IMG/VR virus record: IMGVR_UViG_3300046804_004458
Span: 15,660 to 79,659 of that record
DNA length: 64,000 nt
From: a virus
Direction: 5' to 3' (one strand)
Shown: piece by piece, positions 1-64,000 of the stretch
Layout of the letters: every line of letters begins with the position of its first letter
How positions within the stretch are numbered: the first letter of the stretch is position 1
Position numbers and translations under genes: made by a program
Notes under the pieces: model-generated
Told to the model about the DNA's origin: nothing
The model's input: the letters and a program-made list of their open reading frames with translations, nothing else
Database searches by the model: none

Positions 1-60
1 GTTATAAAAAAATCAGACAGATGATTAAGAATTTACAAATGATAAAACGACTTCAGAAAT

Positions 61-486
61 ATGGAACAACAGAGTAAATATTATACCCCAGACATTTCAG
101 AGCTACATATTGGATATGAATGTGAACATACTACCTGTAAAGGTGCATTTGATATAAACCTTGAAGATGATATAGTAAAAGATAAACTAACTGTAGATGA
201 TCTTAGAAAGTATCTTAGGTATTGTGGTATACATGGTGATAATGTAGGAGACTACATAAGAACTCGCTACCTTGATCAAAGTGATATAGAATCATTAGGT
301 TGGAAGTTTGATGCTTATAAAGCAGATGATTATAAATATTATTTAAATTCCTATGCATTATATTTTCCATATGCTGATGAAGAACCATTACTTATTACAC
401 ATAATAAAAGTGCAATCTTTTTCGGAGAATGTAAATCTATTAATGAGCTAAAAATAGTCATGAAACTTATTGGAATAACAGTATAA
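61..486 (+). CDS. hypothetical phage protein; its last ~13 codons probably come from the downstream GIY-YIG element
   Basis: 141-aa ORF. The C-terminus ELKIVMKLIGITV has a second version, LRKIMEWLNIK*, at 1273-1308. Confidence 0.8.
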   Translation: MEQQSKYYTPDISELHIGYECEHTTCKGAFDINLEDDIVKDKLTVDDLRKYLRYCGIHGDNVGDYIRTRYLDQSDIESLGWKFDAYKADDYKYYLNSYALYFPYADEEPLLITHNKSAIFFGECKSINELKIVMKLIGITV

Positions 487-1272
487 TGTCGTAATATTGT
501 ACTGCAACAGTACCTGATAAACTCCAACAACTAGCCAACCAATATAAAAAACACCAGACACAGGAAGTCCTCTCTCATCAGAGTACTGTTGCAACCTGTG
601 TTCTGGTGTAACTATATATGTTATGAAATCAGGAATTTATACAATAACAAATATTCTAAACGGAAAGATTTATGTAGGACTATCAAAAAATATTGAACAA
701 AGGTGGGCAGTTCATAAAAGTCATTTAGATAAAAAGAAGCATAGTTGTAAATATCTCCAGCATGCATGGGATGCACATGGAAAAGAGTCTTTTCTATTTG
801 AAATATTAGAAGAATGTGAGGAACAGTATTTATGTAGTCAGGAGAATTGGTGGTGCAATATGTTAGATAGCCATAATCCAAATAGAGGATATAATGATAA
901 ACCTACATCTCCTAACTGTAAGTGTAAACAGTCAGATGCCACAAAATATAAATTATCAGAGATAGGAAAAAGATATACTGGAAAAAATCATCCGTTTTAT
1001 GGTAAAAAATTATCAAAAGAACATGTAGCAAAAAGAGTAAAAAAAGTAGAAAAACTTGTATATAAATACTCAATAGAAGGAGAATTACTTAACACGTATA
1101 AAAGTGTAAAAACTGCAGCAGAAGAAAATGGTGTATCAATTAATAATATATCCGCATGTTGTTCAGGAAAACAAAATACTAGTAAAGGATGTGTATTTTT
1201 ATTTACAGAAATATTTGAAATAAGAAAAGATAAAAGAAATAGAAATCCAATAAGTGGAAAATATGAGAAAAA
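448..1272 (+). mobile_element. free-standing GIY-YIG homing endonuclease cassette (replacement 3' end, promoter, structured leader, endonuclease gene)
   Basis: Flanked by two versions of the C-terminus of ORF 61-486. Contains a promoter-like TTG-N19-TAATATTG (470-499). Boundaries are inferred. Confidence 0.55.
499..609 (+). promoter_or_regulatory. structured 5' leader with two interleaved inverted repeats
   Basis: 503-518 pairs with 577-593 and 551-564 pairs with 595-609, each with one bulge. 499-513 also forms a self-hairpin. Confidence 0.6.
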
Positions 1273-1297
1273 CTCCGGAAGATCATGGAGTGGTTAA
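623..1297 (+). CDS. GIY-YIG homing endonuclease with NUMOD3/NUMOD1-like DNA-binding modules
   Basis: SGIYTITNILNGKIYVGLS..R..H; GYN; NHPFYGKKLSKEH; YKYSIEGELLNTYKSVKTAA...ISACCSGKQNTSKG. Confidence 0.92.
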   Translation: MKSGIYTITNILNGKIYVGLSKNIEQRWAVHKSHLDKKKHSCKYLQHAWDAHGKESFLFEILEECEEQYLCSQENWWCNMLDSHNPNRGYNDKPTSPNCKCKQSDATKYKLSEIGKRYTGKNHPFYGKKLSKEHVAKRVKKVEKLVYKYSIEGELLNTYKSVKTAAEENGVSINNISACCSGKQNTSKGCVFLFTEIFEIRKDKRNRNPISGKYEKNSGRSWSG

Positions 1298-1308
1298 ACA
1301 TAAAATAA
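1273..1308 (+). pseudogene. orphaned original 3' end of gene 61-486 (LRKIMEWLNIK*)
   Basis: Aligns with LKIVMKLIGITV*. Its TAA (1306-1308) lies 1 nt before the next ATG (1310). Confidence 0.55.
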
Positions 1309-1309
1309 A

Positions 1310-1687
1310 ATGACAGTAGAGCAGTATAAAGAAAAGGTACCTGAACACAAAGATCTTGAAGGAGATGCTCTTTGGAATGCAATGGAAAACTATATGTTGC
1401 TGCATGGAGAAACTCATAATTATACAGATAGTGAGGGTAGAGAAAGAATAAGATTTCCTTGGACACCTGAAGATGGTGATGGAACTCCTATAGGAATATG
1501 GGATGTAGTAAAGAATGAAGCAGTAGACAGTAAACAGGAATGGAAACCTCCTACTAAACAGTCTGCAATATTTATAGTATTTGACGTTTCAGGAAAAGAA
1601 CCTATGAAGATTATAGGTGAGCCTATTCCTATTATAGAAACAACAGAAGGTTTAAAAATTTATAAAGATGGAACAGAACAAAAATGA
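1310..1687 (+). CDS. hypothetical protein
   Basis: 125-aa ORF in a tightly packed operon. Confidence 0.75.
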   Translation: MTVEQYKEKVPEHKDLEGDALWNAMENYMLLHGETHNYTDSEGRERIRFPWTPEDGDGTPIGIWDVVKNEAVDSKQEWKPPTKQSAIFIVFDVSGKEPMKIIGEPIPIIETTEGLKIYKDGTEQK

Positions 1688-2081
1688 CATGTTTGAGGAC
1701 ATGAGAGCAGCCGGAAGTCAGCTACCTGATATAGTAGAAACTCTCAAAAAAAGAGGCTGGAAAACTTATGAGCACCACGATAACTGGATACATCCTAATG
1801 TCTTAGGTCAATTCACTACACATCAGGCATATGAATACAAAGGAATGATAAATGTACCTGCATCAGAAGCAGTGAGGTTTCTTAGCAAGGCTTTGATAGA
1901 AGATCGAGCATATTGGGATGGATGGGTTGCAAATATTGCAATGTCAATATACGATGAGTATATGGAGAAGCTCCCAAACACCAATACTGTAGTAAAAGGT
2001 GCATTGCTTGAGATATTTAATAATGGTGCAGACAGGTTTCTGAAACTTTTGACAGCAGAAAAAACAACAGACAATGAGTAA
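1668..2081 (+). CDS. hypothetical protein
   Basis: 137-aa ORF in the same operon. Confidence 0.75.
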   Translation: MEQNKNDMFEDMRAAGSQLPDIVETLKKRGWKTYEHHDNWIHPNVLGQFTTHQAYEYKGMINVPASEAVRFLSKALIEDRAYWDGWVANIAMSIYDEYMEKLPNTNTVVKGALLEIFNNGADRFLKLLTAEKTTDNE

Positions 2082-2154
2082 AGAGAAAAAAGAACAGAAG
2101 TATTATAACGGCATTGCTGTTGATAGCCAGGAGGAGGTAATGACAAAAAAATAG
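2074..2154 (+). pseudogene. orphaned 5' stub of the nuclease gene 2930-3517 (MSKEKKEQKYYNGIAVDSQEEVMTKK*)
   Basis: 18 of the first 24 aa are identical to the N-terminus of ORF 2930-3517. Its ATG overlaps the end of the upstream gene. Confidence 0.85.
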
Positions 2155-2185
2155 TTGTTAAATTAAATCAACTGTTCTATTTTTG
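2155..2185 (+). promoter_or_regulatory. Bacteroidetes sigma-A-type promoter (-33 TTG / -7 TAnnTTTG) inside an imperfect hairpin
   Basis: TTG at 2155-2157, 20-nt spacer, TATTTTTG at 2178-2185, ATG at 2200. Confidence 0.65.
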
Positions 2186-2199
2186 TATAAAATAATATT

Positions 2200-2964
2200 A
2201 TGCAAAAAATAGATAAAACAGGATTGAGATTTGGTAAATTATTAGTTATTTCAAAGGAAAATAATGATACCTATTTATGTAAATGTGATTGTGGTGTAGA
2301 AAGACTATTTAGAGATAAAAATTTATGTAAAACAGGATCTAAAAGTTGTGGTTGCAATATGGGAAAATGGGGCAGAGGTATAAATTTTCTTGGAATGACC
2401 AGAAAACTACTTACCTGTACTGCTAAATTACCAGATGATAAATGGGAGTGGACATGCAAATGTGGTAATAAAATTATTCTTAGTGGATGGAGAAAATATA
2501 ATATTAAATGTTGTAGTTTATCTTGCCCTGAATTAAATAAAGAAAGAGGTGCTTCTCATAGAAAACCAAAAAATAGAACTATAAATGAGCAGTACAATAG
2601 TCATAGATATAATGCAAAAATTAGAAATCTAAATTCTTTACAAAAAGAAGATTGGTTAAAAATTGTTTTTTTGCCCTGTTATTATTGTGGTGAAACTGAC
2701 ACAAGAAATTATGCCAAATATCCAGCTTATAGAAAAAAACTGAAGAATACTTTAACAGAAGATATTATTGCAGAGTTTGAGGTAAAAATGAACGGAGTTG
2801 ATAGATTAGATTCAACTAAAGGTTATGATATAGAAAATTGTGTTCCTTGTTGCGGTACTTGTAATTTTATAAAAAGTGATTGTACAGAAGAAAAATTTAT
2901 TATTCATATAACTAAAATATATAAACATTATGTCAAAGGAGAAAAACGAGAAAAAATATTATAA
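2200..2964 (+). CDS. HNH homing endonuclease with N-terminal Cys-rich (CxCxCG) repeats
   Basis: DKTGLRFGKLLVI..YLCKCDCG..SKSCGC plus a second degenerate copy; CYYCG...NGVDRLDSTKGYDIENCVPCCGTCN. Confidence 0.88.
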   Translation: MQKIDKTGLRFGKLLVISKENNDTYLCKCDCGVERLFRDKNLCKTGSKSCGCNMGKWGRGINFLGMTRKLLTCTAKLPDDKWEWTCKCGNKIILSGWRKYNIKCCSLSCPELNKERGASHRKPKNRTINEQYNSHRYNAKIRNLNSLQKEDWLKIVFLPCYYCGETDTRNYAKYPAYRKKLKNTLTEDIIAEFEVKMNGVDRLDSTKGYDIENCVPCCGTCNFIKSDCTEEKFIIHITKIYKHYVKGEKREKIL

Positions 2965-3517
2965 CGGAATACAAATTGATAGTATTGAGGAACAAATGAC
3001 TGTTATGTACTTTGAGGAACTTATAGAGGCCGGGTATGTAGAAAAACTTGAAAGAGCTCCTACCTATACTCTTTCTGAAAGGTTAGAGCATAGATATACC
3101 CAAGTAGTAGAAATGAAAACAAAGACAAAAGAAGTTGAAAAGAATCAGGTACTTCTTGAATCTCATGTTTACACTCCTGAGTTTCTTGTAAACTGGACAC
3201 ATGCAGGAGCTGCATTATTTGTAGACAGGATGAATAAAAAGAGCAAAATAGATGCACATTTTATCGGTGCTTATCGTACTCTTATTGAAGTAAAACCAAA
3301 CTTTGATCAGAACAATATGACCCGGCTTTTTAAGATCAACCAGAAGTGGATGTGGGAAAAACATAAGCTATTTGTAAATCTTATACAACCTCATAAGTTG
3401 TTTGAGCAAACATTCACTCCAACTGCTTATTTAAAAACTGCAACAGGAAAGCAAAAAGTGATTCATTGGAAAGTACGTTCAATGGAAAATTATATTACAT
3501 CCTTAAATAACAACTAA
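2930..3517 (+). CDS. PD-(D/E)xK nuclease, DUF1064 / resolvase-like
   Basis: YNGIQIDSIEE...YTPEF...LIEVKP motif pattern. Confidence 0.65.
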   Translation: MSKEKNEKKYYNGIQIDSIEEQMTVMYFEELIEAGYVEKLERAPTYTLSERLEHRYTQVVEMKTKTKEVEKNQVLLESHVYTPEFLVNWTHAGAALFVDRMNKKSKIDAHFIGAYRTLIEVKPNFDQNNMTRLFKINQKWMWEKHKLFVNLIQPHKLFEQTFTPTAYLKTATGKQKVIHWKVRSMENYITSLNNN

Positions 3518-3522
3518 TAATC

Positions 3523-3732
3523 ATGGCAAAGACAAAAAAAGCAACACCGGATACACCTGAAGTAAAAGTATTAAAAGAAATAAAAGATACTATCCTTAAA
3601 CAATGGAAAGAAGCTAATGGGGCTATGGACCAAACACACAGGTTGGGCAATAATATATACAATACTGCCATAGCTGATTGTATTAGTGCAATAAATACAA
3701 AAATATTTAGGATAGAAAATAAAAAGAAATAA
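3523..3732 (+). CDS. small basic hypothetical protein
   Basis: 69-aa ORF that fills the gap between its neighbours. Confidence 0.7.
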   Translation: MAKTKKATPDTPEVKVLKEIKDTILKQWKEANGAMDQTHRLGNNIYNTAIADCISAINTKIFRIENKKK

Positions 3733-3733
3733 T

Positions 3734-4819
3734 ATGAATATTACAAAGAAAGTAGAACAATCACGTATATCAGAGCAAACCTATAGAGGTTTAAAAGACA
3801 GGCTTTCATACAGCTCCATCAAAAAGTTTGATTCAGACAGACAAGCTTTTTACAAAGAAATGGTTCTTGGTGAAGTAAAAGAAGATAAGATATCCATCCC
3901 CATCATTATGGGACACCTGGTACATACTTTATTATCAGGTATGGACTTTGATGAGAAGTTTCACATAGCTGTAGCTAATGAGCCTAAAGGACAAATGGCT
4001 GATCTTGTAAATAACCTGTATAACAGAACTTTAAAAAGCATAGACAAGGAAACAGGTATACAAACAGATAGTTTTGAGACAATCTTTATGGATGCAGTCA
4101 CAACTACTAAGTATGACTTTAATATGCAGGAAGTAGCATTTAAAGGGAAAGATGCAACTAAGATCTTAAGTATGTTTACAGGTGATGCTGAAATATATTA
4201 CAAAGAAAAGATGGCATCAGTAGGAAAAATAATTGTATCTGTACCAACAATACAACAAGCAGAAAGACTGGTAGAGAAAATAAAAGCACACAATTATACT
4301 CAGTATTATGCTACAGTACAAACAGGTGATGGAATAGAAGTGTTTAATGAGCTACCTATTTTGTTTGAAATAAATGAGGTACCATATAAAGCAATGGTTG
4401 ATAAGGTAATAGTAGACCATGAGCATAAAACAATAACACCGGTAGATTGGAAAACAAGTTGGGATAATGAGAATCCTCAGCAAGCCTATACAAAGTTTGG
4501 CTATTACCTACAAGCAGCTATGTATGACTATGCATTACATGAGTGGGCCAAGGAGCACAAAATGGAAGATTATACTATCTTACCAATGAAGTTCATCTTT
4601 ATAGATACTGCAGGGTTTGCTGATCCAGTTATTTTAGAACTAAAAAAGGATGACCTGGACAAGGCTGTAAGTGGATTTACCCTAAGAGGTTTTAAATACA
4701 AAGGTATCTCTGATCTGCACCATGAAATAGCATGGCATGTAGAGACAGGTATATGGTCTTCTGCTATGGATATTTCCAAGAATAATGGCAGGGTTATACT
4801 TGATTTAAAGTATGAATAA
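3734..4819 (+). CDS. PD-(D/E)xK exonuclease (RecE/Cas4-like recombination nuclease)
   Basis: LSYSSIKKF, GHLVHTLL, KAMVDKVIVD...VDWKTS, YYLQAAMY; directly upstream of recA. Confidence 0.85.
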   Translation: MNITKKVEQSRISEQTYRGLKDRLSYSSIKKFDSDRQAFYKEMVLGEVKEDKISIPIIMGHLVHTLLSGMDFDEKFHIAVANEPKGQMADLVNNLYNRTLKSIDKETGIQTDSFETIFMDAVTTTKYDFNMQEVAFKGKDATKILSMFTGDAEIYYKEKMASVGKIIVSVPTIQQAERLVEKIKAHNYTQYYATVQTGDGIEVFNELPILFEINEVPYKAMVDKVIVDHEHKTITPVDWKTSWDNENPQQAYTKFGYYLQAAMYDYALHEWAKEHKMEDYTILPMKFIFIDTAGFADPVILELKKDDLDKAVSGFTLRGFKYKGISDLHHEIAWHVETGIWSSAMDISKNNGRVILDLKYE

Positions 4820-4848
4820 CAGTAAGAAATAGGTGTTAAAATGCTTGC

Positions 4849-4885
4849 AAAAGGGCTGTAAATATTGTATATTTATAGCCCTTTT
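4849..4885. terminator. 17-bp-arm hairpin (possibly bidirectional terminator) overlapping the putative recA promoter
   Basis: aaaagggctgtaaatat-tgt-atatttatagccctttt; TTG(4845)-N20-TATATTTA(4868). Confidence 0.65.
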
Positions 4886-4911
4886 CTATTTTAAAAAATC
4901 AAACAAAACAT

Positions 4912-5904
4912 ATGGCAAAAGCAGCAACAACTGAGCAAGAAAAAGATATTCTTGCTGAAAAACTTAAGGCACTGGAAAAGAAATTTGGTGCAGGTACAAT
5001 TATAATGGGTAGAGATACCAAAGAAGAGTTAGAAGTAGTAGATAGTGGCTCATTGACACTTAATCTTGCTACTAACATTGGTGGTTTACCTGTAGGTAAA
5101 TTAATAGAGCTATTGGGTATGGAATCCTCAGGTAAATCTACTCTTACTCTGCATGCAATATCCAATTTTCAAAAGCTGGAAGGCAAATGTGTATTGGTAG
5201 ACTATGAGCAATCATTTGACAGAACCTATGCAACTGCTCTGGGAGTAGACATGGATAAGCTAATTATCATTCAACCAGAGTGTATGGAAGATGGTTACAA
5301 CATGACAGAGGAGTTAATTAAGACAGGTGATATAAGACTTGTAGTACATGACTCTCATACAGCAGCTATGCCAAGAAAAGTAGTAGATGGTGAAGTTGGT
5401 GATGTAACTATTGGCCTACAAGCAAGGTTAAACAGCCAAGGTCTTGGCAAAATTAAGCCACTTTTAAGGGATAATAGGTGCACTTTAATGGGCATATCCC
5501 AGATAAGACAGAATGTAGGTGGTTATGGTGACCCTAATCAGAGCACTGGTGGTCTGGCTTGGAAGTTCTACTCAGATATGAGGATGAAGGTAAACAAATC
5601 TGTTGATAAGGAGAATGAAGGTAATAAGACAACTGTAGAGATAATCAAGAATAAATGTTCAGCACCATTTGGCAAAGCTGAGTTTGTCATTGATTGGGGA
5701 AAAGGCATAAGCCGGATGATGGAAATTATTAGCCTGGCACAGGATTTGAAATTCATAACAAGATCCGGGGCCTGGTATACTTTACCTAATGTAGAGAAGT
5801 CTGTACAGGGTGAGCAGGGGGTACTTCAGTTTTTATCTGATAATCCTGAGTATGCCACGGAAATTGAAAGACAAGTATTGGAGAAGTTGAAAGAGTTGAA
5901 GTAA
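4912..5904 (+). CDS. recA: RecA/UvsX recombinase
   Basis: GSLTLNLATNIGGLPVGKLIELLGMESSGKSTL (Walker A), VDYEQSFD, GLQARL, QIRQNVG, TGGLAWKFYSD, IIKNK, SGAWY. Confidence 0.97.
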   Translation: MAKAATTEQEKDILAEKLKALEKKFGAGTIIMGRDTKEELEVVDSGSLTLNLATNIGGLPVGKLIELLGMESSGKSTLTLHAISNFQKLEGKCVLVDYEQSFDRTYATALGVDMDKLIIIQPECMEDGYNMTEELIKTGDIRLVVHDSHTAAMPRKVVDGEVGDVTIGLQARLNSQGLGKIKPLLRDNRCTLMGISQIRQNVGGYGDPNQSTGGLAWKFYSDMRMKVNKSVDKENEGNKTTVEIIKNKCSAPFGKAEFVIDWGKGISRMMEIISLAQDLKFITRSGAWYTLPNVEKSVQGEQGVLQFLSDNPEYATEIERQVLEKLKELK

Positions 5905-6305
5905 TGAAAGAGCAGAATAAAGAGAGAAAGGAGAGTAAGCTATCCAGCTTGTATGCACAGAGGGGCAAGTTGCAGAGTAAGATAGAGCAGGTGAAAAAAG
6001 AAGAGAAGAGGCTGAAGAAAGAGCTGGAAGTATTACAAGAAAGATTGGCTGGTGTACAAAAAGGCATACAATACCTAGAGACAAGAGAGATTCTTATTAC
6101 AACACACTGTATAGAAAGATTCCGGGAAAGAATAGGGCCATTAGATGCAGATGAAGATACTGTAAGAAAAGTGCTTATAACCCCACAGGTAAAAGAAATG
6201 ATAAGAGTTCTTGGATCTGGTACTTACCCGGTATATGGTACTATACAAATAGCTGTTGAGGATAACAAGATAATAACAGTTATAGACACAAACAAACCAA
6301 AATAA
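5904..6305 (+). CDS. hypothetical protein with coiled coil and a small domain (ITTHCIERFRERI)
   Basis: 133-aa ORF coupled to recA (TAATG overlap). Confidence 0.75.
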   Translation: MKEQNKERKESKLSSLYAQRGKLQSKIEQVKKEEKRLKKELEVLQERLAGVQKGIQYLETREILITTHCIERFRERIGPLDADEDTVRKVLITPQVKEMIRVLGSGTYPVYGTIQIAVEDNKIITVIDTNKPK

Positions 6306-6306
6306 T

Positions 6307-6543
6307 ATGCAAAAAGAACAACACAATTTTCATGGTGCTGAGTATGTTGAAGAGCATGAAAATAAAGACAAGCACACACTTGTACCTGCAGATATATATA
6401 GTTCTCTTGAGGAGATATTAGCAGATATTAATAACTCAAAAATGTTTCCGTATAATTTGCTAAGAACTGTACCAGGTATAAAAGAAAAATTACAAAATAC
6501 AATAAAATCTGGTGCCTATTTGCAAAAAGACGGTAAGAAATAA
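6307..6543 (+). CDS. hypothetical protein
   Basis: 78-aa ORF in the operon. Confidence 0.7.
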   Translation: MQKEQHNFHGAEYVEEHENKDKHTLVPADIYSSLEEILADINNSKMFPYNLLRTVPGIKEKLQNTIKSGAYLQKDGKK

Positions 6544-6552
6544 TTGCTGACA

Positions 6553-6930
6553 ATGAAAAGAGGAGTATTAAAAAGAAATAACAGTTCTCTAAAAAGAGGT
6601 GGGCCTATTAAAAAACGGCCCATCTCTCAAGAGAAAACAGAGCAAAAAAAGCAGACAAGAGAGAAAGATATTGCTTTCTACACTGGCATATGGAACAAGA
6701 GGCCACATATCTGTGGTAACTGTGGAAAGCATCTGGGGAAAGAAATGAAGAGCTTTCACTTTGATCATCTGATTGAAAAGAGTACACATCCTCAGTTTAG
6801 ATATGAGGAAGATAATATCTTATTAGTTTGCTTTGACTGTCATGGTAACAAAACAAATGGATTTCCTGGTGTTGTACATAAAAAGTGTATAGATAAAGTA
6901 TTTCAGAAGTTTTTTGAAAAAAAGAGCTAA
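6553..6930 (+). CDS. HNH endonuclease (NinG/Rap-like)
   Basis: CGNCG...HFDHLIEKSTHPQFRYEEDNILLVCFDCH; ATG at 6553 preferred over TTG at 6544. Confidence 0.85.
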   Translation: MKRGVLKRNNSSLKRGGPIKKRPISQEKTEQKKQTREKDIAFYTGIWNKRPHICGNCGKHLGKEMKSFHFDHLIEKSTHPQFRYEEDNILLVCFDCHGNKTNGFPGVVHKKCIDKVFQKFFEKKS

Positions 6931-7005
6931 GAGTGGATTTAATTACCTAAAAAGCATACACATTTAAAGTGTAAAAAACTAACTTTGGTTATATACTTTT
7001 TGTGT

Positions 7006-7269
7006 ATGTTGTATAATTGTAATTGTGATCAGAGGGTAATAGATATTCCTGCCAAACTTTATTTTATAATCTCTGATGTAGAGCTTGAAAGGATGTGCAT
7101 AGAGGGGTTTGGCTGCCAGATAAACAATGTATGGTATGCTTCATATGCAGAAACACATGGCATAGTCCTTACACCTGAGGAAGTTGAAGAATCAGAAGAA
7201 AAAGAATATGAGGAGGGGGATAGTCCTATTCAGGTTGATCTGAATTTGGAAGAGGACTATTGGGATTAA
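7006..7269 (+). CDS. small acidic hypothetical protein
   Basis: Acidic C-terminus; TAACTTTG at 6980-6987 upstream favours the ATG at 7006. Confidence 0.6.
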   Translation: MLYNCNCDQRVIDIPAKLYFIISDVELERMCIEGFGCQINNVWYASYAETHGIVLTPEEVEESEEKEYEEGDSPIQVDLNLEEDYWD

Positions 7270-7564
7270 TCTCAGCCATAAGACTATCTGTTAAAGACCG
7301 ATATTCTACTTGATCATTTTCCTTAGCTACTCTTAATATTTCTTGTAATAACATTGTTGTAGCTACTACAGCATTTTCCCAAGGAGAAAGTATTTCTTCT
7401 GTGCCTGCCTTTTTTTCAAGGGCTAATACCTCTTCATTATGCCCATCAACAAGATATTGCAGCATTACTTGTAACCTCTTAATAAATGCAGTGCCTATTT
7501 TTACTTCCACAATTGCATCTTGTTTGATGTGAGGCAGCATTAAATCTTGTTGATTTTCTGACAT
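7226..7564 (-). CDS. hypothetical protein
   Basis: 112-aa ORF with TACCTTTG promoter box on the - strand (7588-7595). Confidence 0.75.
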   Translation of the reverse strand: MSENQQDLMLPHIKQDAIVEVKIGTAFIKRLQVMLQYLVDGHNEEVLALEKKAGTEEILSPWENAVVATTMLLQEILRVAKENDQVEYRSLTDSLMAEINPNSPLPNSDQPE

Positions 7565-7572
7565 ATAGTAGG

Positions 7573-7595
7573 TAATTTTGTTGAAAACAAAGGTA
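7573..7595. promoter_or_regulatory. face-to-face pair of -7 boxes for divergent genes
   Basis: TAATTTTG (+, 7573-7580) and TACCTTTG (-, 7588-7595). Confidence 0.5.
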
Positions 7596-7611
7596 GTAAA
7601 AAAGTATAAGG

Positions 7612-8271
7612 ATGCAAGAGATTGTAAAAAAAATAAATGAAAAATTAAAAGAAAGTGGCTGGTATGATCAGTTAAGAATATTTTTAGAGTCTTTTGATTT
7701 TTTAAATATTATAAAAGAACTTAAAAGAAAAGTAGATGAAGATAATCAAAGATTTTGTCCTGGTTTATCTAATGCCTTTGAATTTTTAGAAGCTGTTCCA
7801 GTTAGTAAGGTAAAAGCAGTAATGTTTACTGATTATCTGTGTAATAAGCTTGAGTATGTTACAGGAGTGCCTTTTTTATTGAATATGCCTGGAAACCCAG
7901 AGCTTAATGAACCGGGTGCCCTGTGTAAATCTGTAGACAAAAAAAGAAAGGGGGGCACTTACATTGTTAAGTCATGGTTAGATCAGGGAGTGCTTATAAT
8001 CCCATTAGCCCTAACTACAAGAATAGATGGTAAGGCACATAGCAAATTGTGGGAACCTTTTATTATGAGAGTCATAGAGGTGATCAATAAAAAATACCCG
8101 GACATTCCATGGCTATTTGTAGGTGCCGGCACATGGAAGTATGAAGAAGATATTGCATCTCCCCACGTAAGGAAGATGCAACTCAGGACAGTTTCTATTA
8201 GTGATACACAATGGTCACAATGGGCCAATGATGTTTTAGCAGCACAGGGCAAGCCAATTATAAATTGGTAA
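7612..8271 (+). CDS. uracil-DNA glycosylase (family 1) fold protein with degenerate catalytic motifs
   Basis: SWLDQGVLII..ALTT..G..H..LWEPF and ..ANDVL..QGKPIINW match UNG. GQDPY is replaced by FTDYL and HPSP is absent. Confidence 0.75.
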   Translation: MQEIVKKINEKLKESGWYDQLRIFLESFDFLNIIKELKRKVDEDNQRFCPGLSNAFEFLEAVPVSKVKAVMFTDYLCNKLEYVTGVPFLLNMPGNPELNEPGALCKSVDKKRKGGTYIVKSWLDQGVLIIPLALTTRIDGKAHSKLWEPFIMRVIEVINKKYPDIPWLFVGAGTWKYEEDIASPHVRKMQLRTVSISDTQWSQWANDVLAAQGKPIINW

Positions 8272-8706
8272 CTACTTTATGGCCCTGTTAGTAACCCAAC
8301 CAAAAAAGAACTTTTTATTGGTTGGTCTTTTCTCACATATTTTTACATAGTACTTTACAGTATTTAACTGTTTGTTTGCCATGTAAGTCTTATGTTTTAT
8401 TGTTTTTATTTCTTCTTTATAATAGGAACAACTATCAGGTTGATCATATGATAGCTGTACTGTACCTGCTACAGGTGTGTTAAGAATAGAGGTAATGGTT
8501 TCAAAAAAGACTTTCTTTTCAGCAGGTTTCTTTTTGCATAAAGCCACACAAGCTTTTATATTTTTTAGTGGGATTTCTGCTTTGTATAGTTTTTCCATTG
8601 CTTTAGCCAATTCCATCTTGTAAACAAGACAACTATCCATTGGGCTTTGGGCCTGACTATTAATTGAGCACCCTATTATAAACAGGAACAGTACTATCTT
8701 TTTCAT
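8272..8706 (-). CDS. exported protein with two repeats resembling the C-terminal peptidoglycan-binding segment of GH108 lysozymes
   Basis: Signal peptide MKKIVLFLFIIGCSINSQA; repeats DSC..Y...CxKxP..KK.FF; ends KKFFFGWVTNRA. Confidence 0.7.
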   Translation of the reverse strand: MKKIVLFLFIIGCSINSQAQSPMDSCLVYKMELAKAMEKLYKAEIPLKNIKACVALCKKKPAEKKVFFETITSILNTPVAGTVQLSYDQPDSCSYYKEEIKTIKHKTYMANKQLNTVKYYVKICEKRPTNKKFFFGWVTNRAIK

Positions 8707-9138
8707 TTATGCCTCATTATTTTGGTTAAGAATATTTAAAGTACTGGTATCCATCTTACCTGTCTCAGGTATATCCAAAGACCTTTGGCATAAAACTACT
8801 GCCTGATGTACACCCATATTTACAGCAGAGTCAAAAAGATCTGCAGCCACTTCCTGGTTATGTATTTCATCTCCTTTTACTTTGTCCCAAAAGTGATGTT
8901 TATAAAAAGCATGACAGTCTGATTCCAAACCAGGTATCTCTGCTTCTGTAAAGATGTGCCCTGTTTTTGGTTGTCCATGTGCTGCTACCCAAGTTGCAAT
9001 TTTTTCCCAACCAACCCATGTAGGAAAGTTCTTTTTAGTAATTCCCCTATAAGTATATCCACCTGCATCAGCTGGATCATTTACAAAACCACCTTCTGCT
9101 TTAAGTGTATGCCCTATTGCTTTTTTAAAATCAGCCAT
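8707..9138 (-). CDS. endolysin, glycoside hydrolase family 108, lacking the usual C-terminus
   Basis: EGGFVNDPADAGGYTYRGIT; FYKHHFWD; LFDSAVNMG..AV...QR.L. Confidence 0.92.
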   Translation of the reverse strand: MADFKKAIGHTLKAEGGFVNDPADAGGYTYRGITKKNFPTWVGWEKIATWVAAHGQPKTGHIFTEAEIPGLESDCHAFYKHHFWDKVKGDEIHNQEVAADLFDSAVNMGVHQAVVLCQRSLDIPETGKMDTSTLNILNQNNEA

Positions 9139-9152
9139 TATTTATTGTTTTT

Positions 9153-9848
9153 TTATTTTTTAAAATAATAAGTATGTACCATATCAGCAGCTATTCCTAA
9201 TACAGCTACTATAAGACCACCCTCTATAAAAGACCTTGTTGAAACATATTTAGTTCTTCTCTCTTCTCTGTCTAATTTATATTTATAGTCCTCTACTCTC
9301 ATTTCCATAGTAGTTTTGTATAAATCAAATTTACCCTGAGTTTCTGCTTTTGTAAGATCAACTTTAATTCTTTCAAAGTTAAGCCGATCATTCATAGCTT
9401 TTATAGTATCTTCTAAACTTTTACTTTTTAAAATAAGTTTTTCACTTTTTTCAGAAAGTAGTTTTAAGCTGCCTTCATAATCTTTATTTTTTATGTAAAT
9501 AGCATTGCTGTAATCTGTCAAAAAGGAATTAGCTTCCGTAAGAGTATCTATTTTTTTATTTGCAGCCTTTATGTCTTCTTTAAACATTAAAAACTTCTTG
9601 TTCATGTCCTTTCCCTGTTGCACAGTCATTACAACTACTGTATCCCCATCCAATACTTTAACCAAAGGATATTGAGATGGAGGTGGTGGAGGAACAGGTA
9701 CAAGCTGTTGATTAGTTACCTGTGGGCTTACAGCTACATTATTCGTCTGAGGTACCTGGTTTACTGTTGTCTGACTGACTGACTGGCAATAAGTTAAATG
9801 GCTTATTAACACGAACAACAGTGTCCCCAAGCTTGGCTTTAAGTTCAT
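9153..9848 (-). CDS. spanin-like envelope protein (signal peptide, coiled coil, C-terminal TM helix)
   Basis: Hydrophobic N-terminus, long coiled coil, GGLIVAVLGIAA; lies in the lysis cassette. Confidence 0.6.
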   Translation of the reverse strand: MNLKPSLGTLLFVLISHLTYCQSVSQTTVNQVPQTNNVAVSPQVTNQQLVPVPPPPPSQYPLVKVLDGDTVVVMTVQQGKDMNKKFLMFKEDIKAANKKIDTLTEANSFLTDYSNAIYIKNKDYEGSLKLLSEKSEKLILKSKSLEDTIKAMNDRLNFERIKVDLTKAETQGKFDLYKTTMEMRVEDYKYKLDREERRTKYVSTRSFIEGGLIVAVLGIAADMVHTYYFKK

Positions 9849-10107
9849 TATTTTCTTTTTTAAGTACTACTACCTCATTATGTAACACTTCAATCTTTTT
9901 AACAGTCTTTTCTACTTTTTTTGAAATTGCCGAATCACTTTGCTGATTTGCTTTTCCAATTGAAGTAACACTGTTTTTACTTTTAAAAAGAACTGAGTCA
10001 AGTTTTTCATATTTATCTTTTATTGATGATGAAGAAAAATCACTTGGATTATTACAAGCAATCATAACTATTGTTGAGATGTATACTATTGTTTTTATTA
10101 TTTTCAT
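9739..10107 (-). CDS. lipoprotein, o-spanin-like
   Basis: Lipobox-like IVMIA|CNN, coiled coil; overlaps the next gene by 110 nt. Confidence 0.6.
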   Translation of the reverse strand: MKIIKTIVYISTIVMIACNNPSDFSSSSIKDKYEKLDSVLFKSKNSVTSIGKANQQSDSAISKKVEKTVKKIEVLHNEVVVLKKENNELKAKLGDTVVRVNKPFNLLPVSQSDNSKPGTSDE

Positions 10108-10108
10108 A

Positions 10109-10447
10109 CTAGTTAATCTTGCCTAGTTGTTGTAATAATGCTATTTTAGACTCCGCAGCTGCAAGAGTACTATCAGACACTCTTAACTGGTTTACTACTC
10201 TGTCTACCTTATCTTCAAGAACTTGTATCTTTTTTCCTTGATCTTCAATCTGTTTGGTGTAGTTCATTTTACCATCTACATATAAATAACCAATAGCCAT
10301 AAGAACTATAAAAAGTAAACCTTTTACCGGATCTTTACTAAAATCTTTAAAACTTATGGGCATAACAGATGGAGCTTTGACTGCCACTGATTTACCAGTA
10401 GCAGCCTTCCCTCCTTGTTTAACCCCTGTGCTTTTAGCTGTTGCCAT
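10109..10447 (-). CDS. single-TM coiled-coil membrane protein (holin or i-spanin candidate)
   Basis: GLLFIVLMAIGYLYV followed by a coiled coil. Confidence 0.6.
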   Translation of the reverse strand: MATAKSTGVKQGGKAATGKSVAVKAPSVMPISFKDFSKDPVKGLLFIVLMAIGYLYVDGKMNYTKQIEDQGKKIQVLEDKVDRVVNQLRVSDSTLAAAESKIALLQQLGKIN

Positions 10448-10707
10448 TAAGCTTCAGATTTAGTTTCTTTATTTGCAGATGGCTTTTTTGTAAATTTATC
10501 TATAGTATCTGCTCCCATACCAACTACAGTTATAACCATAACTGCATTTACCAGCTCATTTGATGGCTTAATATCTCCATGTGAGTAACTATTAGCTAAC
10601 ATAGTTCCACTTAAAAATAAAGCACCTAGCAATGCTACAACTGGTTTAATAGAGGTAACACCTCTTTCATCTTTAAAAAGGTCAATTAACCATGCTTTAA
10701 AGTTCAT
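10447..10707 (-). CDS. holin candidate (2 TM helices, basic C-tail)
   Basis: VVALLGALFLSGTMLA / LVNAVMVITVVGMGA; upstream of the endolysin. Confidence 0.65.
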   Translation of the reverse strand: MNFKAWLIDLFKDERGVTSIKPVVALLGALFLSGTMLANSYSHGDIKPSNELVNAVMVITVVGMGADTIDKFTKKPSANKETKSEA

Positions 10708-10717
10708 ATATATAATT

Positions 10718-11050
10718 TTAAGATTCTTTAAAAATTTTATATTCTATGTATTGACAAGGCCGGCCTCCAGTCTGCTTAGGAACTCCTTTTACGGCCACCA
10801 AAGAGTTTGGAAGTATGTTACCCTTACTATCCAGCTGATACCAGTATCTAAGGCCATTGGAAGGGAAGCATTGTACATACCCAGCAGGTGCCTCCATGAC
10901 TGTACCTGTGAGCCTAGCCTCCCGGCACTTATATCCCTGATCAATTTTATTGTTATTTGCTTTAGCATACATTGTACCAGGTATAGGATGTTGTGCTTCA
11001 TCCAAGTGTACAAAATAATAAAGGCATGTTCTACTTGTTGTAGTACTCAT
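10718..11050 (-). CDS. hypothetical protein with an internal duplication
   Basis: YYFVHLDEAQHPIPGT and YWYQLDSKGNILPNS repeats. Confidence 0.7.
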   Translation of the reverse strand: MSTTTSRTCLYYFVHLDEAQHPIPGTMYAKANNNKIDQGYKCREARLTGTVMEAPAGYVQCFPSNGLRYWYQLDSKGNILPNSLVAVKGVPKQTGGRPCQYIEYKIFKES

Positions 11051-11136
11051 AATTAATAGTTTTTATCTCTCACTATTAATATACAAAAAAACCGGCAGGA
11101 AGCCAAATTAAAATTAAATAAATGAATCAAAAAGAG

Positions 11137-11153
11137 TAAACATTTTATGTTTA
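11137..11153. promoter_or_regulatory. operator-like palindrome TAAACAT-TTT-ATGTTTA (copy 1)
   Basis: Identical copy at 54540-54556; next to TAAATTTG (11159-11166). Confidence 0.6.
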
Positions 11154-11186
11154 TGTTGTAAATTTGTAACTCTCCAAAGAAATATT

Positions 11187-11609
11187 ATGGTTATAAATAA
11201 AAAAATAACAAGAGGGGTTGTTCACGTTGTTCCTCATAAATACAACAGTGTATACAATGTATTAGAAAATGGGGATTTATGTATTAATATAGAACAAGTT
11301 GAAATACATAGACTAAAAGAAAAAATTGGAATGACTACAGTTAAAAAAACAGCTTCTATATCAGGTGAGTTTGAGTTTATGTTTAATATGGAATATAAAA
11401 GTAATCAAGGCCTACCTGGAAATATACATATAATAGAACAATTAACACCTGTAGTAGAGGACTCTCCTGAGGAATATTTGTACTGGGATGAAAATAAAAC
11501 TATGGTTCACCGTGACAACAGTGGTAATGTTATTTACAGATACCAACTATATTGCCCAAATGAACCATATAATACATCCGGTCAAATAGATACACTTTTA
11601 GTTATTTGA
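11187..11609 (+). CDS. hypothetical protein, the only + strand gene in the late region
   Basis: 140-aa ORF with its own TAAATTTG promoter box. Confidence 0.75.
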   Translation: MVINKKITRGVVHVVPHKYNSVYNVLENGDLCINIEQVEIHRLKEKIGMTTVKKTASISGEFEFMFNMEYKSNQGLPGNIHIIEQLTPVVEDSPEEYLYWDENKTMVHRDNSGNVIYRYQLYCPNEPYNTSGQIDTLLVI

Positions 11610-14600
11610 CATAAAAGCTATTAGTTGTTATAAGAGATTGTATTCTGTTATATTCTTTTAGTATAGGAAATACATCTCTTGCCTGTTTTGTCAGGTGTGA
11701 TTGTCCCTCATATGGCCCTCTCTGATAGTATCTATGCTCGTCATCAAGGAATGGGTATTGGTAACTTGCCTGTAAAAGTTCTGCAAATTCTTTTATACTA
11801 CCTGCACCTGCTATGGGGTTTTTAAACAGTTTATATGCCTCTACTACACCTATAGGAGGCACAAATAAACCAAACTCTGCAATAGACCTATCATTTTGTG
11901 TTTGAAGCCAGTGTATCCATCTTTTAAGGTTGGGGTCATCTGCCGGTATTCCATCTGCAAGAGACTTTATAATATGAGCAGTTACAAATAATGTTGCTAA
12001 AATTATTGCATCTCCCAAGTCTTTTTTCATGTTATTCTTTTGATGTGGGGTAAGTCTACTCCAAGCATCTCCAGATGTAAGATCTGCAAGACTATGCATT
12101 TTGGTTATAAAGCCCCACAAAGTTCTATACCTGCCTTCTATGTCCATTCCTCCACCAAGATTTTCATCATACTTACCTGCTTGGAATCTTTGTTTAAAGT
12201 TAGGCCATACCCATTTATGGAACTGCATTATTAACTGGCCCCACCATTCCCTTTCAAACATTGTTTTGTTAATAGGACTGTAGTTACCATGTATACGGTC
12301 TATAGTTTCTCTAATACGATTTGTGATAGCATGTTTTTCTTTATCGGTTAACTCAAATCCATCTTTAAGTTTTCCATGCCCTGTTTTCTCATCAAATTCA
12401 TAGGCATCATAAAGCATTACTTCTTCACCTGTTTTTGAGTTTTTTACAGGTATAGATGCAAGGATAGCATTTGCTACTTTTGATTGCATCATGTACTCAC
12501 CTGCTTCCATACCTGAGTAGCCACCAGCTTTTGCTAACCAGTTAACCTGCCCTCTTACAGCAGCTTCATAATGTTCTATGGCATGAAAATGGTCACAAAG
12601 CCACTCGTACTTAGAACCTGCTTTTTTGTGCTCATAAGTAGATCCTTTTACTTTATGTTCCATCGTTGCCCTCATATATCCTGTCATGGCTTTTGGAAAC
12701 TCTACAGCAGTCATTCTTCTCATAGCAGAGGCCTGGAAGAAATCACTACCTAAACTATCCAAGAAGTTATTTACAGAACCTGTAATAGCATTATTTACCC
12801 ACCCAAATACGTTAAAGGATACTCCAAGTGCAGATGTTGCTCCCATTAATTTTTTAACTACAGCATCTGCAGTACTTCTGTTCATAAGAGGATCATGATA
12901 AAAGCACATATCTAGCCAAGCATTAAACCTTTTATAGGCATTTGATTTTATACCAGCAACTTTTTCCCTTCCTACTACTACACCAAACTTTCTTACCTCT
13001 TGGTCAAACTCCATATTTAATAACTGGCTATTTACTGCTTGTAGATCATCTTCTATATCAGATTTAGCTTGAAACTGAGTAGCTGCTTTAAGCATCTCAG
13101 TAAGACCTATAGAAAGATCAGGATGAAGGTCAGTAGCTTTCATCTTATTTTTTTCCTTTTTAAGAAGGTTATTTAATCTATCTTTTTCTACGGCATAGTC
13201 ATGTTCTGATATAGAAGACTTTTTCTTTTCAAGTTCTTCCAGTGCACTATTTATTTTGTTTATCTGCAGTTGTGACTGTAGTGGGGTTACATACAACAAT
13301 GGAATAGTTTGTTTTACAGATCCTGCATTTGCAGAAACATCTTTATCCATTGCTACAGGTGTCTCAAACTGAGCCTTTACAGCATTTGCTATAAGTACTC
13401 CTAAGTTTATGTTTCCATCTGCTAATTTTTGCACCCAGTTTGCACCAAGTGTAGGAATAGCACCTCTTTTAAATATCTCAGCAGCATTGGTAGGTAACAT
13501 ATCTTGAATCTTACCCATTGTATCCACATACATCATGTAAAACTCTTTTTGAGCTCTACCTAATTCTGTAGTAGGATTCATTAATTTATAATAGTTTTCA
13601 TCTGCTATTACTTCACCTGTAGACTTAACAGTGTTTCTTACTTCTACATATTCTCTTTTAGGGAACCATGCACTATATTTTTCTGTTACTTTACCTGTAG
13701 GTTTACCATCCTTACCTACTTCAGCACTCATATAGTGAGGCACCTCTCTAAAATACTTTCTTTTAAAAGCTATAATTTCAGCTTCCTCCTCAGGTGTAGC
13801 TCCTCTGTAAAACTCCCATCTGTATGATGCCCCAACTTTTTTCCAGGTCTTATTTACTCTTTTAAGAGCACCACCATACTCTTCTTTATACATGTACTTT
13901 TCACGTTTAGCTAAAAACTCATCTGAGTATTTGTGATATTCACCAGAAGAAACATTTCCTTCTTCATCAAACTCTTCAGCACTTTCAAACTTTCTTTGTG
14001 CTTCTTTTTTATAATAAAGCATAATATTATGCTCTATATCTTCCTTACTTGCTGTTTTTACATCAGGTACCTCTTTGTATGTAAGAACATTGCCTTGAAG
14101 ATCTGTTAATTCACTATACACTTTATCCTGCATCTCCCTATATGTTCTTCCTATTTGAGAAATGATCTGGCCCATTTTTTTACCATTTCTATCCTTTCTC
14201 ATCATAAAGTCATACATGTTTGCAGTAATCTTACCACCATTAGCAGCTCTTAACTTTTCTGCTACAGGTAGTACTAACTCATTTATCATTTGTTCAGCAA
14301 GTTCTTTTGCTGCCAGGTATCTTGCCTTTACTCTTTTGTCTGCATTCTCAAGAATAACAACACCACTATTACCAAGTGTACCAAAGTTCAGCTCATTATT
14401 ACTTATGTCTTTATCTTCTTTTACCCAGTTAGTGAGCATATCAAGAGTTACATTTTTTCTGCTTGTAGTCTCTTTAATACCTTGTATATTGTATTGTTCA
14501 ACAGCATATGCAACATCTTGGCTAACATCATTAAGCTTTTGAACTACTTTTGAAAGTGTTATTGCTTGTTTGGCATCACCAAAAACATTAAGGTTCATTA

Positions 14601-17457
14601 TACCCTCAAATGTTTTTATAAACTTTTGTGCAAGTAATGCAGTTTTCAGATAATCTATTCTTCCTATGTTTTTAGGAAATTCTGCACCTTTATCTTTATC
14701 TGTTAAATATTTACTGATATTGGTTAATTGTTCATCCATAAATTTTAAAAACTCACCATATGCAGCAGTTCTTGAGCCATGACTTATACTGGTAGAAAGT
14801 ATTTGATATAACTTATCTACTCTGTCAACAGTTTCATCCCTTACTTTAAACTGGGCTACCTGTGTCAGTTTACCTGCAACATCTTTAACCCATCTTGTAC
14901 CAGAAATATGTCTAAGGTCTTCAAGTATGTTAGAGAACTTATCTATACCTTCATTTATCTCAGCAAGTTTATGGTCTAATAATTCTTCTATATTAGGAGG
15001 TACTATATTTTCTGCAGGTTTTTGTAACTCAGCATCTTTTATAGGATTGCCTACTTTAAACTCATCATTTATTTCTTTTAACCGGTCTTTGTTACTAAGT
15101 GGTGTAGGTACAAGTGCTTCTATAAGAGTATAATTATCAGATGGTCTACGTGTATGCTCCCCATCATCTTCTGCTCCAATGATTTCTGTTACCTTATTAC
15201 CCTGTGCATCTGTAATAGTTTTACGTTTAAGATAAACATGTTTAGTAGCAAGTCCGTCATTTGGGTCTACAAACCACCCTTGCAATTTAAGCATCTTGGC
15301 ATAAGACCCTATTTGTGCACCATGCTGTTGTGTTTTAGTTATTGCAGTTATGGGTTTTTGGGAATTAACAGTATTTTGTAATATTCTACTTGTAGCCTTA
15401 AGACCATATGGTGCCCTGTATGATGCAATTCCTCTTTTATTCCAAGAAGATTTAATGTCTACTACTTTCATGTTACCATAAGGATCTATAACAAGAAGGT
15501 CTATTGCACCTGCTACCAATGACTGGTCATCTGCTACAATTACCTGTGGTAATACTATTGAACCATCTGCAGTAAGTGCACCGTAATATTGAAGTAAGAT
15601 TGAGTATACATCTGCTTTTACATCTTCAGATAGTGTTTTAGTTTCTATATCTTTATACTTTTTGCCCAGACAAATATCTTGCATTATCTGGTCTACATCA
15701 TTGCCCCAGTCCCTGTTTGCTTCAAACTCGTCCTTAAGATCCTCTGGAAAATCAACACCTATAGCAGTTGTTAGTGATGTATATGTTGTTTTACCATCAC
15801 TACTTTTATAAACGTGAGTTTTTTTATCAAGAGTATATCTTTTATGTGGTTTAAAATATACTTCTTCAATTATCTTAGCTTGCATAGGAGTTGCTTTTTT
15901 AAAAGCATTCCTTGCTATTTCTTCCTCATCTTCATCTAACTGATAGTAAATACCTTTACCACCTAAAGAAGGTTGTAATTTGCTTATATTAGCATCTAGT
16001 ATTGATTTAGCTATTTCCTGGTAGGGAGTAAGTTCTTCTTTACCTTTAAACAACTGTTTAATAAAATCCCATAACCTTTGCCATAGAGACTTTGCCTTTT
16101 TATCTTCAAACATTCCAACTACAGCATCTGCTACAAGTTTACCTGCAGCTTCTCTTGCTATTTTATCTTCATCAATAGAACCATCTTCTTTTTTATACTC
16201 ATCAAGTTTGCCATATTGTTTCATGGTCTCCTGATAAACATCTCTTTCTTTTACATCTTTGAGTAGGTCTCTAAGCAAAGTAGAGTTAGCCGGTAGCATA
16301 TCTATAAACAGGTGTGCAGCTTCTTCTGATAATGTTTCTATGCCTGCTTTGCCGTTGGCAACCCTGATAATTTTATTAAGGGTATCTGTCATTGCAGCAG
16401 CACTAATACCTTTAGAAGTCATTATTTCCTGTACTTTTTCTACAGATATACCTAGTTTATTTAAGAAGTTTGTAACCTGTTCATCCAACTTTGTATCTAC
16501 CTCCCTACCGGAAGATGTAAGTTGATATAGAAAAGAGCCTAGTTCTGTATCTTTCTTCCATCTCCAGGTAGTCTCACTCATCTTTTGTACAGTATACCCC
16601 TGAGATTCTTTTTCTCTCATAGCTTTACTCATTTCTGCTCTTCTTGCCATGAAGTCCTTTGCAGTAACTGTTTCTTCATTCCATCCCTTTTCCATACCAT
16701 ACCTCTGCCCACCTGCAGTTTCTCTGGCACCACTCCAAGTAGCTCTGTCTACAGTTATTTTTGGTTGTTGCTGCAGTATAAGCTTTGTGGTATGTACAGC
16801 CCTTGGTAAAGGGGATACAAATACTTGAGATATTGTAGTACCTTTTAGTTGATTGCCTACTTTGTTTGCTTGTGCAGTACCTTTATCAGTAAGCATGGTA
16901 TCATCTGTCCGGAGGTTACCATCTGCATTGTCATCTGTCTCTCCATGTCTGATGAAGAAGATGTCTCCATTGGCTCCTTTTACTTTCTCCATTTCACCTG
17001 GTTTTGTACTTACATCCAGGTACATCTCAGGTGTGAGTTTTGATAGGTCCTCTGGTCTACCCATTTTATCCCATAGAAGCAAGAATTTGAGGACAGTAGA
17101 GTGAGTTACTACTGCACTGTTCCCAGGTGCAGAGTCCAGTATCCTTTTGCCTTCTTCTATGGTCCTGGTCTTTACATCATTGAATGACTCCCCACCACCG
17201 ACTTTGGCATTAGGATCAGACAATATCAACTTATCTATCACCGGTTCAAACTGTTTTTGGTTTTTACCTGAGAAAGTACCAGTATTCCAAGCTCTAAGAC
17301 TGTCAGATATCTCAACCTTACCTGGATACCACATAGACAAAGCTTTGCCAAAATCAGGTGTCTTTTCATTATTCTGTTGCCAAATAGATAATGCTTTACC
17401 TACACCAAATATGTCTTCAAGTTGTATATACTCTTTAGTTTTTACCGGACAACCCAT
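11602..17457 (-). CDS. large virion cargo protein: circularly permuted histidine phosphatase, degenerate zincin, PD-(D/E)xK nuclease and helical C-terminal region
   Basis: RHGETDDN, SPLPRA, GGES, VVTH; TLSEEAAH; AGAIDLLVIDPYGNMKVVDIKSS; adjacent to the virion RNAP. ATG at 17457 preferred over the ORF-track start at 17484. Confidence 0.8.
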   Translation of the reverse strand: MGCPVKTKEYIQLEDIFGVGKALSIWQQNNEKTPDFGKALSMWYPGKVEISDSLRAWNTGTFSGKNQKQFEPVIDKLILSDPNAKVGGGESFNDVKTRTIEEGKRILDSAPGNSAVVTHSTVLKFLLLWDKMGRPEDLSKLTPEMYLDVSTKPGEMEKVKGANGDIFFIRHGETDDNADGNLRTDDTMLTDKGTAQANKVGNQLKGTTISQVFVSPLPRAVHTTKLILQQQPKITVDRATWSGARETAGGQRYGMEKGWNEETVTAKDFMARRAEMSKAMREKESQGYTVQKMSETTWRWKKDTELGSFLYQLTSSGREVDTKLDEQVTNFLNKLGISVEKVQEIMTSKGISAAAMTDTLNKIIRVANGKAGIETLSEEAAHLFIDMLPANSTLLRDLLKDVKERDVYQETMKQYGKLDEYKKEDGSIDEDKIAREAAGKLVADAVVGMFEDKKAKSLWQRLWDFIKQLFKGKEELTPYQEIAKSILDANISKLQPSLGGKGIYYQLDEDEEEIARNAFKKATPMQAKIIEEVYFKPHKRYTLDKKTHVYKSSDGKTTYTSLTTAIGVDFPEDLKDEFEANRDWGNDVDQIMQDICLGKKYKDIETKTLSEDVKADVYSILLQYYGALTADGSIVLPQVIVADDQSLVAGAIDLLVIDPYGNMKVVDIKSSWNKRGIASYRAPYGLKATSRILQNTVNSQKPITAITKTQQHGAQIGSYAKMLKLQGWFVDPNDGLATKHVYLKRKTITDAQGNKVTEIIGAEDDGEHTRRPSDNYTLIEALVPTPLSNKDRLKEINDEFKVGNPIKDAELQKPAENIVPPNIEELLDHKLAEINEGIDKFSNILEDLRHISGTRWVKDVAGKLTQVAQFKVRDETVDRVDKLYQILSTSISHGSRTAAYGEFLKFMDEQLTNISKYLTDKDKGAEFPKNIGRIDYLKTALLAQKFIKTFEGIMNLNVFGDAKQAITLSKVVQKLNDVSQDVAYAVEQYNIQGIKETTSRKNVTLDMLTNWVKEDKDISNNELNFGTLGNSGVVILENADKRVKARYLAAKELAEQMINELVLPVAEKLRAANGGKITANMYDFMMRKDRNGKKMGQIISQIGRTYREMQDKVYSELTDLQGNVLTYKEVPDVKTASKEDIEHNIMLYYKKEAQRKFESAEEFDEEGNVSSGEYHKYSDEFLAKREKYMYKEEYGGALKRVNKTWKKVGASYRWEFYRGATPEEEAEIIAFKRKYFREVPHYMSAEVGKDGKPTGKVTEKYSAWFPKREYVEVRNTVKSTGEVIADENYYKLMNPTTELGRAQKEFYMMYVDTMGKIQDMLPTNAAEIFKRGAIPTLGANWVQKLADGNINLGVLIANAVKAQFETPVAMDKDVSANAGSVKQTIPLLYVTPLQSQLQINKINSALEELEKKKSSISEHDYAVEKDRLNNLLKKEKNKMKATDLHPDLSIGLTEMLKAATQFQAKSDIEDDLQAVNSQLLNMEFDQEVRKFGVVVGREKVAGIKSNAYKRFNAWLDMCFYHDPLMNRSTADAVVKKLMGATSALGVSFNVFGWVNNAITGSVNNFLDSLGSDFFQASAMRRMTAVEFPKAMTGYMRATMEHKVKGSTYEHKKAGSKYEWLCDHFHAIEHYEAAVRGQVNWLAKAGGYSGMEAGEYMMQSKVANAILASIPVKNSKTGEEVMLYDAYEFDEKTGHGKLKDGFELTDKEKHAITNRIRETIDRIHGNYSPINKTMFEREWWGQLIMQFHKWVWPNFKQRFQAGKYDENLGGGMDIEGRYRTLWGFITKMHSLADLTSGDAWSRLTPHQKNNMKKDLGDAIILATLFVTAHIIKSLADGIPADDPNLKRWIHWLQTQNDRSIAEFGLFVPPIGVVEAYKLFKNPIAGAGSIKEFAELLQASYQYPFLDDEHRYYQRGPYEGQSHLTKQARDVFPILKEYNRIQSLITTNSFYVK

Positions 17458-17474
17458 TGTAAAATTTTTTATTT

Positions 17475-20400
17475 TTATAAACACTTAATATTGTTTGTAA
17501 TCTCTTCTATCTCTTTAGGAGTTTTTACATCATTATACCAAGGTGCACTGGTATAATCAATTACAGCTTGTTTAAACTCTGCTGAAGTTAATGCTTTATC
17601 TTTTTTAAGACTTTTATGTTCAAGATAGAAATTATTTAATTCATTAGCTGTAAATGCACCACCTATTAGTTCCTCTTTTCCTTGTAAAGATACAACTACT
17701 GGTTCTGTAGGTTTTACTACAGCTTTTTCTTCTATAGTCTGTACTGACTTACTAATTAATCCTGTTTTAGTAGCATTAAGCTCTGTAACTAACCCAAAAT
17801 TATCCAACAATGATTTTTGTAACCATTCTGCAAACCTTTTTGGCATTGTTGCTTTATCTGTAGCAAAGCCTTGAGGAAATACAATTTTTGACTTACCTGA
17901 GTTTTTAAGATCTTGTATAAGTTTTGTATTTATTTCTACAAACTCTTTAAAGTTTTCAGGGGTGTCAGTATAATCTACATTTTCTTTAGTATTGTAGTCG
18001 TATTTCTTTTTAGTTACAACTGCAAAAGCATTAGGTTCTGGTCTGATAATAGCAGAACCACCACCTTGTTTGTTGGGGAACGCTGTTATACTATGTGTAT
18101 TTTCTGTAAATACATATGCACTATTAGGATTATTTTGAACTTCTTGTCTTGTATAGTTACCTTTAGTAATTTCTACACTGGTTTTTGTAGGTACAGGTTT
18201 TTGTATGCTAGGTATTGTAACAGGTGCTTGAGCAGGTGTAGTTTGTTGTTTAACAAGGGCTTCTAACATTTGTTGAGGAGTTACTCCTTCACGTGTAAAA
18301 GTTTGCCCTTTCTCATTTGTTATACCATACTTGCCTTTAGTTCCTATCATAAAGACAGTTAAACCAAACTGATCACGTAAGGTATCAATAGCATCTTTAT
18401 CATTCATGCTATCTATATCAAGCTCAGGACCTTTAGAAGTAGAGACAAGCTTGAACTCCATTTGCTGATAGTTTGCACCTGGTTTTTTTAAGAGCTTAGT
18501 ATAAAGAGATGGTGCCCAACCTTCAAGCTCACTCCATGTATCCTTATCTATTTCCTTAATACTGTACCATGGACTTACTACCTGTACCAGTGCTTTTCTA
18601 CCTGACTTATCTGCAAACTCTACATAATTACCTTCTTTAAGAGGTACATTATTGTATTTTTCAGTCATGTCTCTTGATGTAGCAGTTCTATCCCCTGAAA
18701 GAATAAGATCCATAGTAGACTTACCTTTGAACTCAGGCCTCATTTCTCTACCACCATCACCATCCTTAAGGTTCATAGCTATTGTATAGGGGTTCCTTTT
18801 TGACCCTAATGGTGTAGTAGAATCATAACCTTCTTCTTTACCTGTATCAACAACAGTTTCTGTTTTTGTTTTTACTTCTTTACCACCAGGTGCATCAGAT
18901 GAATATGGTGGGTTAGTAATGTTTTGTTTAGGTTGCTCAACTATTTCACCTCTAATAGGCATTTTACCAAACACACCTGAACCTCCCCATCCTTCTGAAC
19001 TACCTCTAAGTTGACCCTTTACATATTGTGCTCTTTCTCCCTGTGCCATAGAATCTCCTACCTGTATAAGAGAAGATGGATTTTGCTCTCCGGCACTTTT
19101 CTCTCTGTCTACAGATTTCAATATGTAGAACTGTCCATTAATAATCATGGAGTAAGGAAAGTTCATCTTAAACCTAGATACCTTCTTACCTTTCTTATCT
19201 GTAGTTTCTACCCATTCACCCTCAAAACCATTTAGGGCCATGTAGAAAAGCCTGTCTTTTCTTTTCTCAGAAATAGCTTCTTCTTCCTCCTCAGTATATT
19301 CTTTACCTTTTTCTTTAAAAGGAAGTCCCTTTTTATAGTCTACATATACTGTACCAGTTTCTTTATCTCTGTATATAGGAGAGTTTTGATTATTAATATC
19401 TGCACTGATAGAGCACTCTTTCAGGAATTTCTTATTACCTATAAAGGTAGCATATGACTTTAAGAAACCATCTAATAGCTCTTCAGAAGTAGCACCAAAT
19501 ACTTTTCTATACTCCTCTTCATTCTTCTTACCTGTAGAAAGCAAGTCATTTACCTTACCTGCCTGATCAAGTAGATTTTTAAAGATACCATTGTGTATAT
19601 ACCTTACAAAGCTACCTGATTTGAATTGTCCACCATCTTTTACAAGCAGGTAATGGAACAGCCCTACAGCATCTAAGTGTGTTTCCTTATTGCTATACAA
19701 TGATATAAACCCATCCATAACTTTCTCCTGTTGGTATTCAGAAAGTTTTGCCCATGTATTAGCTTCTACTTTATTAAGACCTGCAGAATTCTTATCAGCA
19801 TCTACACAATTAAGGAAGTAGTTAATAAAGTAGTTAGGTGTATTTTCTTTGTCAAACTTAGCCTTCAGATTTTGTACAATATAAATAGCATCTTCATAAT
19901 CTGTCTTAGCAGCAAGTGCCTCAGGGTAGATCATTGCATGGTCAAGAGAAGTAAGATATGTAGTAAGTCCTTCTTCTTTAAGATATTGCTTATATGCCAT
20001 AATAGTCATATAAGACAATAGATCATTTTTTATGGTCTTATTAAAGTTATTCTTTTCTGCAAGAGGCACATTGAAGTTACCAACAGTAACATCCATCAGT
20101 CTGTTAAACTCATCAGTTCTTTCTACAAATATTGATTTAGATAAGTTGTCTATGTCTTTAAACACCTGTATGTACTGAGCCATAAATTTATGGTCATTGT
20201 TCATCATGTGCTTTACATCAATAGTAAGATCTTTTTCTTCTGTAGCAGAATCAAGTATACCAAACTTATCCATAGCTTTTTTGATATCATCAAACTCTTC
20301 CCATGATGTAGGCAAACCTTGTGTTATCTTTAGTATCTTAGAGAAGTCCATAAGATCAATAGACTGCTTGTCTATAACCTTTAGTATATCTAACATTTCA

Positions 20401-23400
20401 GACGACATAATATTATTTTTGATATTATGAAGCATCCGTTCTCTTGATGTTGCAGCACCTAGTAACTCTTCTGTACCTTCAGCTTTTTTAAGTCTTTTAG
20501 TTGTTTGAATATCTATATCAGCCTCAAGTTCTGCTAAAATCTTTGCTTTAGTAAGATCCTCTTCTTGTTCAGTTTTAATACTTGACTTAATATTAGCTAC
20601 TCTTTTGAAATACTCTTGTACAGTTGGCTGTACAATAAATAACATAGCTGTTTCAAAAGGTATACCCTGGGAAACCATATTAGAAAGATAACCTACTGCA
20701 CCTATGCTAAGGCCATACTTACCTGAGTAAGAGTACTTAGCATTATCAGTCATGGCATTTTCAATAGCAGAAAGTGCAGCAAATACCCTTTCTCCATTAA
20801 ATTCCTTACCATCCCATGCTTTAAGGTTACCATAGTTATTATACTGTTTACCATCAATAATTATGTGGTTTCCTTTTATAGGTACCTTAAATGTACTATT
20901 AACAGAGTAGTTGATAACAGCATTTGCAGCAGCACCAATATTCTCTCTACCCTGAGCATTGGTATCACGTGATATCTCCTTGCCCAACATAGAGTTGGTA
21001 TCTTCTTTTGTATCTTCAATCCTATCCAAGAAATCTTTAGCATATTGACTCTCAGCATCAATAAGTTCTCTCTTTAACATCTTGCCAAAGTTATCAAGCA
21101 TATCTACACTTGTTGGCTGATTTAAGATAGGATTTTCCCCACCTGCAATTGCCTCAGAGCTTAATAAAGATTGGCTAGACTGAAGTACTTTATTGTTTAT
21201 TACACCATTATTTACATTTTCACTACCTGCAGCAATAAACTCTTTTAGTGTAACAGGTAAGCCAAATTTTTTAAGACCTTCTTTTATATAAAAAGCTTTA
21301 GCTTCCAAAAGTTCTTTTTCTATAAAAATTTGAAGTTCTTCTGCTTTTTTGGCCCCTTCTGTAAATTGTTTAAGAAGATCCTTTCTACGTTGATATAATA
21401 AACCTATATCTGTAGAAATTTTCTTTTCTTCACCTTCTTTGGTTGTAAGCAGATAACTATCAAACTTCTTATTCTGAGCATCAAATAAAGCAGCTACGTT
21501 ACCTGTTATTCTTTCTATTAAATGTGATTGTTGTTCTTCTGTAAATTTAAGTTCTGCAATAGTATCCTGTACTGCATCAGATAACATTTCCTTCTTTACA
21601 TAAGCCTTAAGACTTTTGTTATTTTCAAGTTGCCATGCAACATATTCCTTAAATTTATCTTCATCTGTAATAGCAGTTCCATATGCAACTCTTTTATCAC
21701 CTATTACATAAGTATCAGGTATAGAGACATATACTTTATCAAGGTCAAAGTCAGTACCACTCTTTTCCATTATTTCTTGTGGGAACATGCCTGTAGACCC
21801 CATCCATATAGGGAAGGTATCTACTCTTCTTGAGTTCGTATAAGAGTGCTTATCATCAGAAGGTATACGTACACTAAAGCTTGATTCTACAGCACTATCA
21901 TCTGCTTGCTCATAATGAGAAGCTGTAATGTACTCACTATATGTTTCAACACGTTCACCTTTTTCATTATATACACCAACATTATCTCTAAGATCATCCA
22001 AATAGTATACAGGCTTACCTGTGGCTAATTTATCTGCAAGACCTGTAAACTTCCTTTTAAGAATTGTACCATCTTCATCAGGTGTGTACCTAATAAGAGA
22101 CTTTGTGTACTTTTCAGGGTCAGCATCAAACATTTCTGTTGTTATAACTTCCCATTCTTTAGGCTGACCTTCTTCATCTACAGATATAAGTCTTTTAACA
22201 ACTTTATGGTGTGCATTTGAAGTAAGGGTCAGTGTAAGCCCTGGTATCTTTGCAGATAATGCACCATTACTAAAGTATGCAAGAAACAGTTGTGTATATT
22301 TTTGAAGGGTAGCCGGAAAGTTAAGGTTATACTGTATTTCATCATCCTTTGTACGGAAAAACTCCAATGTCTGGCTGTCTGCACCTGTAGCAAGCAAGTT
22401 GTCATAGCAAAGATCATAGAACTCTGTTAGCTTAGGTGTTATCTGACCTTTTTCATAAGACTTACCTATTTCATTAAATGCATCTTTTAAGTCAAAGATT
22501 GCATTTCTTTTCATCTTATAGCTGTTGGCTAATCTCTTAGCTATCAAGTCAAGATAATTATTTACAGCTTCTTTACCTGAAATTTCTTTACCATTAAGAA
22601 ATACTTTACTATCAGCAGGTATCTCAGCAAATATCTGTTGAAGCTTTTGAGTAGGATCTGTCATACTGGTCTTACCTGATGGGTTCTCCAGTTGCTGCCT
22701 CATGTATCTTGCAGGTAGAGCATTAAAGTGTCTATCTTCAATATTTTCTATTGCACTTTTACCGTTACCTTCCTTAACTACATTTTTCTGCATACCCTTT
22801 GACACACTCTGAGGATGTGCAAAAGTTATGGTTTGATTAGCTTTTTCAAACTTTTCTAGTTTGTTTCTCAAAAGATGAAGTTTTTCCTTACCAGGTCTTG
22901 CTTGCCAGTTACCATCTTTATCTTTATATGATGTATACTCTTTAGCAAGTACATGAACAGAACATTTCAGGTAGGTATTGCCATCAAAGTATACCATCTT
23001 CATAGGATTGAAAGCAGCTTTCATATCCTGTATACCACCTGCCTTAAAGAACTCTTCTTTAGTAACTTTATCTCCATTCTTAATTTTATTAAGAATATCA
23101 ACCTGTACCTGTTTAAGAGTACCCATGCCAAAAAGCATATACCTTAAACCTTTCTCAGTGCAGTACATTTGACCGTCATCTTGGTCACCTGTCTTACCTG
23201 TTCTTTTACGGAAAAGTGTATCTTGATAGGTAATATGGTGTATTGTTTGAAGTTTATGTTCAATACCCCATTCTGGTTTAGTAACACTACTCTCTATAGA
23301 AGGACCTGCAGCATTGGCACCTGCAGCTCTTTTAACCTGGTCAACAAACAATTTAAAGCTTCTTGCCTCATCTCCATGTAACAACCTGTTTACAGCAGAT

Positions 23401-26400
23401 GTATTCAAAAAGTCATTCATAAACACTTGAGCAATGTTGTGTTTAAAATTGCCTGGTATCAGATACATCTTCTCATTTTTTTCTTTTACCCCCCTACCTG
23501 TAAAACCTTTAAACAGGTAAGCAGGTGCAAGTGCTCTTTTATTATCTCCTGTAACAAGTTTTTCCTGTTTCATCATATCAATGAAACGGTCAACTTGCCC
23601 CATCCAGTAGTCATTAATTTGCTCCTTAATTGCTTTCTCATCAAGTTTATACTCAGAATCTATTGCATTCTTTTCTATTTCTGCAGCAAGATCACCAAGC
23701 ATCTTTTTTGTTTCATATAACTTAAGACCACGTAATTGGTCTACTTTATTAGGATCACCTGTATGATAGCCTTCTAAGATAGCTACAGGTTTACCATTTT
23801 CATCTTTGCCTGTTTCTATCTCTTTATTTACTTTAGCTATTCTATTTACTTCATCCAGTACTCTTTGATAAAGAATATTAAGAGCCTCCTCAGAGAGAGA
23901 TGTTTTACCTTCTTTAGTTGAAACTGCCTGTACTACAGGTAGGTCTATAACATATCCTGCTTTTTTGGCCTCTACTGTTCTAATAAGATGTCCTACTTTA
24001 TAAAAGAACTCATTAGGATCTGCCCCCATTACAACCTTAGCATCTCTTCTTCTACTTATATCATACATTGCAAGCATGTATACAAGATTCTCTCTCCTAA
24101 TAAAATCACCATAAACTACACCTTTTTCCTTCTTATCTCCGGTTACAGCCTTTTTAATACCTTCTACCATGTTAAGCTTAACACTCTTGTTCTTAACAAG
24201 GTGCATAAACTCATCACTGTCTAATAGATGTACAGTATTCTTTTCAACGTCATCCTGTATCTGAGCTATAACTTTAGGATCATTTAACTCTGTAACTGCT
24301 ACATGATAAAAATTAGGATGTGTATGTGCGTATCTCAGTTCACCATCTGAAGTAGTAAATGATATAGAGCCAATAGTTTCATCAAATATGCTATTGTTAT
24401 CTGCAAGTTGTTTCAATAGGTTATATGCAGTATTATCTACAACTTCTTCTTCCTGACCTTCTTCTACTATTTGTCCTTTCTCAAAAGGTGAAACACCATT
24501 AGAAAGAGGATTTTCAATAGATACACTAAGTATCTTTTCATCAATTGGTACTATATCTCCAAATACAGCAATGAAGTTCTTCTGTTCTTTTGTAAGAGCA
24601 TCTTCATTCTTTGCTTTGAGTATAGAGTATTTAATATAGTTAGGATGAAGATTTACACCAAAATTTTCTTTAAAAGCAGCACTTATGTTATTTGCTATAC
24701 CACTAATTACCTTATTGTTTTGCTTCTTAGCAATTGCAGTTGTATTAGTTGCATTTCTAAATAAAGTAATTGCTTTGTTTTTTTGAACATACAGTTTATT
24801 AAATCCATCTTTTGTGCTTTCTCTTCTCATAAGATCTTCATATACTCTTGAGAAAGCATTTGACCAGTTTTGCACCTGTACAACAGAGCTATCTTTTGTA
24901 TTTGCAAAAGTAGTTATTGCATTACCTGTAGCAGGATTAAGTTGTGTAAACAGGTAATTAGCAGCATATGAACTAAACCCTTTTAAGAACAGGTTTACTA
25001 ACTCTTGGTTTTGAGTAAACTCTTTTGTTTCAGTATTATAACCTGTAAGTTGTAGAAATCTGTTTATAACAGCTACTGAATGTTTGTTACCAGTTATCTT
25101 TTCTTCACCTGTTTTATCATCTACATCAGTATTCATGTCTTTGAACTGAAGTAGTTTCTCAACCTGTGCATCTGTACTACTGGTATTAGCAAGAAGCTTT
25201 AATACCCCATTATAAACATCAGCAGCATTTACTGCCTCTTTTATAGGTGTACCATCTGCATAATGTGTATTACCAAACTCATCTACTGCTACAGTAGTTG
25301 TACCAGCAATAAATCTACGTAGTTCCTGTGCTTTACCTTCAGGACCTGCTGATGCACCTGGGTCTTTTTTATCAAATTTATCAGAAGACCTTGGTCCATA
25401 TGTATCTGTTAACTTATCATCTTGAATAGTATCAAGAGTTACCTGGTATCCAAGTATTTTTAATGAAGAAGCAACTGCATCTTTAATAGCATTTCTTGTT
25501 TCTGTTTTAGAAAAAATGTTATGCATATTAAACACCCTTCTTATATAATCTTTTGCTTCTGCAGGATTATTTATCTTAGATTGAACTTCAAAATACCTTG
25601 GTCTACGTGGGTTATAAGTGTCCTTGTATTTATCAAGAATACCATTTAGTATAGCTTTACTGTTGTACTCTTTAAGATCCTTATTCCTTATTTCTTGGTC
25701 AAACAGTGCTGTAATAGTAGAAACTAATCTATCTGCTTCTTTTTGTGGCAGGTGCCTATCAACTTCTATTGTTTTACCATTAGGAAGTACAACCTCATCT
25801 GTGCCTATTTTAATTACTTTACAGGCAGGTATAGTAAAACCAAGAGGATTATTTCTTACATCTTCTGTATAGCTATTACTTTGAACAGTACTATTTTTAT
25901 ACTTGCCTTCATCTATATCTCTAAAAAGAGTTTGAAGATCAGAAGGAGTAAACTTCTTAAAGAAGTTTTTAACAAACCTGATAAGGGTTTCAAAGAAACC
26001 TTTAATACCAGGAGAAACAGGAGCATTTTTATTCATCATATAGGTATCAAACCTATCTGCCATTTTTTCTTCCAGGTAAAGTTCTTCAAGTTGTTTTCTT
26101 GACAACTCCATATTTTCAGGAGTAAGAGAACGTAATTCCTTAAGTGCTTTTTCTGTTATAGGGAACATTGTTCTTGCCTCTGCAAGAAGTGCATCTATCT
26201 GAGTTTGTGTAAGCAATAAACGGAATACACTATGGAAAGCTTCATGGTATTTAAAAGGACTTTCTTTTGCAACTCTTATAACACCTTCTATTTGACGAAG
26301 TTTATTAAGCTTTGCAATAAACTCACCTACTGTAACTTTATTCTCCTGTAAATTGGTTACAAGAGTATTCATTTCCTCTGTAGTTATAATATCCTGAGGA

Positions 26401-29400
26401 AGTTTTTCCTTAACCCATTTAACAAATGTGTCTATATTTTCTACAGACTTTGCACTGAATACAGGTGAGCCTTTAATTATTTTATATGCTTTTTTACCAG
26501 TTTCATCTTGTTTTTCTAATTCATCTAAAAATGCATTGTAACCTTCTAGTGTATTTGTATTAATATCTTCTAACTTTGTAGTTACAGGTTCAGCATTAGG
26601 GTTAACAACTTGCTGAGATGTAGGTGTATTTGGCTCAACTACAGATCCTGCCCCTTTAGTAGTTTTATTTTGTTTAACATTTCTTTTTATGGTATTGGCT
26701 TGATCATCAACACCGGGCATCTCATTGACAATATTGATACCCAACTGCACATTACTTACCACCTGTGGTATCTTGATATCGGTTGTCATTGCCATTAATG
26801 CAGGAAGCAACTTAGGATCATTTGGGGCTAAAGGCACCTGCTCCTTCATATTTTTCTGCTCAATATGAGGTATTTCAGGCATTGTCTTTTTTGCATTGAT
26901 AGTGTCCAATGCAACATTTACTCTAGATATAAAATCCTGTATGTTTTCAAAATGAACAGCTTTACCATCAGGTTGCCTAATTTCTGCAAACTCTACTTTC
27001 TTACCTGTAGTTTGATGCACTACTGTAATACCAAGTTTTTTACCGGCAGGTATTCCTTGTGCAGGGTTACCTGGGTCCAAAGTAAGATATACCTTTAAAC
27101 CTTTCTTATCTGCATTTTCTTCAAACACATTGTATGCAGGAAATATCTCACGTAGTTTAGCATTTACGGCTTTAATATCATCCTTAGTAGCCTTATCACT
27201 ATAAGCTTTAGCAGCTTGTTCATTTATAAGATTAAGTGTATTTGCTACCTCTGCATCACTTAATGTTCTATGGTTAAGCTGTATCCAATAAGAATGCCCA
27301 CTAGGGAATTTGATAAGTGCACTATATGCCCCTTCATAAGAACTTTTTGATAAAGCATTTGCAGGTACATCTTCTTCACTACCAAATACAAATGAGGAAC
27401 CTGTATCAGTATTTCTTTTAATAATAGGTGTACCACCTTCACCTTCTCTGTTATAAAGAAGTTCACTAAGTGCTATACCTTTAGGGTAAACATTATTAAC
27501 TGGTTCTACAAATGCAAGTTCACCTGCACCAACTGTAAACTTCATTAAACTTTCAAGATCTGTACCTGTAAGCTTAATGCTAGTTTTACCACTTCTTTGT
27601 AGTCTACCATTAAGAGCAGTAATTAATCTGTTTGTTTCAGGTGAGTATGCAGGGCTTTTTACATCACTAGTAATAAATCCTACTTTAACACCATCTATGT
27701 AAAAATATATGTTGTATGGATTTTTAGGTTTACCTGTAGGGGTAAACTCTAATGTAATCTTATCATAAACATTTTCAGGAGTAAGTGTAACATACAACTT
27801 GGTTCTTTCTTGTTTTGCTTTTTCTTCATAGACATCTTTTATTTGTTTAGGAAGATAAGATCTACCATCTTTAGGATTAGTGTTTGCATCCTGTCTTTGT
27901 TTTGGTGTTTTTCCACCATCATTCCAAATAGCATCATCTGCCCAAGCAGCATCAAAATCAATAAATGGAACAAGAGTAAGTTGAGTTGAAGAGTAAGTAC
28001 GTGGAGTAGGTACAACTTCATCTATATCAGAATCCTCTGGCTCAAACTCTTCTTCTTTTTCCTCTTCTTCTGTTTGTTCAGGAGAAAGATATTTATCATA
28101 TTCCCCTTTCAGATACTTTTCTGCTACTCTATCTTCACTACCCTGGTCTTTACCTGTTCTGCTTAAGACATAACCTTTACCATCTTCAGGTAATTCAAGG
28201 CCTATCATGGTGGATAAACTATCTGTTATTTTCTTAGCAAGTTCAGAAACCTGTTTTACATCTACTTTTGGTGTAACAGGAGCAGTACCCATTACATAAG
28301 GAATAAGAGCCTTCTCTTGTTCTGAAAGTATCAGACCTATCTTTTCAAGTCTTTCTACTATCTCAGGTGTAACTTCAAAAGTTACCCCTTCTTCTGTACC
28401 TGTAGTTACTTCTTCTGGTTCTGCACCTTCTTCTATATGTTCAGAAATATCAGCACCTTCTATTTTAGCTAATTCTTTATTAATATAGTCATTAACAAGT
28501 TGTTCTGCTTGTTCTTTAGTATCTGTTATTAAATGCCTTGTGCTACGCATTATAACAAATTTGTTACCAAGAATAGAAGTACGTTTTGTTACAGGATTAT
28601 AAAACTCTTTTTGTGGAAAATATTTTATACTTTTAAATAACCTATCCTGTTCCATTTTAATAAGCTGCTCTGCTCTTTCTTCAGGTGTAAGAGTTTTAAG
28701 GTCTAAAAGCTTTTCGTCATGTGCTTTATCAATTTTATTAAGACCTTCTACATGGGCAGCAAGTGCCTTTTTGTACTCTTCTTCGGTAATGAGTTCTTTC
28801 CAATTGGTAAGAAATTTATTTTCATTTTCATTTGTAACACGTTCCCCCTGTTTATTGACATAGTAACTAAGATGATTAGGTATTTTATTATACTTTGTAG
28901 CAAATATACTTCTTACAAAATGCTCATAAGTAGATGTATTATCTAAGACATAAGCAAAGTCATCATTTGACAGTTGGGAAAGATCAGGATTTGCAAAAAA
29001 TTGCTTTAAGCCAAAAGTTTTATTAAACTTTTTAATAGCTTCCTGTCTTGCTACAAATATTCTTCTCTCTGCAGGTGTCATCTCCTTAGTACCTGGATAG
29101 TTTTTTTCTACCCATGCTCTAAGTGCAGCATTTGCTTCTTCTACTGTTTTGTAAGGATAGTATTTATCAATTACATCTATTCTGAAGTCACTATCTGATA
29201 GTTTACTTACATGAGGATTATTAGGAAGATTAGGAAATGAAACCATCTCATCTATTGTTACTGCCCTTGGTTTAGGTTTTATTTCAGCAACAACAGTTCC
29301 CATTTCATCTGCTGCTTCTTCCGGGGTCATAGTTTCAGCCTCTAAATCTGACCTTAAGCTTTCTAACTTCTCCTTTACCTCAGGATGTGCATTGAGATAC

Positions 29401-32400
29401 TCCTGTGCTTCAGGACTAAGAGATGTAGGAGCAGGTGCAGTAGTAATGGTAGAACTAGGAGCTGTAGGTTCTGTAGTTGTAGTACCAGTAGTAGATAAGG
29501 ATATTCCTTCATCTTCAGCATACCCTTCTATTTCTTCTATTATCTGTTCTTTTGAGCCTCTTATATCCAAAGGATTATAGGAAGTAAGTGCACCTGTAGC
29601 AAGTACCTCATCCATCATTTTTTGAAGGTCAACAGGTTTTCCATTAATTCTAACCACTATTGATTTACCTGCTACAGGTGCAGCGGTACTTTGTGGTAAA
29701 GGTTCTGTAGGCACAGGCTTACCTGTTGCACTATAGAAGGCAAGTATTTCACTCTTTATCTTATCTTCGTCAGCAGGTGTACCAACACTTTCCTCCTCTT
29801 CAGGACTACGTGATCCTGCTTCAGGAGTTTGGTGTTTTTCTTCTTCTTCAAGACCACTTTCTTCAAGTGCTCTTAGTGCTGTTTGTAAATACTTAATGTG
29901 TTCTTTTAGCTTTGATATATTCTCTTCCTGCTGTTTACGTATATCTCCTGTAAACAGTCCTCTTGCAAACTTGTCTCTTTGTTCAGTAAGGTCTTTAATA
30001 GCTAAATTAGTATCACCTATTTTTTTCTCAAGCCTTTCAAGTTCTGCCTTATAATTATCTTGAAGTTCTTCCGGTAATTCTGCCCCTTCAGTAAACTGAT
30101 ATATAAATACATTTAACTCATCAATCAGCCTTTGAGTAGAAGCTACTATACCATAATGGTATTTAAGATTTTCATCTATAGCTTTAAGTTGTTCTTGTCC
30201 ATAGGCTATTTGTGCATCTAAATTAGAAATACTTAAATCAGGACGTAAAATGTCACCAACTAACCCCTTGAGCAATTTCTTTTTTTCCTTGCTTATCTCT
30301 TCAAATGAAGCAGTAGATTGTTCAAGTTCAGTTATAGCAGCACCATATGCAGCTTTGAGATACTCAAGCCTTTTCAGTGACTTCTTAATAGCTGTTTTTT
30401 CTTTTTCAAGAGACTTGATATTTTGTTTAATAGACTTTACTTCCTGTGTAAGGTTTCTTACAAGTTCCTGTGCAGCTTTTCTTGTTTCTTTTTGACTTTT
30501 ATCAGTAGTAGCTAGTATCTCTTTATGCCTAACCAACTCTTCCTGTATCTTAATAATACTATCTTTTGCAGAAGTAAGTTCTGCTTCATTAGCAGTTACC
30601 CTGTCCAAAAGGTCAGTTATCTCCTGTTCTGTTTTACCAAGAAGATTACGAAGTGTTTTTTGTTGTTTGAGGTTACCTGTCCTTTCTCTTTCTTTCTGCT
30701 CCTCAGCAGTAAGGATATCTTCAACAGGTACACCTGTTACTGCAGATATTCTGTTTTTAATTTCTTTCATATGCTTATCATGCAAATCTGCACTTGTAGC
30801 ATACATGGCATCTTTTGCTTTATTGTAGAGAAGATTAAAACCTCTAGGATCAGAAATAACATTCAGAGCACTTACATAGTTACCATGATCCCTATTAAGT
30901 TTATCATAGTCCATAAGAAGGTCAAATGCTTTTCTCATTTCCCTCTTATCTGCTATAGGTGCACCTTTAGTAAACTGTGCATTGATAGCTTGCATATAAC
31001 CATTATGTGCATCCATCATTTTCTGCATAGCATTATACATACCGGTATCACCTTGTATAAAAGGTGTGGTCTTTCTAAATGCTTCTTCTGCCCCTCTGGC
31101 TTTGTAATCCTGAAGTATCTTATAATTACGTACCCACTGCTCAAGGTGTTTTATCTGCTCTTGTGTACTGGTAATTTGAGCTGATACATCTTTATCTTTT
31201 TCAAGGCCTTTATAGTTCTCAAGCTGCTCTTGAAGTTGACCCAACTCATATTCAGCATTTGCAATATTTCCTAGTATCTCAAATGTCTTATTTGCAGAAG
31301 AACCTAAAGAAGGTAATGCTGCTGCCTGAGATCTTAACTCTACAGCTCTTTCTATAGTCTTATCTGCATGATAAGAAGTAGTAGCAAGTAACTGTATTGC
31401 CTCATCAAGTGACCTTTTAGCCATTCTTGCTTTTACATACTCTTTAGGATCATGTGCATATAGTTCTGATTGTACAAGATGTCCAAACTCATCCATTAAT
31501 CTTTCATGAGTATCATGGTATTTTTCTATCTCTCTTACAATTGATTCAGTATATGCCTTTGCAGATATTTTATTTTCCCCGGTAGCTTTTAAACCAAAAG
31601 CTTGTTCAAACTGTTCATCTGTAAGTCTTTCACCAAATTCTTTAATACTATCCCTAAAAGATTCATAGTTGCCTGTTTTAATAGCAACTGCTACTGCATT
31701 AGTAAATGCATCATCTTTTGCATTATTAAATTCATACTTATCACCATCAGTTAAAGCACTTGCTATATTCTGATCAGCTTTACCCTGTACCTTTATACCT
31801 GCAATATGTTCAGATAATGATTTTTTAGGGTCATTGTACCAGGTATTAAGAATGTTTTGACTATCCTGAAGCATCTTTTTATGGGCATCTACTTCTCCTT
31901 TATATTGAGAGTTAATACCGGCATTTGCTTTTCTGAAACTTTGCATAACCCCGGCCTGCATAGGATTTATAAACAACCCAGTAGCAGCTCCCATAAGGAA
32001 TGTCTGCCAGCCTTCCATGCTTAATTGAGATTGTAAACCTTTACCCCAATCAGCAGCAGTAATATCTTTTAATAAATTACCACCTTGTATGTCTTTGCCC
32101 CCATCATAAAGATTTTTATAGTAGTCCCTAAATGTGTTGTCGGAAGTATTTTGAAGGATTTCCTGCAGACCTTCCATTACCTCTAATTTACCAGACCTTT
32201 TTCCTACCTGCCACAAAGCAGTACCAAGGCCAAAATCTTTTCTTATCTGGTTAAAATTAGAAAGAGCACCAAAGGTACCTTTTACATAAGCCTGTGTTGC
32301 TTTTTGCCCTTCTTTTAAACCACCACCTTCAACTGCACCTGTAATGTCTCTTCTTAACTTGCCTGTAATACTATATACTTCCCCCTCACCTTTTTCAAGT

Positions 32401-33653
32401 GCTTCTCTCATAAGTCTGGAAGAGGAACCAAACTTATTCATGATATTACCAAACTCTAACTGGTTGAATGCCATTAACAAACCAGTATTGGCACCAAAGT
32501 TATCAGTAGCTGCTGCATATGAGGTCTTTCTAATTCTTTCTAAATCCTTACCAGCAGGTAATTCACCATTATGTTTTTCCTGCCAATCATTTATAAAATC
32601 TCCATACATCTGCCCGTAAGTATTGGCAGCTTCAAACCTTGCTTCAGTTGTAGCAGTATTAAGTGCAGCAAGAGTTCTTGTTACCCCACCTACCCCCATA
32701 GCAGCTAACTGGTAGGCAGATGCACCTGCCTCTTTTGCTTGTAAAAGCCCTTTTAATCCTGTAACATCTTTAAATTGGTCTGCACTCCACGATGCAGCAT
32801 CTTTTGTATAATCCCATAAGTTTTTAGACAGCCCCTTTATTGAAGTGGGATCAGTCATTTTTCTCATAGCATTTATCTTTTCTCCGGTAGTAGCTATTTG
32901 GTTACTTTTTTCAGCAACGGACATCATGTTTTTTACATCTTCTGCACCTTCTACCCCCTTAGCTAACCATCCTGCACCTTTAGCAACAGCACCAAGTCCT
33001 TCTCCTATACCCCAGGTAAGTGCCATCTCACTAAGAAACTGGGCACCTGCTCCAACAGAAAAACCTGCTTGTTGGATCATGTCACCTATAAATTCTCTAT
33101 TAAATATACCAAATCCAGTTTCTTTTTCAGGTCCTTTAAAAATAGCATATTTATTGGATATTGCTTTTTGTTCTTCATCTTTTTGCATTAACTCTTCAGG
33201 TGAACCTGCAAGTCTTTGCATAAAAGATTGGTCACTTGTCCAGTTAAATAAAGCATTACCTATGTTAGCCCATCCTTTCCATCCTTCTACAAAAGTACTT
33301 TTAGCAAGACCAAATCCACCACCAACAGCCCTATCTAATACATCTCCCCAGGTTTGTACCCTTTCATATTTTAGCTCATTGTCTGCATATGGGTCAAATC
33401 CTTCAGTTACAAAGTGTCTACTTTGTGTGTATCTGTCTGCCTGGGTTTTCTCCCAATCAAAAGGTATAGGAGCCATTTTTGTTTCTAGTGATTCTCCTTG
33501 ACCTAAGTAGTCATCAAACCCACTGCTATTTACATCTCTGGATTGACTTTCCATTGATGGGTATGGAATATTAGGAGTATTAGGAACAACATTAGTGTTG
33601 TCAATATTAGACTCATTAGATGGTAATGAGAGATAATCTGCGAAACCTGACAT
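17475..33653 (-). CDS. giant virion-packaged RNA polymerase (crAss-like / phi14:2 gp66 type) with zincin and ASCH-like accessory domains
   Basis: RIPSDDKHS...GTDFDLDK (DFDLD at 21738-21752); DDGQ; KYHEAFH...EEKMAD (HExxH at 26232-26246); STMDLILSGDRTATSR. Confidence 0.9.
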   Translation of the reverse strand: MSGFADYLSLPSNESNIDNTNVVPNTPNIPYPSMESQSRDVNSSGFDDYLGQGESLETKMAPIPFDWEKTQADRYTQSRHFVTEGFDPYADNELKYERVQTWGDVLDRAVGGGFGLAKSTFVEGWKGWANIGNALFNWTSDQSFMQRLAGSPEELMQKDEEQKAISNKYAIFKGPEKETGFGIFNREFIGDMIQQAGFSVGAGAQFLSEMALTWGIGEGLGAVAKGAGWLAKGVEGAEDVKNMMSVAEKSNQIATTGEKINAMRKMTDPTSIKGLSKNLWDYTKDAASWSADQFKDVTGLKGLLQAKEAGASAYQLAAMGVGGVTRTLAALNTATTEARFEAANTYGQMYGDFINDWQEKHNGELPAGKDLERIRKTSYAAATDNFGANTGLLMAFNQLEFGNIMNKFGSSSRLMREALEKGEGEVYSITGKLRRDITGAVEGGGLKEGQKATQAYVKGTFGALSNFNQIRKDFGLGTALWQVGKRSGKLEVMEGLQEILQNTSDNTFRDYYKNLYDGGKDIQGGNLLKDITAADWGKGLQSQLSMEGWQTFLMGAATGLFINPMQAGVMQSFRKANAGINSQYKGEVDAHKKMLQDSQNILNTWYNDPKKSLSEHIAGIKVQGKADQNIASALTDGDKYEFNNAKDDAFTNAVAVAIKTGNYESFRDSIKEFGERLTDEQFEQAFGLKATGENKISAKAYTESIVREIEKYHDTHERLMDEFGHLVQSELYAHDPKEYVKARMAKRSLDEAIQLLATTSYHADKTIERAVELRSQAAALPSLGSSANKTFEILGNIANAEYELGQLQEQLENYKGLEKDKDVSAQITSTQEQIKHLEQWVRNYKILQDYKARGAEEAFRKTTPFIQGDTGMYNAMQKMMDAHNGYMQAINAQFTKGAPIADKREMRKAFDLLMDYDKLNRDHGNYVSALNVISDPRGFNLLYNKAKDAMYATSADLHDKHMKEIKNRISAVTGVPVEDILTAEEQKERERTGNLKQQKTLRNLLGKTEQEITDLLDRVTANEAELTSAKDSIIKIQEELVRHKEILATTDKSQKETRKAAQELVRNLTQEVKSIKQNIKSLEKEKTAIKKSLKRLEYLKAAYGAAITELEQSTASFEEISKEKKKLLKGLVGDILRPDLSISNLDAQIAYGQEQLKAIDENLKYHYGIVASTQRLIDELNVFIYQFTEGAELPEELQDNYKAELERLEKKIGDTNLAIKDLTEQRDKFARGLFTGDIRKQQEENISKLKEHIKYLQTALRALEESGLEEEEKHQTPEAGSRSPEEEESVGTPADEDKIKSEILAFYSATGKPVPTEPLPQSTAAPVAGKSIVVRINGKPVDLQKMMDEVLATGALTSYNPLDIRGSKEQIIEEIEGYAEDEGISLSTTGTTTTEPTAPSSTITTAPAPTSLSPEAQEYLNAHPEVKEKLESLRSDLEAETMTPEEAADEMGTVVAEIKPKPRAVTIDEMVSFPNLPNNPHVSKLSDSDFRIDVIDKYYPYKTVEEANAALRAWVEKNYPGTKEMTPAERRIFVARQEAIKKFNKTFGLKQFFANPDLSQLSNDDFAYVLDNTSTYEHFVRSIFATKYNKIPNHLSYYVNKQGERVTNENENKFLTNWKELITEEEYKKALAAHVEGLNKIDKAHDEKLLDLKTLTPEERAEQLIKMEQDRLFKSIKYFPQKEFYNPVTKRTSILGNKFVIMRSTRHLITDTKEQAEQLVNDYINKELAKIEGADISEHIEEGAEPEEVTTGTEEGVTFEVTPEIVERLEKIGLILSEQEKALIPYVMGTAPVTPKVDVKQVSELAKKITDSLSTMIGLELPEDGKGYVLSRTGKDQGSEDRVAEKYLKGEYDKYLSPEQTEEEEKEEEFEPEDSDIDEVVPTPRTYSSTQLTLVPFIDFDAAWADDAIWNDGGKTPKQRQDANTNPKDGRSYLPKQIKDVYEEKAKQERTKLYVTLTPENVYDKITLEFTPTGKPKNPYNIYFYIDGVKVGFITSDVKSPAYSPETNRLITALNGRLQRSGKTSIKLTGTDLESLMKFTVGAGELAFVEPVNNVYPKGIALSELLYNREGEGGTPIIKRNTDTGSSFVFGSEEDVPANALSKSSYEGAYSALIKFPSGHSYWIQLNHRTLSDAEVANTLNLINEQAAKAYSDKATKDDIKAVNAKLREIFPAYNVFEENADKKGLKVYLTLDPGNPAQGIPAGKKLGITVVHQTTGKKVEFAEIRQPDGKAVHFENIQDFISRVNVALDTINAKKTMPEIPHIEQKNMKEQVPLAPNDPKLLPALMAMTTDIKIPQVVSNVQLGINIVNEMPGVDDQANTIKRNVKQNKTTKGAGSVVEPNTPTSQQVVNPNAEPVTTKLEDINTNTLEGYNAFLDELEKQDETGKKAYKIIKGSPVFSAKSVENIDTFVKWVKEKLPQDIITTEEMNTLVTNLQENKVTVGEFIAKLNKLRQIEGVIRVAKESPFKYHEAFHSVFRLLLTQTQIDALLAEARTMFPITEKALKELRSLTPENMELSRKQLEELYLEEKMADRFDTYMMNKNAPVSPGIKGFFETLIRFVKNFFKKFTPSDLQTLFRDIDEGKYKNSTVQSNSYTEDVRNNPLGFTIPACKVIKIGTDEVVLPNGKTIEVDRHLPQKEADRLVSTITALFDQEIRNKDLKEYNSKAILNGILDKYKDTYNPRRPRYFEVQSKINNPAEAKDYIRRVFNMHNIFSKTETRNAIKDAVASSLKILGYQVTLDTIQDDKLTDTYGPRSSDKFDKKDPGASAGPEGKAQELRRFIAGTTTVAVDEFGNTHYADGTPIKEAVNAADVYNGVLKLLANTSSTDAQVEKLLQFKDMNTDVDDKTGEEKITGNKHSVAVINRFLQLTGYNTETKEFTQNQELVNLFLKGFSSYAANYLFTQLNPATGNAITTFANTKDSSVVQVQNWSNAFSRVYEDLMRRESTKDGFNKLYVQKNKAITLFRNATNTTAIAKKQNNKVISGIANNISAAFKENFGVNLHPNYIKYSILKAKNEDALTKEQKNFIAVFGDIVPIDEKILSVSIENPLSNGVSPFEKGQIVEEGQEEEVVDNTAYNLLKQLADNNSIFDETIGSISFTTSDGELRYAHTHPNFYHVAVTELNDPKVIAQIQDDVEKNTVHLLDSDEFMHLVKNKSVKLNMVEGIKKAVTGDKKEKGVVYGDFIRRENLVYMLAMYDISRRRDAKVVMGADPNEFFYKVGHLIRTVEAKKAGYVIDLPVVQAVSTKEGKTSLSEEALNILYQRVLDEVNRIAKVNKEIETGKDENGKPVAILEGYHTGDPNKVDQLRGLKLYETKKMLGDLAAEIEKNAIDSEYKLDEKAIKEQINDYWMGQVDRFIDMMKQEKLVTGDNKRALAPAYLFKGFTGRGVKEKNEKMYLIPGNFKHNIAQVFMNDFLNTSAVNRLLHGDEARSFKLFVDQVKRAAGANAAGPSIESSVTKPEWGIEHKLQTIHHITYQDTLFRKRTGKTGDQDDGQMYCTEKGLRYMLFGMGTLKQVQVDILNKIKNGDKVTKEEFFKAGGIQDMKAAFNPMKMVYFDGNTYLKCSVHVLAKEYTSYKDKDGNWQARPGKEKLHLLRNKLEKFEKANQTITFAHPQSVSKGMQKNVVKEGNGKSAIENIEDRHFNALPARYMRQQLENPSGKTSMTDPTQKLQQIFAEIPADSKVFLNGKEISGKEAVNNYLDLIAKRLANSYKMKRNAIFDLKDAFNEIGKSYEKGQITPKLTEFYDLCYDNLLATGADSQTLEFFRTKDDEIQYNLNFPATLQKYTQLFLAYFSNGALSAKIPGLTLTLTSNAHHKVVKRLISVDEEGQPKEWEVITTEMFDADPEKYTKSLIRYTPDEDGTILKRKFTGLADKLATGKPVYYLDDLRDNVGVYNEKGERVETYSEYITASHYEQADDSAVESSFSVRIPSDDKHSYTNSRRVDTFPIWMGSTGMFPQEIMEKSGTDFDLDKVYVSIPDTYVIGDKRVAYGTAITDEDKFKEYVAWQLENNKSLKAYVKKEMLSDAVQDTIAELKFTEEQQSHLIERITGNVAALFDAQNKKFDSYLLTTKEGEEKKISTDIGLLYQRRKDLLKQFTEGAKKAEELQIFIEKELLEAKAFYIKEGLKKFGLPVTLKEFIAAGSENVNNGVINNKVLQSSQSLLSSEAIAGGENPILNQPTSVDMLDNFGKMLKRELIDAESQYAKDFLDRIEDTKEDTNSMLGKEISRDTNAQGRENIGAAANAVINYSVNSTFKVPIKGNHIIIDGKQYNNYGNLKAWDGKEFNGERVFAALSAIENAMTDNAKYSYSGKYGLSIGAVGYLSNMVSQGIPFETAMLFIVQPTVQEYFKRVANIKSSIKTEQEEDLTKAKILAELEADIDIQTTKRLKKAEGTEELLGAATSRERMLHNIKNNIMSSEMLDILKVIDKQSIDLMDFSKILKITQGLPTSWEEFDDIKKAMDKFGILDSATEEKDLTIDVKHMMNNDHKFMAQYIQVFKDIDNLSKSIFVERTDEFNRLMDVTVGNFNVPLAEKNNFNKTIKNDLLSYMTIMAYKQYLKEEGLTTYLTSLDHAMIYPEALAAKTDYEDAIYIVQNLKAKFDKENTPNYFINYFLNCVDADKNSAGLNKVEANTWAKLSEYQQEKVMDGFISLYSNKETHLDAVGLFHYLLVKDGGQFKSGSFVRYIHNGIFKNLLDQAGKVNDLLSTGKKNEEEYRKVFGATSEELLDGFLKSYATFIGNKKFLKECSISADINNQNSPIYRDKETGTVYVDYKKGLPFKEKGKEYTEEEEEAISEKRKDRLFYMALNGFEGEWVETTDKKGKKVSRFKMNFPYSMIINGQFYILKSVDREKSAGEQNPSSLIQVGDSMAQGERAQYVKGQLRGSSEGWGGSGVFGKMPIRGEIVEQPKQNITNPPYSSDAPGGKEVKTKTETVVDTGKEEGYDSTTPLGSKRNPYTIAMNLKDGDGGREMRPEFKGKSTMDLILSGDRTATSRDMTEKYNNVPLKEGNYVEFADKSGRKALVQVVSPWYSIKEIDKDTWSELEGWAPSLYTKLLKKPGANYQQMEFKLVSTSKGPELDIDSMNDKDAIDTLRDQFGLTVFMIGTKGKYGITNEKGQTFTREGVTPQQMLEALVKQQTTPAQAPVTIPSIQKPVPTKTSVEITKGNYTRQEVQNNPNSAYVFTENTHSITAFPNKQGGGSAIIRPEPNAFAVVTKKKYDYNTKENVDYTDTPENFKEFVEINTKLIQDLKNSGKSKIVFPQGFATDKATMPKRFAEWLQKSLLDNFGLVTELNATKTGLISKSVQTIEEKAVVKPTEPVVVSLQGKEELIGGAFTANELNNFYLEHKSLKKDKALTSAEFKQAVIDYTSAPWYNDVKTPKEIEEITNNIKCL

Positions 33654-33662
33654 GTGTATTAT

Positions 33663-36600
33663 TTATTTGAATTGTTTTTCAATATCTGCTACTGTCCTTC
33701 CACCTGCTACAGATGGTTTACTTTGATGATTTTTTTGAAGAATTGCTCTTTTAGTAATTTCTCCATTAATCCAATTATCTTTTACTTGATAAACCTCATC
33801 TGGATTTTTAGGTCTATCACCTACCATAAGATTAATAGGTGTAACTGTCCAGTTTTTTTCAAACTTAGGTGCACCATTTTCCATTTTAATGCTACCATCA
33901 TCATTTAATTCCCACTGCATGGTATACATATTCATTCTTGTAAATCTACCTGTAACAGGATCTTTACTTGACTGATCTGGTAACATTTTATATAGAAATC
34001 CTGCATTCTTTTCAAAATCACTTTGCTCTAAACCATTAGGGTCATAAAGTAGTTGACCATACCTATAACTTGTCTGAGCTTGTGGAAGTTGTGTAATATA
34101 TGAACCTTTAGCTGTAGAGCTAATATCTAACCATACTTTTTTAAGGTCTTTAATACTTGCATAAGACATTCCACCTACTTTCTTTTTATCATCTCCACTT
34201 TCTTCGTCTTGAAAAACAAGTTCCACAGCCGGTTTACCGTTAGGACCATATTGGTGAAAAGATGTACCTTTAATAAGTTTAGTTATTGTGCCAGTAAATG
34301 CATTGTCTTCTAATGCTTTTTTTACTTCTGTAGAGACTACATCTTCCATTTTATTGTCATCATCTACAGTATACACTTTATCATGGTTAACAGGTATAAG
34401 TGCTTCCTTTGTAAGGACAATACCAGTTGCTTTTTGTATAGGATTAATATCTTTACCTGTATCTGACATATCATATGTAATAGCTGAACCTGATACCCCT
34501 GTTTTATAATCAGACATTTGTCCAACTACTTTTGAACTTGCATTTTCTATCATTTTTTGAAAATCACCAGATTTGCCAAATCTATTTGACATTCTATCAA
34601 TAAACATGTTAAGTTGATGATCTAATAATTCTTTAGGTTCAAAACCTAAAAATTTATTGGCATTTTTGGCAAAAGGTTGATTTGCATATTTATTGTAATC
34701 AACATCATTTAAACTAATTTTTTTATCATTTACTGTAATACTTTTCAAATTATAATCAGTAAGTGCACTAATAGAATAATCAAATTGACCTCTACTATAT
34801 GCATCTACAAGATCTTTAAGACTTATTATATCTCCATTTTTTAATGGTATGTTATCAAGAGATTTTGAAGCAACAGTTAATAAATCATTTGATTTAACTA
34901 TATCAGTTTTGTTATCATTAAGTACTTTTTTATAAGCTTCTTTATTTTGTACAGTTAAAAAGTCTTTTAGCTTTTCTTTATATTCAGTGTTTCTTTTAGT
35001 ATAATTAGCCATCTCTTGTTCCATAGCTTGATTTTGCTGTGCTATTTTGGCAATCATAGCAGTCTTTTCAGGATCAACTGTTTGAAAAAAAGAAGATGTA
35101 CTGTCTTGATGAATAAGAGCAGATAATCCTTGTCTTAGTGTATTAGGACCTGTTTGTGCCCCATCTGTAGTATACTGTTCTAGCCCATTATCATTAAGTA
35201 TTTTAACAACCTGCTCTCTCCTTTTAATTGCTTCAGGTGACATATCATATTTACCTGTAGTAAGAGAGTTTTGTAGATCCTGGCTTAATAACTGCAAATC
35301 AGGTGCAGACAACCCTCCTACAACTACATTGTCACCAACCATTTGCAATATTCCATTTATGCCAAAAGCTGTTTTATTTACAGTATACATAGACATAGCT
35401 TGAGTAGCCCTATGCATATCTAATGTAGGAATTTTTACAACATCCGTACCAGGTATAGTGACTGTGCCTGATGTAATTGAAGGCATAATAGGGCCTTTTA
35501 CTCCCCCTACTCCAGTACCATCACCTGTACCACCAAAACCAGTAGTAGGACTAAACATACCTGCACCAATACCTTCTTCAGAAAAATCAGAAATGTATTG
35601 ATCCAGTAATTCTTTAGTTATTGTTACACCTGCTTTTCTAAGTGTTTCTATTGCTTTTAGACCATAACCAGCTTCTTTTTGTTGTGCCCCTAGCTGAAGC
35701 TGTACTATTTTAAGTTGTTGTTCAAACTGTTTATTAGCTTGTTCATTAAAAGCCTTTGCAATAGGATTTTCTTTAAACTCAACACTTGATATAGATGCCC
35801 TGCCTACTGCCCATCTATCTGCATCATGAGCAGTAGAAATATTTTTAACATAGTCCCTTGGATTAGCAATTATATCCTCTACTTTCTTTTTATAGTCAGG
35901 TGAATTAACATCTATAAGCTTTAAAAAATCAGATGTGTTTGAGGAGTATCTAATATTATCTCCTATAGTAACACCATAGGATTTTTCAAAGTCATCTTGT
36001 GTTTGTCTTGCAAGATTAGCATACTCTTTTGCTCTTTTAAGATTATATTCATATTCCTGTTCTTTTTCAGGAGACAGTTTAATATTAGCAGGATTTATTG
36101 CCCAGCCATTAGGATCAAGTGGTACAAGAGAATTGTTTTTTTGTCTCCACTCTAAAGCAGTTTTATTATAGTCAGCTATTGTGCCGGCATAATATTTAGT
36201 AACATCTTCTACTACATTTTCACCAAACATTCTTGTTGCCTGCTCTTCTGTTACACCCGGATTTTTATCCTTTATATCTTTTATTGATTGCCCCATTTGA
36301 GCAATTGCTATTGCCCTTTGTTGAGGAGCATACTTTTCTCTTGAGGCAACAGATTTATAAAAAGCTTTATAAGCATTTACAGATCTAGGTCCATTTGTAA
36401 AAATGGTCATCAAATTACCATTTGTATCAACAGTAGTTATTCCCCCACCTTTTCCTTGAGTCTCAGACCATTCTTTAGCAGCATCTGTATCTATGTTATA
36501 GACAGGCATTGCTTCTCTTCTTTCTAATTTGCTATAAGCATCCTTAGTCATTGGAGCTACAGCAAGCTGCTCTAAACCTTGATTAAGATATATACTCATC

Positions 36601-37022
36601 CAAGAATTATAAAGTTCTCTTTCTTTTTCATCTTTACTAGTCCTCATTGATTCCAGTTTTTGAAACTGAGTATTATAATGAGAAGTAAGTGCCTGGTTCT
36701 GCAATAGCAACTGATCCTCATGAAAAGGAGCCATTATGTTCTCAGCAGCTAGCACATTTTTTGGATCAGAAAGATCAGTAGCAGCAATAGACTTCATCTG
36801 CTCCAATGCACTATTTTTGTAATCCTGTTGTCTTTTCTTTGCCTCTTCTCCAGTAACTGGCTGATTAAAAATAGTATCGTATTTGCCTTTTACTTCTTTA
36901 AAACCTTTCTCATACTGCTGGTTAGCCTTCATCTGCATTGAAGCAAGAAAACTAAAATCAGGCTGATATACAGGAATTGGGGTTACGGATGAGGGGACAT
37001 TTTCAAGCCAATTATAATCCAT
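33663..37022 (-). CDS. virion cargo/ejection protein in the RNAP cluster
   Basis: 1119 aa, helical, VYQPDFSFL N-terminus, immediately upstream of the RNAP. Confidence 0.7.
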   Translation of the reverse strand: MDYNWLENVPSSVTPIPVYQPDFSFLASMQMKANQQYEKGFKEVKGKYDTIFNQPVTGEEAKKRQQDYKNSALEQMKSIAATDLSDPKNVLAAENIMAPFHEDQLLLQNQALTSHYNTQFQKLESMRTSKDEKERELYNSWMSIYLNQGLEQLAVAPMTKDAYSKLERREAMPVYNIDTDAAKEWSETQGKGGGITTVDTNGNLMTIFTNGPRSVNAYKAFYKSVASREKYAPQQRAIAIAQMGQSIKDIKDKNPGVTEEQATRMFGENVVEDVTKYYAGTIADYNKTALEWRQKNNSLVPLDPNGWAINPANIKLSPEKEQEYEYNLKRAKEYANLARQTQDDFEKSYGVTIGDNIRYSSNTSDFLKLIDVNSPDYKKKVEDIIANPRDYVKNISTAHDADRWAVGRASISSVEFKENPIAKAFNEQANKQFEQQLKIVQLQLGAQQKEAGYGLKAIETLRKAGVTITKELLDQYISDFSEEGIGAGMFSPTTGFGGTGDGTGVGGVKGPIMPSITSGTVTIPGTDVVKIPTLDMHRATQAMSMYTVNKTAFGINGILQMVGDNVVVGGLSAPDLQLLSQDLQNSLTTGKYDMSPEAIKRREQVVKILNDNGLEQYTTDGAQTGPNTLRQGLSALIHQDSTSSFFQTVDPEKTAMIAKIAQQNQAMEQEMANYTKRNTEYKEKLKDFLTVQNKEAYKKVLNDNKTDIVKSNDLLTVASKSLDNIPLKNGDIISLKDLVDAYSRGQFDYSISALTDYNLKSITVNDKKISLNDVDYNKYANQPFAKNANKFLGFEPKELLDHQLNMFIDRMSNRFGKSGDFQKMIENASSKVVGQMSDYKTGVSGSAITYDMSDTGKDINPIQKATGIVLTKEALIPVNHDKVYTVDDDNKMEDVVSTEVKKALEDNAFTGTITKLIKGTSFHQYGPNGKPAVELVFQDEESGDDKKKVGGMSYASIKDLKKVWLDISSTAKGSYITQLPQAQTSYRYGQLLYDPNGLEQSDFEKNAGFLYKMLPDQSSKDPVTGRFTRMNMYTMQWELNDDGSIKMENGAPKFEKNWTVTPINLMVGDRPKNPDEVYQVKDNWINGEITKRAILQKNHQSKPSVAGGRTVADIEKQFK

Positions 37023-37137
37023 TTTTATAATATTTTGTAAGTAACTAATTAAATACTGCTACTACAATATAAATATACGTAGTAAACAAATAAGGTGCAA
37101 ATTAATGTCCGGAAAAACATTTAATGTGCACCCCTTG

Positions 37138-37154
37138 CAAACCTTTTATGTTTA
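37138..37154. promoter_or_regulatory. operator-like palindrome variant (caaaccttttatgttta), with a weaker copy at 37114-37130
   Basis: 15/17 and 13/17 matches to the 11137/54540 motif; intergenic. Confidence 0.45.
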
Positions 37155-37159
37155 TTGTA

Positions 37160-40100
37160 CTATTTCATAAATTTTTGTAATGCTTTACCACCATATTTAA
37201 ACACTCCTCTTTGCTCAAGCAGCCTATACATATCACCTGATTCATGTTTAAATTGTCTTTTGGCCAGCTCTCTTCTTTCTGCCTTAGTTAGCTGTCCAAG
37301 AGTTTTGTTTTTTATTTCAGGATATATTTCACTACCATATCCTTCATTGCTCCATTTTTTAAGAGCTTTATCTACTGGTGTGTCTGCCTTATAATAACGG
37401 GATGGCATAATACCATCTGTGTCACCAAACAGTTGGGTTTGGTATGCTTTTATACCTGTATCAAGATCGGGAAAAGCTGCAAAAGTACCACCATCTTTTT
37501 TCTTTATACCAGAGTCTACTGCACCAAATAGTTTACTAAATAGTGGTATATATTGTATATTACCTGGGTTATTTGTTGCAGTAGCTATATCTGTTTTAGA
37601 CATTCTCTTTGTTTCTACTCCGGATAATGGCTTCTTCTTTGAAAAACTCATTTCTTCTTGAGTGTACTGGGAAGATAGGGGTTGTTGGTAATATGTGTTA
37701 TCAACAGCAGGTAATTGTACATCTGGCATAGAAGGGAGTCCTATAAACTCACCTCCTATTTGGTAATGGGGTAGTCTCTCTGCATTATGTTGATAAGCAG
37801 GTGCCATGCTTGGTAGGGCCATATGAGAGCCACCATACCTCATTACATTACCACCATACATACTTGTTGTAGCCTCGTCACTTGCCTTAGGTGAAATGCC
37901 TTTTGCTAAATTAATAAGATCTCCAAGTTTTGCATCAGGAAATTCTTTTTTATATTCTTTTACTCTAGCTAATAGAGTTGGATCTTGTTTTTGTAAATCG
38001 GCAAAATATTTACTTTCCATACCTGTCTTAAACCTAGGAAAACCATATGGGTCTATATCAAAGTAAGGAGATGTCTTATTAAGCCATGCTGTTTTAACTG
38101 CTGTATCATGATGTTTTTGCATCCTGTCAACATACTCAGCTTGTAACCTACCCATCTCTCTTTGGTAATCTCTGTCTGATAAGAAATTAGCTTTGTTTAG
38201 TTCAGCAAGCCTATTGGCCTGTTTAGCCATAAGTTCATTAGTTATCTGGGCAGCCTGTGCATTAGCTGCATTAGCTATAGCAACATTTTGAGCATTATAT
38301 TGTGCTATTACATCAGCAGCTTGTTTTCCGGCCTCTCCTTGTATACCTAATGCAGTTGCTCTTGCTGCTCTTTGGTTTCCCTGAGCAGCCATTTCCATAG
38401 CTGTTCTAGCTGATTCCTGCTGTGCAGCAATAGCTCTTGTAGGATCAGCAAATACTACCTGAGGTATTACTGCTTGTGGTACTGGTTCATATGGCTCAAA
38501 TTTTTTAACTTGTCCCATTTGCATAAGATTAAAGATATCTCCTAATACATTTGGGTCTACTTGAAAATTACCAAAATTCCAGTTTCTTTTTTTCCTGTCC
38601 CCCTTTTTATCTTTACTAATAGTAGAAGTAACCAAATCTGTAGAAACAGAAGAAGGTGTAATAGTACCCGGAGAAGCAGGCATTAAATTAGGGCCAGAAG
38701 TTGGTAAAGGCTGTACCTGCTTATCAACAGCAAGATCCTGTTCCATTCCCATTTTAATGTTTCTATAACCAGGTCCCCATAAATCTGCCCTGCCTTGACC
38801 AGGTAAACCAGCCCCTACTCTACCTTGTCCATATAATTGAGCATATTTAAGGGGGTCATGTAAAGCAGCTCTAGTAAAAAAGGCCACATCTTCTTGAGAA
38901 AGAGGTTCTCCTGTTTTATGTTCTTCCGCAGATTTGTACATACCATAAGGAGGAGGCACTGTTTGAGCAACTTGCATGTTTGCTTGTTGATTGTCTTGTT
39001 CTTGTGTATCTCCTACAAACCAGTCTCTTACACCATGTATATTACCAGTACGTATACCATATTGAGCTTCTGGTAACTGCCCACCATACTCCGCTTCTTT
39101 AGGAGCATTAGGATCATGGTGGTCCATACCCATATGTTTTTTTATTCCTTCTTGTACCTGAGCTAGTTTATCTAACTTGGCCAGGTAGTTGTCAGTCATA
39201 AGTTGGGCTGTGGTCTTAGAACCTTGGTCAGCATTGGGATCACTCAGTACTTTTTTAAATTTGTTGAGGTCATACTTCTTAGCTATTTCAGCAGGTGTAT
39301 AGCCTCCTCTTTTTGGTTTCATACCAAACATAGCAAGTACCTTGGCATCTTTTATTTTAAGAGCTTTAGTATCAGAGTATACAAATGAATTAGAAGGAAC
39401 ATTGATATCTTTACCACCTTGAGTGTGTGGCTTTCCATTAACATTCATTAATTCCATTGAACCATCCTGATCAAAGTCTCCAAGTACTTGTTCTTGTTTT
39501 TCAGCATTTATATCACCACCTTCTTTTGCTTCAGGTAGTGTTTTACCTGTAGTGTGATAAGGACTAACTTTTGCAGTACCACCCGGATATCCGGTAGGAG
39601 AAGACCAAAACCTGTCCAAAGCATACCCTTGGCCAACTTGTTGGTTACCATAACCATGTGATGGGCCCTTAGATGCATATCCACCTGCCCACATCATAGG
39701 TGTTTCTCCTTCACCAGCACCCATACGGATATTGTCAACTAGTGTATTGGTAGGCATACTTTTTATACGTATTTTCTTTTTCATTCCTCCATATTTATAA
39801 GTTTCTTCACCTGTACTACGTATTTTACCTATAGGATCACCAGTTTGTTTTCTGGTTCCTGCAAAATAGTTAGATGGTAGTTCTTGTCCAGATGCTTTTC
39901 TTTCTTTGTATTTGCCAATAGCCTCTTCTCTTGTTGGAAATCCTGTAGCAGCAAGACCTGTTAAAACAGGAGTTGTTTGTGTTGTTGTAGCAGGTACAGT
40001 AGTAGGGGTAGATGTTGTAGCTGTAGGATAAGCAGTTTTCCAATGTTCTTCCATCTGCTGTTGTGTCAAAGGTTCAGTACCAGTAGACATAAATCCTGCT

Positions 40101-40513
40101 GTACCAGGGTATCTTTTACCAGAAGGATCAAGATGTTCATATTGGTAAGTCCTATATGCTTTTTGCTTTTCTCTTGTTCCTACCCAACTTGGTATACCAC
40201 CCCATGGATCTTTACCAGTTATACCTGATACAGAGCTGGGCATTGATTGTGACCTAGCCATCATATCTGCCTGTATAGCAGCAGCTCTGTTATAATCAAA
40301 ACCAGTCTGTTGTGCAACTTGTCTTTGTACATCTTGATTTCTGTTCCAATCCCTCACATACTGACCAGGTACCTGAGATAAAGCAGCTTGGTATTTATTC
40401 CAACTTTCTCTTTCTGCAGGTGTAACTGGAGCATAGGGCATAAATGTAGTTGGGGGATTAGAGTATCCCCCTCCCTGCATTTTTGGCACTGCTTTTATTT
40501 TTATCTTGGCCAT
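37160..40513 (-). CDS. virion cargo-like protein with xxGG-delimited modules and a C-terminal lysozyme-like domain
   Basis: NAEKQE...GKPHTQGG...FVYSD; Q/A-rich helix; NNPGNIQY...FAAFPDLDTGIKA. Confidence 0.75.
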   Translation of the reverse strand: MAKIKIKAVPKMQGGGYSNPPTTFMPYAPVTPAERESWNKYQAALSQVPGQYVRDWNRNQDVQRQVAQQTGFDYNRAAAIQADMMARSQSMPSSVSGITGKDPWGGIPSWVGTREKQKAYRTYQYEHLDPSGKRYPGTAGFMSTGTEPLTQQQMEEHWKTAYPTATTSTPTTVPATTTQTTPVLTGLAATGFPTREEAIGKYKERKASGQELPSNYFAGTRKQTGDPIGKIRSTGEETYKYGGMKKKIRIKSMPTNTLVDNIRMGAGEGETPMMWAGGYASKGPSHGYGNQQVGQGYALDRFWSSPTGYPGGTAKVSPYHTTGKTLPEAKEGGDINAEKQEQVLGDFDQDGSMELMNVNGKPHTQGGKDINVPSNSFVYSDTKALKIKDAKVLAMFGMKPKRGGYTPAEIAKKYDLNKFKKVLSDPNADQGSKTTAQLMTDNYLAKLDKLAQVQEGIKKHMGMDHHDPNAPKEAEYGGQLPEAQYGIRTGNIHGVRDWFVGDTQEQDNQQANMQVAQTVPPPYGMYKSAEEHKTGEPLSQEDVAFFTRAALHDPLKYAQLYGQGRVGAGLPGQGRADLWGPGYRNIKMGMEQDLAVDKQVQPLPTSGPNLMPASPGTITPSSVSTDLVTSTISKDKKGDRKKRNWNFGNFQVDPNVLGDIFNLMQMGQVKKFEPYEPVPQAVIPQVVFADPTRAIAAQQESARTAMEMAAQGNQRAARATALGIQGEAGKQAADVIAQYNAQNVAIANAANAQAAQITNELMAKQANRLAELNKANFLSDRDYQREMGRLQAEYVDRMQKHHDTAVKTAWLNKTSPYFDIDPYGFPRFKTGMESKYFADLQKQDPTLLARVKEYKKEFPDAKLGDLINLAKGISPKASDEATTSMYGGNVMRYGGSHMALPSMAPAYQHNAERLPHYQIGGEFIGLPSMPDVQLPAVDNTYYQQPLSSQYTQEEMSFSKKKPLSGVETKRMSKTDIATATNNPGNIQYIPLFSKLFGAVDSGIKKKDGGTFAAFPDLDTGIKAYQTQLFGDTDGIMPSRYYKADTPVDKALKKWSNEGYGSEIYPEIKNKTLGQLTKAERRELAKRQFKHESGDMYRLLEQRGVFKYGGKALQKFMK

Positions 40514-40536
40514 TGTACTGGTTTGTCACTATTAAA

Positions 40537-42738
40537 TTACATCATTTCTACCTCATATCCTAACTTTCGTAATCTTGCTATTTCAGCATCATCTACTTCA
40601 TGCACACTACCAGGTACATACCCACCTGCAGCATAAGCAGTATCCCTCATAGGCATACCACCCATCATAAAAGTGCCACCATATTTACCCATAGTAGAAG
40701 GAAAATAACCTGGTTTTGCAAAGCCATAACTATCTGGCCGAAATACACCTTGTTGTGTATAATCACCATGCCCACCCGGCTGATTAACTTTAGCAAATAC
40801 ATTTTCAGAAAGTCCTCTTTGTGTAGCTGCCTTTCTGTCTCTTTCTGCATCCTTAAAACTTTGTAAATAAGAAGCAGTACCTAAAGCACCCATACCTGCA
40901 CCAAGTATAGCTTGTCCCCAGTTAAGCCCTTTTTGGAATCTACCTTGTTTTTTAGCAAGTTCCTTTTGTCTCTCTACCTCATCATAGTGTGCCTGAGTAG
41001 TATCACCTGTAGTAGGATCATAAGCTTGAACAGACCCTTTTCCAAACTTAATATTTTCCTGAGCTTGTTTATCTGTCATTCCTTTTCTCCAGTCAACAAC
41101 AGGCACATCTGGAGTGTCTAATACACCAGTTACATCTGTTTGTGGATTAGGAGTAAGATCATTGGGATCTTCTACAGGTGCAGTAACAGGGGCACTAACT
41201 GGAGTAGTAGGCATTATTGTAGGATCTTCTTCATAATCACCGGGACCAAACTTACCACCAGGTAAGTAGTAACCTCCATAAGCCATAAACTTAGCCAAAG
41301 GATGGTAAGGATTTACATATCCACCATATGCTTCAAAACTAGGAAATTGTCCTCCCTGCATCATATGTTGTTGTACCTCTGGGTTATGTTGTAAATAGTT
41401 CTCAACACTGTTAAGGTAATCATTAGCCAGAGTCATCTTACTAGCTACCCATGGTTCTACATATGTATCTTGGCCTAATACCTTACTAAGCTCACCTATC
41501 TTATGCTGCATCTGATTCATCTGCCCAATAGCCATATTAGCATATTCATTAGTCTGACCACCATCCTGCATCATAGCTGTACCACCATATTCCCTGTTCT
41601 TTGCCATAGCCCTAAAAGTCTTAGCAAGATTGTATCTCCTAGAACCGGGAGGGCATGATGAGCTACCAAATTTAGAACCTGTACAAACACCTTCTGTACC
41701 TCTTCTTTTTATAGAAGCAGTTACACTTTGGATCCATTTACCACCTTTTTTCATTTCAGGTGTGTATTCCTCTGAATCAAAATCACCACCCTGCTCATAC
41801 ATTCCACCTGGCATATAGGTGTATCTATCAGGAGTTACCATACCACCTGTTTGCATGTTGCTCATTATCTTCTGCTGTACTGATGCAGGTAAAGCTCTAA
41901 AGCCTGGGTTGTCTGGCATAGCAGGTCCACCAAACTCATGCTTCCACTTAGCAGCATTCCTAGCAAAGTTAGCTTTCTTCACCATAGCAGGTGAGTAGTT
42001 CTCTTTGTGTGCAAGAACCTGGGAAGCAAATGCTTGGACACTTTTACCGTGTTTTGAAGCTGCAGCAGTAAAGGTTCCTCTTTTTGAGGGCTTAATGTAG
42101 ATGCCCCCTTTTTTCATTTCAACAGGTAAATCTTGTAACATTCCACCCCCTGTGCCTGGGCCAGGATTCATTGCAAATGGATGCACAAGTTCTGCTCCAG
42201 GTATCTGGCCACCAAATTTTAAATGGGTAGGCAAGTCCTGAAGCATTCCTCCCCCCTTACCTGTACCTGGGTACATAGCAAAAGGATCAACTATCTCTGC
42301 ACCTGGAGTTATACCACCAAATGCCATATGTGTAGGAAGATCCTGAAGATAACCACTACCTCTACCTGTTCCAGGTGCCATAGCAAAGGGAGTAGGGTAT
42401 TCATTGTTAGTCACATTAAAAGATGATGAAGGGTACCCTCCTCCTTTAAAAATAGGAGCAGAGCCACCTGGCATAAAAGTAGGGCCACCCATCTTGGAGT
42501 AGCTACCACCGTTAGCAAAATAAACACCATTAGCATAAGTACCTGAGTCACCGGCAGTAGATACCCATTTTTCTCCATTCCAGTAAGAACCAGAATGACC
42601 AGAAGCAGCTCCTCCCATTTTCATTGTTTGATTACCTTTCATATGAGGATACGCTGCAAAGAAATCCTTCTCAGAGGGGTACTTTTGGTAAAACTCCTCT
42701 TCGGTATTACAGCCGGCCATTTTCATGAACTTATGCAT
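40537..42738 (-). CDS. Gly/Met-rich modular protein with about 20 [MFY]xxGG motifs
   Basis: MKMGG, FANGG, MAFGG, MKKGG (twice), HEFGG, MQTGG, YEQGG, REYGG, MQDGG, MAYGG, YAAGG and others. Confidence 0.8.
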   Translation of the reverse strand: MHKFMKMAGCNTEEEFYQKYPSEKDFFAAYPHMKGNQTMKMGGAASGHSGSYWNGEKWVSTAGDSGTYANGVYFANGGSYSKMGGPTFMPGGSAPIFKGGGYPSSSFNVTNNEYPTPFAMAPGTGRGSGYLQDLPTHMAFGGITPGAEIVDPFAMYPGTGKGGGMLQDLPTHLKFGGQIPGAELVHPFAMNPGPGTGGGMLQDLPVEMKKGGIYIKPSKRGTFTAAASKHGKSVQAFASQVLAHKENYSPAMVKKANFARNAAKWKHEFGGPAMPDNPGFRALPASVQQKIMSNMQTGGMVTPDRYTYMPGGMYEQGGDFDSEEYTPEMKKGGKWIQSVTASIKRRGTEGVCTGSKFGSSSCPPGSRRYNLAKTFRAMAKNREYGGTAMMQDGGQTNEYANMAIGQMNQMQHKIGELSKVLGQDTYVEPWVASKMTLANDYLNSVENYLQHNPEVQQHMMQGGQFPSFEAYGGYVNPYHPLAKFMAYGGYYLPGGKFGPGDYEEDPTIMPTTPVSAPVTAPVEDPNDLTPNPQTDVTGVLDTPDVPVVDWRKGMTDKQAQENIKFGKGSVQAYDPTTGDTTQAHYDEVERQKELAKKQGRFQKGLNWGQAILGAGMGALGTASYLQSFKDAERDRKAATQRGLSENVFAKVNQPGGHGDYTQQGVFRPDSYGFAKPGYFPSTMGKYGGTFMMGGMPMRDTAYAAGGYVPGSVHEVDDAEIARLRKLGYEVEMM
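42103..42390 (-). repeat. three coding tandem repeats with a 105-nt period (PFAMxPGxGxGxGxLQDLPxxxxxGG)
   Basis: PFAM codons start at 42390, 42285 and 42180. Confidence 0.9.
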
Positions 42739-42794
42739 TGTGTATTGTTTTAGTATTATCTATAATAAATTTACTCAATTTCCGTGACTTTTCC

Positions 42795-45700
42795 TTATTT
42801 ATATTTGGACAACCAACCACCGTACTTTTTACTCTCTTTTTGAGATTTTGCAATTGCTGTAACAGTTGCACCTATTCCTATTTTGTTTAAAGATTTTAAT
42901 AAATCTGACATGTTGTAATCATCAACTTTGGTACCACGAAGATAATCATGTCCTCCATTTTGATATTGTTGTATTGATCCTCCGTATTTGTTCTCATTTA
43001 ATGATGCTGCTCCTGCTGCTATTCCAACAGGTGTATACATCTTATTCATTACCTCTACCAACTTCTTCTTATCTACATTCTTTATTAGTTGTAGCATTGT
43101 GGGGTCTTCTCCGTTCATAAACTTGTTAGTGCCTAACATACTTTGCAATTTATCTATATCAGTTTCTGATACTTTTGCATATGGATTCTTAGGGTTTAAA
43201 ACAGACCTCATCTCATCTATTCGTGCCATCACCTCTGTAGGAGTTTTTATGTAGTTAGAGGCATTATTATTATCCTTGAACACAGAGCTTAGTAACTGCC
43301 TTTCTTTCTCCGTAAATGACCCTGCAGCATAGGTTTTACCATGCCCCATTGCTTCATGGACTGTTACATTGTATAAGTCCCCGTAATTAGGCGCACCTAC
43401 TGATATACTTTCCCCTGTTCCAGTTTCCATATTAGGTCCATAATACATTCCCCGTTTACTATCTGCATTATAGTCTATACTGGCATCTTTTCTAAGATGT
43501 TGTACAGATGTTCTTTCAGGTACAGGGTTTATTCTATTAACGAATGGTTTAAATTTATTAGATTGCCAATGAGGTACATCTGAGACATTATATTGATATA
43601 TATCTTGAAAAGTATTCATTAATTGATTATCATCCATTGCCAATATTTCTTTCTGTGACCAGTCAGCAGGAACAATTCCTTTTTCTACATCACTTCTTAT
43701 TTTCTTAGCAATATCTAATTTATCTGCTTCTATAGAAGGAGTCATACTTTTCATAGCAGCATACCTTTTCTTATATTCAGGAGAAGATAAAGCCCTATCT
43801 GCAAATTGAAATGCATCATCTACAGTTCTATCTGTTAGAAATTTATGCCTGCTATCCTTATTCATGAATAACATCTTCACTTTCTCTTTATTGGTAACAG
43901 GCGGTTTATATCCAAAATTGATAGCTGCCCCCATTTCTGGAGTAGATTGGTACCCAGTTCTAGGATTAACACCAAAGCTCTGTAGTATCTGTTGCTCCTT
44001 ATTCAGTTGTGGCACCTCTGTTATAGTAGGCATTGGTGTGTTACCTGGAGTATTGCCTATTATCCCCATTGGGAATCCTCCTCCTGAGCCACCGGGCACA
44101 TCTACTTGCTGATAACCCTTTAGCCAATGAGGTTGACCTTTATATACATTAACAGCTTCTATAGGTATTTCATTTATTACTTGTCCTTGTTCATTTATAG
44201 GTCTATGGGCAAAATGCCTACCTCTTTTTACTACTTTACCTGTTACAGGGTTTATCTCTCCCGGCCCCACCATAGGATGTTGACTCTCATATATATACCC
44301 ATTACCTTCTTTAGGTAGATAGTCTTTATGAACTTTCCCTTTAGCAAATGAGGGAAACGCTGTTGGTCTCCTTACTTCCTTACCATTCAGAAATATTCCT
44401 ACAGATGCTCCTTCTGGATTAGACCTTATCACTCTATTTTGTATAGCATCCAGATAGGCATTCTCATCTACAGCCCTATAATATGCATTTGGATTATTCA
44501 GCTTATTAGCCCATGGGTTTATCTTGTATGCATTTTTAGCAAGAGGTTTCAATGCCTTACCTGCCATACCTGCACCACTCATCAGCATCTCTGCATTCAT
44601 GAACTTCTCTGCCAGTTCACTACCAGGTGCCATCTTCTGTGCGAATTCCCTGTTAGCCCTTTCCTCTGCCTCTTGTTGATACATTTTACTCCTCAGGTAC
44701 TCATGGTCTCTCTGTTGTTGTGGTGTACTATACCCCTGTGCTGGCCCTATATACTGTTGTGGGTGTTCCATAGCCCATTGTTCACCTATAGAGTATTGTG
44801 GTATAGGTTGAGGCATTTGAGTAGTAGTTCTGGTAGCTGGTTTATTAGCTCCTTTTGTGTATCCTATTCCTCCACCTTCCTTATACTGAGGTATATTCAT
44901 ACTAGTCTTAGTACGAAATCCTGCTGGTGTATATTGTCCACCTTGTACATCAGGACTATACCAGTCTGTACTCTCTGTTATGTATGGGTTGGGTATATCT
45001 CTTGGTGTATATTGTGTTCCTGTTGGTAGTTCTTGTAAGGTATATGGAAGTTGTTGTATTTGCTCCCCATAGATATACGGTTGTACTGGTTTTTTATAAA
45101 CAGGACTCCAAGCCACACCATCATAATAGGACTCCATAGGCTTTATAGTTCTGTGCCATAAATCTGGGCTCGAGTGTTTCCCTATCCTATAGTCACTATT
45201 TATTGGTAGACTTTTATAATAATTTATTATCTTGTTATCATTGATAACAGGATCTATAGGGTCATATGTTTTATCTAATTCTATATGTGAAAAGGCATTA
45301 TTGTCATTCTTCTTATCTCTGTTCCCTATATTCTTTTTCCAAGTTTCATACAAACCACGACTTTTCAAGTACTCTATATCATCTGGATTTTTTATGGTAT
45401 TACGCCTTTGATAATCATAGGCATTGTAGAGATTCAGACTATCCTGATATGCTCTGACTTTACTTTTATCAGATGTATAGATAGGTTTCCTACCTGCTTT
45501 ACCACCATCTTGATACTGCCCTAACCACCCACCATATTCTTTTTTCTCAGCAGCTCTGATCTTTTTTTCTTGTTGCAGCATCTCCTTGGTAGGCTCTTTA
45601 CCTGAACCAGCATTAGCCCTGATGTTATCCCACAATCCTCTTTGGGAGTAAGAACCATCTGCTCTTTTTATCATGCCACCATGTTCCATTTCTACCGGCC

Positions 45701-46313
45701 CACCATATTCCCAGGTGCCAAATTTCTTATGCCAGTACAAGGGGCTAAATGGGTCAGTTGCTTTTGCTGAATCCCTACCACCCATTCTGCTCCAGAAGTT
45801 CTTTCTTCTTTGTTCAGAGTGGTGTTGTTTAAAATCCTGCATACCTCTGTAACCACCTTGTACTACTTTGTAACTGTCACCTTTTTTGGCAAGTACTTTC
45901 CATTTGTGCTGGCCATCACCTTGTTTCTTTTGCCCTACATGGGTAAAGCCCATGTTCTTGTATCTTTGAGGTATACCACCATTTTTCATTTCTTCTACAT
46001 AACCACCCTCCTCAAATAAAGGCATAGAAAAGTTAGAATGTTCAGCAGGTGAGTACTTAGCAATACCGGTATAATCTACAGTCACCTGCTTAGGTAAATT
46101 TTGCAATGGAAACTCCATAACAACAGATCCTGGGAAGGTATACTCTCCACCAGGTAGCATAAGCTTTTTGTTGCCATAGTTATCAATGCCAAGCAAAGGA
46201 TGATCAACCTCATTCATGGTTATATTACCAGATGGAATGATGTTAAAAGAATTAAACCTATCAGGTGAATCAGCTTTGTACCCCTGAGTACTGTATTTTT
46301 TAAGCCAGCTCAT
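42795..46313 (-). CDS. modular polyvalent protein with xxGG linkers, including a zincin-like HExxxH module
   Basis: FEEGG, MKNGG, WEYGG, MEHGG, KEYGG, YQDGG, YKEGG, NKYGG, YQNGG, KKYGG; VHEAMGHG...PTEVMAR. Confidence 0.8.
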   Translation of the reverse strand: MSWLKKYSTQGYKADSPDRFNSFNIIPSGNITMNEVDHPLLGIDNYGNKKLMLPGGEYTFPGSVVMEFPLQNLPKQVTVDYTGIAKYSPAEHSNFSMPLFEEGGYVEEMKNGGIPQRYKNMGFTHVGQKKQGDGQHKWKVLAKKGDSYKVVQGGYRGMQDFKQHHSEQRRKNFWSRMGGRDSAKATDPFSPLYWHKKFGTWEYGGPVEMEHGGMIKRADGSYSQRGLWDNIRANAGSGKEPTKEMLQQEKKIRAAEKKEYGGWLGQYQDGGKAGRKPIYTSDKSKVRAYQDSLNLYNAYDYQRRNTIKNPDDIEYLKSRGLYETWKKNIGNRDKKNDNNAFSHIELDKTYDPIDPVINDNKIINYYKSLPINSDYRIGKHSSPDLWHRTIKPMESYYDGVAWSPVYKKPVQPYIYGEQIQQLPYTLQELPTGTQYTPRDIPNPYITESTDWYSPDVQGGQYTPAGFRTKTSMNIPQYKEGGGIGYTKGANKPATRTTTQMPQPIPQYSIGEQWAMEHPQQYIGPAQGYSTPQQQRDHEYLRSKMYQQEAEERANREFAQKMAPGSELAEKFMNAEMLMSGAGMAGKALKPLAKNAYKINPWANKLNNPNAYYRAVDENAYLDAIQNRVIRSNPEGASVGIFLNGKEVRRPTAFPSFAKGKVHKDYLPKEGNGYIYESQHPMVGPGEINPVTGKVVKRGRHFAHRPINEQGQVINEIPIEAVNVYKGQPHWLKGYQQVDVPGGSGGGFPMGIIGNTPGNTPMPTITEVPQLNKEQQILQSFGVNPRTGYQSTPEMGAAINFGYKPPVTNKEKVKMLFMNKDSRHKFLTDRTVDDAFQFADRALSSPEYKKRYAAMKSMTPSIEADKLDIAKKIRSDVEKGIVPADWSQKEILAMDDNQLMNTFQDIYQYNVSDVPHWQSNKFKPFVNRINPVPERTSVQHLRKDASIDYNADSKRGMYYGPNMETGTGESISVGAPNYGDLYNVTVHEAMGHGKTYAAGSFTEKERQLLSSVFKDNNNASNYIKTPTEVMARIDEMRSVLNPKNPYAKVSETDIDKLQSMLGTNKFMNGEDPTMLQLIKNVDKKKLVEVMNKMYTPVGIAAGAASLNENKYGGSIQQYQNGGHDYLRGTKVDDYNMSDLLKSLNKIGIGATVTAIAKSQKESKKYGGWLSKYK

Positions 46314-46319
46314 TACTCA

Positions 46320-46757
46320 CTATTTAAACGTATTAAAGTATTTTGCTTTTGCAAATGAGCCTTGTAGTTCAGAAGCCAAATTAGTCAGCTGCTCAAGATG
46401 CCTCTGTTGTCCATAATCACAAAGAGCTACTGTAAACTGAAAACCTTCTTCAAGAAATTTAGCAACTGCTTCTTCACTAAATGGTTCCACTGTCTCACTG
46501 GTAAGTCCACTAAATCTTTTAGGAGCTTGTATACCCAGCAGGTACTCAGAGATAGCATCTTTACTATCTACAAGATCCTTGTACAAAGTATCCAGCATAT
46601 TGTGCTGTGCAAAACTGGTAGTTTGCAAATGATAAAAATGAGCTTTGCTGTGCATGTTGAACAGCTTGCTTATTATACTGTCAGGAGTCATTCCTGATGT
46701 CATGCCCATGCTCATTGGTATTGTGGACATTGGAGAAATTGGTTTTTTTAAGTTCAT
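46320..46757 (-). CDS. ferritin/Dps-like four-helix protein (DUF5856-like)
   Basis: AHFYHLQTTSFAQHNMLDTLYKDL..D...E...G...NLASEL.....KAKY. Confidence 0.75.
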   Translation of the reverse strand: MNLKKPISPMSTIPMSMGMTSGMTPDSIISKLFNMHSKAHFYHLQTTSFAQHNMLDTLYKDLVDSKDAISEYLLGIQAPKRFSGLTSETVEPFSEEAVAKFLEEGFQFTVALCDYGQQRHLEQLTNLASELQGSFAKAKYFNTFK

Positions 46758-46775
46758 TTTGTATTTGTTTTATTT

Positions 46776-46886
46776 TTAGTTTTCTATTAGTTCTTCATCA
46801 GTTAATAATAAATTTGCCGTTATCAACACTACCTCCTCCACAGTGATCATATCCGGCCTATATATATGCACACATATTTCTATCAT
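46776..46886 (-). CDS. small ORF (36 aa, MIEICVHIYRPDMITVEEVVLITANLLLTDEELIEN)
   Basis: ATGA overlap with the upstream stop; fills the gap. Confidence 0.4.
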   Translation of the reverse strand: MIEICVHIYRPDMITVEEVVLITANLLLTDEELIEN

Positions 46887-49800
46887 CTTGCTGAGTATTG
46901 ATTTTTTGTGGAAGCATACCTGATTGTCAGGCTATTCTTACCAAGTTTTGTCTTTCTCATAAAGATACGTGTTCCTGTATATCTTACTCTCTTTTGTTGG
47001 TTCCATGGTTTTAATAAATTAAAATAGGGGGTGTTTGTACTAAAAGTATAACCATTTGAATTAGTAGTCAACATCGGTGTATTGGCCAGTGAAAACTGCC
47101 CCCTATCTGCTGTATAGTCATAAAAGTCATTTACCCGGTATTTATTCTCTACCTTCTGGTAAAGAATCTGTCTTGTTGGGCCTAACCAGTTAGGGTAGTT
47201 TAAAGCAGCATATGGATTATCCCATGGTTTAAGAAGCATATTTTGCAAAGTGCTGTTTTGCTCTTTGTTATACACCATAAAATAATCAAAGGACTGATCA
47301 TAGTTTAAAAACTTATCCACTCCATTAGGAGCATATTGATAACTTTCTAACAACCATTCTATATTTTGTAGAATAGTTTCAGTTACTTGGGTATTAGTAA
47401 AATATTCTATCTCTACAGGGTAGTCTATTCCATAAAAATTAGCAAATGATTGTAAGCTTGTATTATGTCTCCACAACCTTCCAGACAAACCATTTGATGT
47501 AAAAAAGCCTAACTTTGATGGTACTACATGAGAAGGATGCCAATCATGCCAACTAATAAATCTTCTACTATTACAGTCATAAGAAAGAGTCCAACTTGCA
47601 TTTTCAAAATAAGCCGGATCACCAATATTTAATTTTATAGATACACCTGTTACTGTATCTCTATAAACAAATGTATTATTTACAAGAGTTACAAGAGATG
47701 GATTAATTACCTTATAATCTTTTTTACATATGTAAAGAATCTCATGAACAGGGTCATATACTAATTGGCAACCTACTCCTGCTACTGGATTATCTTTTAA
47801 AGAAAAAGATGGATATTGCTGAACCAGTTGTGATGGCAGGTAATTGATCAAGTGGTAGTTTATACCGCACTCTACACCAAGATCAGCTATTTGACCTCCT
47901 TTAAGATTAAATATTTTTCCAGTGTCTTGTGATACCCAAAAGGCACCATGTTTTGTATTTATTACCCCCTGCCTGCTTTGACAAGATGCATACTCATAAG
48001 CATCATCAATGTTATTGAGTGACTGCAAAGTTTGACTAAACAACAATCCAGTTCCTACTGTATATTCTGTAGCACTTTTTGATGGTATAGTTTCTACCCC
48101 GGCAAACATTACTGGGGAGCTATTTTCCATAAGAAATAAAGCTCCTGTTTTATGCAGGTCCTTAATTACATAAACCCTGTCATTAAAATCCTTGTAGTTA
48201 TTAGGTAAAAATATTCTCCAGTTATCCTGCATCTGCTCTTCTTCCTGTGGTAAAGAATATGCTACTCTACGTGGATAGTAAGAAAAACAGGTATATGCAA
48301 GAATAGGGTCATAGTCTCTTCTAAGACAACTGCCCCATGAAATAAACTGATTTATAAACTTTCCGGCAGACAAAGAGTAATCATACTTATAAAAAATATC
48401 ACTCTTTATAATATCAGCCCTAAACAAGTAGTCAGTATTTTGAAAACCATAGGGGTCATAAAACCTCTTTGATATCTCATCTTCCCAATCTCTGTACCCA
48501 ACATTTACAGAACTTTCTACAAAAAAGTCCCTTACACCATTGTTAAATAAATAAAAATAACCACTCTCTACATAGAATTTAGAGGTTAATATACTAAGAG
48601 GCCCAAAAGGCACTGTAGCAGTACTTGCTAACTCATCAAGGTGCCAGTTTTTAGATGCATATTGCCAAAAGTCGTAATAAATTTTACTATTATTTATCCA
48701 ATATCTTGGGTATGGGACATTCTCATAGTTAGTATAGTTATACTGAAAATCATCCGGAGTATTTACTAACCAGTCATTAAAGAACATAAATGGATTCTTT
48801 TCTGTATACCGGTTGATATAGGTATCCCCACCAAACAATACAGGGGATATAAATGGAGAAGCACTATATATATCTACTTGTTGTACACATCCTATTGGCA
48901 CCTGTTTAGTACTATCTATTTGTCCATACTGTGATAACTGTGGTACTTTATATGCAGCATACCATGACACAATAGAACTTTCAAAGGGCCCTAATGGGTC
49001 TCTGTCTCCTGGACCATACGGACTAGAAGGAGCTTGTGCTAATGTAAACCTGCTATGGTCAGGCCCAGGTACAGCAGAGCCAAATCCTGTTCCTAAACCT
49101 TGCCAAAAAACATTACTACCTGCAGCACCTCCTTTAGAATAAGGAAGAGGGAAATCAGGTATATTGTTATCAAGTTTTATTGCTACATAATTGTTTCTGT
49201 ATAAATTATTAATATCATACCCGGCAAAACTTTGTATATTACCTTTTATATATTGGTAATCATTTATCTGAAAACTAGCTTTTCTTGTAGCAACAGGTGT
49301 GTCGTAATATCCATGAGAGTTATACTGCCAAGCATATTGTTTTGCAGGTATAAGCCCATTAATAACATTCATTAGTTGTGCCTGTACTGTTTTTGTAGTA
49401 ATAGGAAACATAGCCAATGAGACAAGTGATGCAGCAGATGCAACAGTGTAGTATTCTATTAAAGCTACTGTAGAAGTACCAGCCACATTACCTTCTGGTA
49501 TACTATTATAACTAAAAGGAATAGTTAAAGGAACATCTTCAGTTGCGGCTAATCCAAAATTAGATCCTGAAACAGATTGTACAAGATTTGATAATGCCAC
49601 TAAAGAGCCAATCATTCCCGAAAAATACGAAGCAAGATCTGTTAAAAGTTTAAACTTAGGGTGTTTATAAGCCTGACAAAAAGAGCCCACTGACTTACCA
49701 GCAACTGCTTCTACAAGTTCTAAATCACCTATTCCCAAATAAGGAGAACTAAATACCGTATCAGGAGAGTGAAAAGAAATTACATCATCTTTTACTATGT

Positions 49801-51640
49801 CAAGCTCATTGCCTTGCCACCCATCTACAGTGCCCCCTATACTTCCAATGGTCTGACTAGAGGTAAGATATCTGTCTGGTGTAAGATCATCATAAGGATA
49901 GTTTTGGTATAACCCCTCTGTGTTATCTGCTTTTTTATAGCCTCTCATATGGTTAACCATACCTTTAGCTATAATACTTTGGTGCCCATCTCTTGTAGAT
50001 CTCAGTATCTCATAACCTGTTATGTCAGGTATAATTACTCCATTATTATCTACAGGTGGCTGAATATTATCAAAAAATACTCCTAATATAGATATCTTAC
50101 TTTTTATACTAGAGCCGGTAGGAGGAACAGATAGTGGATTAAAGTGAGACATAATAGTACCGGCAGAAAGTGAAAAACTAGCCTGGTCCGGAAACCTATG
50201 ATGCATTATATTTTTTCCACAAAGAGGCCCCCATACTGCAGGTGAGTGGTCTGGGTATATCTCATTAGATCTATACACACCTGTACGGCCATAGGCAATT
50301 ACTGTACCATCATCAACAGAAGAAGGAAACCCTGCAGTAAACAAAGAAGGACCTGCTGTACTAGGCAAGTTTCTTGCTGGTATATGGTATGAAGCACTTT
50401 TATCCCCTGTGTTATATGTCCAACGTATATAAAAAGAATATACTTCTCCACGAAGATACCCTACATTCATGCCTTTAGAGGTACCTCCATTATGATAGTA
50501 ATCCTCATCTTGCATAACTGCTGTCCACCAGGTTCTAATTTGATTAGCACGTAACTGATAATTAAAATCAGGTCTTTCTTTAGGACCTACTCTTGTTAGG
50601 TAATTAGAGATACTAAATATAGCATCACTGCTTACTATAGCAGGTGAAGAGAGTGGTAATTTTTCTATGGGTATGTTAGGTAGGGTAAGATCTATATTAT
50701 CTATTGTTAAAGAACCAAGGGCAGTAGAATAAATACCCAGTCTTTTAGCTTGTATTTGTTGGTTAACCATAGATATAACCACAACTTCCATTTCTGTAAA
50801 ATGTAGTTTAGTTTGGTCATCTATATTACTAATAGTTACATCAAAAGCATTTCCTTGCCCAACATGTGTCCAGAGAGATATTACATCAGAAAAAGCAATA
50901 TAGTCTGTACACTTTATACTATTAACAGCAAATGCTACACATACCTGGTAAGACCCATTTAATAGTTGTCCTGGCCCAGCATGTTTAGAAAGTTTTAAAC
51001 AGGGTACACTCATTAAAGGAGCAAGTCTAAGTTGCTCTATATCTAATACATCAGTATTATTACAAATAACACAACCAGCTGAAGTTATGCAATTTTGAAC
51101 CCATGGATTTGGAAATGTTTTAGGTGTAGTAACAGCTCCTATAGTCCAAGGACAAGTAGCAGTGTTTAAGATCCTATCCGGATTAAGTCCACCATCTGAC
51201 CAATACACATCAAAACCACAATCATACCCCCGTCTTGAAGCACCAGTTATAAGGTTGCTGGTTTTAAAATTAAGACCTGGCTTACTTGCTGCTAAAGTAG
51301 CAGCATCATTCATAAGTACAGTATAACTATTATTGTTATCAGAGAATATACCTATCTCTGACAGTGTATTATCTGTGCTAAATACTATCCAATCACCATC
51401 GCCAAGAAATATACTACCAATAATAGTATAAGTTACAAGTGCTGACATTTCATTAGAAGGTTCAGCACTTCTACCTCCTAATTGTCCATCAGGAAGAAAT
51501 GTGGTCATATTTCTTGCATGGGTATAGGTATCACCTTTTTTAAATAAGTCAATAGGGTCTTTTACCATCCCACCTGTAAAAGTGTTGGTTGTACCTGGTT
51601 GCTGAGGTTGATTTTGTTGTCCCTGTTGTTCTTGTACCAT
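46883..51640 (-). CDS. tail muzzle/stabilization protein (crAss-like, P22 gp10-like)
   Basis: NTFTGGMVKD...YTHARN N-terminus; GYLRGEVYSF; FGGDTYINRY; WTLSYD....FISWHDW. Confidence 0.8.
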   Translation of the reverse strand: MVQEQQGQQNQPQQPGTTNTFTGGMVKDPIDLFKKGDTYTHARNMTTFLPDGQLGGRSAEPSNEMSALVTYTIIGSIFLGDGDWIVFSTDNTLSEIGIFSDNNNSYTVLMNDAATLAASKPGLNFKTSNLITGASRRGYDCGFDVYWSDGGLNPDRILNTATCPWTIGAVTTPKTFPNPWVQNCITSAGCVICNNTDVLDIEQLRLAPLMSVPCLKLSKHAGPGQLLNGSYQVCVAFAVNSIKCTDYIAFSDVISLWTHVGQGNAFDVTISNIDDQTKLHFTEMEVVVISMVNQQIQAKRLGIYSTALGSLTIDNIDLTLPNIPIEKLPLSSPAIVSSDAIFSISNYLTRVGPKERPDFNYQLRANQIRTWWTAVMQDEDYYHNGGTSKGMNVGYLRGEVYSFYIRWTYNTGDKSASYHIPARNLPSTAGPSLFTAGFPSSVDDGTVIAYGRTGVYRSNEIYPDHSPAVWGPLCGKNIMHHRFPDQASFSLSAGTIMSHFNPLSVPPTGSSIKSKISILGVFFDNIQPPVDNNGVIIPDITGYEILRSTRDGHQSIIAKGMVNHMRGYKKADNTEGLYQNYPYDDLTPDRYLTSSQTIGSIGGTVDGWQGNELDIVKDDVISFHSPDTVFSSPYLGIGDLELVEAVAGKSVGSFCQAYKHPKFKLLTDLASYFSGMIGSLVALSNLVQSVSGSNFGLAATEDVPLTIPFSYNSIPEGNVAGTSTVALIEYYTVASAASLVSLAMFPITTKTVQAQLMNVINGLIPAKQYAWQYNSHGYYDTPVATRKASFQINDYQYIKGNIQSFAGYDINNLYRNNYVAIKLDNNIPDFPLPYSKGGAAGSNVFWQGLGTGFGSAVPGPDHSRFTLAQAPSSPYGPGDRDPLGPFESSIVSWYAAYKVPQLSQYGQIDSTKQVPIGCVQQVDIYSASPFISPVLFGGDTYINRYTEKNPFMFFNDWLVNTPDDFQYNYTNYENVPYPRYWINNSKIYYDFWQYASKNWHLDELASTATVPFGPLSILTSKFYVESGYFYLFNNGVRDFFVESSVNVGYRDWEDEISKRFYDPYGFQNTDYLFRADIIKSDIFYKYDYSLSAGKFINQFISWGSCLRRDYDPILAYTCFSYYPRRVAYSLPQEEEQMQDNWRIFLPNNYKDFNDRVYVIKDLHKTGALFLMENSSPVMFAGVETIPSKSATEYTVGTGLLFSQTLQSLNNIDDAYEYASCQSRQGVINTKHGAFWVSQDTGKIFNLKGGQIADLGVECGINYHLINYLPSQLVQQYPSFSLKDNPVAGVGCQLVYDPVHEILYICKKDYKVINPSLVTLVNNTFVYRDTVTGVSIKLNIGDPAYFENASWTLSYDCNSRRFISWHDWHPSHVVPSKLGFFTSNGLSGRLWRHNTSLQSFANFYGIDYPVEIEYFTNTQVTETILQNIEWLLESYQYAPNGVDKFLNYDQSFDYFMVYNKEQNSTLQNMLLKPWDNPYAALNYPNWLGPTRQILYQKVENKYRVNDFYDYTADRGQFSLANTPMLTTNSNGYTFSTNTPYFNLLKPWNQQKRVRYTGTRIFMRKTKLGKNSLTIRYASTKNQYSAR

Positions 51641-53175
51641 TAGATATATTCACTATTTATACTCCACGGCCAACCTGGAGTATTTGCATAGAGAGAACTA
51701 AAAGGATGTAAATATTTATAATACATTGCCTTTCTGTTCATCTCTATAGTATTTTTAAGCTCATAAAAATCAGGCATAGTTGTAATAGACAATGCCTGTG
51801 CTCTTGCACTTCTAAGTTCTGCTTGTACAAGCTGTAACCTTCTTTCCATGTCTGGCTCACCATTAAGATAGATATTTTGAAATATTCTCTCCTTTATGGC
51901 CCATTCATAGTACTCATTTATTTTTGGGTGGTCCAATACAAGCAGGTCACCATTGTCATCTTCCATTGCCCCCAGGTAGCAGATGTATACCTTCCCACAT
52001 CTTTCATACTCGGAAGCATTCATGTATTGTCCCCCTGAGCCTACTGTTCCATACTCTCCATAGTTTTCCATAGTAGGAACATACAAAAAACCATCTCTTA
52101 TATACCCTTTATGTGGAGCCCGGTCAAATCTGGTATTTACACAAAAAGATGATGCTTCTTTAGAAGGCACCATATAAATATGTTCAAAGGTATCATACCT
52201 TCTTACCTCATTGGAATGATACTCTATCACATTTACCTGCTGGGTATTATTGCAAATTGTATAAACCTTATTTTGTTTCCATGGGTCTGCATTTACTACA
52301 CCACAGTCTACAACAGGTTCTACTGTACTACAGTTACATATCTCTGGTTTATCACAACTAAATGTGCCTGAATTTGGATCATTATAACAAAAGCTATTTG
52401 TAGTAGCAGTTAAAAGGTTACCTGTAGAAGTACAACTTATAACTCCTCCATTGTTAAAACAATTATTTCCTTTTGCCCTTACTTCTGAACTAGGTGGCCC
52501 ACCATGAGCTGCTTGTGAGTCAGTTATTATTGGCAGATTTTTTACACATACTGTTTGTGGAGTACCTGGATATACTGTAATAGTACCAGTAGTATTATCA
52601 CAATATTCTACACTATACTGAAACCAACCACCTAAAACTGTAATTGTATAACAAAAACAGTTATCAATAGGTATGCTTTGAGTCTGCACATTAGTTGCAC
52701 ATATTTTAGTTGTTTTTGGACTGCCATCATCATTTGCCGGAAAGTATACAAGACTAGTATTTCCCTGACAATCTGTAACAGAAGTTTGTGCACCATACGA
52801 AGTAACTGTCCAACAAGGACAAGATGTCAACTGTGGTATAGTATTTGGGTTTTGTACCGGAGTTACTTTTGTCTCTGTATGTATTCCATTAAACAAACCT
52901 GACTCTACTACTGTGTAATGATTACACAAAGTAGCAAAGTTTAATATATAAAAATCAGCAGGAAGTTTAGCCTTGCCATGCTCAATATCCAGAATAGTCT
53001 CTTTTGTACCATGTATTTTTAACCCAAGCTCATAGTTAACTCTTTGAGCAACTTTAATAAGTTGTCCTGGTTCTACCATCCCCTCCCTTGTAAAAGAAGG
53101 CAAGTCAATGTATATTTCATCCATTAACTCATCAAACCGTCTGTATTTTAACTCTTTTAAAGTAGGACTAGCCAT
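51640..53175 (-). CDS. tail ring/adaptor protein with a Cys-rich insertion
   Basis: IEHGKAKLPADF...GKVYICY..AMEDDNGDLLVLDHP..NEYYEWAIK; located next to the muzzle gene. Confidence 0.7.
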   Translation of the reverse strand: MASPTLKELKYRRFDELMDEIYIDLPSFTREGMVEPGQLIKVAQRVNYELGLKIHGTKETILDIEHGKAKLPADFYILNFATLCNHYTVVESGLFNGIHTETKVTPVQNPNTIPQLTSCPCWTVTSYGAQTSVTDCQGNTSLVYFPANDDGSPKTTKICATNVQTQSIPIDNCFCYTITVLGGWFQYSVEYCDNTTGTITVYPGTPQTVCVKNLPIITDSQAAHGGPPSSEVRAKGNNCFNNGGVISCTSTGNLLTATTNSFCYNDPNSGTFSCDKPEICNCSTVEPVVDCGVVNADPWKQNKVYTICNNTQQVNVIEYHSNEVRRYDTFEHIYMVPSKEASSFCVNTRFDRAPHKGYIRDGFLYVPTMENYGEYGTVGSGGQYMNASEYERCGKVYICYLGAMEDDNGDLLVLDHPKINEYYEWAIKERIFQNIYLNGEPDMERRLQLVQAELRSARAQALSITTMPDFYELKNTIEMNRKAMYYKYLHPFSSLYANTPGWPWSINSEYI

Positions 53176-53858
53176 TATCGTAAAGCATTATTATTATCAT
53201 GAGCATTATCTTCAGGTGTCTGAAGTTGGAAAGTAAGGTCTTTTAATACAGCAGCTTCAATTTCTGAAAGTATAAAATCAGGTACATTTAAAGAGTGGCA
53301 CTGCCTTGGCTCACAAGTCTGATCATAGTTGCATTTAAAAGAACTAATGTCTTCCTCACACATTGCATCTATCTTAATTGCTGGCCAATCTACATTTGGA
53401 CAATAAATGTAATCATTAATATACCATGCATACTTTTGCTTGTTGTATTTAAAGTTTTTACTTTTTGATAGGTGGTTGTATTCATCAGGTGTAGTAAGCT
53501 TAAGTAGCTCACTTCCATCTAATGAAGAAATACTTCTGATCATAGGACCGTAAATTCCTTCATTAAAAACAGGTATAGGCAAACATGTTCTTCTTATAGT
53601 ACTGTAACTTTTTGGAGCTACTCCACAAGATGCAGCTTCTACTTTATCTATTTCTTGTAATTTTACAAAATCAAGAGTCTCAAAAACAGATGCAAAAGCA
53701 GTAAGTCTTTTAGCCTGGTCTAGTCTTTTGATAGATAAAGCAGCATGTTTCTTGTAAAGACTATAAAGCATCCTATCAGTCAAAAATGAATCTTGCCTGA
53801 CAGCTTTTAAAAGACCCCTCAATCTTGAAGTTACATCACCTATACTTGTCTTACTCAT
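53175..53858 (-). CDS. tail ring/adaptor protein
   Basis: LTDRMLY...KYAWYINDYIY...PEDNAHD; synteny with crAss-like tail genes. Confidence 0.65.
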   Translation of the reverse strand: MSKTSIGDVTSRLRGLLKAVRQDSFLTDRMLYSLYKKHAALSIKRLDQAKRLTAFASVFETLDFVKLQEIDKVEAASCGVAPKSYSTIRRTCLPIPVFNEGIYGPMIRSISSLDGSELLKLTTPDEYNHLSKSKNFKYNKQKYAWYINDYIYCPNVDWPAIKIDAMCEEDISSFKCNYDQTCEPRQCHSLNVPDFILSEIEAAVLKDLTFQLQTPEDNAHDNNNALR

Positions 53859-53867
53859 ATATTATAA

Positions 53868-54488
53868 TTAAAAAGCAAATTCATCGTATGCTTCTAAATT
53901 TTGTTTTTTTAAGTATTCCTTTTTTCTGGTATTTTTAATTTTGTTTTTTCTAAACAAATGCCCTATATGCTGCCTGGTTGTAAACTTGATGTACTTTTTC
54001 CAACCATCTGGTTTTCTAAACTCTGCAGACAATGCTCTTGTAAAAGGCCGATCAGCATCAAAACACCACATATGCCTATTGTCAAACATATGTTTATCAA
54101 GAACATTGCTATATTTAACTTTTATTATCTGGGCATCTGTCTCTCTATTTTGAAAAGAAACAGCCACACCTGTTTTTTGCAACTCATGCCAGTTAATATT
54201 TTTAGAAGCAGTTTCTTTAGATATCCCACAAACACCGGCTACTATAATACCAAGTCCATCAGGTAGCCTAATACCATTTCTATTGTCTATTACCTCTTGA
54301 GCAATCCTTTGGTTAAATAATACTATACATTTATTTATTACGTCTCTCCTATACTTTTTAAGTTCACAATGTTGTTTTTTAAGGTTTTTGTGAAAATCAG
54401 ATTCTTTATCTGACAGTATATTATATGCCGGTTTGGTAAATCTGGGAGCTTTAGGATCTGCTTTGTAATATTGTCTGCTAGTACTCAT
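53868..54488 (-). CDS. HU/IHF-like basic DNA-binding protein
   Basis: FNQRIAQEVI..RNGIRLPDGLGII; Lys-rich. TAAGTTTG at 54523-54530 (-) favours ATG 54488 over 54518. Confidence 0.6.
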   Translation of the reverse strand: MSTSRQYYKADPKAPRFTKPAYNILSDKESDFHKNLKKQHCELKKYRRDVINKCIVLFNQRIAQEVIDNRNGIRLPDGLGIIVAGVCGISKETASKNINWHELQKTGVAVSFQNRETDAQIIKVKYSNVLDKHMFDNRHMWCFDADRPFTRALSAEFRKPDGWKKYIKFTTRQHIGHLFRKNKIKNTRKKEYLKKQNLEAYDEFAF

Positions 54489-54539
54489 TGCAGTATAAAT
54501 ATACAAATAAACAACCATAGTGCAAACTTAAGATTAAAA

Positions 54540-54556
54540 TAAACATTTTATGTTTA
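54540..54556. promoter_or_regulatory. operator-like palindrome TAAACAT-TTT-ATGTTTA (copy 2)
   Basis: Identical to 11137-11153; about 10 nt upstream of the -7 box. Confidence 0.6.
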
Positions 54557-54567
54557 CAAAAATAATT

Positions 54568-54615
54568 AAAACAGGATTCCTACAGATACTTGTATTTCTC
54601 TATAAGAAGATCCTG
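54568..54615 (-). terminator. intrinsic terminator after the tail-gene block
   Basis: Minus-strand hairpin caggat-c-ttcttatag...ctgtaggaa-tcctg with G-U pairs, followed by TTTT. Confidence 0.6.
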
Positions 54616-54644
54616 GCAGTGATGGAACCAACAACACCAGCTAT

Positions 54645-55565
54645 TTAAGGAAGATAAAAGACGTAGGTATCAATTAGTGTATTATCAGACCATCTAGCCT
54701 CTATAGTAAATTCAGTTGTTACTATAAGAGGGTCAACTGCTTTTTCAATAGATATAGAAGTATTTCTAAGACCTAATGGAAGAGCAGGTACTGAAATAGT
54801 GCCTAACAAAGCAGAGGTACTATCATATACCTTTAATATAATATAATCATATGGGCTACTTGTACCCATGCTATAAGTTTCCTGTTGTATCCAAGAAACC
54901 AACAAACTACCAGCAAGTGTGTTGCCTGAGATATCTAATTCTGTAGGATTAAATTGATTTAAAATAAAAGAGGGCAGTGATAGTGGAGATCCGTTATAAA
55001 CAGGTGTGGTAGTACCTGAGGAAAGATATTGAAAATAAAAAGGAGTATTAAGAGCATCAAATTGTTGTAACTGCCCTCCGTGATTAAATATAGGAGAGTA
55101 AACAAGGCTACTTATTCCTGTAACCAAAGCATTTCCTGGTATATTTGAACCAATACTAAAAGTATCTGTAGTAGTACTACTAGGATAAGTGACACTAAAA
55201 GACTGTGTATAAGGAGTAGATGAAATAGTATAATCTATAACCCCTTCTATAAGAGTAGCATAAGAATTGCCATATGTAGAACTTATAGTCAGGTTAAAGT
55301 GTCCTGTGTCTGAGTTAACTGCATCTACACTAAATTCTAAATAAGCATTTACTCCAAAAGGAACTGTAACAGATGTGCTGCCTGAACAACAATTAGATTG
55401 TACATACCCCTCATAACAAGCAGGGCCACTTATTGCAATACTTGCAGTTGTGCCTGAAGCAACAGCAAGAGTTGTATAAAAAGTATCTTCATTCTTTCTA
55501 TACTGAATTTTATAACCACAAGCAGGTGGTATAGCAGGGGGTACCCAAGATATATCTAAATTCAT
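54645..55565 (-). CDS. virion structural protein with Fn3/Ig-like N-terminal domain
   Basis: LDISWVPP....GYKIQYRK...YEGYVQSNC; ATGA overlap at 55565. Confidence 0.7.
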   Translation of the reverse strand: MNLDISWVPPAIPPACGYKIQYRKNEDTFYTTLAVASGTTASIAISGPACYEGYVQSNCCSGSTSVTVPFGVNAYLEFSVDAVNSDTGHFNLTISSTYGNSYATLIEGVIDYTISSTPYTQSFSVTYPSSTTTDTFSIGSNIPGNALVTGISSLVYSPIFNHGGQLQQFDALNTPFYFQYLSSGTTTPVYNGSPLSLPSFILNQFNPTELDISGNTLAGSLLVSWIQQETYSMGTSSPYDYIILKVYDSTSALLGTISVPALPLGLRNTSISIEKAVDPLIVTTEFTIEARWSDNTLIDTYVFYLP

Positions 55566-56116
55566 GACAATGTAGCAGTTGCCTCTGAAGGTGCAGCACA
55601 AGCAACACTTTCAGCAGTGTTAAACGTATATGTAAATGTATTAGTAAACTGATTAGCTCCAGGTGTTATAGACAGAATATATGATGTATAAGGTGTTAAC
55701 CCTGTAAAAGTATCTACAATAGTATTTGGATATGTACCTGCAGGTAAAACATGGGTAGCTATAATTGAACCAGGTGCAGATGCAGGGGCAATTGTAACTG
55801 TATAAGTTACCAGATCTTCACTAAGATTTTCAAAAGAATAATCTACTTCAACTGTTGATGGGCTTATAGTAGGAGCAGGAGCAGTTATACCCATAGACTG
55901 AGATATAACAGATAAAGGATTATCTACTCCATTTATATTTTGTACCTGAATATCATATATCCAATTATCTACACCGGTAAAAGAAGTAGTAGTACCACTT
56001 GCTGCAGGTATCAAATAAGAAGTCCATGGTATAGTACCTGCATGTCTGTAAAGTACTTTAAAATTAGTACTGCCTGTAATATCTGAGCAAGTTATTGGTA
56101 TAAGAAAAGTTGCCAT
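55562..56116 (-). CDS. Fn3-like virion structural protein
   Basis: FKVLYR...YDIQVQ; FTGLTPYTSYILSIT. Confidence 0.75.
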   Translation of the reverse strand: MATFLIPITCSDITGSTNFKVLYRHAGTIPWTSYLIPAASGTTTSFTGVDNWIYDIQVQNINGVDNPLSVISQSMGITAPAPTISPSTVEVDYSFENLSEDLVTYTVTIAPASAPGSIIATHVLPAGTYPNTIVDTFTGLTPYTSYILSITPGANQFTNTFTYTFNTAESVACAAPSEATATLS

Positions 56117-56129
56117 CTTCTACTTTATT

Positions 56130-56606
56130 TTATGGGAATGTTACAATAATAGGGCCAATAATAGGAGTAGTACCACTTGGTGTAGGAGGACAAGTACTAT
56201 TAATACTGCAAAGCTGTGTTTTTAAAGTAGTACTCAGTCCTATCCTTGTTAAGATCATACTGACAAAAGCCTCACTACATAAATAGTTAGCCAAATCTGT
56301 TACACTTGCCCCCTCAGGTAATCCTAAACAACTTATAGTAGGCAACTTAATACAAGTAGAAGATATACTTTCTTCACAATCATTACATGGAGCAGCATCT
56401 ATTATAATAAGAGGAGATGATCCTACTTGTGTACATGATCCATTTTCATAATTTGCCGTTGGTCCACTAAATGTATAACCATCTGGGCAACAGTAACAAC
56501 CTGTAACTGGTTGAGGTATTACATTATAATCAGGAGGACAACCACAAGGTAGCCCACTTATACATTGATTACATATATTACTTGGTATTGAAGAACAATT
56601 ACACAT
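56130..56606 (-). CDS. Cys-rich virion/tail protein
   Basis: About 17 Cys in 158 aa; CEESISSTCI motif. Confidence 0.7.
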   Translation of the reverse strand: MCNCSSIPSNICNQCISGLPCGCPPDYNVIPQPVTGCYCCPDGYTFSGPTANYENGSCTQVGSSPLIIIDAAPCNDCEESISSTCIKLPTISCLGLPEGASVTDLANYLCSEAFVSMILTRIGLSTTLKTQLCSINSTCPPTPSGTTPIIGPIIVTFP

Positions 56607-56608
56607 TA

Positions 56609-57802
56609 CTATCCTGATTTATATGCCAGCCAATTAAAGTTAACTATACTACCATTTCCTGTATTTACAGGTGTTATAAAAGTCAAATCAGCCCCACCTG
56701 CAACATATTGAATATAATAAGGATTTGTTTGTAATAATGTACCTGTATATGAATCAGTTGGGGTAATTGCTACAAAACTAGGGTTATATGACAGCCCTGA
56801 TACTATGGGGATAGTAGAAACTGAACCACTTATATATGCACTATAATTTGCAGAAGTATAATTAACTTGAGCAACCTGAGTAGATCTTATAACTGTTTTT
56901 ATACAAGTTGTACCAATTGCATTATTAGCTACACTTGATGTAACACTTACCTGGTAAGAAGCAGCAGTTGGAGAAAGAGTAGATCCTGATATAGATAAAA
57001 ATAAAGGATTTACAGAAGCAGCCTGAGTAATAATGTTTAAAGAAGTATACAATATACCCCCTAAACCGTCTGTTATTTCTACAGTACTACCTATGTCATC
57101 ATACCCTAAAGGAAAGAAACTATACCCACTAAAATACAAATTAAATCCTCCAAGAGAAGAACTGTATACCGGCTGGTAATCTACTATTACCTGAGAACAA
57201 TTTGGAGTAACTGCTTCAATTGCTTTAGTTACACCTGCTCTTGAATCCAAATAAGATATCCATATATTACTAATACTATCAGCAATAGTTTCAGGATTAC
57301 TTGTCCACCCTGATAATCCTGCCATAACACTGTTTTGGCTAAAAGCAGGTAAAGCATTCAAAGTAGCTGCTCCTTCAGCAAGAATTGCAGATGTAAGAGC
57401 TGTAGTGGTACCAAGTACAGTGTTATAATCACAAGAGTTTTGTGCAATATCTTCAACAACAGTAGTAATTAGTTCAAGATTATTGTTAGTAAAACAATAA
57501 CCATTTACTACAGGTATAGTAGTGCCGGATTGTTGTAAAGCAAGTACATCTGCTTGTAATGTAGAAATGTCAGTAGCATACTGTGCCAGTATGTTTGTAA
57601 CATTAGTATAAAGATCAATTTGGTCACTTAATAAAGCACCTATCCTTGATATATAGCCAGTAGTAGGGTTATCTGCTACCGTACTACCATTCATACCAAT
57701 AGGCAACATCTCAGTTACAGGTATGCCTGCCTGATCAAGAAACCTAAGATTCTTTGCTACCTGAAGAGGTACATTACTTACATATGGTTGAAGTGGCGGC
57801 AT
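56609..57802 (-). CDS. tail fibre/appendage-like structural protein
   Basis: Coiled coil followed by a beta-rich S/T/V region. Confidence 0.65.
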   Translation of the reverse strand: MPPLQPYVSNVPLQVAKNLRFLDQAGIPVTEMLPIGMNGSTVADNPTTGYISRIGALLSDQIDLYTNVTNILAQYATDISTLQADVLALQQSGTTIPVVNGYCFTNNNLELITTVVEDIAQNSCDYNTVLGTTTALTSAILAEGAATLNALPAFSQNSVMAGLSGWTSNPETIADSISNIWISYLDSRAGVTKAIEAVTPNCSQVIVDYQPVYSSSLGGFNLYFSGYSFFPLGYDDIGSTVEITDGLGGILYTSLNIITQAASVNPLFLSISGSTLSPTAASYQVSVTSSVANNAIGTTCIKTVIRSTQVAQVNYTSANYSAYISGSVSTIPIVSGLSYNPSFVAITPTDSYTGTLLQTNPYYIQYVAGGADLTFITPVNTGNGSIVNFNWLAYKSG

Positions 57803-57803
57803 A

Positions 57804-58439
57804 TTAAGCTAAATTAAATGTTGTACCCCCCAATGAAATATCACAAGTCATTGTTGTTAATAATATATTAGAAAAACTAAATCCAAAAAACAGTGCACCG
57901 GTTAATACATTTATACCAACTCCCCCTGAAAGAATAACACTACTATTAGGACTACTTGACAATGGGTCCACTGCTGTAATATTAAACTGAGAATCAGTAG
58001 CACCAGTAGGAAAGCAAGTAGTAGACAAAGTCCCCATTGGTACAGTTGCAGAACCTACACTATATGTAGGAGTAACTATCAGCCTAAACCCACCTCTTAT
58101 TTTTAAATCACCTTCTTTTGTCCATTTATATTGAGCTGGTCCGTAGGCTGTAATGCCTGTATTTACAGTCCAGGAACAAGTAGGACTTGATCCAGAAGCT
58201 ACAATACCACTGCTAAAATTTACCCAGCTACCAGTATAGCAACTTTGATGCCCAAGAGGAAAAGTCCCTTTGCAACAATCTGCTACTTCTTGTACTGAAG
58301 CATTAATAGCACTAATAACTTGTGTAATATTAGTTACACCACATGTACCTGGAATAGGATTGCCACTCCATGTAATACAGCTTGAACTGAGTATATCAGG
58401 ACAAGTTTTTGATTGATTATTACTACTTACAGGTTCCAT
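57804..58439 (-). CDS. tail fibre-like protein with a beta-rich C-terminal domain
   Basis: CPDILSSSCITWSG motif; PAQYKWTKEGDLKIRG. Confidence 0.65.
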   Translation of the reverse strand: MEPVSSNNQSKTCPDILSSSCITWSGNPIPGTCGVTNITQVISAINASVQEVADCCKGTFPLGHQSCYTGSWVNFSSGIVASGSSPTCSWTVNTGITAYGPAQYKWTKEGDLKIRGGFRLIVTPTYSVGSATVPMGTLSTTCFPTGATDSQFNITAVDPLSSSPNSSVILSGGVGINVLTGALFFGFSFSNILLTTMTCDISLGGTTFNLA

Positions 58440-58522
58440 ATTACACCATTAAGATACTAAAAATTTTATAAAGTACAAATAATAATCCTTTTAATTTTTT
58501 AAAAACAAAAAATAGACATAAA

Positions 58523-59713
58523 TTATTTTCTAATAATTACATTAATACTTTCTATAATAGTTTCTGGTAATATTTTTTTTGTACACTCAAATGCTCTTTC
58601 AGAGTCCTTATGCTCTGGACACCAGTCCCAGTCTCCTGGGTCTAACCACTCTCTGTTAAAACATCCTGAGCAGGTAAATGGATTGGTGGGGCTAACTCTG
58701 ATACAATCCTGAAACTCTGTATGAGGAAGACTAAATCCAGATATTAAAATAGTTTTTGTTCCTAAAGCCCAAGACAACCATGATAATCCAGAGCCAAGTC
58801 CTATAAACAAAGCTGCTCCTTTTATATCTATTAACCTTTCTTGTATAGGGATATCTCCTGTTTTATCTATTACATTCTGTAATTTTCCATATAACTTATT
58901 GTCATGTAATGGGTCTCCTAGTTTTTCTTGGGTAATCATTACTACTTTGTATCCAATAGAATTTAGGTAGTCAATTACTATTTGCCACCCACCTGGGTTA
59001 TTCCAGTATTTAGCATGGCTAGAAGCATGTGGAGCTATTACTACATATTTTTCTTTTATATCTGTAGACTTTTGTGGTAGTGTTATCTTTGGCCGGATTT
59101 CTGCAGAGGAAAGATTAAGCACAGCACTTGCACTATCCTGAAGAGACTTTGTTCTGCAATTTATAGGAGACCTATTATAGTCAGCTTTTTTTCCTGCATG
59201 AAAGAATCCCACAGTATATTGAGCATACAAATTAGGTACTTCTGTTCCAGGCTCAACAAATTCTATATGAGGGTATTCTTTTTCAAACAGGTAATTATGG
59301 TAGGTAGATACTATTACATTGCAATTGTATTTCTTTTGAAATTGATCTACTTTAGCAAACCAAGCAACTGTGTCTCCAAGAGCTTTTGAGTCAAAGTAAA
59401 TTAATACTCTTTTACCTGTAGGACTAAAAGAATGGCTAGCTATTAGCTGATTATTTTCATATACATTAATAAGCCAGTTAATACAGTACTCTTTATTTGT
59501 TTTACACCACTGGTTATTACCTATAGTAGTAACATAGTCTATTATACCAGTATCCTGATCAATAAACTCTACCTTATAAGAAGCAGGTGTATTTCCTGAA
59601 ATACGTACATTGGCTCCTAGTATAAAAGAAATACTTATATCATTTTTCCAAACAAGATTGGCCCGGTTGTTTATTGTAGTTTTGTTGTAAATGCTTAATA
59701 GAAGATCTTTCAT
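58523..59713 (-). CDS. Aah/TibC-family (autotransporter heptosyltransferase-like) protein O-glycosyltransferase
   Basis: ALGDTVAW; KYWNNPGGW; FIGLGSGLSWLSWA; LISGFSLPHTEF; iron-finger-like CSGCFN..WCP..FECT. Confidence 0.88.
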   Translation of the reverse strand: MKDLLLSIYNKTTINNRANLVWKNDISISFILGANVRISGNTPASYKVEFIDQDTGIIDYVTTIGNNQWCKTNKEYCINWLINVYENNQLIASHSFSPTGKRVLIYFDSKALGDTVAWFAKVDQFQKKYNCNVIVSTYHNYLFEKEYPHIEFVEPGTEVPNLYAQYTVGFFHAGKKADYNRSPINCRTKSLQDSASAVLNLSSAEIRPKITLPQKSTDIKEKYVVIAPHASSHAKYWNNPGGWQIVIDYLNSIGYKVVMITQEKLGDPLHDNKLYGKLQNVIDKTGDIPIQERLIDIKGAALFIGLGSGLSWLSWALGTKTILISGFSLPHTEFQDCIRVSPTNPFTCSGCFNREWLDPGDWDWCPEHKDSERAFECTKKILPETIIESINVIIRK

Positions 59714-61605
59714 TGTTTTACAATATTTTTATTGTATATTTCTATACTATTGTATTTTGAATGTACCAACATGTCAATAATAATTTCTTTATCTTGGTAG
59801 TTTATTTTGTGTACCTGCATCTTTGGTATTAAGTAAATAGATTCCCCAGGTAACTCTGCGTAATAAGTAGAGTCTACTAACAAACTATCACTAAGATTAT
59901 TTAAGTAAAGTAGATCATGTGTGTCTGAGTAGCTGTAAACATTAAACTTAAAATCATCAAATTGAAAATTTGTCAGTTCTAGGTTAGTTATATTTACCAT
60001 GTTGTACTTAGTACCAAATCTATATAAATCAGCAGCTGGTAAACTTGCATACTTATATCTGTATTTGCCAAGAAGTTTGTGAAGAATATCTTCTATTATT
60101 GAAGTGTTATACTCATTTACAAAAAAGTCTTTCTTACTGTTTATAGTAGTAAAAAGTTCATAAGCAGCATTTGCTTGGGCAGAAAACAAATTAGTAGTTA
60201 CTCTGTTCTCAGTGTTATAATAATCAGTTGATTTATAAAAAACAAAACTACTCTGATCAAGCAAAGCTGAATGATTTTCTAAGTATCTTTTGTCTTGTAC
60301 TATACAGTCATAATCTATAAAATGTATTTTATCATACCAGTCTATTTCTTTTAAATACAAAACAGCATTTTCCCATAAAGTCCATACAGCATATCCATGT
60401 GTATAGTCAGTTGATTTTATAAGTTTTCGGTCATCAGTAACATTATATATAATATTGACTACTCCATGCTTTTCATATTCTTCCTTATAAAGAAGATTAT
60501 CAGTACAATCCACTACATTATAAGTCACTTTGTTTTTAACTGTGTCAGGTATAGGATAGTGAGTACTAATCATTATATCATAGCCAAAAGAAGTAACATT
60601 GTCTATGAGCTCATTAAGATAGCCCATTTTCTGCTCTGTATCTGGGTATGCAGTTATAACTACTATCTCTGTATTTTTAGAAATAATTTCTCCTTTTATT
60701 AATTTTAAATTTCTAACTTTGTTACTGGAAAGAAACTTAATGTTTTTATAAGAGTCATAGTTGTTATTATAAACAGGAAGGTTGTACATTAATATAGGAA
60801 TATTCCAACTTATACCTTCTCTGATAACTAATGGATTAAGTTCCAGTTGTGATGTAAACAAAAGCAAATCCATACAATTGTAAAAGTTGTCTACATCATT
60901 TCTTTCCCCCCACACAGTGCAGTTATTTGGCTTTTCTGCCATTAAAGGTTTCCAATACTCACTAAAATTAATAGCTTGGTTTCCTACAAAATGAAATTCA
61001 ATATCAGGAAGCAATTTGGCATACTCAAATATTTCAGCCTGGTTCTTACCTGGTGTAAATAACCCAACATTTAAAACATGTTTCTTTGCTGGATCTAGTC
61101 CTAATAATTTAAGTCCTTCTGTTCTATCTCCTCTTGTATGTTGTTCAATAGGATACTCTACCAAATACATAGGTGTGTTTAAAGACTTGTACTGATTTAT
61201 TTGAAAGGGGCTTACAAAAATAAAAGCATCTGGTAAATATTTTTTATACTGATAATGAGAACCATGAGAGGTTTCAAATATTTTGTATTTTCTATCCGGG
61301 CTATAAATTACTTTTAATAGATAAGGTGCTATAAAAGATTCTGAAAACTCTGCAATATGTATAATATCTGGTTGAATAGAATTTAATATCCTCTGTAGTT
61401 GCTGAGGAAAAAGAAGTGTAATTAGTTTGTCTCCTATAAGATCCTTGATCTTATTTTTTTGTACAACAAACACTCCACCTGTAACATCATTATACTCTAC
61501 TACATAAATCTCATACTCAGTACAAAGAAGTTCAACTTGTTTAGCTAAGTATTGAGGAAGGCCACCAGTAGATAAATGTGGAGTTACAAAAAGAAGCTTT
61601 TGCAT
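59710..61605 (-). CDS. two-domain glycosyltransferase (GT-B/GT4-like plus a DxD-containing C-terminal domain)
   Basis: PHLSTGGLPQY; VLNVGLFTPGKNQ; WGERNDVDNFY; ELNPLVIREG; FIDYDC. TACATTTG lies just before the ATG, suggesting a leaderless mRNA. Confidence 0.85.
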   Translation of the reverse strand: MQKLLFVTPHLSTGGLPQYLAKQVELLCTEYEIYVVEYNDVTGGVFVVQKNKIKDLIGDKLITLLFPQQLQRILNSIQPDIIHIAEFSESFIAPYLLKVIYSPDRKYKIFETSHGSHYQYKKYLPDAFIFVSPFQINQYKSLNTPMYLVEYPIEQHTRGDRTEGLKLLGLDPAKKHVLNVGLFTPGKNQAEIFEYAKLLPDIEFHFVGNQAINFSEYWKPLMAEKPNNCTVWGERNDVDNFYNCMDLLLFTSQLELNPLVIREGISWNIPILMYNLPVYNNNYDSYKNIKFLSSNKVRNLKLIKGEIISKNTEIVVITAYPDTEQKMGYLNELIDNVTSFGYDIMISTHYPIPDTVKNKVTYNVVDCTDNLLYKEEYEKHGVVNIIYNVTDDRKLIKSTDYTHGYAVWTLWENAVLYLKEIDWYDKIHFIDYDCIVQDKRYLENHSALLDQSSFVFYKSTDYYNTENRVTTNLFSAQANAAYELFTTINSKKDFFVNEYNTSIIEDILHKLLGKYRYKYASLPAADLYRFGTKYNMVNITNLELTNFQFDDFKFNVYSYSDTHDLLYLNNLSDSLLVDSTYYAELPGESIYLIPKMQVHKINYQDKEIIIDMLVHSKYNSIEIYNKNIVKQ

Positions 61606-61674
61606 AAGACAAATGTACTATGTTTTATTTAACAACATATTATTTATTAAATAAAATAGTTAGTTTTAAATATA

Positions 61675-62340
61675 CTATCCAAACAAAAAGAAAAATTTTC
61701 CATTTGTTGTTGGTGCCACTGCAGGTGGCATAAAGCTAGCAATGTTTGTTGCATATGTTGCTCCAACATTACCTGGACCCCAACCAGGGTTTGTAGCAGT
61801 TGCTGTAGTTTGTATTACATATGCAACACCACCAAGAAATGCAGTAGCTGTAGGCCATGTACCAACTAGATTATAACCAGATGGTAATGAAGGAGCACTA
61901 CCGGTAGTAGCCTGATAAAAACCTGTTACTACAAGACATCCATTAACAGATGGAGTAATAGACCCAGGGCCCTGTGGATTAGAAGATGTTCCTCCTGTGG
62001 AACCATTTTGTTGATCAAATGGAGAAGTAGCTGTTCTAGCACCACTTACTGCAACTACACATAGCCCAGAGAAAGTAGAAGTAGTAGTAAAAGTATGACC
62101 AGAACCTACTGTAGGATTTGAGCAATAATACATTCTTACAGCAGAGTTAGAAGATGCCTCTTGGTAGTCAGTAAGAGCTGTCCAAACATTACCTTTACTA
62201 TCTGATAAATTAGATCCAGAAGCTCTACGGTATTCTAAAGCAACCACTATAAGGTCAGCACCTGTAGTGTTTATTCCTACACTTGTACCTCCAGTAGCAC
62301 CAAATTGAGATGCTTGTGTTACAACTATGGATATTGCCAT
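61675..62340 (-). CDS. S/T/G-rich beta-sheet virion (fibre-associated) protein
   Basis: ADLIVV, SDSKGNVWT, GSITPSVNGCLVV; hydrophobic tail GKFFFLFG. Confidence 0.7.
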   Translation of the reverse strand: MAISIVVTQASQFGATGGTSVGINTTGADLIVVALEYRRASGSNLSDSKGNVWTALTDYQEASSNSAVRMYYCSNPTVGSGHTFTTTSTFSGLCVVAVSGARTATSPFDQQNGSTGGTSSNPQGPGSITPSVNGCLVVTGFYQATTGSAPSLPSGYNLVGTWPTATAFLGGVAYVIQTTATATNPGWGPGNVGATYATNIASFMPPAVAPTTNGKFFFLFG

Positions 62341-62341
62341 A

Positions 62342-62473
62342 TTATTGTTTTAGTATAGATATAACATATTCTGCTCCAGCCATAAACTGTGCTTGTTGTT
62401 CAACAGGAACTACTTGAATAATATATGTCTGTACAGCTTCAATTATTGATTGCTCTTGTTCTGAAGTAATCAT
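62342..62473 (-). CDS. small protein (43 aa, MITSEQEQSIIEAVQTYIIQVVPVEQQAQFMAGAEYVISILKQ)
   Basis: TAATG coupling to the fibre gene; fills the gap exactly. Confidence 0.55.
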   Translation of the reverse strand: MITSEQEQSIIEAVQTYIIQVVPVEQQAQFMAGAEYVISILKQ

Positions 62474-64000
62474 TAGAAATTATTTAAGTAAGCTAATAAA
62501 TCCCATCTGCTATCAGCAGAGTTCCACATAAAACCACAATATAATGTTTTACTTATTACTGTTGTTGTAGGCAAAGCAAGATCAGATGAAGCTCTAAATG
62601 CACCAGAAGAACCTGTTGTCCAGGTAAGTGCTCTGGCTGTACCATTATCTTTTATTCTTATTACAAGTCTTTGTCCATCAGTAGGGGTACCTGTAGGAGC
62701 ATTAATTGTCATAGCAGCAGCTAATGCTGTTACTGTATAGTTATCAGTTGCATCTGAATCTATTGTAAGAGATCCAGTAGAAGTAGTAGTATTAACTCTA
62801 GGAGTTATTCTTTTATTTGTAAAAGTATTTGTAGAGCTTATAGTTGGTACTACTACTCCCTCAACAGCTAATACTCCTGCAGAACTTCTAGACAAAGTTG
62901 TATCAGAAGCATGTCCAAGTTCTATAGTACCTGTAGTAAAAGCTGTAGAAGTACCAACTTGAAATGTAGTTATACCTGCCCAAGTTATATCATCTCCTGT
63001 TTGAGTACATGTAGCATCTCCATTGTCCCAATTTATTACTCCTCCTTCTGCAAGAAACAAATCACTCCATTGTTTTGCAGTAGAGCCCAATGCACCCCCA
63101 TCTGAAGTTCCTAATATAAGATCTGTATTAATAGCTACAGAAGACAAGTTAGATAGAGCTGCATTAGCACCAGTACCTGAGCCACTAGTTCCACTAGTTC
63201 CACTTAATCCATTAGCTCCACTAGTTCCACTAGTACCATTATTGCCACTAGTTCCATTGTTACCTGAAGTACCGGATGAACCAGTGTTACCAGATGTACC
63301 ATTACTACCATTAACACCAGATGTACCAGAACTTCCGGTATTACCAGAAGATCCTGATGTACCATTTACACCACTTGTTCCATTAATTCCGGAAGTTCCA
63401 TTTGTTCCATTTACTCCCGATGACCCACTAGAACCAGATACACCTGAAGTACCATTTATTCCCGATGATCCTGAAACTCCTGATGACCCTGATGAACCTG
63501 TTGTTCCAGAAGTACCATTTATACCAGAACTGCCTGATGTACCATTAACTCCAGAGGTGCCATTATTTCCAGAAGTACCAGAAGACCCACTTGTACCGGT
63601 AGTTCCGGAAGTACCATTGGTACCTGCTTGAGTATATGTTATTAGTTGGGCAGTAAATATAACGGAAGGAGCTTCAGGTGTAGTGGGAGTTGTACCTGCT
63701 GCTATTGTTTTTGCTGAAATTGTAGTATCCTCTGTCTGCCACATTAACTGTATGTAGTCCCCAGCATTTAACTTGATAATATTGTTAATAGCTGCAATTA
63801 AAGTACCATCTGTTCCACCATGACTAAGAGGTACAGTATACTGGCTATTTGTATCAGCTATATCACCTGCACTTCCACTATCATTTTTTCTTAGCCATAC
63901 ATTTACTATATTATTACTTGCAGTAGATGTGGCTGTATTTAAAAATTGTATAGAGTATTGTAAATTGTATACCCCATCGTATGCAAAAGTAATTTGAGTA
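62473..64000 (-). CDS. tail fibre with C1q/BclA-like domain and G-X-S/N collagen-like repeat (5' end beyond the window)
   Basis: Frame stays open to the window end (..GVYNLQYSIQF..VWLRKN..LNAGDYIQLMW..); GTSGSSG repeats. Confidence 0.85.
   Translation of the reverse strand, partial: TQITFAYDGVYNLQYSIQFLNTATSTASNNIVNVWLRKNDSGSAGDIADTNSQYTVPLSHGGTDGTLIAAINNIIKLNAGDYIQLMWQTEDTTISAKTIAAGTTPTTPEAPSVIFTAQLITYTQAGTNGTSGTTGTSGSSGTSGNNGTSGVNGTSGSSGINGTSGTTGSSGSSGVSGSSGINGTSGVSGSSGSSGVNGTNGTSGINGTSGVNGTSGSSGNTGSSGTSGVNGSNGTSGNTGSSGTSGNNGTSGNNGTSGTSGANGLSGTSGTSGSGTGANAALSNLSSVAINTDLILGTSDGGALGSTAKQWSDLFLAEGGVINWDNGDATCTQTGDDITWAGITTFQVGTSTAFTTGTIELGHASDTTLSRSSAGVLAVEGVVVPTISSTNTFTNKRITPRVNTTTSTGSLTIDSDATDNYTVTALAAAMTINAPTGTPTDGQRLVIRIKDNGTARALTWTTGSSGAFRASSDLALPTTTVISKTLYCGFMWNSADSRWDLLAYLNNF
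63167..63626 (-). repeat. (G-X-S/N)n triplet repeat in the fibre gene
   Basis: About 50 Gly-X-Y triplets such as GTS, GSS, GVN, GIN, GNT. Confidence 0.92.

Follow-up and report, generated by a model that had tools for sequence, protein, structure and literature searches.

A probable homing-endonuclease cassette that brings its own gene start into a phage gene

The window, the whole stretch of 64,000 nucleotides analysed here, comes from a virus (IMG/VR record IMGVR_UViG_3300046804_004458, positions 15,660 to 79,659), and within it a gene for a 195-amino-acid protein is interrupted by an insert of 856 nt (positions 2147-3002) composed of a leader, an HNH nuclease gene and a replacement for the first 73 nt of the interrupted gene; the original 73 nt are left as an orphaned stub on the other side of the HNH gene. 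The favoured explanation, with a probability of about 0.7, is that this insert is a free-standing homing-endonuclease cassette that homed into a probable recombination-nuclease gene, its own copy replacing the gene start, and that it homes by using the stub and the gene body as arms. The upstream gene, the stub, the insert with its parts and the target gene all lie on the plus strand.

Geometry of the insertion and endonuclease-free alleles

As regards its limits, the insert was delineated by blastn breakpoints against the relative L003: window 2079-2146 aligns with L003 4006-4073 and window 3003-5904 with L003 4074-6967, the two breakpoints being adjacent in L003 (4073|4074); the insertion point lies between nt 73 and 74 (codon 24/25) of the 195-aa gene. 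In a second relative, L004, positions 4001-4479 are collinear with window 1668-2146, and the upstream gene and the sequence of the stub run unbroken into an intact target gene. The first-pass annotation had predicted that an empty allele would join a stub-like 5′ end directly to position 3002 onward, and this is exactly the arrangement seen in L003 and L004. The element is missing from every relative examined (L001, L003, L004, L011 and L097-L101), all of which have the target gene, and similarity to all of them stops at 2146; the first reading had noticed an abrupt end, after Met-Thr, of the similarity between the two gene starts.

The gene end is duplicated on either side of the HNH gene, with the copy at 2074-2146 orphaned and the one at 2930-3002 continuous with the gene, and the HNH gene has an ORF of its own, in a frame different from that of either copy. 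Measured against the endonuclease-free relatives, the insertion is clean, and the target gene is invaded without an intron or intein, as had been proposed from the sequence and is now borne out by the comparison with L003 and L004; an Rfam search of positions 1-4000 gave no intron or other RNA family at E ≤ 1. The start borne by the insert restores the full 195-aa frame, so that the insert supplies a working 5′ end.

Contigs from runs X1, X2, X3 and X5, which drop rare variants, include none that joins 2146 to 3003. An apparent joint from 2217 to 2625 in the sample contigs, supported by 21 letters of another contig, was discarded. A distant blastn search of a phage collection returned a single match of 125 nt, to the uncultured phage cr50_1.

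The stub and the upstream gene

The left flank is a gene of 137 aa with unassigned function (1668-2081), whose stop overlaps the ATG of the stub; its homologue in L004 stands immediately before the intact target gene, and it may serve as left homology arm. The stub (2074-2154) has 26 codons and consists of the resident nt 1-73 (2074-2146) plus two Lys codons and a stop that come from the insert; its coupling to the upstream gene persists and is the same as in L004. This coupling and the rest of the ORF layout had been described in the first reading, and the ORF list confirms them.

As for its sequence, the stub is identical to L004 at 64 of 72 nt, to L001 at 59/72 and to L003 at 56/72, while only 49/72 are shared with the new copy in the window itself; compared to L004, the sole amino-acid change is at residue 2. 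The resident start belongs to an allele type recognizable by IAVDSQEE. The similarity between stub and gene is not due to chance, because the stub is recovered with E = 3.5e-5 in a tblastn search that uses the 195-aa protein as query, and because in a scan of flank similarity over 64 HNH loci the window scores 92 against a median of 28.

The replacement gene start and its origin

The replacement for nt 1-73 of the gene occupies 2930-3002, and its first 35 nt (2930-2964) overlap the tail of the HNH gene in another frame, as first reported. Likewise, a recount agrees with the earlier figures for the two starts: 18 of 24 residues are identical, 16 of these are not Met, and 9 of the 16 are coded differently. 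At the nucleotide level, 49 of 72 positions are identical and 23 differ; the alleles diverge also at codons 22, 24 and 25.

Regarding its origin, the new copy is of the allele type with IQIDSIEEQ, found in L011 and L101, and it is identical to L011 at 58/72 nt and to L004 at 47/72. The orphaned copy (64/72 with L004) matches the close relatives, whereas the attached one is of a foreign type. The segment 2957-3018, which spans the insertion point, is identical at 61 of 62 positions to natural alleles, free of the endonuclease, in other lineages (L011, L101 and L097-L100), with 100% identity to L101 over 2960-2990, against a whole-gene blastn background of 75% to L011 and 80% to L101; it would fit a donor-allele or co-conversion tract. 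None of the sampled alleles matched the new copy in its first 27 nt.

The first-pass annotation had described the new 5′ end as recoded. The recoding is not purpose-made, because the near-identity of 2957-3018 to L011 and L101 means that the cassette carries a different natural allele, with no special recoding. That annotation had also reasoned that endonuclease-free alleles should resemble the stub and not the copy at 2930; in fact both kinds of empty allele exist, so that the outcome it had named as a refutation is half realised. Endonuclease-free alleles with the new block are those of L011 and L101, and a donor bearing the homing-endonuclease gene (HEG) is not among the known alleles. It should be noted that the target gene is a mosaic, being L101-like up to about 3150, L001-like over 3155-3260 and L011-like over 3386-3440; therefore, ordinary recombination also shapes it.

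The HNH gene and its leader

The HNH gene (2200-2964) codes for a PacI-like nuclease of the beta-beta-alpha-metal type, 254 aa long, with two N-terminal Cys-rich repeats; the ORF matches PHROG families 3322, 1035 and 374 (endonuclease/HNH and endonuclease VII), and Pfam and NCBIfam gave no match for the protein. The profile of its family matches the restriction endonuclease PacI (PDB 3ldy) with E = 3e-8 across the motif CxxC...DR.D...N...CxxCN..K. The ORF is intact and retains all the residues invariant in the family, and the tail overlapped by the new gene start lies beyond the conserved HNH domain. The protein is presumed to be a free-standing homing endonuclease.

At least 532 relatives occur in viral contigs, the closest being 44% identical, and no close relative was found in the viral or metagenome contigs searched. 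The window HNH was found as a single instance, represented by the source record and by Logan contigs of one sample; a near-identical protein is on record from a second contig (P0121, 10.5 kb). Of 80 distant HNH loci, none has a homologue of the 195-aa gene next to it, and the same cassette was not found in another gene background for the window HNH.

As for the leader, an AU-rich hairpin extends across the left junction (2143-2186), with a folding energy of -9.9 kcal/mol and z = -3.0; only 2 of 200 shuffled sequences fold as well. The first reading had placed here both a hairpin and a Bacteroidetes promoter: the hairpin stands, while the promoter is reduced to a mere consensus match, because the window has no excess of TAnnTTTG (80 occurrences against 91 expected). 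Its one match in 2000-3100 lies at 2178-2185, inside the hairpin, and a sigma-70 scan of the spacer 2147-2199 gave no site. Region 2143-2186 may act as the leader or the promoter of the HNH gene; compared with other loci, the leader had no meaningful match, except for 20 of 21 letters with L097. Among the sequencing runs, no RNA run is listed as containing the sequence.

The interrupted gene

The protein encoded at 2930-3517 is tentatively assigned a PD-(D/E)XK fold from the AF2 model (pLDDT 92) and its structural matches, which include TnsA (Z 6.9), VRR-NUC (5.8), I-Bth0305I (5.3) and Hjc (3.6), all with Z below 8; other matches are several PD-(D/E)XK-type nucleases, interspersed with a small number of unrelated chains, for example mitoribosomal proteins. 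A Foldseek search of the PDB returned nothing at E ≤ 0.001, a profile search of solved structures returned nothing, and Pfam and NCBIfam gave only DUF6448, in Pfam and below threshold (17.5 bits against a cut-off of 27). Among 24 homologues, down to 37% identity, the invariant residues are S18, E21, Y81, E120 and K122; E21, E120 and K122 provide an acidic residue followed by an E-x-K motif, and Y81 opens the stretch Y-T-P-E-F, in which T82 and F85 are nearly invariant. The gene presumably needs the replaced segment, because the family-invariant S18 and E21 lie in it.

A PDDEXK exonuclease (3734-4819) and RecA (4912-5904) belong to the same module as the target gene, whose slot is occupied in L005 by a RuvC gene. 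The protein is probably a recombination or junction nuclease.

Related cassettes with the same design

The HNH family recurs with the end-replacement design elsewhere, at both 5′ and 3′ gene ends. Locus L059 has a 26-aa 5′ stub, then an HNH gene, then a full gene overlapping the HNH tail. In L028, L111, L112 and L075 the design applies to the 3′ end of a methyltransferase: the gene has a replacement C-terminus, followed by the HNH gene and by a relic C-terminal ORF that overlaps the HNH tail. Between L028 and L111 the replacement end and the HNH reach 87% and 89% identity, against 56% for the methyltransferase bodies; the cassettes of L111 and L112 are identical, but their relics agree at only 64%. 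Methyltransferases of both end types exist without the HEG. Such structures do propagate, because one and the same methyltransferase-cassette junction is seen in more than one gene background, with relics that differ; for the element in the window, mobility is argued by analogy, since searches of viral and metagenome contigs gave no close relative of its HNH.

Two further observations concern the same region and family. L112 has a second relic, and an extra 560 nt relative to L111; and a GIY-YIG gene in the window (623-1297) is a mirror case at a 3′ gene end.

Proposed mechanism and alternative explanations

In the proposed cycle, the HNH protein would cut stub-type endonuclease-free alleles near nt 73/74, while the allele carried by the cassette would escape cutting, since 23 of its 72 positions differ, several of them beside the junction. 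The double-strand break would then be repaired on the cassette-bearing genome, with the upstream gene and the stub as left arm and the gene body as right arm, and every homing event would recreate the order stub, HNH, gene. Neither an intron nor an intein nor a ribosomal bypass would be required, since the gene is interrupted so near its start that the cassette can carry all of the missing end.

An unlikely alternative, although the least unlikely of those considered, is that the structure is the product of a one-off accident, in which an intergenic HNH gene upstream of an allele of the L011/L101 type was brought in by one event of break repair that had homology on its right alone, copied leftwards into donor DNA and was illegitimately sealed to the broken resident end; the new copy would simply be the donor allele, the stub a decaying relic, and the whole would not home as a unit. 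This is consistent with the single instance found and with the lack of obvious homology at the left junction, and homology on the left would often be missing, since the upstream genes vary widely among relatives. The product would be identical to that of the cassette model, so that structure alone cannot separate the two; however, the methyltransferase cassettes show the same junction in different backgrounds with different relics, and the stub and body, once formed, offer homology on both sides of any stub-type allele. It is much less probable that the stub persists because it has its own function, for instance by acting as a coupled leader peptide through which ribosomes are delivered or HNH expression is set: it is intact, it overlaps the upstream stop, it ends 45 nt before the HNH start inside the hairpin, and L059 has a stub of similar size (26 aa), but its conservation is fully explained by inheritance from the resident allele, and the lone change at residue 2 relative to L004 fits a recent insertion.

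The two remaining possibilities were rejected. A local tandem duplication of the 5′ end that diverged in place, with the HNH gene landing between the copies later, would account for two copies that point the same way and are both 73 nt long; yet the copies are 68% identical to each other, while the new copy reaches 98-100% with alleles of other phages (2957-3018) and the stub 89% with L004. As the stub is closest to L004, L001 and L003, and the new copy to the other allele class, the two come from different lineages and divergence in place is ruled out, leaving this origin highly improbable. An assembly chimera, that is the misjoining of two co-occurring phage strains, has the lowest probability of all: metagenome assemblies can be chimeric, and the sample does contain a related strain whose sequence departs at 2092 and continues as a RuvC-type gene, but Logan contigs bridge both junctions and cover 2063-2458, 2063-2826 and 2450-3500 with 0-1 differences. 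These contigs come from two runs which, sharing a single freshwater sample, are not independent samplings. In addition, the HNH ORF, the overlap and the reading frames are coherent, and a second contig has the near-identical HNH protein.

The homing cassette remains the preferred reading, and a wider generalization of it is more tentative, with odds somewhat against it: end-replacement homing may be a general, as yet unnamed, route by which free-standing phage endonucleases enter coding sequence, in which a resistant natural allele of a few dozen codons at the start or the end of the gene is carried, the displaced end becomes the next homology arm and the resistant block persists after loss of the HEG. 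If this were true, the 62-nt block, 98-100% identical in the otherwise 67-80% identical, HEG-less L011 and L101, would be the footprint of past invasions, and endonuclease sweeps would drive short allele blocks at gene ends across phage populations.

Comparison with known systems

The cassette is a phage version of a trick already known in fungal mitochondria and in phage T4. The mORFs of fungal mitochondria occur in atp6 of Allomyces macrogynus and in atp6, atp9, cox2 and nad3 of Glomus sp. (PMC3630166, through which the work of Paquin et al. 1994 on mORFs is cited here), and partial duplications of atp6 and cob are reported beside free-standing HEGs (PMC6279837, PMC7487136). As in the window, an intronless endonuclease ORF sits in a protein-coding gene and the element brings a foreign, divergent gene end, while the native end is an unexpressed relic that matches close relatives and the inserted end clusters elsewhere (PMC3630166). 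The mORFs, however, encode LAGLIDADG or GIY-YIG enzymes, belong to organelles and replace the 3′ end, often with an in-frame fusion; instead, the window cassette has a PacI-like HNH of a phage and replaces the 5′ end including the start codon, with an out-of-frame overlap with the endonuclease tail.

The MobA element of T4-like phages, which comprises mobA with the gene 60 N-terminal extension, HomR and a bypass cassette (bioRxiv 10.1101/2022.08.31.505936, which also gives the account of Bonocora et al. 2011 on MobA followed here), is similar in having an HNH homing endonuclease within a phage coding sequence without an intron or intein. It also has a divergent copy of the target segment (67-81% DNA identity), which contains the cut site of MobA itself (HomR), and a new start of the downstream ORF that lies within the HNH ORF in another frame, with an overlap of 8-32 nt in MobA. 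In that system, the gene is split into two polypeptides, the parental segment is deleted and a 50-nt ribosomal bypass is required; in the window, the gene is in one piece, the parental segment is kept as the stub and no recoding signal is needed.

As for the intronless homing of the free-standing T4 endonucleases SegF, SegG and MobE (PMC2988022, PMC2790892), the endonuclease-free allele of a neighbour gene is cut, the flanking donor markers are co-converted and the donor is protected by natural differences, as would apply here. Those enzymes are intergenic and have no duplicated gene end, whereas the window cassette is inside coding sequence with the duplicated start in its presumed co-converted tract. 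Finally, the enzyme resembles PacI (PDB 3ldy) in the catalytic domain of the HNH family, with two CxxC pairs and the motif DR.D...GY...N...CN..K; PacI is a small stand-alone restriction enzyme, and the window HNH adds two N-terminal Cys-rich repeat modules and the context of a mobile element.

In conclusion, the cassette would show that a homing endonuclease can inhabit a protein-coding gene without intron, intein or bypass by carrying the missing gene end. It would also explain orphan mini-ORFs and seemingly duplicated gene ends that annotation pipelines overlook, and suggest how endonucleases could drive the swapping of short allele segments, and mosaicism, at the ends of phage genes; signatures made of a stub plus an endonuclease may mark likely cleavage sites of uncharacterised site-specific nucleases. 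In this way it links three literatures, those on fungal mORFs, on T4 MobA and on intronless homing.

Organization of the locus

On the plus strand, a gene for 137 amino acids (1668-2081) ends in a stop that overlaps the ATG of a 26-codon ORF, the stub (2074-2154); after a 45-nt gap there follow the 254-aa HNH ORF (2200-2964) and the 195-aa target gene (2930-3517), which starts 35 nt inside the end of the HNH ORF in a different frame. Over the first 24 codons, the stub and the 195-aa ORF have 18 identical residues and 49 of 72 nt in agreement; of the 16 identical residues other than Met, nine are spelled with different codons. The first-pass annotation had given the ORFs, the 18/24 residues, the 9/16 codons and the 35-nt overlap, all of which were right on recount.

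The virus record containing the window is 79.7 kb long and comes from an uncultured virus; blastn of the window against a phage collection returned a sole match, of 125 nt, to the uncultured phage cr50_1, and the stretch is present in freshwater metagenome runs. Two runs of one freshwater sample yielded Logan contigs that span 2063-2458, 2063-2826 and 2450-3500 with 0-1 differences. A strain co-occurring in the same sample departs from the window sequence at 2092 and continues as the RuvC-type gene known from L005, the locus of a related phage, so that related phages with different alleles share a habitat; loose contig ends at 2092 occur in runs X1, X2 and X5. No contig of an empty allele turned up there, which is uninformative, since contigs drop rare variants.

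Regarding alleles that lack the HNH gene, at locus L004 the target gene is intact and directly preceded by a homologous upstream gene (54% amino-acid identity); in L001 and L003 it is likewise intact, behind different upstream genes. By blastn, L003 4006-4073 corresponds to window 2079-2146 and the adjacent L003 4074 to window 3003, onward to 5904, and L004 4001-4479 is collinear with window 1668-2146. The adjoining breakpoints and this collinearity identify 2147-3002 as a clean insertion at gene nt 73/74; it measures 856 nt, and its end is a complete second copy of gene nt 1-73. The empty allele had been predicted as a stub-like 5' end joined directly to the gene body, and this is what L003 has (to 2146, then 3003 onward).

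Origin of the two gene starts

The stub resembles the starts of the intact alleles (64/72 nt identical in L004, 59/72 in L001, 56/72 in L003), and the new copy (2930-3002) matches them poorly, at 39-47/72. From nt 28 on, the new copy is near-identical to another natural allele class: the block 2957-3018 is 61/62 identical to L011 and 2960-2990 is 100% identical to L101, with whole target genes only 75% and 80% identical, respectively. The HNH gene is absent from all nine loci with this allele block (L008-L011, L097-L101). Given this near-identity to natural alleles in HNH-less loci, the replacement end described at first as recoded reflects an ordinary allelic difference between phage lineages and is not purpose-made. 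The further expectation that empty alleles resemble the stub, and not the version at 2930, holds in part: both kinds exist, the stub type being the majority among the 120 homologues listed.

Nucleotides 1-27 of the new copy, located in the overlap with the non-conserved HNH tail, had no match among the sampled alleles. The rest of the target gene is a mosaic, L101-like to ~3150, L001-like over 3155-3260 and L011-like over 3386-3440. At the insertion point, a block of ~45-60 nt (window 2957-3000; L011 5028-5071; L101) is 100% identical in three lineages with flanks at 67-80%; it may be the footprint of co-conversion driven by an endonuclease that was then lost.

The HNH protein and its leader

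Pfam and NCBIfam gave no match for the 254-aa protein; PHROG endonuclease/HNH families did match it, and a profile built from it and eleven homologues matched the restriction endonuclease PacI (3ldy; E=3e-8) across two CxxC pairs and the motif DR.D...GY...N...CN..K. Its sequence is that of an intact HNH nuclease of the PacI type, with two Cys-rich repeats at the N-terminus. The family occurs at >532 phage loci, the nearest relative being just 44% identical.

As for the leader, a hairpin at 2143-2186 is more stable than shuffled sequences (z=-3.0) and contains the sole TAnnTTTG match in 2000-3100; this motif is not enriched across the window, and the spacer between stub and HNH gene has no sigma-70-type site. 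A promoter there is a guess.

The target gene

The 195-aa protein has at least 120 homologues, and its predicted model (pLDDT 92) has as top structural matches TnsA (Z 6.9), VRR-NUC (5.8), I-Bth0305I (5.3) and Hjc (3.6); further PD-(D/E)XK-type nucleases match, interleaved with a few unrelated chains such as mitoribosomal proteins, and every Z is below 8. Residues E21, Y81, E120 and K122 are invariant across the family. S18, also invariant, and E21 fall within the replaced 24 residues, which the gene therefore needs. The genes that follow encode a PDDEXK exonuclease and RecA. In L005 (4221-4679) and also in L006, a RuvC resolvase gene (Pfam RuvC, 24.1 bits) occupies the slot of the 195-aa gene; in L005 it retains the first six codons of the target gene (window 2074-2092), which places the swap junction inside the 5' coding end. 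From the structural matches, the invariant residues, the neighbours and the RuvC gene in the same slot, we infer that the 195-aa protein is a recombination/junction nuclease.

A third nuclease gene, for a 128-aa classical HNH protein (Pfam HNH, E=4.6e-9), lies downstream of RecA (window 6544-6930). L003 has an unrelated HNH_3-type endonuclease gene (2250-2984) ~1 kb upstream of its intact target gene. In these phages, the region around the target gene is an endonuclease-gene hotspot.

Proposed mechanism

The comparisons show how the insert is built, that its nuclease is intact and sporadically distributed, that the two gene starts differ in origin, and that the design recurs; in structure, they support a putative mobile cassette. 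Double-strand-break repair is the established model of homing (PMC2988022, PMC2790892); following it, the HNH protein would cut stub-type alleles near gene nt 73/74, and the broken ends would invade a cassette-bearing genome with the upstream gene and stub as left arm and the gene body as right arm. Copying across the gap would bring in the donor's gene nt 1-73 along with leader and HNH gene, and the recipient's own gene start would turn into the new stub. The cassette allele differs from the stub type at 23/72 positions, some of them in codons 22, 24 and 25 next to the junction, and these differences would confer immunity.

The same structure would result from a single origin, by repair with homology on one side only and an illegitimate join; no second copy of the window's HNH gene was found in viral or metagenome contigs, which fits such an event, and we consider it unlikely.

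The same design at other loci

For 64 HNH genes of the window's family, 400 nt of upstream and 340 nt of downstream sequence were compared at the translated level; the window's score was 92, with a median of 28, and three further loci stood out (L059, L028, L075). Another case at a 5' end is L059 (2257-3579), from an unrelated phage. Its 26-aa stub (2257-2337) precedes the HNH gene (2316-3047); a 181-aa gene (3034-3579) follows, which begins much like the stub (common ...VMAHPSR) and shares 14 nt with the HNH tail. The C-terminus of the 181-aa protein is weakly NUMOD-like.

In L028 (1052-2499) and L075 (1174-2646), a complete N6/N4 DNA methyltransferase is followed by the HNH gene and then, overlapping the HNH tail, by an ORF of 47-51 aa in which the methyltransferase C-terminus is repeated. 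The L028-type cassette recurs in L111 (77-1536) and L112 (2474-4497), and the orphan C-terminal ORFs begin at the conserved SAM-binding motif. L028 and L111 have 56% identity in the methyltransferase body, 87% in the attached C-terminus and 89% in the HNH. For L111 and L112, identity is 100% in the attached end and the HNH, 88% in the bodies and 64% in the relics; at the DNA level it is 97-100% over the replacement end plus HNH gene, as compared with 70-82% in the body of the gene. In this set, replacement end and endonuclease clearly move as a unit into different gene backgrounds; methyltransferases without the endonuclease gene occur with either C-terminus type. In L112, a further partial relic (4423-4497) and ~560 nt beyond what L111 contains suggest two events in succession, and L106 has several tandem C-terminus-like matches.

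Finally, the window's GIY-YIG/NUMOD gene (623-1297), in the region 313-1312, has the mirror, 3'-end arrangement. Window 61-312 is 94% identical to L005 3547-3798, and 1271-1312 is 93% identical to L005 3947-3988; the replaced stretch between these L005-like flanks comprises a divergent 3' part of gene 61-486 and the GIY-YIG gene. Beneath the GIY-YIG tail, one base before the ATG of the following gene, there is an 11-codon relic of the native C-terminus (1273-1308), which ends in ...WLNIK like L004 and L005.

Comparison with known systems

We found no account in the literature of the 5'-end replacement form in phages. Fungal mitochondrial mORFs carry a foreign C-terminus (atp6, atp9, cox2, nad3) with the native end left downstream (PMC3630166; also PMC6279837, PMC7487136); the native end is of close-relative type, and the inserted one groups with other sequences (PMC3630166). 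In the T4-type MobA element, the HNH gene lies within a topoisomerase gene and brings along a divergent copy of the target segment (67-81% DNA identity) containing its cut site; the start of the downstream ORF shares 8-32 nt with the HNH ORF. In contrast to the window's cassette, MobA breaks the gene in two, with deletion of the parental segment, and depends on ribosomal bypass (bioRxiv 10.1101/2022.08.31.505936). The window's cassette combines features of mORFs and MobA: a phage HNH, replacement of the 5' end including the start codon, a parental end that is kept, and no recoding.
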